Shown: positions 1-64,000 of the stretch, piece by piece
Layout: the number at the start of each line of letters is the position of its first letter
How positions within the stretch are numbered: position 1 is the first letter of the stretch
Assembly (NCBI GenBank): GCA_021824625.1
Contig: JAKAKE010000179.1
Coordinates: 16,060 to 80,059, forward strand
Source of the DNA: Bacteroidota bacterium
GTDB taxonomy: Bacteria; Bacteroidota; Ignavibacteria; Kapaibacteriales; UBA2268
Direction: 5' to 3'
DNA length: 64,000 nucleotides
Notes under the pieces: generated by a model
The model's database searches: none
What the model saw: the letters and a program-made list of their open reading frames with translations, nothing else
What the model was told of the DNA's origin: nothing
Translations under genes and position numbers: made by a program

Positions 1-172
1 TAATAATTTTACTCTTTGGAGTGAATACAAACCTTCCGGGAAAATCAATCCACTCTCTGATTGCAGGAATAGTTTTCGGTTTTTCCGAAAATAGTTGAGT
101 ATGCTGTATTAATATTATAATCAAAAATAGAAGAATAAATATTTCTCTAATTGAAAATTTGGAATTATTCAT
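1..172 (-). CDS. partial CDS (N-terminus only, continues past window start); secreted protein of unknown function
   Basis: ATG at 172-170 (minus) opens MNNSKFSIREIFILLFLIIILIQ..., a hydrophobic signal-like N-terminus. Frame stays open to position 1. Absent from ORF track because it is truncated. Confidence 0.35.
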   Translation of the reverse strand, partial: MNNSKFSIREIFILLFLIIILIQHTQLFSEKPKTIPAIREWIDFPGRFVFTPKSKII

Positions 173-235
173 GATTATTAATTGTATTATTTCAAAGATA
201 AATATAAATTCAAAATTCAAAATTCAAAATTACTT

Positions 236-1222
236 TTATGCTTTCTCCAGCAGTTTCATAACTATTTCATTCGGGCTGATGTTGTCTGCTTCAGCATTGA
301 AATTAGTCACAATTCTGTGACGTAGAACCGGTGATGCAACAGCACGCACATCATCTATATCCGGTGTGTATCTTCCCTGCATGGCTGCTCTCGATTTTGC
401 ACCGAGAATTAAATATTGGGAAGCCCTTGGTCCACCACCATAACTGAGATAATCCTTGATGATTTGCTGTGAACCGTTACCGGGCCGGGTGGAGCGGACA
501 AAATTAACTGCGAAATCAATAACATTATCGGCAACGGGAACCCTCCTAATTAAATCCTGAAATTCAATAATTTCTTTTGCATTGAGTATCTTCTTCACAT
601 CAGGAGAATACTCTGCAGTTGTTGTTTTAACGATTTCCTTTTCTTCAATTGTCGAAGGATAGTCCAACCATATATTAAACATGAATCTGTCAAGCTGTGC
701 TTCAGGCAAAGGATATGTTCCTTCCTGCTCGATTGGATTTTGAGTAGCCAATACGAAGAATGGTTCTTCAAGAGTGTATGTCGTACCTGCGGCTGTTACT
801 TTATGTTCTTGCATAGCTTCCAACAAGGCAGACTGCGTTTTTGGCGGTGTTCGGTTAATCTCATCAGCAAGAATGATATTTGCAAAAACAGGACCTTTGA
901 CAAACCTGAACTGCTTTTGGCCAGTTGAAATATTATCTTCTATTACTTCAGTACCGGTTATATCTCCGGGCATCAAATCGGGAGTAAACTGAATTCTGCT
1001 GAATTTTAAATCGAGAGCCTGGGATAATGTTGAAATTAACAGTGTCTTGGCTAAGCCTGGCACACCGATTAGCAAGCAGTGCCCGCGTGCAAATAATGCA
1101 ATTAATAATTGTTCGATGGTTTCTTCCTGTCCGATAATAACTTTTCCGATTTGCTTCTTAACATCCTTTATTGATTGAGAGAAATTTTGTAAAATTTTTA
1201 CATCATCATTATTTATGCTCAT
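236..1222 (-). CDS. MoxR-family AAA+ ATPase
   Basis: 328 aa. Walker A GVPGLAKT and Walker B ILLADEINR, with typical MoxR length and N-terminal layout. Confidence 0.9.
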   Translation of the reverse strand: MSINNDDVKILQNFSQSIKDVKKQIGKVIIGQEETIEQLLIALFARGHCLLIGVPGLAKTLLISTLSQALDLKFSRIQFTPDLMPGDITGTEVIEDNISTGQKQFRFVKGPVFANIILADEINRTPPKTQSALLEAMQEHKVTAAGTTYTLEEPFFVLATQNPIEQEGTYPLPEAQLDRFMFNIWLDYPSTIEEKEIVKTTTAEYSPDVKKILNAKEIIEFQDLIRRVPVADNVIDFAVNFVRSTRPGNGSQQIIKDYLSYGGGPRASQYLILGAKSRAAMQGRYTPDIDDVRAVASPVLRHRIVTNFNAEADNISPNEIVMKLLEKA

Positions 1223-1435
1223 TTTTAAATCCTTTAGTTTATAATTTTTTCAATTAATAAAGAAATAATGCGATAAGACGCTTTCATTGAAATTAAATTG
1301 AGTTAAGTAACATAGCAACAAAAAGTACACAATTTTAGAATAAATTAAGGCTTGAAACGTTATATGTTTTGATTTTAAATTAGTTTGAGCTAAATTTGAA
1401 TGTAGTTATATTAAAGCAATTTTAGAAAAGATAAT

Positions 1436-1669
1436 ATGAGATTAAGTGAAGCGCCTCTGAATGTTGAGTTGAGAATAAGTGAAATCAAAACCAGCAAAGA
1501 AATGAAAAAAAAATTAAATACTCTTGGCATACAGACTGATGAATTATTACTGAAAGTTTATGATGCCAGATGGGGGCCAATACTTGTCAAGCCTCTATCA
1601 AACGGCAATTCCAAGATTGCTATCGACAGGAACGTTGCAAAGAGTATAAAAGTAAAAAATGAAAACTAA
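1436..1669 (+). CDS. feoA: FeoA-family ferrous iron transport protein
   Basis: 77-aa small SH3-like protein. Overlaps the feoB start by 11 nt. Confidence 0.75.
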   Translation: MRLSEAPLNVELRISEIKTSKEMKKKLNTLGIQTDELLLKVYDARWGPILVKPLSNGNSKIAIDRNVAKSIKVKNEN

Positions 1670-3578
1670 AACAATAGCATTAGTAGGCCAGCCAAATGCA
1701 GGCAAAAGCACTCTATTTAATGTTCTATCTGATATAAAAGCTTCTACATCAAATTTCTCCGGCACAACAGTTAAGCTTAAAGCGTCCCAAATTAATATAT
1801 ACGGTGAAACCTATAATCTAATTGACCTTCCGGGTGTTTATTCATTGAATCCAACTGATGAAGTGGAAAAACATACTTTTGAATTTCTCCTTAATTCGGA
1901 AGTTAATCTTATAGTCAATGTAGTTGATGCCTCGCTTCTCGCCAGAAGCCTGGAAATGACAGTAGAGTTAGCAGAACTAGGAATGCCCATGATTGTTGCT
2001 CTCAATATGCTCGATGAAGCCGAGAAGCATGGTTTAAAAATAAATCCCCGAGAACTTGAAAATATTTTGAATGTCCCTGTCATTCCAACAGTTGCCGTTT
2101 ATGGGAAAGGCGGGAAAGATTTGGTTGACAGGATTTACGAAGTTTTTTCAGGAAGAACTGCAATTCCTCTATACCCTGAGTATACAAAACATCTTGAACA
2201 TGATATAGACAAATTGGCAAGAAGCATAAAACCGCTTGTTTCCGATATGAAGGGTTCAGCAAGGTTCTATGCAATTAAATCAATTGAAAATCCGACACTC
2301 ATACCTCTTTCAGTTACTTCAGAAATCCAATTACAAAGAGACACAATTGAGATGGAACTATCTAAGAACCATCACAAGGATGTTTTTGAAACAATACATC
2401 ATGAGCGTCATCATCAGGCTATGAAAATAGCGGAGAAGATTTCAACATTTACGGAAAGAAAGCAAAGGGCTTTCAGTGAAAAGTTAGATGATTGGCTGTT
2501 GCATCCAATATTTGGCTATGCTTTTTTGTTGAGTTTTTTCGTCTTGTATTTCGCTCTTATTTTTATTATTGGAAGTTTTATCGGTTCATTGGTCGATGCT
2601 CCTATACAAGCATTGGCAGGGCTTTTTGAACCATTAAAAGCAACACAACCTTTTATATGGCATACAATAAACGGTGCATTCATGGGCTTTGCGGGGATTT
2701 TTGGTATTGTACTACCTTATTTTCTGCCACTTGTTTTTCTTACGACAATTTTTGAAGACCTCGGTTATCTTTCACGAGTTGCATTTCTTATTGATGGCAT
2801 CATGCATAAAATAGGATTACATGGGAAATCGGTTGTGCCGATAATACTCGGATTCGGTTGTTCGGTTCCTGCATTGTATGCCACAAGGCTTATTGATAAC
2901 AAACGAGATAAGATGGTTACCGGGGTCCTTATACCATTTATTCCCTGTTCAGCGAGAATATCTGTAATATTTGCATTGGCTGCGGCATTTACAGGACCTT
3001 TGTGGGCAATAGTAATTTTTGTTTATTTGATGTTAGTGATTGCTGTAACAGGGCGTATCATGACGGTTTTTCTGAAAAAACCGACCGGCTTCGTTATGGA
3101 AATACCAACTTTAAAGATACCCTCAATTAAGTATTCTTTTAGAAAAACATGGTATCGTATTAAGGGTTTTTTGAAAGATGCCTCTTTGTTTCTTATGGGT
3201 GGAAGTATTGTCCTTGGCTGGTTTGAATATTTCAAATTAGGCAACTTCATAAATATGGCATTTGCTCCGGTTGTAAAATTCGTACTCGGATTACCTATGG
3301 AATTAGGCTCAACGCTGGTTTTCGGTTTTCTCAGGAAAGAACTGATTATTGTGATGATGAACCAGGCTATGCATACTTCGGCATTATCACAACTTCCTTT
3401 ATCAGTCGGACAGGTTATAGTGTTTATCATATTTGTGTCTTTATATTTTCCTTGTTTGACTACTTTTGTTGTAGTATGGAAAGAACTTGGATTTAAAGGT
3501 GTATTTTTATCATCAATGACCAGTATAATTGTTGCAACTACTTCGGCATTTTTATTTAAATTAGTTTTGAATATTTAG
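1659..3578 (+). CDS. feoB: ferrous iron transporter FeoB
   Basis: 639 aa. N-terminal G-domain (GQPNAGKST, DLPG, NMLD) followed by a polytopic membrane domain. Confidence 0.95.
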   Translation: MKTKTIALVGQPNAGKSTLFNVLSDIKASTSNFSGTTVKLKASQINIYGETYNLIDLPGVYSLNPTDEVEKHTFEFLLNSEVNLIVNVVDASLLARSLEMTVELAELGMPMIVALNMLDEAEKHGLKINPRELENILNVPVIPTVAVYGKGGKDLVDRIYEVFSGRTAIPLYPEYTKHLEHDIDKLARSIKPLVSDMKGSARFYAIKSIENPTLIPLSVTSEIQLQRDTIEMELSKNHHKDVFETIHHERHHQAMKIAEKISTFTERKQRAFSEKLDDWLLHPIFGYAFLLSFFVLYFALIFIIGSFIGSLVDAPIQALAGLFEPLKATQPFIWHTINGAFMGFAGIFGIVLPYFLPLVFLTTIFEDLGYLSRVAFLIDGIMHKIGLHGKSVVPIILGFGCSVPALYATRLIDNKRDKMVTGVLIPFIPCSARISVIFALAAAFTGPLWAIVIFVYLMLVIAVTGRIMTVFLKKPTGFVMEIPTLKIPSIKYSFRKTWYRIKGFLKDASLFLMGGSIVLGWFEYFKLGNFINMAFAPVVKFVLGLPMELGSTLVFGFLRKELIIVMMNQAMHTSALSQLPLSVGQVIVFIIFVSLYFPCLTTFVVVWKELGFKGVFLSSMTSIIVATTSAFLFKLVLNI

Positions 3579-3682
3579 TTTGATTTAAAAAATAAATTTG
3601 ATTTAGAAAATTTGAATTTCGTAATTTCGTTTAATGTAAAATTAAAATTTTGTTAAAACACAGACAAGAATTTGGAGCGGCT

Positions 3683-4351
3683 ATGAAGGGTAGTGAATTA
3701 TTAACCCAGTCAGTGCAGGATTATTTAAAAGCAATTTATAAACTTGAGGGCAAAGGTGCTGTTTCCACTACGGAACTCTCAAGGGAATTAGAGGTATCAG
3801 GCGCCTCGGTTACCGGTATGTTGAAACGTCTTTCAAAAATGGGATTGGTTGATTACAATTCTTATAAAGGTGTTAAATTAACTACCAGGGGCGAAAAAGT
3901 TTCTTTGGAAATTATTCGTCACCACAGACTGCTTGAATTGTTCCTCAAAGAAGAACTCGGATACAAACTTGACAGGGTCCATGAAGAAGCATGCAGGCTC
4001 GAGCATTTTATTTCTGAGGAGTTTGCTGATAAGATTACCGATATACTTGGTAATCCCAAATTTGACCCGCATGGGCATCCCATACCTACCAAAGAGGGAA
4101 AAATGCCAACAATTCATGAGGTAGCATTATCTAATGTTGAACCGGGGAAAAAGACTGTAATACGCAGATTATCGGACACAGACCCCAAATTGCTTGGTTA
4201 TCTCGAAGAAATCGGTTTAACACCAAATACAAAGATTTCTGTTTTATCAAAAAGTCCGTTTAATGGGCCAATAACTATTAAACATGCTGAAACCGAAAAA
4301 GTTATCGGTTACGAAGTTGCCGGAAAAATATTTGTGGAAGTTGTGAACTGA
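3683..4351 (+). CDS. DtxR/MntR-family metal-dependent transcriptional regulator with C-terminal FeoA/SH3-like domain
   Basis: Winged HTH plus the HHRLLELFL dimerisation/metal-binding segment typical of DtxR. The track ORF starts at TTG 3650; the in-frame ATG at 3683 is preferred. Confidence 0.85.
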   Translation: MKGSELLTQSVQDYLKAIYKLEGKGAVSTTELSRELEVSGASVTGMLKRLSKMGLVDYNSYKGVKLTTRGEKVSLEIIRHHRLLELFLKEELGYKLDRVHEEACRLEHFISEEFADKITDILGNPKFDPHGHPIPTKEGKMPTIHEVALSNVEPGKKTVIRRLSDTDPKLLGYLEEIGLTPNTKISVLSKSPFNGPITIKHAETEKVIGYEVAGKIFVEVVN

Positions 4352-4536
4352 TTTCATAGAATTTGTACTGATTGTTCTTCAAGAGTTAACAGATAATAAT
4401 TAACAGGAAATTATTGCAATTCTCCTTTTATGTAATCTTTTTTTATTCTTTTCAATTATTTCCTATTAATCAATAAAATATTAAGTATTCCGTAATTAAA
4501 ATTTAGTTAATTCTAATATATTAATTGCAGGACAAA

Positions 4537-5949
4537 ATGAAAATAAAATATTTTTGGATTTGTTTACTTTCTTTAAGCTGTATTTATACTGCTGATATTC
4601 ATGCACAAGCCGACATTAAAGCAAAAGACCTTGCTACAGGATTGGATACACCGTGGGAAATTCTCTGGGGACCCGACGGAAATATCTGGATGACAGAAAG
4701 ATATGGAAGAGTAAGTCGTGTTAATCCCGCAACCGGTGATGTTATTGAAATACTAAGTATTCCTGAAGTTCTTGAAGATGGTGAAAGAGGATTGATGGGG
4801 ATGGTTCTTCATCCCCAGTTTTATTCTCCTGTACCGGAGATGCCCGCTTATCCTTATGTGTATTTAATTTACAATTATGGTACAAAAGATAATACCATGA
4901 TAAAAGTTGTCAGATATACCTATACTAATGACAAATTGGGATCACCTTTTGAATTAATAAAAGACATTCCCGGTGCATGGAACCATGACGGCTCAAGGTT
5001 GTGGATTGACCCGGATGATTGGACATTGTATTTTACAATGGGTGATGCGGCTGTAGGAGACAGGGCCCAAAATCTCAGCAGTTTAAACGGAAAAATACTC
5101 AGGATGAATCTTGACGGAACAATTCCTTCAGACAATCCCTTTCCCGATAGTTATATCTGGAGTTGGGGACATCGCAATCCACAAGGTCTGGTAGTTGCAA
5201 ATGGCAAGATATATAGTTCTGAACACGGGCCTGATACCGATGATGAATTGAATATCATATACAAGGGTAGAAACTATGGCTGGCCAATTGTACGAGGTTA
5301 TTGTGATACACAAAACGAGCAGGCTTTTTGCGAAGCTAATAATGTCGTTGAACCGATTGCCGCATGGACTCCGACAATAGCTGTGGCAGGTATTGATTAT
5401 TATAATTACGATTTAATAAGTGAATGGAAAAATTCGATACTGCTTGTTGCCTTGAAGGGTTCTAAACTGGTTCAAATAAAACTTGATGAAACCGGGAACC
5501 ATGTTGTTTCACAAACAAATTATTTTTCAGGAAAATTCGGAAGATTGCGTGATGTATGCATTTCACCTGACGGAAAAGTTTATATAGCAACCAGTAATAA
5601 GGATGGCAGGGGTAGTCCGGCAGCAGTTGATGACAGGATAATTGAAATAACACCTGCTGCATTAAAAAAAAATGACGAGAAAGATGAATTAGATGAAATT
5701 GAATTTTACCCAAACCCTTTTTCTGATAAAATTAATTTTAATTTAAACGATTATACCAATAATTGTACTGTAAACATATTCGATATCTTTGGAAATAATG
5801 TAAGAGAATTAATTGCTAATAATGCTCGTACCATTATCTGGGATGGTAAGGACAATAATGGATATGTTGTGAGCAACGGGATTTATTTTATAAGATTTAA
5901 TAATAAAAATGGTTCCGGAATAAGCAAAGTGATTAAGACAGGTTTCTGA
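4537..5949 (+). CDS. PQQ-dependent (soluble) sugar dehydrogenase with T9SS C-terminal sorting domain
   Basis: Motifs GLDTPWEILWGPDG, GHRNPQGL and EHGPDTDDELN. Signal peptide begins at ATG 4537. The C-terminal ~80 aa (FYPNPFSD...GIYFIRF) resembles a Por/T9SS tail. Confidence 0.85.
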   Translation: MKIKYFWICLLSLSCIYTADIHAQADIKAKDLATGLDTPWEILWGPDGNIWMTERYGRVSRVNPATGDVIEILSIPEVLEDGERGLMGMVLHPQFYSPVPEMPAYPYVYLIYNYGTKDNTMIKVVRYTYTNDKLGSPFELIKDIPGAWNHDGSRLWIDPDDWTLYFTMGDAAVGDRAQNLSSLNGKILRMNLDGTIPSDNPFPDSYIWSWGHRNPQGLVVANGKIYSSEHGPDTDDELNIIYKGRNYGWPIVRGYCDTQNEQAFCEANNVVEPIAAWTPTIAVAGIDYYNYDLISEWKNSILLVALKGSKLVQIKLDETGNHVVSQTNYFSGKFGRLRDVCISPDGKVYIATSNKDGRGSPAAVDDRIIEITPAALKKNDEKDELDEIEFYPNPFSDKINFNLNDYTNNCTVNIFDIFGNNVRELIANNARTIIWDGKDNNGYVVSNGIYFIRFNNKNGSGISKVIKTGF

Positions 5950-6015
5950 TTTTTTCTATAATCATATCATTACTGAATTTGTGATTAACAAATAATTAGT
6001 TTAATTTTGTGCAAA

Positions 6016-6088
6016 GCCAACATAGCTCAGCTGGTAGAGCAGCTCATTCGTAATGAGCAGGGCGTCAGTTCAAATCTGACTGTTGGCT
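6016..6088 (+). tRNA. tRNA-Thr (anticodon CGT); hybrid gene with a host-derived 5' part and a prophage-supplied 3' part
   Basis: Hand-folded 73-nt cloverleaf. Acceptor GCCAACA/TGTTGGC, D stem GCTC/GAGC, anticodon arm GCTCA-TTCGTAA-TGAGC, T arm GTCAG-TTCAAAT-CTGAC. Confidence 0.9.
6044..6061. repeat. attL core (TCATTCGTAATGAGCAGG)
   Basis: Exact 18-bp match to 62633-62650. Spans the anticodon loop, the 3' anticodon stem and the start of the variable loop of tRNA-Thr. Confidence 0.85.
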
Positions 6089-6207
6089 CTCCTTATTTAA
6101 TTAGTATTTATGAGATTTAACCTTTATTACTACTGTTAAGTAGTATATTCTAAACTGCCCTGAATTGCCCTAAATCGTACTTGTAAAAGGTCGAAATATG
6201 GTCGCCA

Positions 6208-6486
6208 TTATTTGAAAGCAAATTGTTTGAAATATTTTAATCTTGCTCTCCTTAAAATTTCATCTATTAATTCAGGTCTTATAAGTTCCGGAGGATTAAT
6301 AAAAATTTCATTTTCATTAATATTATCATCAAAAAGAATTTCAAAATTGTCTACATTGAAATTATAATTATTAAATTCTTTTATTAGTCTATCCCTTGCT
6401 AATACTTCATCGAAATTATTTTCTAAAGCAATCTCATGTCTCCATTCATTTAATCTTAATCTAATACCACCAATCAAATTTTCCAT
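6208..6486 (-). CDS. hypothetical protein (between attL and int)
   Basis: 92-aa ORF, co-oriented with and 15 nt downstream of the integrase gene. No recognisable motif. Confidence 0.5.
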   Translation of the reverse strand: MENLIGGIRLRLNEWRHEIALENNFDEVLARDRLIKEFNNYNFNVDNFEILFDDNINENEIFINPPELIRPELIDEILRRARLKYFKQFAFK

Positions 6487-6501
6487 GATTACTCCAATTA
6501 A

Positions 6502-7500
6502 TTATTCTTCAACCAAATTCATTATTTCTTTTTGCTGATAATGAGTATATATCTCTGTTACCTCAGGCGTCTTATGTCTCAACAACCACATAGCATATTC
6601 CTTTGGGATTCTCCTACGAAGTAACTTCATTCTGAATGTAACTCTGAACTCCTGCCAGCTTCTACCTCGTGCATCAATCTTTAAATCTTTATTTGCAATC
6701 CGAAGCTTCTTATTCAGAAACCCTGCACCCCTATAAGTCCATCTCCAAACCTGACCATCTCTCTTTGGGAGTGACTGTAAAATTGATAATGCTTTTTTAG
6801 TTATAGGTCTCGGTTCATCATTCTTTGTTATTTTATTTTTCCATATAATTAATGGTTCTTCCGGTTTAATTTGGGATGGTGTTAAAGTAAGACAATCAAC
6901 AATTCGGGCACCGGTCTCAAGCATGAACTCTATTAATAAAGCAACTTCATTATCCCGGGACCGGAAATAAGTAAGATATTTTTCAATCTCCTCATCCGAA
7001 TAACTTTCATTCTCTCTTTCAGTTTCCTTTTTCTTATAATCCGATTTAAATGTTGTTCGTTCAATCCATTTTTTTTTAGCACAAAAATTCAGGAACACCT
7101 GCAGGTTGGTTAAATAAGTATTTATTGAAACAGCACCATGCTTGGTTGTTTTTAAATAGTTCTGAATATCCTTTTCAACTTTGTCAACATCGAGATAATA
7201 ATTGTCGGTTATAATGGATTTAAAAGCATTCTGATAATTCCTCCTGGTCTTATCATATAAATTAATTTTAAAAGCCAGGAACTCTTTGAATGCATCATTT
7301 ATTTTTATTCGTTGAGTTCCGAGATTTCCGAGTTTGTTATAGTTCATCCACATTTGTTCGAGCAGAAGCTCGGACATTTCCCATCCCTTTTTAGTAGCCT
7401 TAAGACCTGTGGATTTCTTCTTACCTTTGAATTTGATATAAAGATGTCCCTTGTCTTCGAAAATACTACCTGGATAGGTTCTGTGTTTCTTACGGGGCAT
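6502..7500 (-). CDS. int: tyrosine-type site-specific integrase
   Basis: 332 aa. C-terminal catalytic region has TGARIVD (Arg), LLRHK (His/Arg box) and EIYTHY (Tyr). Adjacent to the tRNA att site. Confidence 0.9.
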   Translation of the reverse strand: MPRKKHRTYPGSIFEDKGHLYIKFKGKKKSTGLKATKKGWEMSELLLEQMWMNYNKLGNLGTQRIKINDAFKEFLAFKINLYDKTRRNYQNAFKSIITDNYYLDVDKVEKDIQNYLKTTKHGAVSINTYLTNLQVFLNFCAKKKWIERTTFKSDYKKKETERENESYSDEEIEKYLTYFRSRDNEVALLIEFMLETGARIVDCLTLTPSQIKPEEPLIIWKNKITKNDEPRPITKKALSILQSLPKRDGQVWRWTYRGAGFLNKKLRIANKDLKIDARGRSWQEFRVTFRMKLLRRRIPKEYAMWLLRHKTPEVTEIYTHYQQKEIMNLVEE

Positions 7501-7508
7501 AAATTGTT

Positions 7509-7907
7509 TTAATTTGGTAATTCTTTAATAGCTCTAGGTGTAATTTCAAAAGCTAAAGTTTTCTTGGTATTTAGAATTTTATCAGTAATATTTTCCCAAT
7601 GTTTTATTAGAAATTTTACTAATTCCCAATATGTATAACTATTTTTTTCTAATTTAATAAAGAATATTCTTATTCCACATGAACGACACAATTCATATTG
7701 TTGTTGAATTCTCTGAATCCTTTTATCATTAGTAATTAAAACGCCTTTTTCATTTGCAACTTCTGGAATTATTACTTCATCGCTTGCACCAGAGCCAAAT
7801 TCATCTATTGTGGCAAAAATTTCAATATTACGCTTATTAGGTATTTCTAAATATTTTATACCTAAAATTAAAGAATGTGGGATATTCTCATCAAAATATA
7901 TTTTCAT
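7509..7907 (-). CDS. DUF5615-type PIN-like putative toxin (VapC45-like)
   Basis: 132 aa. N-terminus MKIYFDENIP and GASDEVII...VLITNDKRI match the DUF5615 pattern. Overlaps the upstream DUF433 gene by 4 bp. Confidence 0.6.
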   Translation of the reverse strand: MKIYFDENIPHSLILGIKYLEIPNKRNIEIFATIDEFGSGASDEVIIPEVANEKGVLITNDKRIQRIQQQYELCRSCGIRIFFIKLEKNSYTYWELVKFLIKHWENITDKILNTKKTLAFEITPRAIKELPN

Positions 7908-8581
7908 GCGGCTTTTTCAAAAAAATTTATTGAATCATTTACACTTTTAATATCTATATTATATAATCTGGCAATAAAATCTTTCTTTTCACCACCTTTA
8001 TAAAATAAATAAATTGTTTCAGCCTGTATATTTGTATTTTTAATAATAGGTTGTCCAAATTGATGATGTGGATCAACAACTATATTTTTGTCTCTTCCGC
8101 GGGGCCAAAATCTTTCTGCTAAAAATGTCGAATCAAAATCAATTTTTTTTATATAATTTTCTATGATTTTTTTTATAGCTATTTGTTGAGTTGGATCAGC
8201 TTTAATAATTGTTTTATTTTTATCAGGACTATAAAATATTTTATTTTCATCACTCGAAATATAAGTAGTAGCAAATGGATACGGATTTCCAATATCCTTT
8301 GCAATTGTTTGATGAGCAGTAATTATTTGTTGAGAACTTATTTTTTTTTCTCTTAGTTTATAAAACACAAAAAATTCAATTAACATATAAAAATCCATAG
8401 CTAATTGACGACCAGAACCCCATGAATAACTGATATCTTCAGTTTTCATTCTGTTATTCCAGTAAGTTCCATGCCATCTTCTAACTTTATCTTGAGGTAA
8501 TCCCAAAATAAGCGATATATCCGGTACTGTATAGATGCCAGCCCCCAGTCGTGGTTTTGAAATATTTAAAATATCACTCAT
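7904..8581 (-). CDS. DUF433-type putative antitoxin with N-terminal HTH (VapB45-like)
   Basis: 225 aa. N-terminal segment GIYTVPDISLILGLPQDKVRRW looks HTH-like. C-terminal FGQPIIKNTNIQAETIYLFYKGGEKKDFIARLYNI resembles the DUF433 core. Confidence 0.6.
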   Translation of the reverse strand: MSDILNISKPRLGAGIYTVPDISLILGLPQDKVRRWHGTYWNNRMKTEDISYSWGSGRQLAMDFYMLIEFFVFYKLREKKISSQQIITAHQTIAKDIGNPYPFATTYISSDENKIFYSPDKNKTIIKADPTQQIAIKKIIENYIKKIDFDSTFLAERFWPRGRDKNIVVDPHHQFGQPIIKNTNIQAETIYLFYKGGEKKDFIARLYNIDIKSVNDSINFFEKAA

Positions 8582-8641
8582 TAGAGACGCTTAATTGTAA
8601 AAATGATTTATATAAAGTAAAAATTATGCCAAATTACATTA

Positions 8642-9025
8642 TTATCTTTGATGTTGCCAACAATATCTACTACCTGTTTGAGCATTTCTTTTACATTGAG
8701 TACCTTTTTTAGTTGTTGCTTGACATCGCATAGTACCATCTGTATTAATACCTTCAGATTTCTTTTCTTTAACAACTGATTTAACAGGTTCATCAATAAC
8801 AGTTTTACTTTCTGATTCAACTGTTCCGGTACTCAACTTATCAATTTTATTATCTAAAACGATAAGTTTAGCCATCAAATTATTAATCACATCCTTTTGC
8901 TCATTCAAAGCTTTTTCTAATTGATTAATTTTGGTTTCTAATTGGCTGATTTTATCATCCTGAGCAAAGGATGAGGACAACAAAAGAACAAAAAATAAAC
9001 ATGCTGATAAAAAGAGATTTTTCAT
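8642..9025 (-). CDS. small secreted coiled-coil protein with C-terminal Cys3-His tail
   Basis: 127 aa. Signal peptide MKNLFLSACLFFVLLLSSSFA, heptad-like middle region, and C-terminus CQATTKKGTQCKRNAQTGSRYCWQHQR. Confidence 0.7.
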   Translation of the reverse strand: MKNLFLSACLFFVLLLSSSFAQDDKISQLETKINQLEKALNEQKDVINNLMAKLIVLDNKIDKLSTGTVESESKTVIDEPVKSVVKEKKSEGINTDGTMRCQATTKKGTQCKRNAQTGSRYCWQHQR

Positions 9026-9042
9026 AAAGCCTCCTGTAAATA

Positions 9043-17113: not shown

Positions 17114-17782
17114 ATGGAAAATGGTTTAGCAATATTTCAGCCGGTTAAAGCTGAGATTATTGGTTTAGCTAACAAATGCAATACTCTTGTAGTCAGCAAA
17201 GCTACAATTGATTCAGCAAAAAGCTTGGTTAAGGATGCTCAGAAAATTGAGAAAATTATCGAGGATAAGAGAAAGGAAATTACAGCTCCTCTTCTCGAAC
17301 AACAACGAGGCATTAAGGCCTATGCTGATAACCTTGTCAAAGAATTGTCTGAAGGCATCAAAGGATTACGTGAACAAATCAGAAACTTTGAAATCGAGCA
17401 GGAAAGAATTAGGCAGGAAGAGCTCAGGAAGATTGAAGAGGAACGTACAAGAATCGAAGCTGAGAAAAGAAAAGCAGAAGAGGAACACGCAAAGCTCGTA
17501 GCTGAAGCTCAGGCAAATGGAACACCTGTTACTGAAATACCTCCGGTGCCGGTTGTTCCTGAAGTAAGTGAACTCGACCTTAGAATGAGAGAGAAGGAAC
17601 TCGAAGCCAGCAAATCAAAATCATTGAGAACAGCATGGGATTATAAGATTGTTGATGAATCACTCATCCCAAGACAATATATGATTCCTGATGAGAAGAA
17701 ACTCAGAGCAGCAATCAAAGCAGGTTTTCATGAAATACCAGGTCTGAAAATCTTTGAGGATCCGAACTTGGTATTGAGATAA
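17114..17782 (+). CDS. coiled-coil protein of the recombination module, function unknown
   Basis: 222 aa with a highly charged E/K/R-rich central helix. Lies between the exonuclease and the SSB-like gene. Confidence 0.55.
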   Translation: MENGLAIFQPVKAEIIGLANKCNTLVVSKATIDSAKSLVKDAQKIEKIIEDKRKEITAPLLEQQRGIKAYADNLVKELSEGIKGLREQIRNFEIEQERIRQEELRKIEEERTRIEAEKRKAEEEHAKLVAEAQANGTPVTEIPPVPVVPEVSELDLRMREKELEASKSKSLRTAWDYKIVDESLIPRQYMIPDEKKLRAAIKAGFHEIPGLKIFEDPNLVLR

Positions 17783-17840
17783 GAAGAACACTATTCAATA
17801 ATTAATTTTTTTCTATAATAAATTTTTAAGGAGTATTACG

Positions 17841-18413
17841 ATGGGTTTACAAACCGAAGAACAGGTTCAGCAGGGTAAACTGAATTTTGTTTCTATTAAT
17901 AATGTAACAGGTAAGTTCAGATGTGAACATGTTGATTATCCGGGCATAGTAGGAGATTTTCTTGGGTTCAATTCTCACTCTTATGAGTTCCAAAAAGCAG
18001 ACCAGAAGAAATTGGACATTTATCTTACCGACAACGGGACGGTTTACCAGGTTCAATTTGGCTTCTATACATGGATAACTCTTAATATTTTGAATTGTAT
18101 GTCAAATATACCTTCACTCGGAGATGGCGGTAAACTGAAACTTACAGCTGTCAAAGATGACAATAACCAGCGTGTTTATATCAACTGGAATTCCAAACCA
18201 GTAAAATGGTTCAAGACAATGGAAGAACTTAAAATCTCTCCGATTAAGGATAAGCAGAAAAAAGAAGCTTTCAGGGATAAAATCATTGACAGGTTTTATG
18301 AACTTCTTTTTGATAAGTATCCTTTCGATCCGCAAGAGGCGGTTCCTGTTCAAACAGATAGTGAACCGGAAGTAAAATCTACATCGGAAGATGATCCGGA
18401 CATACCGTTTTAA
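17841..18413 (+). CDS. putative phage single-stranded DNA-binding protein (non-canonical body, canonical acidic tip)
   Basis: 190 aa. The C-terminus ...SEDDPDIPF mimics the bacterial SSB DDDIPF protein-interaction tip. Confidence 0.5.
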   Translation: MGLQTEEQVQQGKLNFVSINNVTGKFRCEHVDYPGIVGDFLGFNSHSYEFQKADQKKLDIYLTDNGTVYQVQFGFYTWITLNILNCMSNIPSLGDGGKLKLTAVKDDNNQRVYINWNSKPVKWFKTMEELKISPIKDKQKKEAFRDKIIDRFYELLFDKYPFDPQEAVPVQTDSEPEVKSTSEDDPDIPF

Positions 18414-18420
18414 TTAATCT

Positions 18421-18480
18421 CCGGTGCGGCTGTGTTCCGGTCTAGTCCTTCAACGGAATTTGCTGACAGTCGTACCGGAA
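18421..18480 (+). terminator. long GC-rich hairpin (12-bp outer stem, nested inner stem) followed by a T-rich tract
   Basis: CCGGTGCGGCTG pairs with CAGTCGTACCGG (two G-U pairs). Inner stem GTTCCG/CGGAAT. Followed by AATCTTTTGTTCTTT. Preceded by the TTAATCTCCGG motif. Confidence 0.45.
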
Positions 18481-18498
18481 TCTTTTGTTCTTTGAATA

Positions 18499-18611
18499 GG
18501 GTGAGTGACGGAATTGGTAGACGATTAATCCCAGAATCCGATGAAATAGGGAGCATCTTGAGTTAGATGGTCGGAGCAAACTCATTGCAGGTTCGAATCC
18601 TGCCTCACCCT
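18499..18611 (+). ncRNA. aberrant 113-nt tRNA-like RNA (Leu-type D arm, perfect acceptor and T arms, no canonical anticodon arm)
   Basis: Acceptor GGGTGAG/CTCACCC, D region TGACGGAATTGGTAGACG, T arm GCAGG-TTCGAAT-CCTGC. The 63-nt middle contains no 5-bp stem/7-nt loop by exhaustive hand check. Confidence 0.55.
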
Positions 18612-18717
18612 CTAATTAAAAGCAGAGTAGCAGAATCGTTCTTTTAGCTGGAAAGTATTTAACAAAATAAAACCGCTGCTCTGCTGAATTTTAATAATAA
18701 ATTATTCTTGGTGAGCT

Positions 18718-18990
18718 ATGAGTGAAAAAATAAGTTATAGAGACATGGCTAATATAAATTGGAAAACAGGGAATGAGACTTATGAAAATATTCAACTCGG
18801 ATGTCTACTGAAGATTGCTGACAACATTGAAAAAATGGCTCATAACTATACCCAGTTAATATCTGAAAGAAACAGATATAAAGAATGGTATGAGCAAGAA
18901 AGAAAAACCACACACAAACTATACCGTAGCATTTCAGCACTCAGGGGAGTGATTACCAAAATGAAAAAGAAAGCGGGAGAAGGGAAATGA
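18718..18990 (+). CDS. hypothetical protein
   Basis: 90-aa ORF. Confidence 0.5.
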   Translation: MSEKISYRDMANINWKTGNETYENIQLGCLLKIADNIEKMAHNYTQLISERNRYKEWYEQERKTTHKLYRSISALRGVITKMKKKAGEGK

Positions 18991-19451
18991 AGAAACAATT
19001 AGAGCTATCTGAAAGTGAATTAATCAGAATGGGATTTACTAAAAATGTATATCCTGCGGATGAATACAACTCTGAGAAAACAACTTATGAAATACCTATT
19101 TTGAACGGAAAGATTTATTACAATCTTAACGAATCAATATATAGATGGTATATTGAAATAAAGGCAGGAGATTATTTTAATAGCATTCATTTAAATATTG
19201 AGACCACAACAGCCCTTAACACACTCTTACAATGTTTTAGAATTAATTCTCAAATGACAGCAACACCGGAAGAATTTAATAATGGAACACCTGAAACAGA
19301 GACCTATAAAGGTGTTACTCTGAATTTGAAGGACAAAGAATATCATAATATGGTTACTTTTTATATACCTCTGAGGTATTCATTTAACACAGTGAAACAG
19401 GCAAAGGAATTTATTGATAATAAATTATTAACAAATAAATCAAGGAGATAA
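18987..19451 (+). CDS. hypothetical protein
   Basis: 154-aa ORF with a 4-bp overlap with the previous gene. Confidence 0.55.
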   Translation: MKKQLELSESELIRMGFTKNVYPADEYNSEKTTYEIPILNGKIYYNLNESIYRWYIEIKAGDYFNSIHLNIETTTALNTLLQCFRINSQMTATPEEFNNGTPETETYKGVTLNLKDKEYHNMVTFYIPLRYSFNTVKQAKEFIDNKLLTNKSRR

Positions 19452-19454
19452 ATC

Positions 19455-20747
19455 ATGGCAAAAAAGAAAAAACAACAGGCAATATCCGAAAAGGATTTTG
19501 AATCAATTCAATCCATCGAGTTTCTCATCGGTGATGATGCATACACAGGTGTAAAGGTTACAAGAAAAGACAAAACTGAACTTACTTATGGTTCTGATGT
19601 TATCAGCATGGAACATGCAGAAAATCTCATCAATGATTTTGAGGATTATTTGCTTCAGCAAGATTCAGAACTTCCCGATATTAAGGAAGAGGATGTAATT
19701 TCTGAAACCACACCCGAACCGGAAAAAGTAAACACAGCTAAGAATATGGAATATACTCATAAGCTCACACCTGAGGAGCTTGTTGAGATTGCCGATGAAC
19801 AAAATGCTTTGTTAGAGGAAAATAATAATCTTGAATCAGAGCTTGAACTGGTTAGGGAAAGAGTTAATCCTCAAATAAAAGTTAATGAAAAAAGAATCAA
19901 TGAACTGCACAGGCAATACTCAACTAAAATATTAACCAGGACTGAAACAATTACTCCTGAAATTGACTGGAAAAAAGGTGTGATGTATTATCTTCATCCG
20001 GAAACAAAAGCTATTCTTGAGGAGCTTCCTATTCCATTAGAGATGAGACAGCAATCATTAGGGTTTGATAAGTCAGGAAAAAAGGAATGGGTGATAAATA
20101 AGAATTTCAAACCTGAAAATTTATCTGCACTTCATCAATGTATTTATCATTTGTTATTTGCAGGTTATGAACCAAAAGAACTTATGGATCTTTTCGCTGA
20201 TAAAATGCCGGCTACAGCATCAAATATTAAATCATATATAAAAGAAGAATTCAAAAAGAAACCTGGTTTTTTCCTCCCCGCTGAAAAAAATAAAAAATCC
20301 CTTGATTGCTCAGCTTCCGGAATAATGCTTAAATATCAAATTGGTGATGATGAGAAAAAAATCCTCAAAGGAAAAGAGCTGTGCCTAGTAGTTACTAATG
20401 TTCTTAATCAGATAATTATTCTACCTGAATTCGAGCAATTCGTTCAGCTGACTCCCGAGCCTGAACAAAAGGAATCAAAAACGAATATAACTGAATCAAT
20501 TGATGAAATTGATAAGAATATTTGGTTTGAGTATTTCAAAGAATATCAGCACGTTGAATTTCCAAGAGGTGTTACTCCGAAGCGGATTGATAAGGTCAAA
20601 GCTGATATTATCAATTCTGGTTTCTTTATTGAACTCTGCACATCAGCTAAGAAGAATGGCTCTAAGGAATTTCATGACAGCTACGCAGCAGACTTTCTTG
20701 ATTATTGTTATGATGAATTATTGCAAAAAGGTATTATCAAGATATAG
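19455..20747 (+). CDS. hypothetical protein (430 aa, acidic coiled-coil middle)
   Basis: Long ORF with good coding texture and no recognisable motif. Confidence 0.6.
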   Translation: MAKKKKQQAISEKDFESIQSIEFLIGDDAYTGVKVTRKDKTELTYGSDVISMEHAENLINDFEDYLLQQDSELPDIKEEDVISETTPEPEKVNTAKNMEYTHKLTPEELVEIADEQNALLEENNNLESELELVRERVNPQIKVNEKRINELHRQYSTKILTRTETITPEIDWKKGVMYYLHPETKAILEELPIPLEMRQQSLGFDKSGKKEWVINKNFKPENLSALHQCIYHLLFAGYEPKELMDLFADKMPATASNIKSYIKEEFKKKPGFFLPAEKNKKSLDCSASGIMLKYQIGDDEKKILKGKELCLVVTNVLNQIIILPEFEQFVQLTPEPEQKESKTNITESIDEIDKNIWFEYFKEYQHVEFPRGVTPKRIDKVKADIINSGFFIELCTSAKKNGSKEFHDSYAADFLDYCYDELLQKGIIKI

Positions 20748-20941
20748 TGGTTATTAAGGAAATCATATTATATCATTTAGACAAACCTCAGCTTGAGGAA
20801 TTGAAAAGATATTCTCTGACAAGGGAAAATCTGAACAACCTTAAAAAGTTTGTCAGGCAGAGAAACAGGGATTTGTTCTTGAGTGGAAATAATAATGAGA
20901 AGTTCTTTTTTAAAATTAAACCAAAAGAGAAAGTGAATTGA
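20747..20941 (+). CDS. hypothetical protein
   Basis: 64-aa ORF with a GTG start, tightly packed. Confidence 0.4.
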   Translation: MVIKEIILYHLDKPQLEELKRYSLTRENLNNLKKFVRQRNRDLFLSGNNNEKFFFKIKPKEKVN

Positions 20942-21609
20942 GAGAAACCCCGAAAATATGGACGGAAAAAGAAATAGCTTTTATTAAAGCAAATTATGAG
21001 ACTATGACTGCGATTGAATTGGCGGATGTATTTACTGACCGCTATAACAATGTTACCCGGGCTCAGGTTAAAAATAAAATTTATAAACTGAGATTACATA
21101 AAACAACTAATAAAGGTCAGTTTAAAAAGGGGCAGATTTCTCACAATAAAGGAAAGAAGGGAACTCATTACAGTCCGGCTACTGAGTTCAAGAAGGGACA
21201 TTTACCTCACAACACAAAAGCTGATGGAGTTATCTCGATTCGATTATCTCATAGAAATGATAATCCGATTCCTTATAAATGGATCAGAGTTTCTTTAAGA
21301 AAATGGGAATTGCTTCATCGCTATTTATGGATCCAACGCTACGGTAAAATCCCTAAAGGTTACAATATAATTTTCAAAAATGGTAACACTCTTGATTGCA
21401 GATTGAATAATCTGGCGATGGTTTCGAGAGATGAACATCTGCAAATGAATCACAAGTACCATTCAAGTGATGGATGGATAGCATCTACATTATCTCATAA
21501 GAATCCGGAGCTAAAAAAACTTATTATGAAGAATCCGGAATTAATCGAATTAAAAAGAAAACAATTAGAATTACAAAGGAAAATCAATGAACATAGAAAA
21601 ACGGCTTAA
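20938..21609 (+). CDS. HNH (HNH_3-type) homing-like endonuclease
   Basis: LLHRYLW...IIFKNGNTLDCRLNNLAMVSRDEH matches the H-N-N-H pattern. TTG start. Confidence 0.7.
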   Translation: MRETPKIWTEKEIAFIKANYETMTAIELADVFTDRYNNVTRAQVKNKIYKLRLHKTTNKGQFKKGQISHNKGKKGTHYSPATEFKKGHLPHNTKADGVISIRLSHRNDNPIPYKWIRVSLRKWELLHRYLWIQRYGKIPKGYNIIFKNGNTLDCRLNNLAMVSRDEHLQMNHKYHSSDGWIASTLSHKNPELKKLIMKNPELIELKRKQLELQRKINEHRKTA

Positions 21610-22000
21610 ATACATGGTTGGTAAGACCTGGCTTTACAATACTAAGAATTATCTGATTAATGATTATACTATTATTGAGGATATGATCCTACTCAGTACA
21701 AATTTTGGTTTTGTTAAATTTTCTGTTGATGAAGCTCAGAAAAAATTTACTGAGTTTATTCCTATTGACGATCTGCCCGAAGTCAAGCCAGGAAATAACG
21801 GGAATGGTACTGCTACCTCAATTGAAATATATCGTAAAAAAGAGTTAAACACATTGGTTGACAGGTTAATGGAGAATATTGAAAAAGTAAAAGTAGATAA
21901 AGATTTTGTTTGGCAAGCAAATGCAATAAATAAAAGTATAACTGCTATAACGAATCTTTTAAAATTAGAATTGGAAATAAAAAGATATAGTTCGATATGA
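21587..22000 (+). CDS. hypothetical protein
   Basis: 137-aa ORF. Alternative start at 21614. Confidence 0.5.
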   Translation: MNIEKRLKYMVGKTWLYNTKNYLINDYTIIEDMILLSTNFGFVKFSVDEAQKKFTEFIPIDDLPEVKPGNNGNGTATSIEIYRKKELNTLVDRLMENIEKVKVDKDFVWQANAINKSITAITNLLKLELEIKRYSSI

Positions 22001-22013
22001 AAGGAGATAAGTG

Positions 22014-22193
22014 ATGCCATTACCTAATTGTCCGATATGCAACAGCAACGAAAATGTGCTTATAAATTTAACTGCTGATAAGTTGAATGAAACTCAAGAT
22101 AGAGTGATAGTGAATAACACAGTCTATTCTGATTATTCTTGTATGGATTGTGATGAGGATTTTAATAATGAAGATTTGAGGGAGAATAACTGA
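22014..22193 (+). CDS. small zinc-ribbon protein
   Basis: CPICNS...CMDCDE (CxxC...CxxC). AAGGAG RBS at 22001-22006. Confidence 0.5.
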   Translation: MPLPNCPICNSNENVLINLTADKLNETQDRVIVNNTVYSDYSCMDCDEDFNNEDLRENN

Positions 22194-22646
22194 ATGGATG
22201 ATGAACAATCAAAATTACTTTTAAAAGTGAAAGATTTTGCTAAAGACTGGATTACAAAAGTTGTTAGTAAAAAGAAATCTTATCAAGATAAATTATTAGA
22301 TGCTTTAGAAATGATAATTCCTGATTGTGAGTTTGAAGATAAGAGAGGGGATGCCAGATATTTCCATGAGTGTTATTTCAGGAAAGGCTTTGATTCTGCT
22401 TTAATAGAATTTATGGAAGAATATAGTCCTGATTACTTTGGAATCAGCAAAAAGGGACATAATGATTTGACTAATGCTTTACGGATTGGCGGTGATTTTT
22501 TTATATGGAGAGGTGCTGGGGTTCTTGGATATACTGTCGGAGATTTATTTAAAGTTTTTGACGGAAATTTACCAAAAGAAGTTCGAAAATATTTCTATAT
22601 GACAAGATTAAAGAAAGCAGATTTAAACGATATTATTCGGTTATAA
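22194..22646 (+). CDS. hypothetical protein
   Basis: 150-aa ORF. Confidence 0.55.
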   Translation: MDDEQSKLLLKVKDFAKDWITKVVSKKKSYQDKLLDALEMIIPDCEFEDKRGDARYFHECYFRKGFDSALIEFMEEYSPDYFGISKKGHNDLTNALRIGGDFFIWRGAGVLGYTVGDLFKVFDGNLPKEVRKYFYMTRLKKADLNDIIRL

Positions 22647-22648
22647 CT

Positions 22649-23011
22649 ATGACTAACGAGCTATTCCCTGAAACAGTTACCAATCCTTCCGAGTTGGGTT
22701 ATATTCAATCTCACTCATTGGATTACAGGGACATTTACCCTAATGCTACTCTTATGGATTTATGCAGGGCTTTAACTAAAGTGGACAGAATGAAGTTAGC
22801 TACACTTAGACTGAAGGAAGAGAAGATTGAAGTTATTACCTGCTCATCAGTTGATGAAGCGTATAAGTTAATGCAGGATACTTATTATAAAACCATGATG
22901 GGTGAGGGTTGGGAAAAAAAGTTTGAACCGAATGTATCTTCAGTTCAGAAGATTGATATTGAGTTACTTCCTGAAAAATTTGAAGTTGATTTAATAAATG
23001 TAGAAAGTTAA
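22649..23011 (+). CDS. hypothetical protein
   Basis: 120-aa ORF. Confidence 0.55.
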   Translation: MTNELFPETVTNPSELGYIQSHSLDYRDIYPNATLMDLCRALTKVDRMKLATLRLKEEKIEVITCSSVDEAYKLMQDTYYKTMMGEGWEKKFEPNVSSVQKIDIELLPEKFEVDLINVES

Positions 23012-23015
23012 TTAA

Positions 23016-23240
23016 ATGCTCATAATCCAAATCATAATATTCATTACCTCTGCATCTGCAATCTGGCTGGTCAGCCGTAAAGAAGATTGGAGACGCTGGG
23101 GATATATTATCGGATTAATCGGTCAACCGTTTTGGTTGTACTCGACTTTTGTTAATGAACAATGGGGGATTTTCCTCCTGACTTTTGTTTTTACTTATTC
23201 CTGGGGACAGGGTGTGTGGAATTATTGGGTGAGGAAATGA
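23016..23240 (+). CDS. small 2-TM membrane protein
   Basis: 74 aa with two hydrophobic, Trp-rich segments. Confidence 0.5.
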   Translation: MLIIQIIIFITSASAIWLVSRKEDWRRWGYIIGLIGQPFWLYSTFVNEQWGIFLLTFVFTYSWGQGVWNYWVRK

Positions 23241-23431
23241 ACGATAAAATAATAGGAGCTTCAATTGATTATGCTTTAAATCCTACATTAATATTTGAAT
23301 CAGGTAAAATATTAATGCAATCAATCGCAAAAATTATATATCCAGAATATTGGAATGGAGCTAAATTTGATTACCCCATTAATCCAGTTACCAAAGAGCA
23401 ATTGCCGATTATTACACAGGTGAGGAAATGA
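23237..23431 (+). CDS. hypothetical protein
   Basis: ATGA overlap with the previous gene. ATG 23237 is preferred over the track start at 23162. Confidence 0.45.
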   Translation: MNDKIIGASIDYALNPTLIFESGKILMQSIAKIIYPEYWNGAKFDYPINPVTKEQLPIITQVRK

Positions 23432-23658
23432 AAAAGAATGAAATTATTAATAGGCTGTTAGACCAGTACAGTGATACTATACACACAGTTGATAATCTAA
23501 AAGATGATTTATACTGCTTTTCAAAAGAAAGTTATACTAAATCTCTTGAGGATTTTGCAGCTATACAAGTAAAAGTAACAGGCAAAATAATGAAAATTAA
23601 AATTTCTGATGAAGTAATAAAACTTATAAAATCCAATTTAATGATTGAGGAAAAATGA
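23428..23658 (+). CDS. hypothetical protein
   Basis: 76-aa ORF with overlap coupling. Confidence 0.5.
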   Translation: MKKNEIINRLLDQYSDTIHTVDNLKDDLYCFSKESYTKSLEDFAAIQVKVTGKIMKIKISDEVIKLIKSNLMIEEK

Positions 23659-24269
23659 ATAACATTAAAAATACTATTGGTTGGGCTGATTATTCATGGA
23701 ATCCGATTGTTGGATGCAGGAAAGGATGTTATTATTGCTATGCTAAAGCAATGAATGACCGCTTTAAATTTATACCTGATTTTAGCAAACCTCAGTTCTT
23801 TCCTGAACGATTATTGGAGCCTGCAAAACTTAAGAAACCGAGTAAGATTTTTGTTTGTTCGATGGGGGAGATATTTGATGGGGAGCCAGATGATGTTATG
23901 AAAATTATTCGAGTTGCAAAGGATAACCCTCAACACACTTTTATGTTTCTTACTCAGCATCCGAACAGATATAGATTGTTTTACTTCCCTGATAATTGTA
24001 TGCTCGGTGTAACAATAACAAAAGATACAGCCCTCAATTCAGCTCAATATGATTGGCTTACATGTGGCAATCTTAATAATAAAAAATTTATATCCATCGA
24101 ACCGATTATGGGAGATTTCTCAGGATTTATTTTTGATGGAATAGACCTTGTTATCATCGGAGCTATGACCGGGCCTAAAGCAAAACCTACTCAAAAGGAA
24201 TGGATTGAATCTGTGAAACATCACAATATTTTTTATAAAGAATCAGCGAAAAGATTTTTACAAATTTGA
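23655..24269 (+). CDS. phage Gp37/Gp68-family protein (DUF5131)
   Basis: N-terminus IGWADYSWNPIVGCRKGCYYCYA is the characteristic motif of this family. Confidence 0.7.
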   Translation: MNNIKNTIGWADYSWNPIVGCRKGCYYCYAKAMNDRFKFIPDFSKPQFFPERLLEPAKLKKPSKIFVCSMGEIFDGEPDDVMKIIRVAKDNPQHTFMFLTQHPNRYRLFYFPDNCMLGVTITKDTALNSAQYDWLTCGNLNNKKFISIEPIMGDFSGFIFDGIDLVIIGAMTGPKAKPTQKEWIESVKHHNIFYKESAKRFLQI

Positions 24270-24363
24270 TTACAAATTTAGAGTAGTCTGAAATCATTAA
24301 ATATAAATAAATCAATGAAATGAATTAACAAATTTTCTTACAAATTTTAAAAATAAATGGGAT

Positions 24364-24594
24364 ATGAATAATACTTATAGATGTGGTTTTTGTGGCTGTC
24401 CTACAGATAAAGATGGACACCCTGTAGATTTTAACGGGACTGATGAGGAATTAAATATTGCTGAATTGGTTCAGGGTTATTGTTGCTTAGAACAAGAAAG
24501 AGATGAATATGTAAGAATAACCATGGATATGGCTATTGATGCCGGAGATAGAAGTCTAGTAGGACAATTAATAAAGTGGGAATTAATGCCTTGA
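24364..24594 (+). CDS. small Cys-rich protein
   Basis: 76 aa with CGFCGCP...GYCC. Confidence 0.45.
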   Translation: MNNTYRCGFCGCPTDKDGHPVDFNGTDEELNIAELVQGYCCLEQERDEYVRITMDMAIDAGDRSLVGQLIKWELMP

Positions 24595-24634
24595 CTTTTA
24601 ACTAAATACATTGCACGTTAGCATAAGATTTTTA

Positions 24635-27199
24635 ATGAAAACTGATATTAGATTTATGATTAAAGAAGCGGCTCAGGATTATATTAGAAGTGGTTTAAGC
24701 GTTATTCCGGTCTTGCTGAAAGATAAGAGACCGGTTATTCAATGGAAGGCATATCAGTCTAAAATACCTACCCAGGAATTGCTCGATATCTGGTGGGCTC
24801 AAAATGATTATGCTGTTGCCTTGATTGCTGGTAAAGTGTCAGGTGGAATAGAATTTATTGATGTTGATAACCATGACGGAACGGCATCTGAAATTTTTGA
24901 ATCTTTTAAAGAGCTTGTTGTTAATACCGAACCCGGTCTCTTTGATAAATTGGTTATTCAGAAAACACAATCAGGCGGTTATCATATCGTTTATCGCTGC
25001 TCTGTTATCGAAGGTAACCTTAAGTTAGCTAAACGGTGGAAAAACGAAAAGGAACAGGATACAATCATCGAGACACGAGGTGAGGGGGGCTATGCTTTAA
25101 TCTCACCATCTCCCGGCTATGAATTACTGCAGGGTACTTTTACTAATGTGCAGTTGATTTCTCCTGAAGACCGTGAACTACTTTTATCTATATCGCGGAG
25201 TTTCAATGAAGTCGAGGATGTTAATCAGAACAGAACTCCTGAACATACTGAATTTATTCAATCAGAACGTCCCGGCGATGCTTTTAATAAGAGAGGGGAT
25301 ATTGCCAATGAACTGAAAGATGTTGGTTGGACTTTGGTAAAATGCCAGGGTAATAAGGAACTGTGGAGACGTCCAGGGAAAGAGAAGGGCATCTCCGCTA
25401 CATTTAATTTCATTAAGGATAAGTTCTATTGTTTCACTTCGAACGGACACCCCTTCGAAATGGGTAAAGCTTATGATAAGTTTGCTGTTCATACAATTTT
25501 ATATTACAATGGGGATTTTAAAGAGTCTGCTAAAGAACTTCTCAGGCATGGTTACGGTTCGATGAACGGAAAAGGAAAGGGTATCTCCGGGGTAAAATCT
25601 AATCCGAACAAACCTACTCTTTTTCCTTCGGATGATATTTTCAAGGCATTAAATTTACCTGAGAACTGTGTTTTTTGGTATGAGACGACCAAAGGAGTAA
25701 GAGAACCAATCCAATGTCTTAACATTAATAAAACCAACTTCATTAATTATTTAGAGTATAACGGCTATTACAAATATTGGATTGATACAAACTTATCTAT
25801 CTACATCAGAATTCAGCAAAACATTGTATCTGAGGAGACACCTGAAACTATAATTGATTTTGTGAAACGGGCTGTATATAACATGCCTGAAAAAATTTCA
25901 AACAATTTTACAAACCTTCAGTTGTGGGAAAACATTGTTCAGAAGATACACATATTCAAATCCAATGATTTTCTTGCTACACTCACACCGAAGCATTTAA
26001 ACCTGGTCAGAGATACTAAAGACACAGCATTTTTCTTTTTCAGGAATAAATGCATCAAGGTAATAAAGGATAATGCAATAGAAGTTGATTACAAGGATTT
26101 GAAGGGGCATATCTGGAAAGAGCAGATTATCAAGCATGATTTAAAATTATTGCCACTTGAAGAGGCGGGAGACACTTCTAATTGTGTTTTCGGCAGGTTC
26201 CTCGAGCATGTATGCTCACCCCATAATTCCGAGTTCCCTGAAGACCGTTCTAAACGTATTGTTGATACGAAAAGGTTAAGTTCTCTCTGTTCAGCAATCG
26301 GTTACTTACTCCATACTTATAAGAACCCTGCCCTCACTAAAGCAATTATATTCTGTGAAGAAAAGATTGCTCAGAATGAAGAAGCAAATGGCCGTACAGG
26401 AAAGGGTTTAACCTATCATGGTATTATTAAATTAAGGAAACATGTGTTCTTTAACGGCAAACAGGTTGATTTTAAGGATAAGTTTTATTTTCAGAAAATC
26501 AGTCCTGATACTCAGCTTCTTATTTTTGATGATGTTAAAAAAGGATTTGACTTCGAAAGCTTGTTTTCGATTTTAACTGAGGGGATTACCGTTGAGCGAA
26601 AAGGAATGAAACCTTTTGAGATTCCTTTTGACCAGTCACCTAAAATATTAATTACTACCAATCATGTACTATCTAATGAAACTGATTCGCATCGTGCCAG
26701 GAAACATGAGATTGAATTCTCTGATTATTATACTGCTGATTTTACTCCGGTTGATGATTTTGGAGGGAATATTCTTGATAAGGGATGGGTTCCTGATGAT
26801 CCTGAATGGGATAGATTTTATTCTTTTATGATATATATAACACTTCATTATTTGGCTAATGATTTGGTTGATTATCAACAGGTCAATCTTGCTGAACGGA
26901 AAATGATTGCTAATGTTAATGGTGATTTTCTTGAGTTTATTATGGATGAATATCCCGATGAAGAATTGACTCCCGGATTGAAAATTTTTAAAGATGATAT
27001 CTATAATAAATTTACAAGTAAATATGAAATTTATGGTCCCCATGGACATTATGCGAAGTCTCAAACCATGACTTCAAAATGGATGAAAATGTACTTGGTT
27101 TACAAAAAAGTGAACTTCAAAGAAAGTCGAAATTCAACCAGGGATGATAGGAAAAAGTATTTTGTTTTAGGGGGTGATGCAAATGAGGGGATGTTCTGA
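24635..27199 (+). CDS. replication protein: N-terminal bifunctional primase-polymerase (prim-pol) domain + C-terminal P-loop (D5/P4-type helicase-like) domain
   Basis: GLSVIPV...KRPVIQWKAYQ, IEFIDVDNHD and GGYH in the N-terminal part. NGRTGKG (Walker A) and LLIFDDV (Walker B) in the C-terminal part. The track ORF starts at TTG 24611. Confidence 0.8.
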   Translation: MKTDIRFMIKEAAQDYIRSGLSVIPVLLKDKRPVIQWKAYQSKIPTQELLDIWWAQNDYAVALIAGKVSGGIEFIDVDNHDGTASEIFESFKELVVNTEPGLFDKLVIQKTQSGGYHIVYRCSVIEGNLKLAKRWKNEKEQDTIIETRGEGGYALISPSPGYELLQGTFTNVQLISPEDRELLLSISRSFNEVEDVNQNRTPEHTEFIQSERPGDAFNKRGDIANELKDVGWTLVKCQGNKELWRRPGKEKGISATFNFIKDKFYCFTSNGHPFEMGKAYDKFAVHTILYYNGDFKESAKELLRHGYGSMNGKGKGISGVKSNPNKPTLFPSDDIFKALNLPENCVFWYETTKGVREPIQCLNINKTNFINYLEYNGYYKYWIDTNLSIYIRIQQNIVSEETPETIIDFVKRAVYNMPEKISNNFTNLQLWENIVQKIHIFKSNDFLATLTPKHLNLVRDTKDTAFFFFRNKCIKVIKDNAIEVDYKDLKGHIWKEQIIKHDLKLLPLEEAGDTSNCVFGRFLEHVCSPHNSEFPEDRSKRIVDTKRLSSLCSAIGYLLHTYKNPALTKAIIFCEEKIAQNEEANGRTGKGLTYHGIIKLRKHVFFNGKQVDFKDKFYFQKISPDTQLLIFDDVKKGFDFESLFSILTEGITVERKGMKPFEIPFDQSPKILITTNHVLSNETDSHRARKHEIEFSDYYTADFTPVDDFGGNILDKGWVPDDPEWDRFYSFMIYITLHYLANDLVDYQQVNLAERKMIANVNGDFLEFIMDEYPDEELTPGLKIFKDDIYNKFTSKYEIYGPHGHYAKSQTMTSKWMKMYLVYKKVNFKESRNSTRDDRKKYFVLGGDANEGMF

Positions 27200-27200
27200 T

Positions 27201-27654
27201 GTGTCCGTTTATTAGTAGAAATATTGCTTTATTGTTATACAAACCGGGTTCAGAAAGAATCGGGTCAAGTTTTGGAAGTCGGAAAGAATTGGCTAATAAT
27301 ATACTATGTGTCCGTTTATATGATAAGAAAAAAGTAAACGGACACCAAACGGACACCAAACGGACACCCATAAATTTATATAATATAAATAACTTATTAA
27401 TTATGTGGACGGTGGACGTTTGTTTTTACTATACTACACATAAGGAAAAAGAAATAATAATAAATAATAAAGAAATATATATATATGCATTATATATAGG
27501 GGGGATATAGGGGTAAATGTCCACCGTCCACACTTTGCTAACTATTATAAATAATTATAGTGTAAGCGTGGACACTTAAAAAACGGCAAACGGACACAAT
27601 ATTTATAAGTGATAAATAAATAAATTGATTAGAAAATTTAGTTAATACGGACAC
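27201..27654. other. putative phage replication origin (iterons + AT-rich unwinding region)
   Basis: At least 7 copies of ACGGACAC/GTGTCCGT in both orientations. Inverted repeat GTGGACGGTGGAC (27405-27417) / GTCCACCGTCCAC (27519-27531) flanks a ~100-bp AT-rich tract. Lies directly after the primase-helicase gene. Confidence 0.6.
27336..27368 (+). repeat. three perfect tandem 11-bp repeats AAACGGACACC
   Basis: Read directly at 27336-27346, 27347-27357 and 27358-27368. Confidence 0.9.
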
Positions 27655-27670
27655 AGGGGGAAAAGCTGAA

Positions 27671-28096
27671 ATGAAATTGTATGCTGATAAAGAAGAGAAG
27701 GAACTGAGTATTATTAATAATATTCTCGATAAACATAATGTTTCTTCAATGGAAATTGTCAACTGGGAACCTGTACAAAATCCTGTTGAAAACCTTATGG
27801 AAAATGTTAAATCCATCGAACAGGAAATTGCTGATATTTTACCAGGACCGGAACCAAAAATTAAACCGGAAACCATCAGACATTTTGAATCTGACTTCGG
27901 AAAAATTGAATGGAATACAGTTAAGAAAATTATCATATTTGATAATGGAGTTGTTTTTACTGAAAAGGAAATTCTTAATCTTCATCAATCTAACAATGGT
28001 GAAATGATTACTCCTGAGCAATGGAATCTGAAAACAAGTTTTAAAGGAAAGTTTGTTGAACCGGAATTAAGGATGCTCGATGCAAAAGCCAGCTGA
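27671..28096 (+). CDS. hypothetical protein
   Basis: 141-aa ORF with a GGGGGAAAAG purine run upstream. Confidence 0.55.
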   Translation: MKLYADKEEKELSIINNILDKHNVSSMEIVNWEPVQNPVENLMENVKSIEQEIADILPGPEPKIKPETIRHFESDFGKIEWNTVKKIIIFDNGVVFTEKEILNLHQSNNGEMITPEQWNLKTSFKGKFVEPELRMLDAKAS

Positions 28097-28191
28097 AGAA
28101 CGGTATAAAAGTAAACGGTCAGAATATTGGAAGGATTATTATAAACAGCATAAAGTTGATATAAAATTGAGAGAATATAAAAAATTATTAA

Positions 28192-29454
28192 ATGGAGATA
28201 AAAGTGTTACGCGAATATCAAATAGAATTAGCTGACAAGACATATTCGATTTTAAAAGAATATTATATTGCTTATCTCTCGATGGAGATGAGAGTCGGTA
28301 AAACTTTGATTGCTCTTAAAGCGGCTGAACTTCTTGGTGTTAAAAACGTTTTGTTTGTTACCAAGAAGAAAGCAATCTATTCAATCCAGAATGATTATGA
28401 GAATGAACACTTTGGATTTGATTTGACAATTATAAATTATGAACAGCTTGATAAATACGAACCTGAATTTGACCTGGTAATTGTAGATGAAAGTCATAAC
28501 CTCGGAGCATATCCCAAACCATCCCAAAGAACTGTTCGATTGAAAAAGATTATTGGAGCAAATTATTTAATCATGCTCTCCGGAACACCATCCCCGGAAA
28601 GTTACTCTCAGCTCTTCCATCAGTTTTGGATTTCAGATTTCACTCCATTCAAACATTCAAACTTTTATAAATGGGCTAAAGAATATGTTTTGGTAAAAGA
28701 GAAATGGATCAACGGTTATAAAATAAACGATTACTCTCGGGCTTATAATGATAAAATTATGCAGGTGCTGAATCCATATTTTATTTCTTATACCAGGGAA
28801 GAGGCGGGGTTTAAACAAATTAATATTATCGAGGAGATTAAGATTGTAGATATTAATCCCAAAATAAACGTATTAGTAAAATTGTTATTGGATAATAAAT
28901 TTTATGAATTTAGGGACGGGAGTAAAATTGTATGCGATAGTGCAGTAAAACTTCAAAACAAGATTCATCAAATTTATTCAGGGAGTGTTATTTGTGAAGA
29001 TGGTTCAGCAAAGGTTCTTGACCTATCTAAAATAGAATTTATTATACAGCATTACAAAGGATTGAAGATTGCAATCTTTTATAAATTTATTGCTGAAGGT
29101 AAAATCATTAAAAATAATATAAGTAATTATACTGAGGATCCGGAAGAGTTTAATAAAAGTAATGACAAAATATTTGTTTCTCAGATATTATCGGGCTCTA
29201 TGGGGGTTAATCTTGAAACTGCAGATGTTTTGTTATTTTATAATATTGATTTTTCTTCTACTTTATATTGGCAAAGCAGGGCACGAATAATGAATTTTAA
29301 TAGAAATAAACCACCAATTATTAATTGGATTTTTTCCAATGGAGGTATTGAAAAGAAGATTTATGATGTGGTATTAAAGAAGCGTTCATTTACTACTTAC
29401 TATTTTAAAAAACATTATTTAAATGGAGAATATAAATATGTCGCAAAGAATTGA
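28192..29454 (+). CDS. SNF2/DEAD-like superfamily II helicase
   Basis: LREYQ, MEMRVGKT (motif I), VIVDESHN (motif II) and LSGTPSPES (motif III). Confidence 0.8.
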   Translation: MEIKVLREYQIELADKTYSILKEYYIAYLSMEMRVGKTLIALKAAELLGVKNVLFVTKKKAIYSIQNDYENEHFGFDLTIINYEQLDKYEPEFDLVIVDESHNLGAYPKPSQRTVRLKKIIGANYLIMLSGTPSPESYSQLFHQFWISDFTPFKHSNFYKWAKEYVLVKEKWINGYKINDYSRAYNDKIMQVLNPYFISYTREEAGFKQINIIEEIKIVDINPKINVLVKLLLDNKFYEFRDGSKIVCDSAVKLQNKIHQIYSGSVICEDGSAKVLDLSKIEFIIQHYKGLKIAIFYKFIAEGKIIKNNISNYTEDPEEFNKSNDKIFVSQILSGSMGVNLETADVLLFYNIDFSSTLYWQSRARIMNFNRNKPPIINWIFSNGGIEKKIYDVVLKKRSFTTYYFKKHYLNGEYKYVAKN

Positions 29455-30088
29455 AATAAAACCAGGTGATAGGTATGGTAGATTAATAATAATAGAAGAA
29501 CTACCATTAGTTAGAAAAAATTACGGTAAAGTTAGTAGAAATGTTAGAATAGTTAAATGCAAATGTGATTGTGGGAATGAGTTTATTATAAATTTAATTT
29601 CTTTAAGAAGAAAAGATTGTGAAAAAAGCTGTGGTTGTAATAAAAAAGTAAAATGTAGGGACATTAATATTAAACATGGAAAAACATTTACACGGTTATA
29701 TAAAATTTGGAGCTCAATGAAAACAAGGTGTTTAAATAAAGAACACGATAATTTTAAATATTATGGAGGCAGGGGGATTAAGATTTGTGAAGAGTGGCTA
29801 ACATTTGAAAATTTTTACAACGACATGGGAAATGGATATAAAATCAATTTATCATTAGACAGAATTGACAGCAATGGAGATTATAATAAGGCAAATTGCA
29901 GATGGATTGAAAAGAATGAGCAATTTGTAAATCGTAGATCAAACAGGAAATTTCATTATAAAGGAGAATTGCTTTCCATTTCTGAAATATCAAAAAAAAT
30001 AAATATTAATTACTATCAATTAAGATATCGTTTAATGCATGGGTGGAGTATTGAAAAAATAATGAATGAATTCAAGGATAAAAATTAA
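29423..30088 (+). CDS. conserved phage protein with Cys cluster and YGGRGI motif (DNA-binding/endonuclease-like)
   Basis: CKCDCGNEF...CGC, then LYKIWSSMKTRC...KYYGGRGIKICEEW. Alternative ATG at 29438. Confidence 0.55.
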   Translation: MENINMSQRIEIKPGDRYGRLIIIEELPLVRKNYGKVSRNVRIVKCKCDCGNEFIINLISLRRKDCEKSCGCNKKVKCRDINIKHGKTFTRLYKIWSSMKTRCLNKEHDNFKYYGGRGIKICEEWLTFENFYNDMGNGYKINLSLDRIDSNGDYNKANCRWIEKNEQFVNRRSNRKFHYKGELLSISEISKKININYYQLRYRLMHGWSIEKIMNEFKDKN

Positions 30089-30358
30089 ATGGAGAAGGAT
30101 ATACAGGATAAGATAATAAAGTTCTTGAAGAGTCAGGGCTATTATGTAATTAAGACAATCGTTGTCAGCAGGAATGGAGTACCTGATATAATTGCCTGTA
30201 TTCGTGGCAAATTTTATGCTTTTGAAGTGAAAAATGAAAAAAGGAAAATTACTCCTCTTCAAGAATATAACATCAAGTTAATTAATGAATCAGGTGGGAA
30301 AGCTTACCTGGTGCGGTCTGTCGAGGAAGTGAAGACGGTTTTAAGTAGTATTGTTTAA
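30089..30358 (+). CDS. VRR-NUC / Holliday-junction-resolvase-like PD-(D/E)XK nuclease
   Basis: 89 aa with GVPDIIA...FEVKNEK (D...ExK). Confidence 0.65.
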   Translation: MEKDIQDKIIKFLKSQGYYVIKTIVVSRNGVPDIIACIRGKFYAFEVKNEKRKITPLQEYNIKLINESGGKAYLVRSVEEVKTVLSSIV

Positions 30359-30411
30359 TTGGAAATGAGATATAGAAAAACTATTATTTTAAACATAGAT
30401 TGGGGGATATA

Positions 30412-30702
30412 ATGGCTAAAGAGTTTATGCTCAAGTACTTAAAGAAGGAACATTTGAAAGGGAATGATGGATTGACAGAAATTGCCGATATATCTGGAAT
30501 GGATATCGTGAAAACTTTACTCAAGAACCATGAAGGATTGAGGATGTGCTATGTCCCTATGTTGTCGAATAACAAAGAATTGATTCGGGAAGTAATCAGA
30601 TGCAACAAAGATAAAATGACAATCACTCAATTGGTAAATATAACCGGTCTGTCGAGAAGAAAAATTGAGAGGATGATTGCTGAATTAGAAATGAAGGATT
30701 GA
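30412..30702 (+). CDS. small C-terminal HTH protein (candidate late-gene transcription regulator)
   Basis: C-terminus MTITQLVNITGLSRRKIERMIAEL looks HTH-like. ATG 30412 is preferred over TTG 30400. Confidence 0.45.
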   Translation: MAKEFMLKYLKKEHLKGNDGLTEIADISGMDIVKTLLKNHEGLRMCYVPMLSNNKELIREVIRCNKDKMTITQLVNITGLSRRKIERMIAELEMKD

Positions 30703-30744
30703 AAGTTAATTTATATTTTATAAATAATCAAAGGAGATTGTAGA

Positions 30745-31542
30745 ATGAAAACTTATTATGATTTGGGTAAACCATGGGAAAGTAATAATTTATTTTCAGG
30801 TTTATTATTTTGTATTGATAGTGAAGATTATAAATTCCAAAGAAGTTTGAAAGCGATGGGAAGGGTAATTAGAAATAATTGGGATAGCGAAAATCAGCAA
30901 ATGAAGGGGCTATTTTGTGATTTATATAATGTAAAATTAAAGCAATTCAAAAGTCTTATTTGTGAACGAGTATCGCACCATGCACCTTTAAATTTAAAAA
31001 GGAACGAGGAGGCATTTAGAAAAGACTTTAGAGATATTGAAAGTGAGGTTTGGGATTTAGAATGGAGAACCTTATTATATGATAAAATTGAAAATCAAAA
31101 CAGAATTTATGCTAATTCAATTATTAATAAAAATAATGGAAACACTAAGGAGACCAAAATGAATTTACTACCGATTAAAGAAGCAGCAGAAAAAATTAAT
31201 ATATCCCCAAGCGAACTTTACAATTATATCAAAAAAGGTAAAATCAAATCTTGGAGACATGGAAAAAGAAGTTTATTTGTTGAACATGATGAATTAATAA
31301 ACTTAAATGATAAAATCAAAAAGGCAACACCAGTAACATTAGCATCACCAATAAAGCCCCCCACAAATGGAGACATAAAAAATGGTGATATGGATTTAAT
31401 ATTGAAAAAATTAAATGAGATTGATAATTATGAACACATCACGCAAAATGTATTAAAGAAAATTTCTGAAACGAATATTTATTTAGATAAGATTAATTTT
31501 TGTGTGAAAAGAATTTATGAAGACTTATATGGTATTAAATAA
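30745..31542 (+). CDS. hypothetical protein with internal excisionase-type HTH
   Basis: LLPIKEAAEKINISPSELYNYIKKGKIKSWRHGKRSLFVEHDEL. Confidence 0.55.
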   Translation: MKTYYDLGKPWESNNLFSGLLFCIDSEDYKFQRSLKAMGRVIRNNWDSENQQMKGLFCDLYNVKLKQFKSLICERVSHHAPLNLKRNEEAFRKDFRDIESEVWDLEWRTLLYDKIENQNRIYANSIINKNNGNTKETKMNLLPIKEAAEKINISPSELYNYIKKGKIKSWRHGKRSLFVEHDELINLNDKIKKATPVTLASPIKPPTNGDIKNGDMDLILKKLNEIDNYEHITQNVLKKISETNIYLDKINFCVKRIYEDLYGIK

Positions 31543-31573
31543 TATTTAATTAAATTTGATTTGAGGTTTTACC

Positions 31574-31801
31574 ATGAAAAAATTATTTATCATATTATTT
31601 TTCTGTCTCTTATCCGGATGCGGACTCTTGGATGATTGTCATCAATGCAAAGGATTGAGTCCGCAGTATGAGGAAAAGTTATTGAAATATTATGAATGGG
31701 AATTGATGTCTTATGAAGAGCTGATGTATAAAATAAATGATGCAGTAAATTGTAAACGTGAAGTATGTGATGGAAATGATTATTGTACAAAACACAGATA
31801 G
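31574..31801 (+). CDS. small lipoprotein with C-terminal Cys3-His tail
   Basis: Lipobox LLSGC. C-terminus CKREVCDGNDYCTKHR resembles the tail of the 8642-9025 product. Confidence 0.55.
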   Translation: MKKLFIILFFCLLSGCGLLDDCHQCKGLSPQYEEKLLKYYEWELMSYEELMYKINDAVNCKREVCDGNDYCTKHR

Positions 31802-31810
31802 GAATTATTT

Positions 31811-32011
31811 ATGCAAATAGCAATAAGCCATGATGATGGCACTTATGTTCTCTGGGTTGACGGTAAACTTGAAGGAAAAGTAATCGAGACAAGCCTGGAT
31901 AAAATAAATTCAATTAAAAAAGAATTTGCTAAAATAATAAAAAGTCTGCAAGAGCTTCATCTCGAAAGGCAGAAGAAAGAGAATTTTTTGAATTCAATAA
32001 AACAGGGGTAA
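31811..32011 (+). CDS. hypothetical protein
   Basis: 66-aa ORF. Confidence 0.45.
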   Translation: MQIAISHDDGTYVLWVDGKLEGKVIETSLDKINSIKKEFAKIIKSLQELHLERQKKENFLNSIKQG

Positions 32012-32016
32012 AGATT

Positions 32017-32268
32017 ATGGAAGATTTCGGTTACGAAGATATGGAAAAAGCTTTTTACGCAGGCCAATATTCAAAGGAAACATTTAAAGTTTGGTTTGAT
32101 AAAGAATATCCAGATAACATTAAATCAATTTTAAATAATGAAGCAAAAGAGAGGATTAAACAAAATCCAAAACATCTTAATTATTCAATTCCTGAATTAG
32201 ATTCTGAAAATAAAATCAGACCCAAAATGCGAAGTTCAGGAAATTTTAGCTGTGGATTTTTAGATTAA
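32017..32268 (+). CDS. hypothetical protein
   Basis: 83-aa ORF. Confidence 0.45.
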   Translation: MEDFGYEDMEKAFYAGQYSKETFKVWFDKEYPDNIKSILNNEAKERIKQNPKHLNYSIPELDSENKIRPKMRSSGNFSCGFLD

Positions 32269-32468
32269 CTCATCATACCCTGTGCCACTAATCAGCAATT
32301 CCAAAAATAGTTGCGAATTATTACCAATTTCTATTCATAATTTCAATGCAGAATTATTACTAATCTCTGTAAATACCTGAAAATAAAGCAGATACAACTT
32401 GACTTGCAAAGGTTAATGTCTTAAGTTGTCATCAGTTAAATAAATGATTGATAACAAAGGACTTAACA

Positions 32469-33446
32469 ATGACACAGCAGGAAATATTAAGAACAAACCA
32501 AACCAAGACTTGGAAGATAGAAAGACTTCTTGAGCTTGGAAAAACAAGACAGGAAGTTGCTGACCTGGTTGAAACAAATTATGGCTTTGCACATAATGTT
32601 TATGCAAGACTTTTTCCTGACAGGATAAGAAGAAATTCAACGAGAGAGGTTCTTCAGCAAACCGAATATATGCTGAGAAATTTTGAATTCAATCATACTT
32701 TCGGAGTTGAAATAGAAGCTTATGGAATAAGGAAAGAGGAAGTCGAAGAGGAATTAAGAGCAGCCGGGATTGAAACAAGAAATGAAAGTTATAATCATAC
32801 AACCAGGAATCATTGGAAGATTGTAAGTGATGGTTCTTTAACAGGTCAGAATACTTTTGAATTGGTGAGTCCGAAATTAAGAGGCAAAGCAGGATTGAGA
32901 CAATTAAAAACAGTATGCTTGATTTTGAAAGGAATGGAAACAAAGGTTAATAAGAGTTGTGGATTGCACATTCATTTTGATGCTGCCGAATTCGATATTA
33001 AAACTTGGAAGAGACTTTATAAAAATTATGCTAAATTAGAATTGCATATTGATAGCTTTATGGCACCAAGCAGAAGAGGTTCAATAAATCAATTTTGTAA
33101 AAGTTTAAGAGTAGCAAATTTTGAAAATAAAATTGATGATGTTTCAAATCTTGAGTATATGGAAACAGGATTGAGAATGATTGAAACTAAAATTACAGGT
33201 GGAAACAGATATTTTAAATTAAATTCACAAAGTTATTGGAGACATAAAAGTGTAGAATTTAGACAACATGCAGGAACAGTACAATTTGAAAAAATACAGA
33301 ATTGGATTTACTTCTTAGCAAGATTGATTGAATATTCAAAGAATGCTGAAGTAAGAAATGAAACATGGGAAACATTAAAAAGTTTTCTGAGCGAAGATTT
33401 AATGAGTTACTTTGCAGGAAGAAAAAGAGAATTAGCAAGACAATAA
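32469..33446 (+). CDS. putative amidoligase (Amidoligase_2 family)
   Basis: FGVEIEAYG, WKIVSDGSL...FELVSPKLRG and CGLHIHFDA match the family pattern. ATG 32469 is preferred over TTG 32448. Confidence 0.65.
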   Translation: MTQQEILRTNQTKTWKIERLLELGKTRQEVADLVETNYGFAHNVYARLFPDRIRRNSTREVLQQTEYMLRNFEFNHTFGVEIEAYGIRKEEVEEELRAAGIETRNESYNHTTRNHWKIVSDGSLTGQNTFELVSPKLRGKAGLRQLKTVCLILKGMETKVNKSCGLHIHFDAAEFDIKTWKRLYKNYAKLELHIDSFMAPSRRGSINQFCKSLRVANFENKIDDVSNLEYMETGLRMIETKITGGNRYFKLNSQSYWRHKSVEFRQHAGTVQFEKIQNWIYFLARLIEYSKNAEVRNETWETLKSFLSEDLMSYFAGRKRELARQ

Positions 33447-33478
33447 TTTTATTATATTTGTATAGGAAAGGAATAGAA

Positions 33479-33709
33479 ATGAAAACTTATAATTTATTAG
33501 GTGGCGGAACCATAACAGCAGAGAGCAATCAGGAGATTGTTGAAAATTTAAATCTTACTTCTTTATTTGGAAGAAGAAAAAACCTTAATGAATTTATGGT
33601 TGAAACAGCGAAAGCCTGCCAGGTGCAAACTGGTGCAGAAGTAAGAACAAATAATATTAATTCGTTTGTTGAGGATTTGATTAAGGCGGGGTTCTTGACT
33701 GAATCTTAA
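33479..33709 (+). CDS. hypothetical protein
   Basis: 76 aa from ATG 33479, preceded by AGGAAAGGAA. The track ORF (33365) overlaps the amidoligase gene. Confidence 0.45.
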   Translation: MKTYNLLGGGTITAESNQEIVENLNLTSLFGRRKNLNEFMVETAKACQVQTGAEVRTNNINSFVEDLIKAGFLTES

Positions 33710-34278
33710 ATAAATTTCTTAATCACTTCGGCAATTTCATTAACATCATCTTCTGTCAAAACAATGAATGGCCTTGGTGGAATAGTAACCTGGTGCGGGC
33801 CTGTATATTTTACTTTTCTACCCTCAGCTTCGAGTTCAGCAGCTTTCTTCTTAGAAATGAAATGGGCACCATCTTCAAGAACAATATAAGGTGTTCCACC
33901 AGGATGAGTAAACGTAACTCCGAATTGATGAGCAGCGGCATAAGGTGTGTTTGCTGAAATAGAAACCTGTGTTTTTCCTTGAGGTAGAACTTCAATCTGT
34001 TGTTGCATAACACCTGAACGACTCAAGATTGCCGCATAAGGTCTAATTTTAGTAGGATTATATCCTTTACTCCATTTTGTCCAAGTCTGTGAACCTCCAG
34101 AGAATAAATCAATATTAGTTGTCTGACCACTCCATCTTCCATGTTGTATAAAATTCCTTTCAATAGTCATCTGAATGAGTGCAACAATTTTATGAAGGAT
34201 TGGAGTTATATCTTCAAACTTTCTTTGAAGTTGTTTAACAGCATCATCAAGGGCATTCTTTATTTGAACTTCTATCAT
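33706..34278 (-). CDS. phage virion morphogenesis protein (Mu gpG-like)
   Basis: 190 aa. Last gene of the minus-strand head operon, after the Mu F-like gene. N-terminal pattern LQRKFEDITPILHKI...RNF. Confidence 0.55.
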   Translation of the reverse strand: MIEVQIKNALDDAVKQLQRKFEDITPILHKIVALIQMTIERNFIQHGRWSGQTTNIDLFSGGSQTWTKWSKGYNPTKIRPYAAILSRSGVMQQQIEVLPQGKTQVSISANTPYAAAHQFGVTFTHPGGTPYIVLEDGAHFISKKKAAELEAEGRKVKYTGPHQVTIPPRPFIVLTEDDVNEIAEVIKKFI

Positions 34279-34294
34279 TTTACTAACAGCTTTA

Positions 34295-35149
34295 CTAACT
34301 TTTTACTAACATTTTCTTTAATTGGTCACCGATACTTTTCACATAAATATTAGTTTGTGGCTCCCATGCTTCAAGCAAATTCAGACTGCTTTTTTGTTCT
34401 TGTTCGATTAATTGCTTATACAAATCATTTTTTGTTAAGTCTGTCAAAAAATTATTACCTGTTTTAATTTCCAATCCTCTATCCTGAATTTCTTTTGTTG
34501 ATAAGGCATGGATACCACATTTACAACCCCATCGAGAACGCGGATAATGTATTTTCCAAAATGGGTCATCATAAGGAAGCACCAATCCATAAAACCTGAT
34601 ATGAAGTGGATTCGGCTGCATTGATTTTGATGGAAGCCATTCCCAGTAAGGTCTCAACCCCTGGTCACCTAATAATTTCATTCCTTGGTACTGCCCCTTT
34701 GCATAGCTGACCTGCATGTTTGTATCGTAAATAATTTTTAAGCGGTGTAGTTTATTTCCGGTCCAACCTGTCTTTTCAGCATAAGGCAAAGCTTCATTCT
34801 GAAAAGTAGTAAGGTCCCAACCTTCAGCCTTTGCAGTTTCGACCAGGTTATAAAAATCCTGGAGCAAATCCGCAGTCATAACTTTTGCAACAGTGAAAGC
34901 TTTATCGTGAGCAATTGCTGTCATCTCATCCCATCTCGAAGTTGGAATAAGGTTTTTGAATCTCTTTTTTAAATATTCAATTGCTCTTTCAGGAGGCATT
35001 TTAAAAGCAATGAGCATTGCATTGTTCAAACTCTCTGCAGATAATCCGGTCGGTTCATTTCTGAATTCATAGCCATGCTTTTCGCAATAATGCAGAGGAG
35101 TGCAATCATGCTGTTTGTAGAAATCCAATAATAAATTTTTATGCATCAT
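34295..35149 (-). CDS. head morphogenesis / minor capsid protein (Mu F / SPP1 gp7 family)
   Basis: 284 aa. Follows the portal gene. C-terminal HYPRSRWGCKCG resembles the family's HPxCRC motif. Confidence 0.7.
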   Translation of the reverse strand: MMHKNLLLDFYKQHDCTPLHYCEKHGYEFRNEPTGLSAESLNNAMLIAFKMPPERAIEYLKKRFKNLIPTSRWDEMTAIAHDKAFTVAKVMTADLLQDFYNLVETAKAEGWDLTTFQNEALPYAEKTGWTGNKLHRLKIIYDTNMQVSYAKGQYQGMKLLGDQGLRPYWEWLPSKSMQPNPLHIRFYGLVLPYDDPFWKIHYPRSRWGCKCGIHALSTKEIQDRGLEIKTGNNFLTDLTKNDLYKQLIEQEQKSSLNLLEAWEPQTNIYVKSIGDQLKKMLVKS

Positions 35150-35152
35150 AAA

Positions 35153-36622
35153 TCACTTCTTTGATTTTACATTAACTGAAAGTTGACCGCCCGAATTAGC
35201 GATTAATATTCCTTTAGCAATCAGTTCTTCCACAGCATCTGTTTCTAATGTTGGAAACAGCTTGAGCATTTCTGCTTGAATTTCATCGAGTGAATTTCCA
35301 TCCTCGATTAATTTTAAAATTGGTTTAAGAATTTTATCAGAAGCTTTAGCAAAATCATCGAGAGCTATTTCAGAACCATTATCGAGACCTTCCTGGTTAA
35401 TATCAGTTTCAACATTAGCATCATCATTTTCAGCGAAAGGAAAAGAAGGAGTTGCAGGCTGTGGTTCGACAACATCAAACTCATCATCCTGGAATCCGTA
35501 ATTTCTTTTGAAATAATTTTTAGTAAATCTGATTTGATTAGTGGATGCAAGAGCCTGGTCTCTTTGTGCTAATGCCATATCAACATCTTGTTTTTCATAC
35601 ATCTGGAATTTAGGAATTTCAGGAAGTGAACCGAAATTAAATTTTACAATCCATTTAATCAATTCATTCATCCAGTACTCGATGAGCCGTTTGTCATTAT
35701 CAATAATTTCTTTCCTGACATTGAAGTGAACTGTTCCCAGTGCCTGAGTCCCTTTGTCCCCCTGCTCAGTAGTTAATGTTTGAGATAAGATTGCTTTTGA
35801 TATTTCAGCATTAAAAAATTGGATAAACGATTCATAAGTTACTGCACCAGTCCTGCTTGATTCAAGAAATTGAGCTTTAACATCCGCAGGTGTTACTATT
35901 ACACCATCTTGGGTCATCTCAGCTAACTCTTCTGATAGTTTTTCACATTCCTCAAATGTACTTCCTTCAGCCACATTAGCCCAAGTTATTGGCATCCCAA
36001 AGCGTTCACAGAAAGTAGCCCAAAACTCAACGATACTTCTTTTGAAAGTTACGGGCCAATAGCATTTAGCAAACAAAGCATCACCATAAGGATTGTTATA
36101 AGTGGCTTCATGCTGAACAATAAAAAACTTATACTGTGGACACAACTCACCTTCCATTTGATTTTTTTTTCTGAACCTTAGCATTTTATTATTGTCAAAG
36201 AAAAACCAGTCATTAGGTTTACCAATAATGTCAACAGGGATAATTTTTCCTAATCGTTCCTGCCATAAAATTTCAAGAGGTTTAAATCCCAAATAAGGAG
36301 CATCAAGCATTTCATTAAAAATTTTATATGTGTCTAACTCTTTAATGATATTTTCAATGATAATCACAGCATCGGTTTTATTTCCACCGCGATTGATTTC
36401 CCATTCAAGTGATAATACACCTGCTTTACGGCTTTGCATACAACTCCAAAGATGAGCATCATATTTTAATTTTTCATATTCAGAAATACGATTTCCTAAT
36501 TTATTAAGCACATCGTCCGGATTCGGAAATGTATTTAATATTTTTGATGTAAGATTGTAATAATTATATTGAGTTGCAATTACTTGTTTGTATTTATTAT
36601 TTGTTGACATGACAAACCTCAA
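35153..36622 (-). CDS. portal protein (Mu gp29-like, DUF935-type)
   Basis: 489 aa, immediately downstream of the large terminase and upstream of the Mu F-like gene. Confidence 0.7.
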   Translation of the reverse strand: MRFVMSTNNKYKQVIATQYNYYNLTSKILNTFPNPDDVLNKLGNRISEYEKLKYDAHLWSCMQSRKAGVLSLEWEINRGGNKTDAVIIIENIIKELDTYKIFNEMLDAPYLGFKPLEILWQERLGKIIPVDIIGKPNDWFFFDNNKMLRFRKKNQMEGELCPQYKFFIVQHEATYNNPYGDALFAKCYWPVTFKRSIVEFWATFCERFGMPITWANVAEGSTFEECEKLSEELAEMTQDGVIVTPADVKAQFLESSRTGAVTYESFIQFFNAEISKAILSQTLTTEQGDKGTQALGTVHFNVRKEIIDNDKRLIEYWMNELIKWIVKFNFGSLPEIPKFQMYEKQDVDMALAQRDQALASTNQIRFTKNYFKRNYGFQDDEFDVVEPQPATPSFPFAENDDANVETDINQEGLDNGSEIALDDFAKASDKILKPILKLIEDGNSLDEIQAEMLKLFPTLETDAVEELIAKGILIANSGGQLSVNVKSKK

Positions 36623-37876
36623 TTAAAAATATTTAAATTTTGTTCTTTGTTTTCTTTCTCTGTGTTCTACTTTTTCTCTATATGGTTTGATTTCTTTTAT
36701 TTTCCAGAAGGTTTTACCATGTGAAAAAACACCGTATCTTAAGGCAGTCATTGCATGGTCGTTGAATTTTACAGGTTCTTCTGATGGCCTGCCGGTTGAT
36801 TTCTCAATTTTATATTTATAAGTTTTAAATTCTTTTATTGTATTTACTGAATATTTATGAACATTATATTTCCAACGCCTGCAATATTCTAATCCTGGTG
36901 GTATTGCTTTATCAACTTTTTTTATATTAAAATGGGCTAATTTTAATTCTGAAATTCTGTTAGCATCTTCATTATCTGGGTAAATCGGAGCATTTCCGAT
37001 ATTTAAGGATTTCATAATTTTTATTAATTCAGAATTATTCAAAGCACTTTGGTATATTAATTCTTCTATATAAAGTTCATTGTTTAATTTTCCAATTTTT
37101 AAAAGTGCTGTAGGATTTGTAAATCCAAAATCAAGGGCATAAATAACATCATCAAAAGAATTAGGGAATTGAGAACATTCATTCCAGTTATTAAAAATCA
37201 GGTCAGGTGTTTTAGCTACATTGCCCAATCCATATATTTCCCATAAATAAGGGTCCTCATTTTTTAATCTTTCGATTTCATTGATTTGTTCTTCCGGTAA
37301 GAAATCATAATTATCGAGATAATTTGATTGTATGAAAATACAATCATCTCTTGTTAATATTTTATCATAAATAAATGAAAATTCATCTATAGGATTGTAA
37401 TCAATAATGATTTTTTTGCGGGTCCTTAATGCTAATGCAATCCATTCTTCATAATTAAGCATATTAATTTCATTAATAAAAAGAATATCTCTCCCGGGGC
37501 CTGCTAATTTATCAGCGGAATCGGCAGAAAAAAATTCTATATATGAAGAATTATTTTTAAAATTATAGATGTAGTCGGATTTATTAAAAGAATTATCATT
37601 GTAAATTTTTTGTAATTGCATTTCTTTTTTAAAGTCTCTGAGAACCCCCCGTTTAACATGTGGTAATGTTTTGCTTACAATAGAAATTTCATAATATTCT
37701 TTTATAGCAAGAAAAATTAATAATTGAGTTATTGAATATGTTTTACCCGATCTGGTTCCTCCTTGATTTGCGATTATTCTATATGCAGGATTATTGAATG
37801 CCTCATAATTTTTTAAAAAAACCGGGGACACATTTAATGTTGATAAACTATTAGATAACTCATTCATTGTTTTCAT
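36623..37876 (-). CDS. terminase large subunit
   Basis: 417 aa. Walker A GGTRSGKT, a later acidic nuclease-domain region, and conserved position. Confidence 0.85.
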   Translation of the reverse strand: MKTMNELSNSLSTLNVSPVFLKNYEAFNNPAYRIIANQGGTRSGKTYSITQLLIFLAIKEYYEISIVSKTLPHVKRGVLRDFKKEMQLQKIYNDNSFNKSDYIYNFKNNSSYIEFFSADSADKLAGPGRDILFINEINMLNYEEWIALALRTRKKIIIDYNPIDEFSFIYDKILTRDDCIFIQSNYLDNYDFLPEEQINEIERLKNEDPYLWEIYGLGNVAKTPDLIFNNWNECSQFPNSFDDVIYALDFGFTNPTALLKIGKLNNELYIEELIYQSALNNSELIKIMKSLNIGNAPIYPDNEDANRISELKLAHFNIKKVDKAIPPGLEYCRRWKYNVHKYSVNTIKEFKTYKYKIEKSTGRPSEEPVKFNDHAMTALRYGVFSHGKTFWKIKEIKPYREKVEHRERKQRTKFKYF

Positions 37877-38459
37877 CTATTAATTTAGACTTGCTACCAT
37901 GAACAATTATGTTTACAGTTGATTCTAATTTCTCTCCTCCTGAAGTCAAATCACTTTTCACTATTTCGTTTGGCTCGCCCCGTGACATTCGCTCAATACC
38001 AATAATAGAGCTGAACTCATGGGCGGCTTTAATCATTTTATCAAATAATCTTTCGAGTGGAATACTATTAAAATCTTTTATCTTTCCAGTTTTTATTCTA
38101 TGATTAATTGCTTCTGCAGGAAGTATAAGACATTTTTGAAATATCAGGGATTCTTGAGTATGACGTTTTGCCATCTCCCTGACTTCACGAATAATAGTTT
38201 CCCTTCTTTCTCTGTCTTTCTCATCAGCCCATGCTTTAGCACGATTAATCCAGTTCCATTTCTGTGAGTGGAGGTTCATTGTAACATAAGCCCTACCTGT
38301 TGCATCGGCTACTCTTTGGATTGTACGTGAGGGACCCATATCTCTGTAGATGCAGAAATAATCAAAAAGTTTTTCTGATTCGCCTGGCTGTCGTTCCCAG
38401 GGGATTACATCCTCTTTAACTATTTTCTTTTGATATTTAAATTTGTTTTCCATTTTCAC
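37860..38459 (-). CDS. putative terminase small subunit
   Basis: 199 aa. Overlaps the TerL start by 17 nt. HTH-like segment GPSRTIQRVADATGRAYVTM. Confidence 0.45.
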   Translation of the reverse strand: MKMENKFKYQKKIVKEDVIPWERQPGESEKLFDYFCIYRDMGPSRTIQRVADATGRAYVTMNLHSQKWNWINRAKAWADEKDRERRETIIREVREMAKRHTQESLIFQKCLILPAEAINHRIKTGKIKDFNSIPLERLFDKMIKAAHEFSSIIGIERMSRGEPNEIVKSDLTSGGEKLESTVNIIVHGSKSKLIDENNE

Positions 38460-39897
38460 TATCCACTGCTATTGCATCAAAAAAGTTTTTATTAATAATT
38501 TCTCCATTCCTTTTGATGATACACTCTTTATTATTCTCTTTACAATGCTGAATAAATCTCTGCACAATTAAATCACAGAATTGAGGTTCGAGTTCCATTC
38601 CATAACAAACTCTTTTTAGAATATCCGAAGTGATTAATGTAGAGCCTGAACCTAAGAATAAATCCAGAACAAGCTCACCCTCCTTAGAACTATTATTGAG
38701 GGCTTTTGCAGAGAGGGCCAGTGGTTTTTGGGTGGGGTGTATATAATTCCCATTATGCTCTCTCGATATTTCCCAAACAGTCGTTTCATTGTTGGGACCG
38801 AACCATCTTGCATTTTTACCGTTACCGACTGAACAATCTTTTCCTGCAAATACACAGGGTTCATGAATTCTTTTATAATGTACCCAGGAAAGAGGAGCCA
38901 CTTGTTTTTTCCAAATAATTGGAACTTTATCATAAGGGATTTCATTAATAACAAGTGCCTGTATCAATTCCCTGAAATATGTAGTTGCATGCCAGATGTA
39001 ATAGTGAGCATACTCGATTAAATATTTTTTTGCGATACTTAGGAATGTAGTCAGGAACTTTTGATAATCCTCATCCGACATATCATCTTTCCATCCCGAG
39101 CAATAAAGTGCAGTCCAGTCTTTACCATGCGGATCATCTTTTGAACCGCGTTTCATATTGAATTCAGCGTAATTTACATTATAAGGCGGGTCCGTATAAA
39201 GTAAATGTGCAATTTTATGATTCATTAATTTTCTAACATCATCTTCATTAGTAGAATCACCACATAAGAGGCGATGCTCATTGAGTTCGTATAAATCCCC
39301 TCTTTGAGTTTTCGGCACCTCGGGTATTTCTGTTTCAAAATTATCTTCATCAATGTCTTCCAATTCAGGATTTGTATCATCGAGGGCAGCATCGAGTAAA
39401 TCACCAAACTCTTCCTCAGAGAACGGCATTGTTGACATTAAATCATCTTCAGGAAAAACTATTTTTATTTCCTGTAATAATTTTGATAACTTTTCAACAT
39501 CGGCATCAAAGTTTGTTTCATTAGTCTCGACAGCAATTCTACGAGCTTCATCTAATGATATCTTTCCATGGTCATAAGCAATGACAAATTTTTTACCAAG
39601 CTTATAGAAAGCAACCAATCTGTGATTGCCATCAACCACTTCATAGTATCCTGTATCGAGAAGTCTTAATTGACATGTAACTATCTGCCCATTCCTTTTG
39701 ATATTATTCAAAAGTTGTTGAGCCATAAAAGCATCGTCTGTTTTATAGTTCCAGTTGGCAGGGACTAATAATTCGATCGGAAATATTTTATAATTCTTAA
39801 AATTATTAAATTCATCCTCGGGGATATCCTTCAATTGTCTTGGGTTGATAGCCTTGATTTTCTTATGAAGATCCTGAACCGATACCGAAAAATTCAT
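38437..39897 (-). CDS. ParB-like nuclease domain fused to a DNA methyltransferase (N6-A/N4-C, beta class)
   Basis: VVDGNHRL (ParB box), TDPPYNVNY (motif IV) and DLFLGSGST (motif I). Confidence 0.85.
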   Translation of the reverse strand: MNFSVSVQDLHKKIKAINPRQLKDIPEDEFNNFKNYKIFPIELLVPANWNYKTDDAFMAQQLLNNIKRNGQIVTCQLRLLDTGYYEVVDGNHRLVAFYKLGKKFVIAYDHGKISLDEARRIAVETNETNFDADVEKLSKLLQEIKIVFPEDDLMSTMPFSEEEFGDLLDAALDDTNPELEDIDEDNFETEIPEVPKTQRGDLYELNEHRLLCGDSTNEDDVRKLMNHKIAHLLYTDPPYNVNYAEFNMKRGSKDDPHGKDWTALYCSGWKDDMSDEDYQKFLTTFLSIAKKYLIEYAHYYIWHATTYFRELIQALVINEIPYDKVPIIWKKQVAPLSWVHYKRIHEPCVFAGKDCSVGNGKNARWFGPNNETTVWEISREHNGNYIHPTQKPLALSAKALNNSSKEGELVLDLFLGSGSTLITSDILKRVCYGMELEPQFCDLIVQRFIQHCKENNKECIIKRNGEIINKNFFDAIAVDSENGKQI

Positions 39898-40112
39898 TTA
39901 TAAACCTTATATAATTTGTTCATATTAACCTTTTTATTCAAATCAAATGAAAAACTTTTAAACATTAGGAACAGGGCTTGGTGAAAAACATAGAACGAAG
40001 TTTGTAACCAACATTGGTTACGGATGTGTTTACTCTGTGAAATTTAAATTTTTAAAATTTGAATTGTATTAATTCAATATTAAAAATTTGAGTATGGTTA
40101 TCAGGAGTAAAT

Positions 40113-41666
40113 ATGCCAACAAAAAAAGCAGCTGAGAAGCCAAAAGAACTTGAGATTGAGGTCTTTAAAACCGGTGAGATAACCGATAGTGAAGGTGATA
40201 CTAAAAACTGGTCACTTGAAGACCTTCAAACAATTGCAACAACTTACAATGATAAAATCAAAGAGGACCCGGGAGCTCAGGCACCAATCGTAAAGGGGCA
40301 TCCTGAAACAGATGATCCTGCTTACGGTTGGGTTGAGAAGCTAAAAGTTGCAGGTGAAACCCTCATGGCTAAAATTAAATTAGTTCCGACATTTGCTCAG
40401 GAAGTGAAAGATGAGATGTTCAAGAAAGTTTCGATTGCTTTATATCCTGATTTGATGCTGAGGCACATTGGTTTTCTTGGAGCCGCTCAACCTGCAGTAA
40501 AGGGACTTGAACCTGTCAAATTCAATGACCATGAAAAAACATTTAAGATTTTTGAGTTTCAGGATCCTCCTCTCGAACCGACAGATACAGTAGAAGCTTT
40601 GAAAACAGCACAGGATGAAAGAGCAAAAAAATATGGCATCGGAGTAAAAGATAAAATCGGATACATAGCAAAGCCGGATGCTTATAAAGATTTGGATGAT
40701 GAATCATTTTGCGATCCAGTCAATTATTTATATCCGGTTCATGACAAACCAAATTGGTATGCTTCATTCAAAACATTCTCACCATGGGATAATGGATATA
40801 GTGAAGTTGAGAAACAAGTTATCTATGCAAAATTCTACGCTTCAGCATTAGAGCTTGGAATCAAGTTTGAACCTGATAGAATATATTTTACAGAACCATC
40901 AAAACCTGCTGCTCAAACAAAGAAGCATGTTGATGTCCCTGCAGAACAACTGAGCAAGAAACAACTTATAGATGTCGTTAACAAGAACACAATTCAAAAA
41001 AATAATAATTTTCAAACTAATCAGAAAGGGAAAACCATGACATTTAAAGAATGGTTTGACGCTTATGTACAGGCTATTACCCAGAAGTTAACCGAAGCTT
41101 CCAATGAGGAAATAGCAACTCAATTTCAATCTTTCTCAGATGAGTATGTTACAGCTAATCCAATGCCTGCCGATGCTCCTGCACCGGCTTCTGAAGGTGG
41201 TACTGAGAATACCGAGCCGACAGAAAAGGAAAAGGAGTATGCTGAAAGACTGGAAACTCTTGAGAGAGAGAACAGGCAAATGAAGTTCAAGGAATACTTC
41301 AAATCTCAAAATGAGAGATTAGTTCCGGCACAGGAACCTGTTGTTAATCTTGCATTTGAATTTGTAAGAGAAAACAAAACAAGTCGTGAATTCTCAGAAG
41401 GCGGAAAGAATGTGAAAATAACTGGAGAGGAAGCTATCAAGAAATTGATTGAATCTTTCCCGAAACACAATCTATTCAACGAGCAGGCAAAAGATGGTCA
41501 GGGTGAGAGCAAGAAGAACTCCGATTTTGTTGCTCCTGAAGGAACTATTGTTGATGAAGATTCAGCGAAGCTCCATACCAAAGCCATGGAATATATCGAA
41601 GAGCAGAAGAAAGTAGGAACTACTATTTCTTACGAACAGGCGGTTAACGCTGTTATAAAAAGTTAA
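40113..41666 (+). CDS. head maturation protease/scaffold-like protein (Mu gpI-like N-terminal domain + coiled-coil C-terminal part)
   Basis: 517 aa. FKTGEITDSEGD...APIVKGHPETDDPAYGWVEKLK pattern. Immediately upstream of the major capsid gene. Confidence 0.5.
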   Translation: MPTKKAAEKPKELEIEVFKTGEITDSEGDTKNWSLEDLQTIATTYNDKIKEDPGAQAPIVKGHPETDDPAYGWVEKLKVAGETLMAKIKLVPTFAQEVKDEMFKKVSIALYPDLMLRHIGFLGAAQPAVKGLEPVKFNDHEKTFKIFEFQDPPLEPTDTVEALKTAQDERAKKYGIGVKDKIGYIAKPDAYKDLDDESFCDPVNYLYPVHDKPNWYASFKTFSPWDNGYSEVEKQVIYAKFYASALELGIKFEPDRIYFTEPSKPAAQTKKHVDVPAEQLSKKQLIDVVNKNTIQKNNNFQTNQKGKTMTFKEWFDAYVQAITQKLTEASNEEIATQFQSFSDEYVTANPMPADAPAPASEGGTENTEPTEKEKEYAERLETLERENRQMKFKEYFKSQNERLVPAQEPVVNLAFEFVRENKTSREFSEGGKNVKITGEEAIKKLIESFPKHNLFNEQAKDGQGESKKNSDFVAPEGTIVDEDSAKLHTKAMEYIEEQKKVGTTISYEQAVNAVIKS

Positions 41667-41716
41667 AAACCTTGAAATAAAAAACGTTTAATATTAATAA
41701 ATAAAAGGATTTTAAA

Positions 41717-42667
41717 ATGGGAAGATTACAAGACATAAGGATAGTGGATCAGGTACTGACCAATATCTGCAGAGGCTATTCCAATGATATTTATATTGGT
41801 AATAGTCTTTTTCCTGTAGTTACAGTTGACAAAAGTGGGGGTAAGATTCCACTTTGGGGTAAGGAAGCATTCCGTGTTCATAATACCGAACGTGCTTTGA
41901 GAGCGGATTCTAATAGGATCGATGGTGGATGGCTTTCTCTTGATGTTTATGCTTTGACAGAACATGATCTTGAAATGCCGATTGACTATCAGGAAATTGA
42001 TGAAGCCACGATTCCAATTGAACAAAAATATTCTAAGCAAGTCATGGATATGATTCTGTTGGGAATTGAAAAAGAACAGGCTGATTTGGCTCAAGCATTA
42101 ACAACTTATCCAACCGGAAACAAGGTTACATTAGCAAGTAATTATTTCAATGAACCTACTGTTGACTGGATTGAATATATTCATCAAAAAAATGCCGCGT
42201 TGAAAAGTAAAATTGCAAAACCAGCTAACACCTTAATCATCGGTCAGCATGTGTGGGATTTATTAAAATTCCACGCAAAATTAAAAACATATATTACTGT
42301 GAATACAGATATGTTTAACATGGTCCCCACAATTGCAAAACTTCAGGAAGTATTGGATATTCCAAAGGTACTGGTTGGAGGTGCATTATATTCAACCGAT
42401 GCAAGTGATAATTTCGGATATGTATGGGGTAATAATATTATTCTGGCTCATGTAGTAGATCCTCCGACCGGAATAGCGAGAGATATTTATGATCCATGTT
42501 TTGGATATACCCTCCGTAAAAAAGGATTTCCATTTTCTGATACTTATGAAGAGAAGAAGAAAATTCAGGTTGTCAGAAATACTGATAATTATCAGGTGAA
42601 AGTTGTTGGTGCTGAATCAGCTTATATTATTAATAATCCGATTGACCCGGCTGTTTATGCCGCTTAA
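41717..42667 (+). CDS. major capsid protein (by position and size)
   Basis: 316 aa with a strong RBS (AAAAGGA). Lies between the protease/scaffold gene and the decoration-like gene. Confidence 0.6.
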   Translation: MGRLQDIRIVDQVLTNICRGYSNDIYIGNSLFPVVTVDKSGGKIPLWGKEAFRVHNTERALRADSNRIDGGWLSLDVYALTEHDLEMPIDYQEIDEATIPIEQKYSKQVMDMILLGIEKEQADLAQALTTYPTGNKVTLASNYFNEPTVDWIEYIHQKNAALKSKIAKPANTLIIGQHVWDLLKFHAKLKTYITVNTDMFNMVPTIAKLQEVLDIPKVLVGGALYSTDASDNFGYVWGNNIILAHVVDPPTGIARDIYDPCFGYTLRKKGFPFSDTYEEKKKIQVVRNTDNYQVKVVGAESAYIINNPIDPAVYAA

Positions 42668-42715
42668 TTATTGATTAAATGAAAAAAATATTAATAAATA
42701 ATTAAGGAGATTATT

Positions 42716-42985
42716 GTGATAAAAGTATATAAGGTTCTTCATCCGATTCAAAGCGAAAGTAAGGTTTATTTGCCAGGTCAACCCATCCAGTTGGATGATG
42801 AGAAAGCAAAATACATTATGCATTGCCTTGAACCATTGAAGGCTACAGAAAAAACTCCTGCTCAAGCACCGGAACCAATTCCTGTTCAACAGGAAAATGT
42901 AAATCAAGAACCGGCTGTTAATCAGGTGGCTATTCCTATAAAGGAAGCAAACGGAAAAAAGAAATCTAATCAAAAAGTTAAATAA
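42716..42985 (+). CDS. hypothetical head-module protein
   Basis: 89 aa, GTG start after AAGGAG. Pro/Gln-rich. Confidence 0.45.
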   Translation: MIKVYKVLHPIQSESKVYLPGQPIQLDDEKAKYIMHCLEPLKATEKTPAQAPEPIPVQQENVNQEPAVNQVAIPIKEANGKKKSNQKVK

Positions 42986-43002
42986 AATTTGGAGTATAGA
43001 AA

Positions 43003-43806
43003 ATGGCGAATTATCCAGAAAATGTTTTGCACATAGGAACTGTGGAAGCCGGGAGTGCTTTGGCTACTGTGAAAAGATTTGTCAAGAAAGCATCAGGTGT
43101 TCTGGCTTACTGCGGAGCTTATGAAAAAGCTATCGGAGTTCTCGGACTTGCTGTTAATTCAGGCGAACAGGCACCGGTCAAGATGGCAGGTATTATAATC
43201 GTTGAATCAGGCGGCGCTATTACCCAGGGACAGAAGGTTACTTCTGATTCTGTCGGCAGAGCAATTGCATTGTATGATAAGGTGCAGGTAAAAATCAAAA
43301 CTGCTGATGAAACAAGAAATGGTATTGCATATTCAAATGATGCAGAATTGGCGGCAATGAATCTTCTTGCATCGATTAAGTATAAAGTGTCAACTCAGTT
43401 GGTGCTAAAAAACCAAGAAGTAAGCGCTAAAAACTTCAATGCCAAATTATCATTACCGGCAGGTGCAACTGCTGTCGGTTCGGTCTTTGGAGGTGGTAGT
43501 ACCCTTTTAACTCCAGCTGTTACTTTAGCTGACTCAAATGGCAACCTGGCAATTGCACAAACACAGGCAGTTGTCGCCAGTGGTGAGGATGTCCTAATCT
43601 TCGAAGGCTTCTTGAATATGGGTACTCTTGCAGGAACATTGGCTGTTCAGTGGGCAGCCGGAACAACTGAAACAACAGGACTTACACTCAAAGCAGGTTC
43701 TATTGTTGAACTGGCAGCACAGGGCGACCTGTATAGCAATGGTGTTGCACTCGATGATGCAAGTGCAGCCGGTGAGTTCATAAGAATATTATTGCCAGCG
43801 GCATAA
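43003..43806 (+). CDS. DUF2190-like capsid decoration/cement protein with Ala/Gly-rich C-terminal extension
   Basis: N-terminal pattern EAGSALATVKRFVKKASG...AIGV...GEQAPVKMAGII...GAITQGQKVTSDSVGRA. Confidence 0.5.
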   Translation: MANYPENVLHIGTVEAGSALATVKRFVKKASGVLAYCGAYEKAIGVLGLAVNSGEQAPVKMAGIIIVESGGAITQGQKVTSDSVGRAIALYDKVQVKIKTADETRNGIAYSNDAELAAMNLLASIKYKVSTQLVLKNQEVSAKNFNAKLSLPAGATAVGSVFGGGSTLLTPAVTLADSNGNLAIAQTQAVVASGEDVLIFEGFLNMGTLAGTLAVQWAAGTTETTGLTLKAGSIVELAAQGDLYSNGVALDDASAAGEFIRILLPAA

Positions 43807-43809
43807 TTT

Positions 43810-44244
43810 ATGGCTTATTTCACAAAGGATCAGTTGAAGAGCAGGATTGATAATGCAACATTGATCCTGCTCACAAATGACGACCCTGCAGGAACGACAA
43901 TAGATGAAAATAAACTTGATGAAATAATATCAACAGCTTATTCAATTATTGATTCTGCACTCCGGGGACGTTATGCACTGCCTTTGACAATAACCGATGG
44001 GGACCTCAAAGACATCGGAATAACCATAGCAAGATATAAACTCTATGAACTCAGACAAGCCGTGAGTATGCCTGAAAGTCTTATTGCAGGCTGGTCACAG
44101 GCAATGCAAAGATTGAGGCAGTATCAAACAGGAGAAAGAGTATTGGATGTTGGCAATGCCGTAGATGCTCACCCGACATTTATTAAAACAGTTACTAAAG
44201 CAAAAAAATTCACAACGGAATTAATGGAGCTATATAATAGCTGA
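43810..44244 (+). CDS. head-tail connector protein (DUF1320, Mu gp36-like)
   Basis: 144 aa. MAYFTKDQLKSRI...LTNDD...IDSALRGRYALPL fits the family pattern. Confidence 0.6.
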   Translation: MAYFTKDQLKSRIDNATLILLTNDDPAGTTIDENKLDEIISTAYSIIDSALRGRYALPLTITDGDLKDIGITIARYKLYELRQAVSMPESLIAGWSQAMQRLRQYQTGERVLDVGNAVDAHPTFIKTVTKAKKFTTELMELYNS

Positions 44245-44699
44245 TGGTCAATGAGAAAAACATAAAGGATTTAATTGTTAGTAAGCTTGGAACAGATTTA
44301 TCTGAATATAAAGTTTACGATTTCCCATTTGACATCAACAAATATATGCCTAAACATCCTAAAGGTGAAATTCTTATTAAGGCAATCGGTTATAGGCCTA
44401 CCCAATATATTGATAGAAACAATCAGATGAATGTTCTCAGCTTCGGGAGTTTTGTTGTCATAGAATACCAATTCCGGCTTGATTTAATCAATAAAAATTT
44501 CAGGTCTCAGGATGAGATTCTTGATACCACCAAAACAATTGTTGACAGCATGTGGGCAATTGATTGTGCGGCAACAATAGAAGGTGCAGGTCAGTTCATG
44601 GTTATTGATGTTGGTGAGGCACTTTATCATGAAGAAAAATTATTTCAATTCAGAACAATGATTTTTACATTACCTGTAATGACATATTTGGGGGATTAA
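44244..44699 (+). CDS. hypothetical head-tail joining protein
   Basis: 151 aa, overlap-coupled on both sides. Confidence 0.5.
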   Translation: MVNEKNIKDLIVSKLGTDLSEYKVYDFPFDINKYMPKHPKGEILIKAIGYRPTQYIDRNNQMNVLSFGSFVVIEYQFRLDLINKNFRSQDEILDTTKTIVDSMWAIDCAATIEGAGQFMVIDVGEALYHEEKLFQFRTMIFTLPVMTYLGD

Positions 44700-44935
44700 T
44701 GACAACGACAGCGAAAGAGAGACTAAACACGATAGGGAATATAGCGGCGACGGTATCGGCCGCGCTACTTGTAATAATACTGGGCTGGTTCATTGCAATA
44801 AACGACAAAGTAACAACACATGATGAAAAATTAAAGACTGTCGAAAAAAAAATTGATGTCATAGAAACTAAAGTGAACGACAATTGTATAAAAATTTCAA
44901 ACATCGAAATTATTCATCCAGAATTAAAAAAATAA
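44699..44935 (+). CDS. single-TM protein with coiled-coil tail (lysis-cassette member; holin/antiholin candidate)
   Basis: 78 aa. TM segment IAATVSAALLVIILGWFIAI followed by a charged helix. Confidence 0.5.
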   Translation: MTTTAKERLNTIGNIAATVSAALLVIILGWFIAINDKVTTHDEKLKTVEKKIDVIETKVNDNCIKISNIEIIHPELKK

Positions 44936-44948
44936 GAAAGGAATTGAT

Positions 44949-45365
44949 ATGTGGTTATATATTTTGATTGCAGTATTTATCTTAGCGGCTTATTTGTTCA
45001 TTGTAATTAAATCGGCTGCTGAGAAAAAACTACCAGGAAACGCAAAGAAACTATATACTAATGTATTGGATTGGATTCACAGGAATACAATTTTATTGGT
45101 ATTGGTTCTTGCGGCTTCTTATATGCTCATCCCGATCGGCTTCGGATTCTTAATAATTTTAATTGTCGGAATAGGAGCATTGGTTATTCTATTATCGGGT
45201 TTCGGATTGTGGGCTTATACAAAATTTAAATTCATAAAAGATTTTAATCCGGAATTGTCGAGTGCTGTTGTGATTGGTGTTCTGAGAGCATTCAGCACTT
45301 TAGCTGCAGGATTAACTGTAGGATATTATTTATCAGAATATATCAGGGTATCAAAACCACAATGA
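44949..45365 (+). CDS. multi-TM membrane protein (holin candidate)
   Basis: 138 aa with about 4 hydrophobic segments. Directly upstream of the muralytic enzyme gene. Confidence 0.5.
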   Translation: MWLYILIAVFILAAYLFIVIKSAAEKKLPGNAKKLYTNVLDWIHRNTILLVLVLAASYMLIPIGFGFLIILIVGIGALVILLSGFGLWAYTKFKFIKDFNPELSSAVVIGVLRAFSTLAAGLTVGYYLSEYIRVSKPQ

Positions 45366-46003
45366 GAAAATTATACGGACATATAATCCCTTTTTCTTTC
45401 CGTAAGATTTTTCTAACGGTCAGTTTATTGCTTTTTCTGTCCGTTAGTTTTTCCTATTCCCAGGTAAAATACAAAATACCATGCAAAGAAGTCTTGCTTG
45501 AATTGAGTGACACTATTCTTAAACAGCAGGTTGGTATAAGAGAAAAGACCGGGCATAATGACGGTAGAAAAGTCGAGGCTTACCTTGCAAGTGTTAATCT
45601 GAAAAAAGGCAATCCTTATTGTGCGGCAGGCCAGTATTGGTGTTTCGATACAGCAGCATTCATTTTGAATTTATCTGAAAAAGATATTCCACTTGCAAAA
45701 ACCGGTCTTGCTAACGGGATGTATAATTCAGCAAAGAAAAAAGGGGAGTTATCTGTTTACATTCCCGAAGTAAATGATTTGATTGTATGGAAAGATAGAT
45801 GGAGTTCATCCGGGCATATTGAAAGAATTATTGCTGTATTAGAAAACGGCTGGGTGTTGACAGTTGGATTCAACACTTCAAATGGTTTAAAAGGTTCACA
45901 GGCTAACGGCAACGGTGTTTTTTATCGGAAACGAAATTTATATTATCCATTGACAAGACTACTTATTGTCAGGGGATTAATCGGATTTATAAGGATTTGC
46001 TGA
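45362..46003 (+). CDS. CHAP/NlpC-P60-like peptidoglycan hydrolase with N-terminal signal-anchor (endolysin candidate)
   Basis: GNPYCAAGQYWCF (Cys) and SSGHIERI (His). N-terminal hydrophobic segment FLTVSLLLFLSVSFSYS. Confidence 0.6.
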   Translation: MRKLYGHIIPFSFRKIFLTVSLLLFLSVSFSYSQVKYKIPCKEVLLELSDTILKQQVGIREKTGHNDGRKVEAYLASVNLKKGNPYCAAGQYWCFDTAAFILNLSEKDIPLAKTGLANGMYNSAKKKGELSVYIPEVNDLIVWKDRWSSSGHIERIIAVLENGWVLTVGFNTSNGLKGSQANGNGVFYRKRNLYYPLTRLLIVRGLIGFIRIC

Positions 46004-46013
46004 TGAGAATACA

Positions 46014-46244
46014 ATGCTCAAAAAACTTTGGAAACGGCTGTCTCGAAAATTTTGGATTTGGTTACTTATCCGGCTTTACGGAGACCGTTGTAAAACGTGC
46101 AGATTTTGGGTTAAAAGCAAAGAAAAGAATTATGGGTATTGCTGTTATTTCGCTATAAAGTTTTTAAAAGAAAAGAATCCTATTAAAAGTAATGTGAAGA
46201 TTTATAAGAATAGTTTTTGTTTGCTATATGAGGTTAGAAATTGA
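46014..46244 (+). CDS. small basic Cys-containing protein
   Basis: 76-aa ORF in the lysis cassette. Confidence 0.4.
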   Translation: MLKKLWKRLSRKFWIWLLIRLYGDRCKTCRFWVKSKEKNYGYCCYFAIKFLKEKNPIKSNVKIYKNSFCLLYEVRN

Positions 46245-46732
46245 GAAAATTTATTATCATATTTTTTTTAATTGCATTGACAATTCCAAGTTGTTCACGC
46301 CACATTAATTGGAAACGTTACTGGAGTGAATATTCCAAATACTCAACATCAATTCAGAAATGGTCTAATCATTATGGACTTGACACTAATATTGTAAAAG
46401 CATTAATCAGTTGGGAAAGCGGATGGACACCGAAGGCAAAGGGAATACCTCCATCATGCAGGGGATTAATGCAAGTAAATGGCGGCTCTTTAAATGCTGA
46501 TGAGAATATTAAATCAGGGTGCAGTATTCTAAAAAGAAATTTAATTTTATTTGGTTACGATTATTACAAAGCGTTAATCGGTTACAATGCTGGCTCAGGC
46601 AAAGCACGTTCAATAATTAAATCAAAAAAAAGATGGAATTACTCAACACAAATTTTGAGAATAGCTTACACTCTGAGCAAACTTGACCATCATTTAATTT
46701 CTTTATATCAAAACAAAAGAGGTTTGATATGA
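46241..46732 (+). CDS. SLT-domain lytic transglycosylase, probable lipoprotein
   Basis: Lipobox LTIPSC, catalytic ISWESGW, and GLMQV motif. TTG start. Confidence 0.7.
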   Translation: MRKFIIIFFLIALTIPSCSRHINWKRYWSEYSKYSTSIQKWSNHYGLDTNIVKALISWESGWTPKAKGIPPSCRGLMQVNGGSLNADENIKSGCSILKRNLILFGYDYYKALIGYNAGSGKARSIIKSKKRWNYSTQILRIAYTLSKLDHHLISLYQNKRGLI

Positions 46733-47319
46733 GCCAAAACATTAAATATATATTAGGATTTATAATATCATTTCTGCTTTTTATTGGTGGACTGTTCACT
46801 TATAAAAGCTGTCAGAAGTGTCCTGAACCCCCAAAGTATAGAACTGAAAAACAGATTATTGACAGCATGCTGAAAGTTATTCCACGCGATACAACTTATA
46901 TCATAGGCAAAGGCAAAGTTATTTACAGAGATTTAATTGATACCAATTACATCTTTATAAAAGATTCAATGCTATTTGCTAAGGTATTTGAGAATGATAA
47001 TGTTTACTGGGATTCAATTCCCATACCTGAAACCTATCAGTATATATTAAGTAAACCTTTTGAAAGTTGTTTGGACACAATTTGTCAAAAAGATACTGTC
47101 AAAGTGTGCTATGAGTACCCGGCTAATTATTTGAGTGTTTTATATAAACCTCATCCTGATTCAATCTATGTGAAAACAATAAATAATTACATAGTCGAAG
47201 AAAAGCATTGGTATTTTGGTGTAGGTATGCACTTAGGTACAGGATGGAGTGGTGGTCAGGGATTGACAGGACAACTCGGAATTGGAGTTCATTTAGGCTA
47301 TAAAATAGGTGAATGGTAA
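46729..47319 (+). CDS. N-terminally anchored protein with Gly-rich C-terminus (spanin-like candidate)
   Basis: 196 aa. TM segment ILGFIISFLLFIGGLF and C-terminus GVGMHLGTGWSGGQGLTGQLGIGVHLGY. Confidence 0.45.
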   Translation: MSQNIKYILGFIISFLLFIGGLFTYKSCQKCPEPPKYRTEKQIIDSMLKVIPRDTTYIIGKGKVIYRDLIDTNYIFIKDSMLFAKVFENDNVYWDSIPIPETYQYILSKPFESCLDTICQKDTVKVCYEYPANYLSVLYKPHPDSIYVKTINNYIVEEKHWYFGVGMHLGTGWSGGQGLTGQLGIGVHLGYKIGEW

Positions 47320-47444
47320 GTATAGCCGGCACGGGTTAATCTCCGGCTTTAAATAAAAGATTAACACTTGGTGTTTTTCATCTTAATCTCCGGGGCGGGT
47401 AATCAGCCCGCCTTGTTAAAGTGAGAAAAAATATATGGGTAGTT

Positions 47445-48971
47445 ATGAGAAGGTTTACGGTTTATTTAATAGCAATTTTATTATTTCTTGGATTCAATAA
47501 AATGGGATTTGCAGGAATACATACGTGGGATTTATTAACTGAAAATAATGGTAAAGTTATACCATTGCAGAAGGATCAGTTAAAACAGAAACATGTTGAC
47601 CCTGCATTTCTTGCACAATTGTTGCAAGATGTTAAAGCTGCAGTTTCGGCTGCTGATTCGAATTCCGATTATTTAGATAATAAAATTGTAGTTGAAGGCC
47701 TGATAAAAAGTATATTACTGCCGGGAGCAAATGAGCAATTAAAACTTTTAAACGAGCAAAAAGTAAAAATGAATTCCGGTGCAACAGGCGGTTATCTTTT
47801 TGATTTATTAACTTCGGACAGGTTAATCTCAATTGTTCAACAAGCAAATAACATTTTAATAAAACTTGGATTAATTAACGGATTAGCGGGAGCAACACTA
47901 AGCGATGACTTGGTATTGCTCACTGAAAGAACTACCGATAATTCACTTTATAAAATAGCACAAGATTCATTAAGGAGCTGGTCGAATAGATTGTGGTACA
48001 CCGAGACATTAAACAATAGTTCTATAATTGCAGTTCCCGAAGATACAGATTTTTCAATGTCTATGCTTTCACTTGGTAGCGGAGGCACAGAGTTTATGAA
48101 GAACAAAAGGTGCGTGTGGGGTTATAGCGACAGCAAGGCAAGATTCTTAGGAAGATTGATTAGCATAGGCAGAGACGGGGACAGTTATACAGACGCCGCC
48201 TTAATCAAATTGAGAGGCGAAAGAGTAGTAATATCGGCAGCAGATTATTCAGGTACGTTGAATGAGCAGTGCTGGTTCTCAGTACAATCTGAATCAGCAT
48301 CCTCTGTGCCGGCTTGGTTCTTTAAAATATCAGATTATTACGGAGCTGCGAAACAAATTGACCACGTTATTAATGCGGTTTTTGAATTTCATTATCCACT
48401 GAGCGGCGGCAATCCGCTTACAGACGGGAGATGGGTGTTGGTAGATTATGAATGTATGCCGCAAAAGTTTTGGAGGGATTCAGATGTTTTGATTACTCAG
48501 GATGGCCCGACTGGAGATTACACAATTCAAATACCAAACATAAATAAATTCCCGATGAATGGTTATTATCAGTTTTTTGCTCATATAGATTTAGTTGCTA
48601 CGTGGGAATGGAATTCATATAATGGCGTACCGAATACGAGTGAATTATATAAAACAATATTAGTACAATTAATTGATTCTGATGGTACTCAACCTAAGAT
48701 AAAAACACCAAATCATATTAATACACTTGGATTAAAGCCCGGATGCCCCGCCGAATGTTGTTGCACAATTTCAGGTAATCACAATCATTATTGGATTGAT
48801 GTTCAGGGTTTCGCTCATATAAATTCACCCGATTGCACGGGTCGTTATTTTAGTTTAAAAGTTATCAAACCGACTGGCGCCTTAATAACTACATGGGATA
48901 TAACATTTTGTACTTGGGAAGTACATTATTTAGGGAGAAAAAAGGCGGCTTATTGTAATCCGCCGGTGTAA
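47445..48971 (+). CDS. large hypothetical protein with N-terminal hydrophobic segment and Cys-rich C-terminus (tail fibre/receptor-binding candidate)
   Basis: About 508 aa from ATG 47445 (track: GTG 47421). 8 Cys in the last ~90 aa (CPAECCC...CTGR...FCTWE...YCNPPV). Confidence 0.55.
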   Translation: MRRFTVYLIAILLFLGFNKMGFAGIHTWDLLTENNGKVIPLQKDQLKQKHVDPAFLAQLLQDVKAAVSAADSNSDYLDNKIVVEGLIKSILLPGANEQLKLLNEQKVKMNSGATGGYLFDLLTSDRLISIVQQANNILIKLGLINGLAGATLSDDLVLLTERTTDNSLYKIAQDSLRSWSNRLWYTETLNNSSIIAVPEDTDFSMSMLSLGSGGTEFMKNKRCVWGYSDSKARFLGRLISIGRDGDSYTDAALIKLRGERVVISAADYSGTLNEQCWFSVQSESASSVPAWFFKISDYYGAAKQIDHVINAVFEFHYPLSGGNPLTDGRWVLVDYECMPQKFWRDSDVLITQDGPTGDYTIQIPNINKFPMNGYYQFFAHIDLVATWEWNSYNGVPNTSELYKTILVQLIDSDGTQPKIKTPNHINTLGLKPGCPAECCCTISGNHNHYWIDVQGFAHINSPDCTGRYFSLKVIKPTGALITTWDITFCTWEVHYLGRKKAAYCNPPV

Positions 48972-48973
48972 AT

Positions 48974-49207
48974 ATGGGAATAGCAATTAAATATGGAACA
49001 CTAAAAGCAAAGACAGATGTTAAGGGAATACATAATATCATTGAAAAAATTTATGATTTGTTATATCAAAATATTACAGAAGATTCAGAAGTAAGCATTT
49101 GCGATTTTGACTTTGCTTTAAAAGTATTGTTAAATAAAAAAACAATTACAGAAGAACAGAAAACAAAATTTTGGAATTGGTTGAAAGAGGTAGTAAATAA
49201 AAGATGA
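48974..49207 (+). CDS. hypothetical protein
   Basis: 77-aa ORF, 2 nt after the previous stop. Confidence 0.5.
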   Translation: MGIAIKYGTLKAKTDVKGIHNIIEKIYDLLYQNITEDSEVSICDFDFALKVLLNKKTITEEQKTKFWNWLKEVVNKR

Positions 49208-49281
49208 AGGAAATTTCATATAAAATATTAAACGAAAATCAAGAATTAACCTTGTTAAATATTTATAAGGAGTAAAAAGAA

Positions 49282-50007
49282 ATGGCATTAAATTATACTG
49301 AAAGCTCCATTTTACATGGCGCTCCGGTCGCCTGGATTCAGGAAATTACGGTGAGTGCTCTAACTGAGCTATTCCATTTTGATTTCATACAGGAACCAAA
49401 ATACAAGATTCCTATAAGTGGAACCGCATCAAAGGGAGGTAATAATACTGACATCAAAGGAGCTGATGGTTCATTATTAAGATTTCCCAAAGGTTCTCTT
49501 ATTATTGATGCAATCACTGAGGAGGAGATTGTTGAGGATGCAACTGCTGATGTTGACGCTACCGGCTTCGGTGAAATTACATTAGCTTTGAACAAAGCAC
49601 CAACAGAAATAGCTTATAAGAGTTGGACAACTTTTGTCAAAACACTTCATGACAAAAAGGATAGTCTTTTTCTAATTGCGATACCGACAGGCTTTACTTA
49701 CAAAGGTAGAAATGTCAGCAGCCCTAAAAATGTTGACGGTTATTTCTATCTTATTTGTAAGAGAAGTTCCGACATTGAGCAGACTTTCAATGATACACCG
49801 ACAACATTATCGGTAACATTCATTTCCTTCAGAGTTGCTGACTCAATGGCGGGAGGTATTGATACTGCTTTAACCACTGCAACGTGGACAGCAATTAATA
49901 TGAAGATTGGAACTTCAACCAATATTGCTTTAACACCCCCTGCTCTTGTAGCCGGTGATGCAGCATTGCTCAAAGCAGGTAAGCCTGTCTTGAAAACTGT
50001 CCCCTAA
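49282..50007 (+). CDS. hypothetical structural protein (tail-module; Ala/Thr-rich)
   Basis: 241 aa with AAGGAG RBS, followed by a strong terminator. Confidence 0.55.
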   Translation: MALNYTESSILHGAPVAWIQEITVSALTELFHFDFIQEPKYKIPISGTASKGGNNTDIKGADGSLLRFPKGSLIIDAITEEEIVEDATADVDATGFGEITLALNKAPTEIAYKSWTTFVKTLHDKKDSLFLIAIPTGFTYKGRNVSSPKNVDGYFYLICKRSSDIEQTFNDTPTTLSVTFISFRVADSMAGGIDTALTTATWTAINMKIGTSTNIALTPPALVAGDAALLKAGKPVLKTVP

Positions 50008-50038
50008 GAGACAGTGAAATTATTGAAAGGGGGAGAAT

Positions 50039-50075
50039 TAAATCTCCCCCATGATTTTATTTTTTATTAACATAA
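50039..50075 (+). terminator. rho-independent terminator
   Basis: GGGGGAGA-ATTAAA-TCTCCCCC perfect 8-bp stem, followed by ATGATTTTATTTTTTATT. Confidence 0.75.
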
Positions 50076-50091
50076 TTATGAAAAGAAAATT

Positions 50092-50856
50092 ATGCCGACT
50101 AAAAGCGTTGTACTCTTACGATGCCACGACCAAAAGCCGAACACGCTCGAGAACATCAGGCTCATTACAGAACAGAGCCCGTTTGATGTTTATATAGTTT
50201 ATGATTCAACCAATAAACAACCTTACGAATCTTCAGTCCATAAATATTTTAATTTTTCAATTTTCGATTACGACAGGACAGGCTATCCATTGCCGACTGA
50301 ACAACAGGTAAGAGAAATACCAACACCACCACCAAATCCTGTCATATTACCGATTTATTACAATCCGGAGATTGCCAATATTCTATTTTGGAAAGAACAT
50401 CCTGAATATGAGCATTATTGGTACATTGAATACGATGTATTTTTTAATGGAATTTGGAAAGACTTTTTCAGTTATTATGATAATTCTGATGAGGATTTAT
50501 TGTGTCCTCATTTAGCACATTATCCATTTAGTTGGTGGAAAAAATCACAGCTCGAGACACATTTACCTGTTCGAATGTCTGAAGATTGTATTTTCCGTTT
50601 CTTTGGTTGTATTGCAAGATATTCTAATAAACTCCTCGATGTTCTCGATACAGAATATTTACAAGGTAACATTGGATTTTATGAGCTTATCGTTCCGAGT
50701 CTTTGTGCTTTAAACGGACTGAAATTATCAGACCTCAATAAAGAGGATTTAATGGTTTATACTCCACTTACTTTGGGAGGTGCTAATCTACAGCGAATGT
50801 GGAATCAGAAATTTGTTGATGAATGTAAAAACATGTTGTTTCATCCAATCAGATAA
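50092..50856 (+). CDS. hypothetical protein, glycosyltransferase-like (weak)
   Basis: 254 aa. First gene of a three-gene insert. Only weak resemblance (YWYIEYDVFF acidic motif). Confidence 0.5.
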   Translation: MPTKSVVLLRCHDQKPNTLENIRLITEQSPFDVYIVYDSTNKQPYESSVHKYFNFSIFDYDRTGYPLPTEQQVREIPTPPPNPVILPIYYNPEIANILFWKEHPEYEHYWYIEYDVFFNGIWKDFFSYYDNSDEDLLCPHLAHYPFSWWKKSQLETHLPVRMSEDCIFRFFGCIARYSNKLLDVLDTEYLQGNIGFYELIVPSLCALNGLKLSDLNKEDLMVYTPLTLGGANLQRMWNQKFVDECKNMLFHPIR

Positions 50857-50861
50857 AAGTT

Positions 50862-51767
50862 ATGAACAGAATAATAGTAACACCGGCAGGCAGAAAAAAA
50901 TATCTTGAAATACTTTATCAGTATTTATTGAAGGCATTTCAGAAAAATGAATTTAAAGAATGGCATTTGTGGATGAACACCAAGAATGAAGTTGATAATC
51001 TTTACATGAATGAGCTTGCAAAAAATAATGAATGGATCAAGCTTATTTATTGGTGTGAAGAAAAATATTATCCTAAAGCCATTGATGCTGAACTTTGGAA
51101 AAACATACACAAGTTTTATTCTATTGACAGCACTGATCCAAGTGCTGTATATCTTGAACTTGATGATGACATTGTTTATATCGAGGATGGAGCAATTAAT
51201 AATATTTTTGAATTCAGGATTAGCAATCCTCAATATTTTTTAGTTTATGGAAATATTATTAATAACTCAGTACATGGACACCTACACCAACGTCTCGGAA
51301 TTGTTGACTATAGCAAAGGTATTAATCAATTTAATTGCTTCTGTAATATTGGTTGGAAATCAGGGGAGTATGTGAAATTAGTACATAACACATTTCTTGC
51401 AAATGTTGAAGTCAAGGAATTAGATAAATATAAATTTCCTCGATGGGAATTATGGAATATTGAACGTGTTTCTATCAATGTAGTTTCTTGGCTCGGTTTG
51501 GATTTTGCAAAATTCAGCGGTTTGGTTTTACAGGATGAAGAACTTGATTTATCTATTAATATACCAAAAAGGTTTAATAAGATAAATTGTATTAACGGTC
51601 AGGCTGTGTTTTCACATTATGCTTATTTCACTCAAAGAGATTATCTCGACCAGACGGAAATACTGAATGATTATAAAAAACTTTCCGGAGCAAATAAACC
51701 AACATTAATTATGGAAAAATTCGGCTTTAATAAAAATATCAAAGCTGATAATGAATATGAATTATAG
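50862..51767 (+). CDS. hypothetical protein, GT-A-like with DxD-type motif (weak)
   Basis: 301 aa. N-terminus IIVTPAGRKKYLE and LELDDDIVYIEDG. Confidence 0.5.
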   Translation: MNRIIVTPAGRKKYLEILYQYLLKAFQKNEFKEWHLWMNTKNEVDNLYMNELAKNNEWIKLIYWCEEKYYPKAIDAELWKNIHKFYSIDSTDPSAVYLELDDDIVYIEDGAINNIFEFRISNPQYFLVYGNIINNSVHGHLHQRLGIVDYSKGINQFNCFCNIGWKSGEYVKLVHNTFLANVEVKELDKYKFPRWELWNIERVSINVVSWLGLDFAKFSGLVLQDEELDLSINIPKRFNKINCINGQAVFSHYAYFTQRDYLDQTEILNDYKKLSGANKPTLIMEKFGFNKNIKADNEYEL

Positions 51768-52421
51768 ATGAAAAAATTAAATAATATAACGCTTGTAATT
51801 GTCGACTGTGTGAATTCTAATCGGGCTATTCATGCAATAAGAAAAAGTACGCAATATTTTGAGTTTGAACAAATATTGTTTTTTACTTCTTTATCAATTA
51901 CAAGTGATAATTATAAAATTATATCAATCAATAAAATAAATTCTGTATCAGAATATTCAGTTTTTATTTTACAGGAATTATATAAATACATTGAAACTGA
52001 CTATTGTTTAATTATACAATGGGATGGTTTTATTTTAAATCCCGAAGCCTGGTCAGATGAATTCTTGCAATATGATTATATCGGTGCTCCCTGGTCAGAT
52101 GCTATTATGAATGGTATATTTAAACGGGATGGATATACTGATTCATATAGAGTCGGTAATGGGGGATTCAGTTTAAGAAGCAAAAAGTTATTAGAATTAT
52201 TACCGACATCAATTCCGATTAATTGGGCATTTATTAATAGAGGCTGGTACTATTGCGAAGATTTGGTTATATGCAAACAATACAGAGATAAATTAGAAGC
52301 TCAAGGTATAAAGTTTGCTCCTGTAGAATTAGCAAGTAAATTTTCAGTTGAAGATGGAATATATGAAGGTCAATTTGGTTTTCATAATAATAAAAAAGAA
52401 TTTGAGATATACAGGCTATAA
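51768..52421 (+). CDS. DUF5672-like putative glycosyltransferase
   Basis: 217 aa. YDYIGAPW and GNGGFSLRS motifs, recalled as typical of DUF5672. Needs an HMM check. Confidence 0.5.
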   Translation: MKKLNNITLVIVDCVNSNRAIHAIRKSTQYFEFEQILFFTSLSITSDNYKIISINKINSVSEYSVFILQELYKYIETDYCLIIQWDGFILNPEAWSDEFLQYDYIGAPWSDAIMNGIFKRDGYTDSYRVGNGGFSLRSKKLLELLPTSIPINWAFINRGWYYCEDLVICKQYRDKLEAQGIKFAPVELASKFSVEDGIYEGQFGFHNNKKEFEIYRL

Positions 52422-55102
52422 TGACATTTTATCAGACATACACCAAAGAAGAGGCAGGGTTTGGAACACAGACGATTAGGGTTGTTGTTTCAGATAAAGT
52501 AAAAGATTTATATTTATCTGATGGTTCCTGTAATTATGAATGTGATTGCATACAGCTTGAAACTACTAAACAAACTCTAACTCTTGCTGATAATAAATAT
52601 GGTGTTGACGAATTAAAATTTTCAATTAATGAAGCAGCCGTACAAAATAATGATGGCAATAAATATGTCAATGCTTTTTTATTAGAAGCAACAGATAGAA
52701 CAAAATCAAGATTTATTGCTGTATATTTTAATCCTGACTGGACATCTCCCCAACCCAATAATCTTATTACGACCGCACAGTTTCGCGGTAAAGTTAATTT
52801 TAATATCCAGGGAACAGACCTTGATTGGAAAGGTGCTATTTATTCAGGCACTATTAATCCACTTCGGGTATGGACATTTCAAGCCCTGAGTATTGATTTT
52901 GCTTTATTAGAGAAAGTTTTAATCAATGAAAGAATAACTCTTGAAGATGGCACTAAAATACGAGGGATATTCGGACATATAGAAGGAGGTACTTCCCCCA
53001 ATAATGTTGAAAGAATAACAACTGTAGAAACTGATGCTATATTTAAGCCGAGATTAGCGTATCAGGGTTATACAGGAGGAACCGATGCCGCCTGGTTTTA
53101 TAGTCATTTTTACCGTCTTGGAAGTTTATATGATGCTTTACAATTGATTTTTGATAAAGCAGGCAAAGTAGATATTTACGGAGTTTTTTCAGGGATATTA
53201 AATGAAATTTATCCAGGACAGGATTTTGTCGTATTAATAGACGAATCTATTTTAACTATTAAAACTCAGCCAACGGGTTATAGATTTGTAAGAAATGAAA
53301 CAGATGTGCCTCAATTAATAGAGAACTACGAAGATACTTATATTCCGAAATGTACAGTTTATGCGGCAAATAAAAAAATACAATTAAAAATAGCTCAGGA
53401 TATAGGAAATGCAAATGATATAGATAGTCCAATTTATATTCATGAAAGGATGTTTGATGCCAGACTTAATGTAACACAAGCCGAACCTTTCAAAACAACA
53501 GCAACTTCTGAACGGTCTTGGAATTTTCAACATTGTTCAAATCTTGCTGAATTATTATTTGAAATAGCCCGAAGTCTTGGATGTTTTGTTACTTTAAGTT
53601 TAACGGGAACTAATGTAATTCATGTGCAATTTATTAGTAGAGATAGTTGTGTTGAATCAGAAATTACTCAATTAATTGATGCCATTGATGCCTCAATAGA
53701 TATAAGTGGAAATAGTAACGAAGGCAAAATGACAACTTACAATGCCATTGCTAATACACAAGCGGCGGAAGGTATAGATACAATAACTACTGATGGAATT
53801 ATGCCTTTTCGTAATGTTTTAAATGGGGATTTTCTTAAATCTTTTCCTGGTGCAGAAAGTGAAAAAAGTAAAAAAAGGAGAGCAGATGAAGATGAATGGA
53901 AAAAGTGGAGAGATATCGAGATTAAAAAATTATTATTATCAACATCTCAAACATTAGAATATCATCGTTTTATTTATAGTGGCGGGGGGGGGTATAATCC
54001 ATTATTTAAACGACATGGTTTGCAAGAACACGGTGGTTTTATAACGATGTATCAACCTATGAATATTAGGTCAACGAGTGTAAAGATTCCGACCACTGAA
54101 ACATTTTATCAATTGGCAGCAGAAAGATTATCTACAGCTTTATATATTCGTGTAAAGAAAAACAATATGGCTTATGATGTAGATGATGAACCTTATTACA
54201 ATGTTGGAGTTGATGACAATTTATTCTGTCCTGCTTTTGGTATTCATATAAAAAAGAATATTGGTACTTATGATGTTCCTGTATGGGAAGAAAAAAAGTT
54301 TGGTTATTCGCTTGATGATCCTGAAAACAATAGGGGATTATCTGATTATATTAATTATTTAATGCAGATAGATGAACAGTTTTATATTCAGGAATATTCA
54401 TTAGATATTCCTTATTGGAATGGATTTAAAAAAGGTGTAAATATTGGTTGGAATCAAATTAAACTTGGAAGTCTTATTCAATTAACATGGAATGTAATTA
54501 ATTATTCGGGTGGTGTTTTTACAGAAACGCCCATAACAAAAACTTTTGTAGTAAACGAAATAGAACGCAATTATCAAAAACCCGAAACAAAATTAAAATT
54601 ACATTATGAAGGCAGATTTAGTTATGCATCATCTGATGCAGTATCATCTCGATTCGGGGGAGTGAATGAGGAATCTTTTAGTATACCGGATTTAGAACAT
54701 GTAAAAGAATTTACGGCTCTTGAAAATATAACAGCCGGTGATGCAGTTATGATTTATTCTACCGGAGTAATTCGTGGAATTCCTCGTCATGATTATTATG
54801 GTACGATTATAGGAATAGCAAGAAATTCAGCAGCTATAAATGAAACTGTATATGTACAAATTTCAGGACGTGTTTATAATGAAAATTATACTTCAATATT
54901 TACAGGCCATATCGGAGAATATGTTTATTGTAGAAAATCAACATATCCTACTTTGAATGTAAGTATTAATTGTCTTATATCTGAAACAAGTTTTGAAGAT
55001 ATAATTTGGATTCTTGGTAAAATCGAGACAGTTAATACTTTCGTTCTTGGTATTATAGAAATACCGTATGGCGGTCATTATCCCGAACCATCACCACCGT
55101 AG
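52421..55102 (+). CDS. large tail/baseplate or host-specificity protein
   Basis: 893 aa. Start overlaps the previous stop. Located in the tail module. Confidence 0.6.
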   Translation: MTFYQTYTKEEAGFGTQTIRVVVSDKVKDLYLSDGSCNYECDCIQLETTKQTLTLADNKYGVDELKFSINEAAVQNNDGNKYVNAFLLEATDRTKSRFIAVYFNPDWTSPQPNNLITTAQFRGKVNFNIQGTDLDWKGAIYSGTINPLRVWTFQALSIDFALLEKVLINERITLEDGTKIRGIFGHIEGGTSPNNVERITTVETDAIFKPRLAYQGYTGGTDAAWFYSHFYRLGSLYDALQLIFDKAGKVDIYGVFSGILNEIYPGQDFVVLIDESILTIKTQPTGYRFVRNETDVPQLIENYEDTYIPKCTVYAANKKIQLKIAQDIGNANDIDSPIYIHERMFDARLNVTQAEPFKTTATSERSWNFQHCSNLAELLFEIARSLGCFVTLSLTGTNVIHVQFISRDSCVESEITQLIDAIDASIDISGNSNEGKMTTYNAIANTQAAEGIDTITTDGIMPFRNVLNGDFLKSFPGAESEKSKKRRADEDEWKKWRDIEIKKLLLSTSQTLEYHRFIYSGGGGYNPLFKRHGLQEHGGFITMYQPMNIRSTSVKIPTTETFYQLAAERLSTALYIRVKKNNMAYDVDDEPYYNVGVDDNLFCPAFGIHIKKNIGTYDVPVWEEKKFGYSLDDPENNRGLSDYINYLMQIDEQFYIQEYSLDIPYWNGFKKGVNIGWNQIKLGSLIQLTWNVINYSGGVFTETPITKTFVVNEIERNYQKPETKLKLHYEGRFSYASSDAVSSRFGGVNEESFSIPDLEHVKEFTALENITAGDAVMIYSTGVIRGIPRHDYYGTIIGIARNSAAINETVYVQISGRVYNENYTSIFTGHIGEYVYCRKSTYPTLNVSINCLISETSFEDIIWILGKIETVNTFVLGIIEIPYGGHYPEPSPP

Positions 55103-55111
55103 GAGTATAAT

Positions 55112-55597
55112 ATGGCTGAAATTGCACTTGGATACCATACTGCACAAATTACGGGAGCTAACCTTGCTTATGCGACGGCTAACGGCATTTTAACGGATTA
55201 TGCTTTATTCGATACGGTTGAGAATTTTAATCCTCAGTATGAAAAAGGACTTGCTGTTTTCGGGCCTACATTAAGAGGAAGACGCGGTGCTCACGTTCTA
55301 TATAAAACCAAAACTTTCAATTTGGCAATTACGAATAATGACATAATAGGAAAAACTTCCGAGAAACTCGCTGCTAATATTTTAGTTGTAAATGAACAGG
55401 ACTTATCGGGCTTCTTAATCAGTTTTTGGAATGCAACATTCAAATATTTATGTAGGTCGAATAAAGGAGTATTTACAGGATTAAATTATGTCGAAGTTTA
55501 TTCTGAACAGAATCCTTTTCCGCTCGAGCATATTGATAATATACTTTATTTACCATTAATTAAACTGCAGTTGAAACAAGTGGAGCCATCAACATGA
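55112..55597 (+). CDS. hypothetical tail protein
   Basis: 161 aa with AGGAG RBS. Confidence 0.55.
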   Translation: MAEIALGYHTAQITGANLAYATANGILTDYALFDTVENFNPQYEKGLAVFGPTLRGRRGAHVLYKTKTFNLAITNNDIIGKTSEKLAANILVVNEQDLSGFLISFWNATFKYLCRSNKGVFTGLNYVEVYSEQNPFPLEHIDNILYLPLIKLQLKQVEPST

Positions 55598-56133
55598 GCA
55601 TGTCTTTAAATACAGTTGCAGGAAAAGTCAGATTGCTCCCATTGAGAGCGGCTCAGTTTATGAAACCTGATTCTACATATTTGAAGTGTTATCATGTCGA
55701 GGAAGAATCTTCATTTGATATTACACCGAAAGTAGTTGCTGATTATAAGGGTGGTGAGATTTGTTTAGGATTTAATATTGAAGTCAGTCTTGTTTTGCCT
55801 CATAATTATTTCGATGAGAATCCTGGCTTGATGGATTTACTTGAAAGTTTCAAAGGAACGCGTCCTGATACTCATATTTTCTTCGGGACATCAGTTCCCT
55901 TTTACTCTGTGCCGCTTGAGATTCCACCTCATGTAATAAATGCTACTGACGGCTTCGAATGTCATCTCGAAAAGATTTGCACATTCAGTTATGAAATTCG
56001 ATATGTCCAGTTCAGGCCGCGATTGACAATTAAGCTGAAAGGTTTTGTTGCAGATTTAACTAAGGTTCCTTTTGAACCCGGTTCATCAACAACGTTCAGG
56101 ATGTTTGCTAAAGAATACCCGATTTTTCAATAA
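55594..56133 (+). CDS. hypothetical tail protein
   Basis: 179 aa with a 4-bp overlap. Confidence 0.55.
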   Translation: MSMSLNTVAGKVRLLPLRAAQFMKPDSTYLKCYHVEEESSFDITPKVVADYKGGEICLGFNIEVSLVLPHNYFDENPGLMDLLESFKGTRPDTHIFFGTSVPFYSVPLEIPPHVINATDGFECHLEKICTFSYEIRYVQFRPRLTIKLKGFVADLTKVPFEPGSSTTFRMFAKEYPIFQ

Positions 56134-56148
56134 TTAAATGGAGATTAT

Positions 56149-56721
56149 ATGAGTGAAGATATTACTGATAAACTACTGCATAAAACTATAACAATTGAAA
56201 CCGAGAAAGGAAAGCTCGTTTATAATTTCGGTTTTCTAAATATATGGCAGTGTGAAATGGCTCATTCACTCGGGCTTTTTATAGTTGACCAGGAAGAAAA
56301 TCCTGCACCAAGTTTTAATGATAAAGTCAATAGCGGTAGTGCAAACTATCGGTCAACTCTTTATAGTTATTTATTCATGTTGGAAAATGATGAGAATAAA
56401 CCCAAAGATGAAATTTATTCAAAATTCATAAGGGACATAATAATCTCTTTGAAAGGTGAAGACTCCAAAGGGAATAAAAATTATGTCCAGTTCAGGGAGG
56501 TTATCACCGATTTTTTTACCGGTATCGGCGAACCATGGATAGCATCCATGTTATTGCCGAACAAATTAAAAGAAAAAACGAGTCAAAGAACATTGTTGAC
56601 TTTGATGCAAGTGATAGGGAATATGAAAGGAAACAGCTCGAATATATTGAAAAACGAGTCAGAATCGAAAACATCAACAACGAAGGAGAACTCAAAAAAA
56701 GGCAAAGAGAAGACATCATAA
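56149..56721 (+). CDS. tail assembly chaperone (G-like)
   Basis: 190 aa. Immediately upstream of the tape measure gene. Its 3' end overlaps a -1 frame ORF. Confidence 0.65.
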   Translation: MSEDITDKLLHKTITIETEKGKLVYNFGFLNIWQCEMAHSLGLFIVDQEENPAPSFNDKVNSGSANYRSTLYSYLFMLENDENKPKDEIYSKFIRDIIISLKGEDSKGNKNYVQFREVITDFFTGIGEPWIASMLLPNKLKEKTSQRTLLTLMQVIGNMKGNSSNILKNESESKTSTTKENSKKGKEKTS

Positions 56722-56837
56722 AAGTTTGGTATGTGCCTCATTTAAATAATGACATAACACAATACCAGGCTGTATTGAATCAGAATTTTTTATTGGCAAT
56801 GGATTACTTGGAAAATATATTGAATGCAAGATTGTAA
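56535..56837 (+). CDS. -1 frame ORF overlapping the chaperone 3' end (T-like extension, probably expressed as a G-T fusion from about 56700)
   Basis: Open in the -1 frame relative to 56149-56721. Stops 1 nt before the tape-measure ATG. Confidence 0.55.
   Translation: MDSIHVIAEQIKRKNESKNIVDFDASDREYERKQLEYIEKRVRIENINNEGELKKRQREDIIKVWYVPHLNNDITQYQAVLNQNFLLAMDYLENILNARL
56694..56700 (+). promoter_or_regulatory. candidate -1 programmed ribosomal frameshift slippery heptamer A_AAA_AAA
   Basis: Zero-frame codons are tcA AAA AAA ggc. It is the only X_XXY_YYZ heptamer in the 56535-56721 overlap, by codon-by-codon reading. Confidence 0.55.
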
Positions 56838-59800
56838 ATGAATCAAAACCTTAAATACCTGGTTGACTTTATTGTCAAAATGGATTACGACAAAGGCACT
56901 GCCGATAAAGTTGCAGTTGAATTAAGTAAGGTTTTGGAAGGTAAACTCCCGAAAGACCTTCTTTCTCCGGAAGCGATAAATAATACTATTGCAGGACTGA
57001 AACAGATTCAGGAAAGCGGAGTTGATGTTACTCAAATATTTGAGGATTTATCATCATCATTCGATGATACTGCTCTTCAGGATTTATCTGTTGAATTTGG
57101 TTCCCTTCTTGAAAATATAGGCAATATTGATTTGGGACCTCTCGAAGGAATGTTTGATGCTTTATCACCAGACCAGATAGAAGCATTTGGTTCAGCTCTT
57201 AATGATTCATTTGCTAATATTGATGTCGGTCAGCTTGGTGAAGCTTTTAATCAAATAAAAGCTAATATGGCTAATTTAAAAGAGGGAGGAGCAAAAGCCG
57301 GTAAGGAAACAGGTGAGGGTATTGCACACGGAATCGGAAGTGCAGGTCCCAAAGCACATGGTGAAGGTAAACATGTAGGAAATGAAGCAAAACATGGATT
57401 ACAGGAATCCTTAAAGGAAATCCCCTCAATGATGCTGGCAATGTTTGGGGGCTCGATGCTTACCCAGGGTTTCATGGGAATTACCCAGGGAATTGAAAGT
57501 ATATTCGAAGCCGGTAAAGAATTACATGAAAATCTTGAGAGAATGGAGCTTGGGTTCGCATCGGCTGGGTTAGCAGGCGAGGATATGGAAAAGCAAATGG
57601 GACAGACAAAAGAATTTGCTGCTGCCTTATCTCAGGAGTTTGGTGTTGGTGCTTCTGCTATCAGAGACTATTCCGCTCAAGCCGCATTACTTGGTGGTTC
57701 GACAGGGAAGATGAATGAGGATATAACAAAACTTGCTGTCGGTTTGACAAAAGCATCGGGGGGTTTAGTTGATGCCTCGATGATTATCAGGGTGTTTTCA
57801 AGAGGGCTGGCTGATCCTGAAGCAGAAGCGAATCTCGGTAGGTTGAAAATGACTTTCCCTGCTTTGGCTACTGCATTAAAAGGTATTACTGAACCTGCCG
57901 AATTGACACGTGTAGCTTTAGAAAAAATGAACCCGATGTTTGAACTTATGACAGAACAGGCTCAGCGTCCTGTTGGTGCAATGGAACGTTTTGAAAATGC
58001 CTTAATGGATTTGAAAAAGAATGTAGGATTAACGTTAGTCGAAGGATTAAGTCCGCTGATAGATTTTATTGGAACTGAAGTTGTACCAACCGTTTTAGGA
58101 ATGGCAAAAGGGGTTAGAGAAACAACCCATTGGATTGAAGAACATAAAGAAGTATTGCTGACTATTGCCACTCCATTGGCTATATTAACGGCTGCTTATG
58201 TCTGGCAAAATTTGGCTCTTGGTGAAATGATTGCAAAAAAGTCAGTATTAGTATTAACATGGATTCCCAAAAAAATTAAAGCCCTTTTTGCTGAAACGGC
58301 AGCTACCGAAGGAACAACAGCGGCACAAAGGATATTAAATAATGTTATGAATATGAATCCTTATGTATTGGCTATTGCAAGCATTGCTGCTTTAGTCGGT
58401 GCAATGAAAGTTCTAAATGATATGATTACAATTACAACCGCAGAGCAAAGACATCATTTGGAAGGACAAAAGGAAAAAATAGAAAAGAATATTGAAGAAA
58501 CTAAAAGTAATATTGAAACCGCAAAATCTAATTTAGAATTAATAAAATCATATACCGAACTTGGACAAAAACAAAATAAAACTGCCGAAGAAACTAATAG
58601 ATTTGAAGATGCTTTGTTATCCTTAAAAGATGCTTATCCTAAACTTGTAGATACTTCAAAATCTTTTGCTGAAAATCTAAAAAATTTAGCCTCTATAATT
58701 CCGCAAACTCAAAAAGAATTGCTTGGTTTACAAGCGACGTTGAGAGGTGAACAAAAGTTTGAATTAGAATTGAATGTTGCTCTTGCTAAAAATGCTGTTC
58801 AGCAAACCGGAGAAGATATAAATGATTTAATCGGTACTTATGAAACTCGATGGGGCAGGTTTTGGGAAGCACCAATTAGTATTTTAACAGAGAGATTAGG
58901 AGACTTTTTTGGCGATAATATAACTACAGGCAAAGTTGCACAGGATTTAGCACCTTTATATGAAGGAATGAAAAAAGCTACTAATTTAACTGAATTAAAC
59001 CGTGCATATCATGAATCATTCGCGCAATTAAAAGATAATCCATGGTTCAAAGATTTACCTGATGATTTACAGGCAAAAGTTATCGAAGGTTTTAAAGGTT
59101 ATAGAGAAAAGCAAAAAGAAGTTTTAGAAGCTACTAAACAAGTTATCGCTGCCGATACTGCCGAATTCTTTTCAAAACAAATTTCCAAAGGAGTGGATTC
59201 GGAATCAATAAAAAATGCTTGGAAATCTGCTGCGGAAAAAGGCAAAGATATGAGTTCAGTAGTCCAAGGATTAAACAGAGATTGGGGTATAACGGATGAC
59301 CAATTAATAAAAATTCTTGGAATTACAAAAGAAGAACTTGATAAAATTAAACAAACTGTGCCAGTAGTTCAGGATTTAGCAGGAGCATGGCAACAGGTTA
59401 ATAAAACTACGAGTGAAGCACTGAATACTTCTTTAGGTAAATTAAATGAAATGATTCGAAAGAAAAAGGAAGGTGAGGATTTTAATCAAGCCGAATATGA
59501 CGCTGAATTAAAAAATGCTCAAAATTTAGATAAAAAATTAGATAGTTATAATAAAATAAATGAAGAAAATAAAAAACGAATAGGAATTACAGAACAGGAA
59601 AAAAAATCAGGAAAAACATTATCAGAAATTGCAGAAGAACGTTATGAAAAAGCAAAATTATCATTACAACTTGACTTTGATAAATTTGAATATTCTGTGA
59701 ACCAAATAGCAATAGAAGAAGTGTTAGCAGGTAAAAGAAAAGAAGCGAAATTAAATGCTGAAGAAGAGACACTATTAGCCGAACGTAAAACAACTTTACT

Positions 59801-61301
59801 TTCAAATCAACTTGATTTATATAAAAATATATTTGCAAATTTAAACACAAAACCAAAAGAAGAAAATATTCAGGAATTTTTAAAGGCCATTCAAGATGCT
59901 TTAACTACTGAAACAAATTTAAAATTAAAAGTCTCTCCCGATGAACTTAAATCTCTTCAACAAGAACTTCAAATGAAACAATTGGAGTTTGACCTTGAAA
60001 TTGGATTTGATATAAAAGGTACTACTGATGCAATGGTTAATCTTGTGCAATCGCAAATTGATGATTTAAATTCTAAGTTATTGAAAGAAACCGATGATAA
60101 AGCAAAGATAGAACTACAAACTAAAATTTTTGATTTAGAAAAAAGGATGGGTGAGATTATTAAGACCGGTTCCGAGAAAATCATAGCCGACATCCAGGAG
60201 AAATCACAAAAGGAAATCGAGCTTACTAATCAGAAATACGACAAGCTCATCGAAATGGCAAAGCAGTTCAATGAATTATACAATCAAACACGGTCAAAGT
60301 TTTATGATAACCAATTAAACGATGAACTCAGAAAATTACAAAATAATCAGGATGAACGTTCAAAAATACTTGACAAACAAAAAGAATATGAGTTGCTTTC
60401 GGAAGAGGAGTTTCAATATAAAAAGAAACAATTAGATGAGAAATTTGCTGCTGAAAAAGAAGCAAAAGAGAAGGAATTAGCTAATAGAAAACTTGCATTG
60501 GAAAATTCAATTAAAGGCATAGAAATTTATGCCCAAATGCAAAAAGATAAAGAGTTATTGGAAAAAACACAAAAAGCACAACAAGATGAATATGATACTT
60601 TACAAAATGCAATTCTCTTTAAAAAATCACATAACATAGCTGTATCAAAAACTGAAGAAGATAGACTTAAAGAATTAGCTAAAAATTTAAGTGATACAAA
60701 AGATTTATTAGCAACAAAGGGTAATGAAACTAATGTTCTTCTCGATACTATGGGAACAGAGGTGAGCGAAGGTTTAACTCGTCTTTTTGCCGGTGATAAA
60801 GGGGCTATGCATGATGCAATGAAAGAAACATTAGAATTAATAACCGGATTTCTTGAGAAAAAAGTTGAAGCAATGATTCTCGGTTGGTTAGCGTCACCAG
60901 CTGTTGTTGAATGGGCAGCAGCTTTACCATTCCCATTAAATTTAGCACTTATACCGGTTGCAGAAGCTCTATTAAGACCCCTTATCCGAGCAGTAGCAAA
61001 TCCAATTTTAGAAAGTATATCCTCATTTGAAACCGGTGGCCGTGTTGATACACCAACAAAATTTATTGCCGGAGATGGTTCTAAATTAGGAGGAATTAAC
61101 AGGGAATGGATATTCCGGGATGAACAACTCAAACAGACAGTTCAAATGGCAGTGAATATTTCAAACAATGCACTTGCTAATAGATTGGACAGACTTTATG
61201 ACTTATTAGCTTCCCAGGAATTGCAGGCAATCTTCAGGGGGCCTGATATGATTTTAGCAATGAAAAAAGCAAAATATATGCAGAATCAGAGTTCGATATA
61301 A
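56838..61301 (+). CDS. tail tape measure protein
   Basis: 1487 aa. Gly/Ala-rich hydrophobic segments plus a long coiled coil. Follows the chaperone pair. Confidence 0.85.
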   Translation: MNQNLKYLVDFIVKMDYDKGTADKVAVELSKVLEGKLPKDLLSPEAINNTIAGLKQIQESGVDVTQIFEDLSSSFDDTALQDLSVEFGSLLENIGNIDLGPLEGMFDALSPDQIEAFGSALNDSFANIDVGQLGEAFNQIKANMANLKEGGAKAGKETGEGIAHGIGSAGPKAHGEGKHVGNEAKHGLQESLKEIPSMMLAMFGGSMLTQGFMGITQGIESIFEAGKELHENLERMELGFASAGLAGEDMEKQMGQTKEFAAALSQEFGVGASAIRDYSAQAALLGGSTGKMNEDITKLAVGLTKASGGLVDASMIIRVFSRGLADPEAEANLGRLKMTFPALATALKGITEPAELTRVALEKMNPMFELMTEQAQRPVGAMERFENALMDLKKNVGLTLVEGLSPLIDFIGTEVVPTVLGMAKGVRETTHWIEEHKEVLLTIATPLAILTAAYVWQNLALGEMIAKKSVLVLTWIPKKIKALFAETAATEGTTAAQRILNNVMNMNPYVLAIASIAALVGAMKVLNDMITITTAEQRHHLEGQKEKIEKNIEETKSNIETAKSNLELIKSYTELGQKQNKTAEETNRFEDALLSLKDAYPKLVDTSKSFAENLKNLASIIPQTQKELLGLQATLRGEQKFELELNVALAKNAVQQTGEDINDLIGTYETRWGRFWEAPISILTERLGDFFGDNITTGKVAQDLAPLYEGMKKATNLTELNRAYHESFAQLKDNPWFKDLPDDLQAKVIEGFKGYREKQKEVLEATKQVIAADTAEFFSKQISKGVDSESIKNAWKSAAEKGKDMSSVVQGLNRDWGITDDQLIKILGITKEELDKIKQTVPVVQDLAGAWQQVNKTTSEALNTSLGKLNEMIRKKKEGEDFNQAEYDAELKNAQNLDKKLDSYNKINEENKKRIGITEQEKKSGKTLSEIAEERYEKAKLSLQLDFDKFEYSVNQIAIEEVLAGKRKEAKLNAEEETLLAERKTTLLSNQLDLYKNIFANLNTKPKEENIQEFLKAIQDALTTETNLKLKVSPDELKSLQQELQMKQLEFDLEIGFDIKGTTDAMVNLVQSQIDDLNSKLLKETDDKAKIELQTKIFDLEKRMGEIIKTGSEKIIADIQEKSQKEIELTNQKYDKLIEMAKQFNELYNQTRSKFYDNQLNDELRKLQNNQDERSKILDKQKEYELLSEEEFQYKKKQLDEKFAAEKEAKEKELANRKLALENSIKGIEIYAQMQKDKELLEKTQKAQQDEYDTLQNAILFKKSHNIAVSKTEEDRLKELAKNLSDTKDLLATKGNETNVLLDTMGTEVSEGLTRLFAGDKGAMHDAMKETLELITGFLEKKVEAMILGWLASPAVVEWAAALPFPLNLALIPVAEALLRPLIRAVANPILESISSFETGGRVDTPTKFIAGDGSKLGGINREWIFRDEQLKQTVQMAVNISNNALANRLDRLYDLLASQELQAIFRGPDMILAMKKAKYMQNQSSI

Positions 61302-61461
61302 ATAGAAAACAACGGCCCCGAGGAGCAAAAACCACATCGGTGTTAATGATTGAGATTGAGACGAGTGTGGTGATTGAATAAGTAAATAATTACAATTTGG
61401 TTAATATTAAACAAATTTATTAAAATTCATCAGAATTCATTAAAATTTACCAAAATATTAC

Positions 61462-61492
61462 TTGACTTAACAAGTCATATTGATTATATTTG
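61462..61492 (+). promoter_or_regulatory. promoter with overlapping palindromic operator upstream of the Panacea-domain gene
   Basis: TTGACT (61462-61467), 17 nt, TATATT (61485-61490). TATATTTG also fits TAnnTTTG. Palindrome TGACTT-AAC-AAGTCA at 61463-61477. Confidence 0.5.
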
Positions 61493-61543
61493 GATTGAAT
61501 TAGAGAATAATTAATCTAATTATTTAACCAATTGGGATAAATT

Positions 61544-62068
61544 ATGAAAATTGGCAAAGTAAATATTCTTGACATTGCCTCATTTGTTTTGCTTCATTGT
61601 ATTAAAAACGAAATATCAATAAGTCATTTAAAATTGCAAAAATTACTTTATTATATCCAAGCATGGCATCTTGTTTATTTTAGTAAAAATCAAATTTTTG
61701 ATGAGGTTCCTGAAGCATGGGTAAATGGACCTGTATATCGTTCAGTTTATAATAAATTTAAAGATTTTCAAATGTACAATAGATTAGAGTATAAAAAAGA
61801 TAAGCTTGATAAATTAGAAAGTGAATATAAAGATTCAATTGATAAATTAAATGTATTATCAAAAAATCAAATTGAATTTCTTAATGCTGTAATAGGTAAT
61901 TATGCTACTATGTCTCATGATAAATTAGTACTTTTAACACATTCAGAAGATCCATGGAATAAAGCAAGAAAAGACTGCAAACCTTTTGAATATTCTAATA
62001 ATCAGATATCTATTGATGATATGTTTGAATTTTACTCATCGAAATTAAATCAAAAAAGTATTTCATAA
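61544..62068 (+). CDS. Panacea-domain (DUF4065, SocA/GepA-like) putative antitoxin
   Basis: 174 aa. ISHLKLQKLLYYIQAWHLVYF...WVNGPVYRSVY is the characteristic DUF4065 N-terminal pattern. Confidence 0.7.
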   Translation: MKIGKVNILDIASFVLLHCIKNEISISHLKLQKLLYYIQAWHLVYFSKNQIFDEVPEAWVNGPVYRSVYNKFKDFQMYNRLEYKKDKLDKLESEYKDSIDKLNVLSKNQIEFLNAVIGNYATMSHDKLVLLTHSEDPWNKARKDCKPFEYSNNQISIDDMFEFYSSKLNQKSIS

Positions 62069-62073
62069 TTTTT

Positions 62074-62562
62074 ATGACATACATTTTTCCAGAAACCGAT
62101 ATACCCATAAAAAAATATCATTTTGGTGATAAAATAATCAATGGACAAATATCGAATTTCCCTATATTTTTTTCTTATGATTACATTGATATCAAACAAA
62201 CAGATTTTTCTTTTTCACAAAAATGTTTAAATAATTTTGATATTATTAAATACTTTAAAAAAGTAAAAGATATTTCAAATAAAACATTAAATGAATTAAT
62301 TGATGATAGTGATTTTAAAGAACATTTCCATATCTATAATAATCCCAGAGGAAAATTGCTAAGTTTAATAAAGATTATTTCAGGAAAAAAACATATAAAA
62401 GATGAGGAATTACCAAGTATTGGACAATTTGCTTTATATACTCATCCAAAAGGTAGTTCAAGAAGTAAAGGAATTAAATCCCCTAGAATTTTTTTTATTG
62501 TTGGACATAGTTCAATTTTATATATTATTTTGTATGATCCTTATCATGAAATAAAAGAATAA
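62074..62562 (+). CDS. uncharacterised 162-aa protein, candidate toxin partner of the Panacea-domain protein
   Basis: Starts 5 nt after the upstream stop. No motif I can assign. C-terminus PRIFFIVGHSSILYIILYDPYHEI. Confidence 0.6.
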   Translation: MTYIFPETDIPIKKYHFGDKIINGQISNFPIFFSYDYIDIKQTDFSFSQKCLNNFDIIKYFKKVKDISNKTLNELIDDSDFKEHFHIYNNPRGKLLSLIKIISGKKHIKDEELPSIGQFALYTHPKGSSRSKGIKSPRIFFIVGHSSILYIILYDPYHEIKE

Positions 62563-62632
62563 ATTGATAATTATAAGGTCGCTTTAAGGTCACCAGTTTT
62601 TGTAACTATGAATAAAATAATATGATATTTTA

Positions 62633-62650
62633 TCATTCGTAATGAGCAGG
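62633..62650. repeat. attR core (TCATTCGTAATGAGCAGG)
   Basis: Exact copy of 6044-6061. Confidence 0.85.
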
Positions 62651-62677
62651 CCGGCGGTTCGAGTCCGCCTGTTGGCT
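62633..62677 (+). pseudogene. orphan 3' part of tRNA-Thr (native host 3' half displaced by prophage integration)
   Basis: Anticodon loop/3' stem, T arm GGCGG-TTCGAGT-CCGCC, acceptor 3' strand TGTTGGC and discriminator T. No 5' half is present. Followed by a T-run. Confidence 0.85.
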
Positions 62678-62739
62678 CGGAAAATTTTTTATTGATAAGA
62701 TTGTAAGGACACGGAATGTCGTGCCATTACTTTTTCAAT

Positions 62740-63765
62740 TTATTGGCTTACATGATAACGCAGCATACCGGATTCACTTCCAATAATTTTATAGTTATAT
62801 AATCCTCCCAAGGATATTGTTTTAGAGTCAAGTCTTTGCAATATTAATCCAATGTTTTCTCCATACCAGCGATGCTCGGTTACAATGAAAAATAATGGGA
62901 ATTCAAAAATTCCTACTTTAATATTTCCATCAAATGTATAAAGTGTTTTATACTCTTGTGACATCACACTCAACGTTTGATTTTCACCTGTATTTATGGG
63001 TTTCTTCTCTCCTTTTTCCATTTTAAGTGCAAATGTTCCGGTTAATTTGCCTTTACCAAAATTGGGAATTTCAATATCTTCATTATTAAAAGTTTGGGAA
63101 AAAACTTCCCATAATAATGAATCAGGATCGGCTATTACAATCCATGCTTTAGGGACATCAATAGGTAATGGCATTTGACTTTTTTCAGGCATTATTTCAG
63201 CTACTGTTGCATATAATTTCCCATTCTCTGTATAATAATATTGTTCCTTAGTTGAAAAGTCATAGTTATGTGTGTAAATATCACAATATTTACCATATAA
63301 TTCCCATGTTAAGGTAATTGCCGTAGAATCTTCAATTCTGGAATTCAAGTTCTTATTACCCTGGTCATCAAGAGTAAAATTTTCATAAATCCAGTAATTT
63401 CCCACAGAGGAAGGGAAATAATTCTTATGTATCGTTATAGATAATTCATTACTTGTTTTGCTATTAACAATAACAACAACCTGCCCGCTTACTGCATCAG
63501 TTGGGATTAAAAATACTATTGTGGAATCGGACCAGCTTATATAATTGATAATCTGTGTGCCTCCGCATACTGCATGGGCGCCTATTGGCTGAGGAGAAAC
63601 AAAATTATAACCGCTAATAACTAAGGTGTCACCGACAACAGCAACTGTTTTCGATAATGACATTATTTTTGGCATATCCGAAGTAGTAGTTGTTTCGGAA
63701 CACGAATTAATTAAAAATAATGAAGATAAAATCAATTTCAGATAAATTAATTTTGTAATTTTCAT
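62740..63765 (-). CDS. host lipoprotein with N-terminal IPT/TIG-like domain
   Basis: 341 aa. Lipobox LINSC and VAVVGDTLVISGYNF. Confidence 0.6.
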   Translation of the reverse strand: MKITKLIYLKLILSSLFLINSCSETTTTSDMPKIMSLSKTVAVVGDTLVISGYNFVSPQPIGAHAVCGGTQIINYISWSDSTIVFLIPTDAVSGQVVVIVNSKTSNELSITIHKNYFPSSVGNYWIYENFTLDDQGNKNLNSRIEDSTAITLTWELYGKYCDIYTHNYDFSTKEQYYYTENGKLYATVAEIMPEKSQMPLPIDVPKAWIVIADPDSLLWEVFSQTFNNEDIEIPNFGKGKLTGTFALKMEKGEKKPINTGENQTLSVMSQEYKTLYTFDGNIKVGIFEFPLFFIVTEHRWYGENIGLILQRLDSKTISLGGLYNYKIIGSESGMLRYHVSQ

Positions 63766-63780
63766 ATTTACCTCTTTTAA

Positions 63781-63999
63781 TTATTCGTTAATTATTACAA
63801 CAACATTATATCTTAATAATTTTTTCTCGAATCCTTCAAACATATAAGTTCCAAATAATGGAACTGCAAATTTTGATTCATCATAAGTCTGCAGGAGTAT
63901 TCCGACTTTTTTATCAAACCAGGAATGTATGGTAATTGTAAAAGTTTGCTTTACTGTTGGTGCAAGGCTAATATAACCTTCAAATGTAAAAAATAGTTT
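63781..63999 (-). CDS. partial CDS (C-terminus only), paralog of the 62740-63765 product
   Basis: Minus-strand translation ...KLFFTFEGYISLAPTVKQTFTITIHSWFDKKVGILLQTYDES... aligns with ...LYTFDGNIKVGIFEFPLFFIVTEHRWYGENIGLILQRLDS.... Stop codon at 63783-63781. Confidence 0.5.
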   Translation of the reverse strand, partial: KLFFTFEGYISLAPTVKQTFTITIHSWFDKKVGILLQTYDESKFAVPLFGTYMFEGFEKKLLRYNVVVIINE

Positions 64000-64000
64000 G

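Follow-up and report, generated by a model that had tools for sequence, protein, structure and literature searches.

The two genes that close the cargo of a Bacteroidota prophage, just before its right attachment site, raise the question of whether they form a new toxin or defence module, as an earlier note on this DNA had proposed, or belong to a kind that is already catalogued. We addressed this in a 64,000-nucleotide window (the whole stretch of DNA that was analysed), and its relevant features are collected in Table 1. Both open reading frames were recovered with the limits and lengths that the earlier note had given them, on the same strand and separated by 5 nt.

Table 1. Features of the panA-panT locus and of the prophage that carries it (positions in the window)
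Feature	Position	Strand	Description
attL core	6044..6061	+	inside tRNA-Thr(CGT) 6016-6089
tyrosine integrase	6502..7500	-	Pfam Phage_integrase E 1.2e-7; phrog_1 integrase E 1e-29
predicted promoter	61462..61492	+	-33-like TTG 61462-61464; -7 box TATATTTG 61485-61492
palindrome TGACTT-AAC-AAGTCA	61463..61477	.	perfect; overlaps -33 region
panA	61544..62068	+	174 aa; stand-alone Panacea (DUF4065) protein; predicted antitoxin
panT	62074..62562	+	162 aa; predicted toxin, PanT cluster T1, Bacteroidota branch
attR core TCATTCGTAATGAGCAGG	62633..62650	+	18 bp; displaced original tRNA-Thr 3' half follows, to about 62680

The upstream product carries the signature LKLQKLLYYIQAW...NGPVY, from which it had been named a DUF4065/Panacea protein, and an HMM search bore this out. 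We found that the Pfam family SocA_Panacea (PF13274) matches residues 31-138 with E 3.2e-22 and 80 bits against a cutoff of 25.7, covering positions 1-112 of the 113 in the profile; this score, above the gathering threshold, places the protein among the PanAs. It also matches phrog_1281 in PHROGs (E 1e-38), and BLASTP aligns it at 39% identity (E 6e-42) with the PanA of the published Prevotella falsenii pair. Panacea is the sole domain that Pfam detects, with no N-terminal HTH, PAD1 or ZBD domain and no DNA-binding domain of any kind in this search. By homology, the upstream gene product is a PanA with an established Panacea domain.

For the downstream gene, the earlier note could name no motif, and the libraries agree. 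The 162-aa protein has no match in Pfam, PADLOC, PHROGs or PDB sequences, and NCBIfam returned a single match at chance level (NblA, E 0.022, 14.9 bits against a cutoff of 100). We found its family to comprise at least 234 clusters at 50% identity, nearly all of 160-180 aa, and a Pfam scan of 130 members gave no family match for any of them. A profile search of PDB sequences with the family was negative, tblastn of the window PanT against 50,697 phage records gave no match at E<=1, and the Bacteroidota branch of PanT is absent from PHROGs. Conserved polar residues are H84, K135, R138, D155 and H158, with a C-terminal motif DPYHEI; within the family, D155 and H158 are conserved at 98%, and R138 and K/R135 at 88%.

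Related PanT loci were gathered with one alignment (A1), and a word-indexed profile search with a more divergent alignment (A2) gained little for the family. We found panA directly upstream of the panT homologue and on the same strand in 39 of 41 fetched loci; the two exceptions are one contig edge and one 40-aa fragment. The usual panA/panT junction among these loci is a 4-nt ATGA overlap. The loci span many Bacteroidota genera and five IMG/VR contigs; some lie in prophages, others next to IS1595 elements or at chromosomal sites, and no gene clusters other than PanA and PanT are conserved in their neighbourhoods. This adjacency, with PanA and PanT as sole conserved neighbours, rules out chance adjacency of the two genes. 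The FlaGs criteria for a PanAT TA-like locus ask for a partner within 100 nt, in at least two species, and for no conserved operon of more than three genes (Kurata et al. 2022, PMC8832971). Because panA adjoins panT at nearly every locus and only these two are conserved in the neighbourhoods, the window pair counts as such a locus. Judged from these neighbourhoods, panT is a genuine, evolutionarily fixed partner of panA.

The partner family itself leads back to published work. The protein WP_024998564.1 of P. falsenii is listed as a predicted PanT of cluster T1, and its pair in strain DSM 22864 is given in the order A|T with a gap of 2 (Kurata et al. 2022, PMC8832971, Dataset S1). The toxin ORF of one contig in our set (L028) is identical to this protein, and the window PanT shares 33% identity with it (BLASTP, E 2e-19). 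We found a second link by profile comparison: hhalign of the PanT family against the T1 proteins Emek, EC.P3 and CF60a gave a probability of 93.6% (E 2e-7, 113 columns). BLAST and HMMER made no connection between the Bacteroidota and proteobacterial branches of T1. The window PanT is therefore homologous to the T1 proteins of Dataset S1, and by this homology it falls into PanT cluster T1, which has been on record since 2022. More broadly, the Bacteroidota-wide family of about 160-180 aa, which has no Pfam family, belongs on the same grounds to T1 and lies essentially always directly downstream of panA. Since the partner family is T1, the window pair is not a new system, and the word novel in the proposal (candidate novel toxin) has to be dropped in view of WP_024998564.1 and the group of Emek YP_006560566.1.

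The window pair resembles its published relatives closely in organisation. In the P. falsenii pair (PanA WP_036885121.1, PanT WP_024998564.1), both proteins are homologous to those of the window, the antitoxin comes first, the genes are separated by a few nt or overlap, the Panacea protein is stand-alone ('noNTD'), and the host is likewise a member of the Bacteroidota. The two pairs have diverged to 33-39% identity, and that of the window differs in its location, beside attR on a prophage in tRNA-Thr. The T1 PanTs that have been tested share with the window the PanA partner, the order of the genes and a size of about 140-161 aa, and the T1 gene of phage Emek is, as in the window, carried by a phage or prophage. 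The proteobacterial T1 branch differs in lacking KSPRI and in reading LDREFxLYxH in place of the DPYHEI of the window family; H158 is not conserved in that branch, which reads LDREFxLY.

The earlier note had also given the pair its own promoter, of sigma-70 type (TTGACT-17-TATATT), and here the promoter stands and its type changes. The sigma-70-like arrangement is present at 61462-61490, and its TATATT is the first six bases of TATATTTG, but the AT-rich stretch shows no excess of such sites (16 observed, 13.1 ± 4.1 expected). TAnnTTTG is the consensus of Bacteroides sigma-A promoters. Of 35 distinct related loci, 28 have a TAnnTTTG element in the 150 nt that precede panA, against a background frequency of 8% in window tiles and 12.5% in shuffles, and in the window the -7 box sits 59 nt upstream of the panA ATG. 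Going by this motif, the predicted panAT promoter is better read as Bacteroidota type (TAnnTTTG) than as sigma-70 type. The palindrome that the same proposal had read as the operator of an autoregulated operon is indeed present and overlaps the -33 region. Among 150-nt window tiles, 38% contain a perfect palindrome with 6-bp arms, as do 80% of shuffles of the upstream region; hence, this one is not more than chance. Neither its position nor its sequence is conserved among the 35 related loci, and given this and its chance-level frequency, a role as an operator is not supported. Of the two features of an autoregulated type II TA operon, a conserved inverted repeat and a DNA-binding domain in the antitoxin, the window pair has neither. 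An RNA antitoxin or other RNA element was also rejected; Rfam gave only a sub-threshold tRNA match at 62602-62677, the tRNA remnant at attR.

The position at the prophage end, as the last cargo before attR, was confirmed. The prophage is about 56.6 kb long and lies in tRNA-Thr. The 18-bp att core is identical at its two ends, and 70 nt separate the panT stop codon (62562) from the attR core (62633). The new 3' half of the tRNA-Thr gene comes from the prophage, on the attL side. We found the corresponding attP junction on a metagenomic contig (L043), where the sequence left of attR is joined to the sequence right of attL, and the gene order there places the integrase gene just past the panAT module in the attP configuration. 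The module has a GC content of 22-24%, compared with about 30-45% in the neighbouring prophage DNA. The panA-panT pair moves as one self-contained unit, its own Bacteroidota-type promoter included.

Our preferred reading, which we consider probably correct, is that panA-panT is a two-gene PanA-PanT TA-like module, and that it is low-GC cargo of a temperate Bacteroidota phage, which integrates into tRNA-Thr and carries the pair at its attP-proximal end. The two genes would be co-transcribed from the TAnnTTTG promoter in the lysogen, and PanA would bind PanT directly and keep it inactive, a type II arrangement, as with other stand-alone Panacea antitoxins, which neutralise their toxins directly. 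Upon loss or triggering of PanA (for example, by phage infection or prophage loss), free PanT would arrest growth, and the outcome would be prophage stabilisation, abortive-infection defence or both. A defence role had been suggested from the position beside attR. Neither protein matches a PADLOC-DB v2 family at E<=10, and a defence role stays putative. The absence of a DNA-binding domain in PanA sits alongside the view of Ernits et al. (2023) that Panacea is probably not a transcriptional autoregulator.

The published record on T1 bears on whether the module arrests growth at all. Of the predicted PanT clusters, T1 seems to be the largest. Kurata et al. (2022, PMC8832971) tested three members in E. 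coli, with one case of toxicity and no neutralisation: the Clostridium cadaveris PanT WP_074844970.1 was toxic and not neutralised by its PanA, and WP_077635758.1 of E. coli MOD1 and YP_006560566.1 of Salmonella phage vB_SemP_Emek (phrog_8366) were not toxic. Two non-toxic members of three, and no rescue of the toxic one, would fit a conserved PanA-linked module that is not a growth-arresting TA system. In such a module T1 would be non-toxic (for instance, a sensor partner, a regulator or an effector directed at phages); the effector would act only on a component of an invading phage, and PanA would be a chaperone or sensor. Ernits et al. (2023) favour a sensory role for Panacea, the stricter network of NetFlax (2023) leaves out the P. 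falsenii pair, and library and PDB profile searches detect no known toxin domain in PanT, all of which agree with this. The operon architecture, however, is that of type II systems, with strict adjacency, the 4-nt overlap, the antitoxin first, a promoter of its own and mobility as a unit. Toxicity was seen for one T1 member, and Kurata et al. (PMC8832971) note that non-toxicity in E. coli leaves toxicity in the native host possible. Moreover, the near-invariant Asp/His/Arg cluster of PanT suggests that it is an enzyme. We regard a module without growth arrest as unlikely, though deserving real weight, and retain the TA-like reading.

If PanT is a toxin, the next question is what it does. We found that an AlphaFold2 model built from a 130-sequence alignment is confident (pLDDT 92.9, pTM 0.88); it replaced a first model from eight sequences (pLDDT 64.7), whose Foldseek matches were meaningless. 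The modelled fold is alpha/beta with a three-stranded meander at the C-terminal end. The structure prediction and Foldseek comparison that had been called for thus yielded a confident model and no significant neighbour, with nothing at E<=0.001 in PDB or BFVD; the best matches were PDB 6af4_C (E 0.19, probability 0.47, TM 0.46-0.50) and, in BFVD, one at E 0.13. Nine of the top 50 PDB hits are chains of RelE/ParE-superfamily TA-complex or toxin entries (6af4, 6af3, 5jaa, 8c24 and 3u97), in which the matching chain may be toxin or antitoxin.

These hits led to a comparison with HigB (PF05015; P. vulgaris 4MCT; S. pneumoniae HigBA 6AF4). Both proteins are small and alpha/beta with an antiparallel three-stranded C-terminal meander, the C-terminal Y-D-P-Y-H of PanT resembles the Y-E-D-Y-H of HigB, and both have an Arg on the preceding strand (PRIFF in PanT, WRITF in HigB). 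PanT exceeds HigB by about 70 residues; it has an additional segment at the N-terminus and a helix inserted at 93-103, and its antitoxin is a Panacea protein where that of HigB is HigA. We aligned PanT by hhalign with P. vulgaris HigB (HigB sequence confirmed against 4MCT), and the alignment always fell in the HigB register, with KSPRIFF..G..ILxxDPYH of PanT over NWRITF..G..ILNYEDYH of HigB. It was not significant with either the single HigB sequence or the 52-sequence profile (P 0.09 over 24 columns for the profile; range 0.04-0.09). None of the 130 family members matched ParE_toxin, HigB-like, YoeB, YafQ, Gp49 or an NCBIfam RelE/ParE model at E<=1, and the window PanT matched none of these models either. 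As to the earlier remark that the C-terminal segment was vaguely RelE/ParE-like, chains of HigBA entries head the Foldseek list and the HigB register recurs, while E 0.19 and the hhalign values fall short of significance, and together these point only weakly to a RelE/ParE-likeness of the window PanT.

PanT would most likely be an RNase of remote RelE/HigB-like architecture, a beta-sheet at one end of which H84, K135, R138, D155 and H158 would cluster, to judge from the strand order of the model. This agrees with Table S1 of Kurata et al. (2022, PMC8832971), where T1 is labelled a predicted mRNase. The same evidence can be read as a functional PanAT pair whose toxin is not an RNase, with T1 a distinct fold directed at another target, such as DNA gyrase (the target of ParE), a nucleotide, a cofactor or a different component of translation. 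A confident model with no significant structural neighbour in PDB or BFVD and a non-significant profile comparison with HigB lean this way. In addition, the mRNase label could not be traced to HHpred or CDD annotation, the searchable T1 rows of Dataset S1 (PMC8832971) holding no informative text of this kind, and RelE/ParE-fold proteins can differ in activity (Ernits et al. 2023). Set against this are the over-representation of RelE/ParE-superfamily chains among the top Foldseek hits, the C-terminal hairpin with its (D/E)xYH motif in the HigB register, and the putative cluster of acid/base and Arg/Lys residues at the position of a RelE-type active site. We consider a non-RNase toxin decidedly improbable for this pair. 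That T1 as a whole, including the Bacteroidota branch with its near-invariant D155-x-x-H158, R138 and K135, is a toxin class with a structure of its own rather than a diverged RelE/HigB RNase, we also consider unlikely, if somewhat less so. In that event, the largest group of Panacea partners would have a new biochemical activity or target, and phage infection of Bacteroidota would activate it through a stand-alone Panacea sensor.

SocAB is a type VI TA system of Caulobacter crescentus, and its antitoxin shares the Panacea/SocA domain with the window PanA. A SocAB-like mechanism, in which PanA would be a ClpXP adaptor that keeps the toxin degraded and not a blocker that binds it, is very improbable: the Panacea domain was first described in SocA, and the NCBIfam SocA equivalog (NF047745) gives a partial match (65.1 bits, E 6e-18), but this lies far under the equivalog cutoff of 190, the window PanA is thus not a SocA equivalog, its partner is unrelated to SocB, and every PanAT pair that Kurata et al. 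(PMC8832971) examined forms a stable complex of the kind usual for type II systems. We do not expect a proteolytic-adaptor mechanism in the window pair, and direct inhibition of PanT by PanA remains the preferred mechanism.

To our knowledge, defence and addiction modules are less well studied in Bacteroidota than in Proteobacteria. Two prophage genes that would otherwise be called hypothetical can now be annotated as a PanA/PanT(T1) pair, which adds a member to the known PanAT kind and no new type of system. The locus supplies T1 with a natural prophage context, with defined att sites, an attP contig and hosts among gut and environmental Bacteroidota, and T1 could become testable through this context together with a confident structural model and five candidate catalytic residues (H84, K135, R138, D155 and H158).

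The two-gene unit at the right end of the prophage is a genuine PanA-PanT module (panAT). Both co-directional ORFs that the earlier note had read from the sequence alone are present, with a 5-nt gap in our ORF reading of the window. In the Pfam search that the note had called for, its DUF4065/Panacea assignment of the first product was confirmed as SocA_Panacea PF13274 (E 3.2e-22, 80 bits vs a cutoff of 25.7, whole domain covered); this product also matches phrog_1281 (PHROGs), and no extra N-terminal domain was found in it. Since the PF13274 match is above cutoff and the NCBIfam SocA equivalog model gives 65 bits, under its cutoff of 190, this is a Panacea protein that is not a SocA orthologue. 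The partner had been called unassignable, which is fair at library level: we found no match in Pfam, PADLOC or PHROGs, no PDB sequence match, and in NCBIfam NblA alone (E 0.022, far under cutoff, chance level).

Positions of the prophage ends, the panAT genes and the modelled elements of the predicted toxin
Feature	Position	Strand	Remark
tRNA-Thr(CGT)	6016-6089		ARAGORN
att core TCATTCGTAATGAGCAGG, 18 bp, attL copy	6044-6061		inside tRNA-Thr
att core TCATTCGTAATGAGCAGG, 18 bp, attR copy	62633-62650		different tRNA 3' half comes next
panA	61544-62068	+	174-aa ORF, Panacea protein
panT	62074-62562	+	162-aa ORF, predicted toxin
PanT short strand	residues 32-34		AlphaFold2 model
PanT helices	residues 54-68, 72-77		AlphaFold2 model
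PanT strand	residues 86-88		AlphaFold2 model
PanT helix	residues 93-103		AlphaFold2 model
PanT strands	residues 116-120, 138-143, 148-155		AlphaFold2 model

A word-indexed search with the window toxin returned seven relatives only, and searching 1.84 billion representatives exhaustively with a profile gave 234 clusters at E<=1e-3, almost all 160-180 aa long. We fetched 41 relative-encoding loci (4 by exact look-up; GTDB species genomes gave 32 and IMG/VR 5); nearly all of the genome loci belong to Bacteroidota, among them Bacteroides, Prevotella, Muribaculaceae, Rikenellaceae and Chitinophaga. panA lies directly upstream of the toxin gene on the same strand in 39/41, so the claimed pairing with a Panacea gene holds in other genomes; in the remaining two, a contig edge and a 40-aa fragment account for the exception. 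The commonest panA/panT junction in the relatives is a 4-nt overlap. Because of this adjacency, and because clustering of all flanking ORFs found only PanA and the toxin-family protein conserved, the loci count as PanAT TA-like loci in the published sense (Kurata et al. 2022). An IS1595-family transposase gene adjoins panAT within about 2 kb in 8 of 40 loci (L001, L002, L005, L006, L012, L029, L033 and L035), which suggests one route of the pair between genomes.

The toxin homologue of Prevotella falsenii DSM 22864 is exactly WP_024998564.1, a predicted PanT of toxin cluster T1, whose partner is PanA WP_036885121.1 in antitoxin-toxin order with a gap of 2 nt (Kurata et al. 2022, Dataset S1, PMC8832971); we found the same 2-nt gap. 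Between the window toxin and WP_024998564.1 identity is 33% (E 2e-19), and between the window and P. falsenii PanAs it is 39% (E 6e-42). T1 fills roughly the first third of the Dataset S1 text, with many phyla represented (PMC8832971). Three phage T1 proteins, from Salmonella phage Emek (YP_006560566.1, a tested member), Escherichia phage EC.P3 and Pseudomonas phage CF60a, all match phrog_8366. BLAST and HMMER alone found no connection between the window and phage T1 branches; profile-profile comparison of these three with the 130-sequence Bacteroidota family around the window toxin gave 93.6% probability (E 2e-7, 113 collinear columns). The 162-aa protein thus belongs to an already catalogued PanT cluster. 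The proposal of a novel toxin/defence module had the anatomy right, but neither toxin nor defence system is novel. In cultured Bacteroides phage BI-TP1 (PQ571265.1 17064-17994), PanA gene gp23 overlaps the 145-aa gene gp24 (weak phrog_8366 match, E 6e-8; C-terminal end FLDKTHKFY); the two lie next to the tape-measure gene and are annotated hypothetical. They look like a further pair of T1 type, here in a phage and host that are tractable.

Published experiments on T1 are few. PanT of Clostridium cadaveris was toxic, with no neutralisation by its cognate PanA, neither the E. coli MOD1 protein nor that of Emek was toxic, and each of the three carries the label 'predicted mRNase' (Kurata et al. 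2022, PMC8832971). The T1 rows of Dataset S1 that we searched (PMC8832971) hold no informative HHpred/CDD text, our literature search found no later paper characterising T1, and the P. falsenii pair is absent from the count of NetFlax 2023.

The AlphaFold2 model of the 162-aa protein, built with 130 sequences, is confident (pLDDT 92.9, pTM 0.88). Foldseek found no significant neighbour in PDB or BFVD; the top PDB matches are toxin or antitoxin chains of S. pneumoniae HigBA entries (E 0.19-0.9, TM up to 0.50), and 9 of the top 50 come from RelE/ParE-superfamily entries, either toxins or toxin-antitoxin complexes, in which the matched chain may be either partner. In hhalign against P. vulgaris HigB (sequence verified against 4MCT) and a 52-sequence HigB profile, KSPRIFF..G..ILxxDPYH always fell on NWRITF..G..ILNYEDYH, at P-values of only 0.04-0.09. 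Hence, the 'vaguely RelE/ParE-like' impression gains a consistent HigB register and HigBA-entry chains as top matches, but no significant one. Polar conservation in the family is 98% for D155 and H158, 88% for R138 and K/R135, 81% for Y122 and 75% for H84; the proteobacterial T1 branch has another residue in place of H158. From the meander topology, the conserved residues are expected together at one end of the sheet, which would resemble RelE-type RNase active sites. A remote RelE/HigB-like RNase is our leading mechanistic guess, at slightly less than an even chance.

On a 53.4-kb metagenomic contig encoding an identical toxin (L043, ERZ27237563 k141_2418552), the toxin gene is followed by the same att core and then by the sequence found right of attL: a 92-aa ORF, integrase, PIN_10 and DUF433 genes, as at window 6208-8581. 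This junction (L043 3560-3620) is attP. Because of the duplicated core and the attP junction, the element between ~6.05 and 62.65 kb, which encodes integrase, terminase, portal, protease, primase and helicase, is a temperate phage. As the note had it, panAT is the last cargo before attR, ending 70 nt from the core. The module's GC of 22-24% vs roughly 30-45% in adjoining prophage DNA fits acquired cargo. That the host belongs to Bacteroidota or the FCB group is indicated by a type IX secretion sorting domain in a protein encoded in the host flank. The phage brings its own tRNA-Thr 3' half, so integration restores the gene; the displaced host half stays at attR as a sub-threshold tRNA match, and Rfam found no other RNA element.

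Elsewhere the prophage carries a tRNA-Met(CAT) gene (14512-14584, +) and a 486-aa protein (38437-39897, -) combining DNA methyltransferase and ParB-like PHROG matches (phrog_498, E 1e-92; ParB-like PHROGs, about 1e-15). Directly upstream of panAT, 56838-61301 (+) encodes a 1487-aa protein without tape-measure annotation and with weak matches only (phrog_971 'endolysin' region, E 3e-7; DUF4134, under cutoff); locus L004 has a similar 1648-aa gene immediately 5' of its pair. Beside the integrase is a second TA-like pair of overlapping genes, 7509-7907 (-) and 7904-8581 (-), encoding PIN_10/DUF5615 (E 7e-12) and DUF433 (E 6e-7) proteins, also present after attP on L043. On contig L046 (ERZ27237541 k141_2168466), the genes downstream of an identical toxin gene (93 aa and 215 aa, minus strand) differ from those in the window and L043, perhaps because the phage is a variant or the integration context is another one.

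The TTGACT-17-TATATT promoter claimed upstream of panA is present, but this AT-rich stretch shows no enrichment of such sigma-70-like matches. The six bases read as its '-10' open TATATTTG (61485-61492), a match to the Bacteroidota -7 consensus TAnnTTTG with TTG 20 nt upstream. TAnnTTTG occurs <=150 nt upstream of panA in 28/35 distinct loci (background about 8-12%), mostly 24-62 nt ahead of the ATG; given this enrichment, it is very likely that the module has a promoter of its own. The palindrome at 61463-61477 does not stand up as an autoregulatory operator: 38% of window tiles and 80% of shuffles contain one of this kind, relatives have no conserved counterpart, and the window PanA has no DNA-binding domain. 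Ernits et al. 2023 argued that autoregulation by Panacea is improbable. A tandem 20-nt direct repeat (AATTTATTAAAATTCATCAG / AATTCATTAAAATTTACCAA, 61414-61453) lies directly 5' of the promoter, and a 21-nt repeat (86% identity, 61372-61392 and 61493-61513) flanks it; they may act in regulation or as UP-like elements, or may have arisen by chance, the DNA being AT-rich.

Toxicity, neutralisation, RNase activity and any defence role of panAT are what we infer. The T1 cluster still awaits validation, and its Bacteroidota branch now has a good model and a set of candidate catalytic residues.
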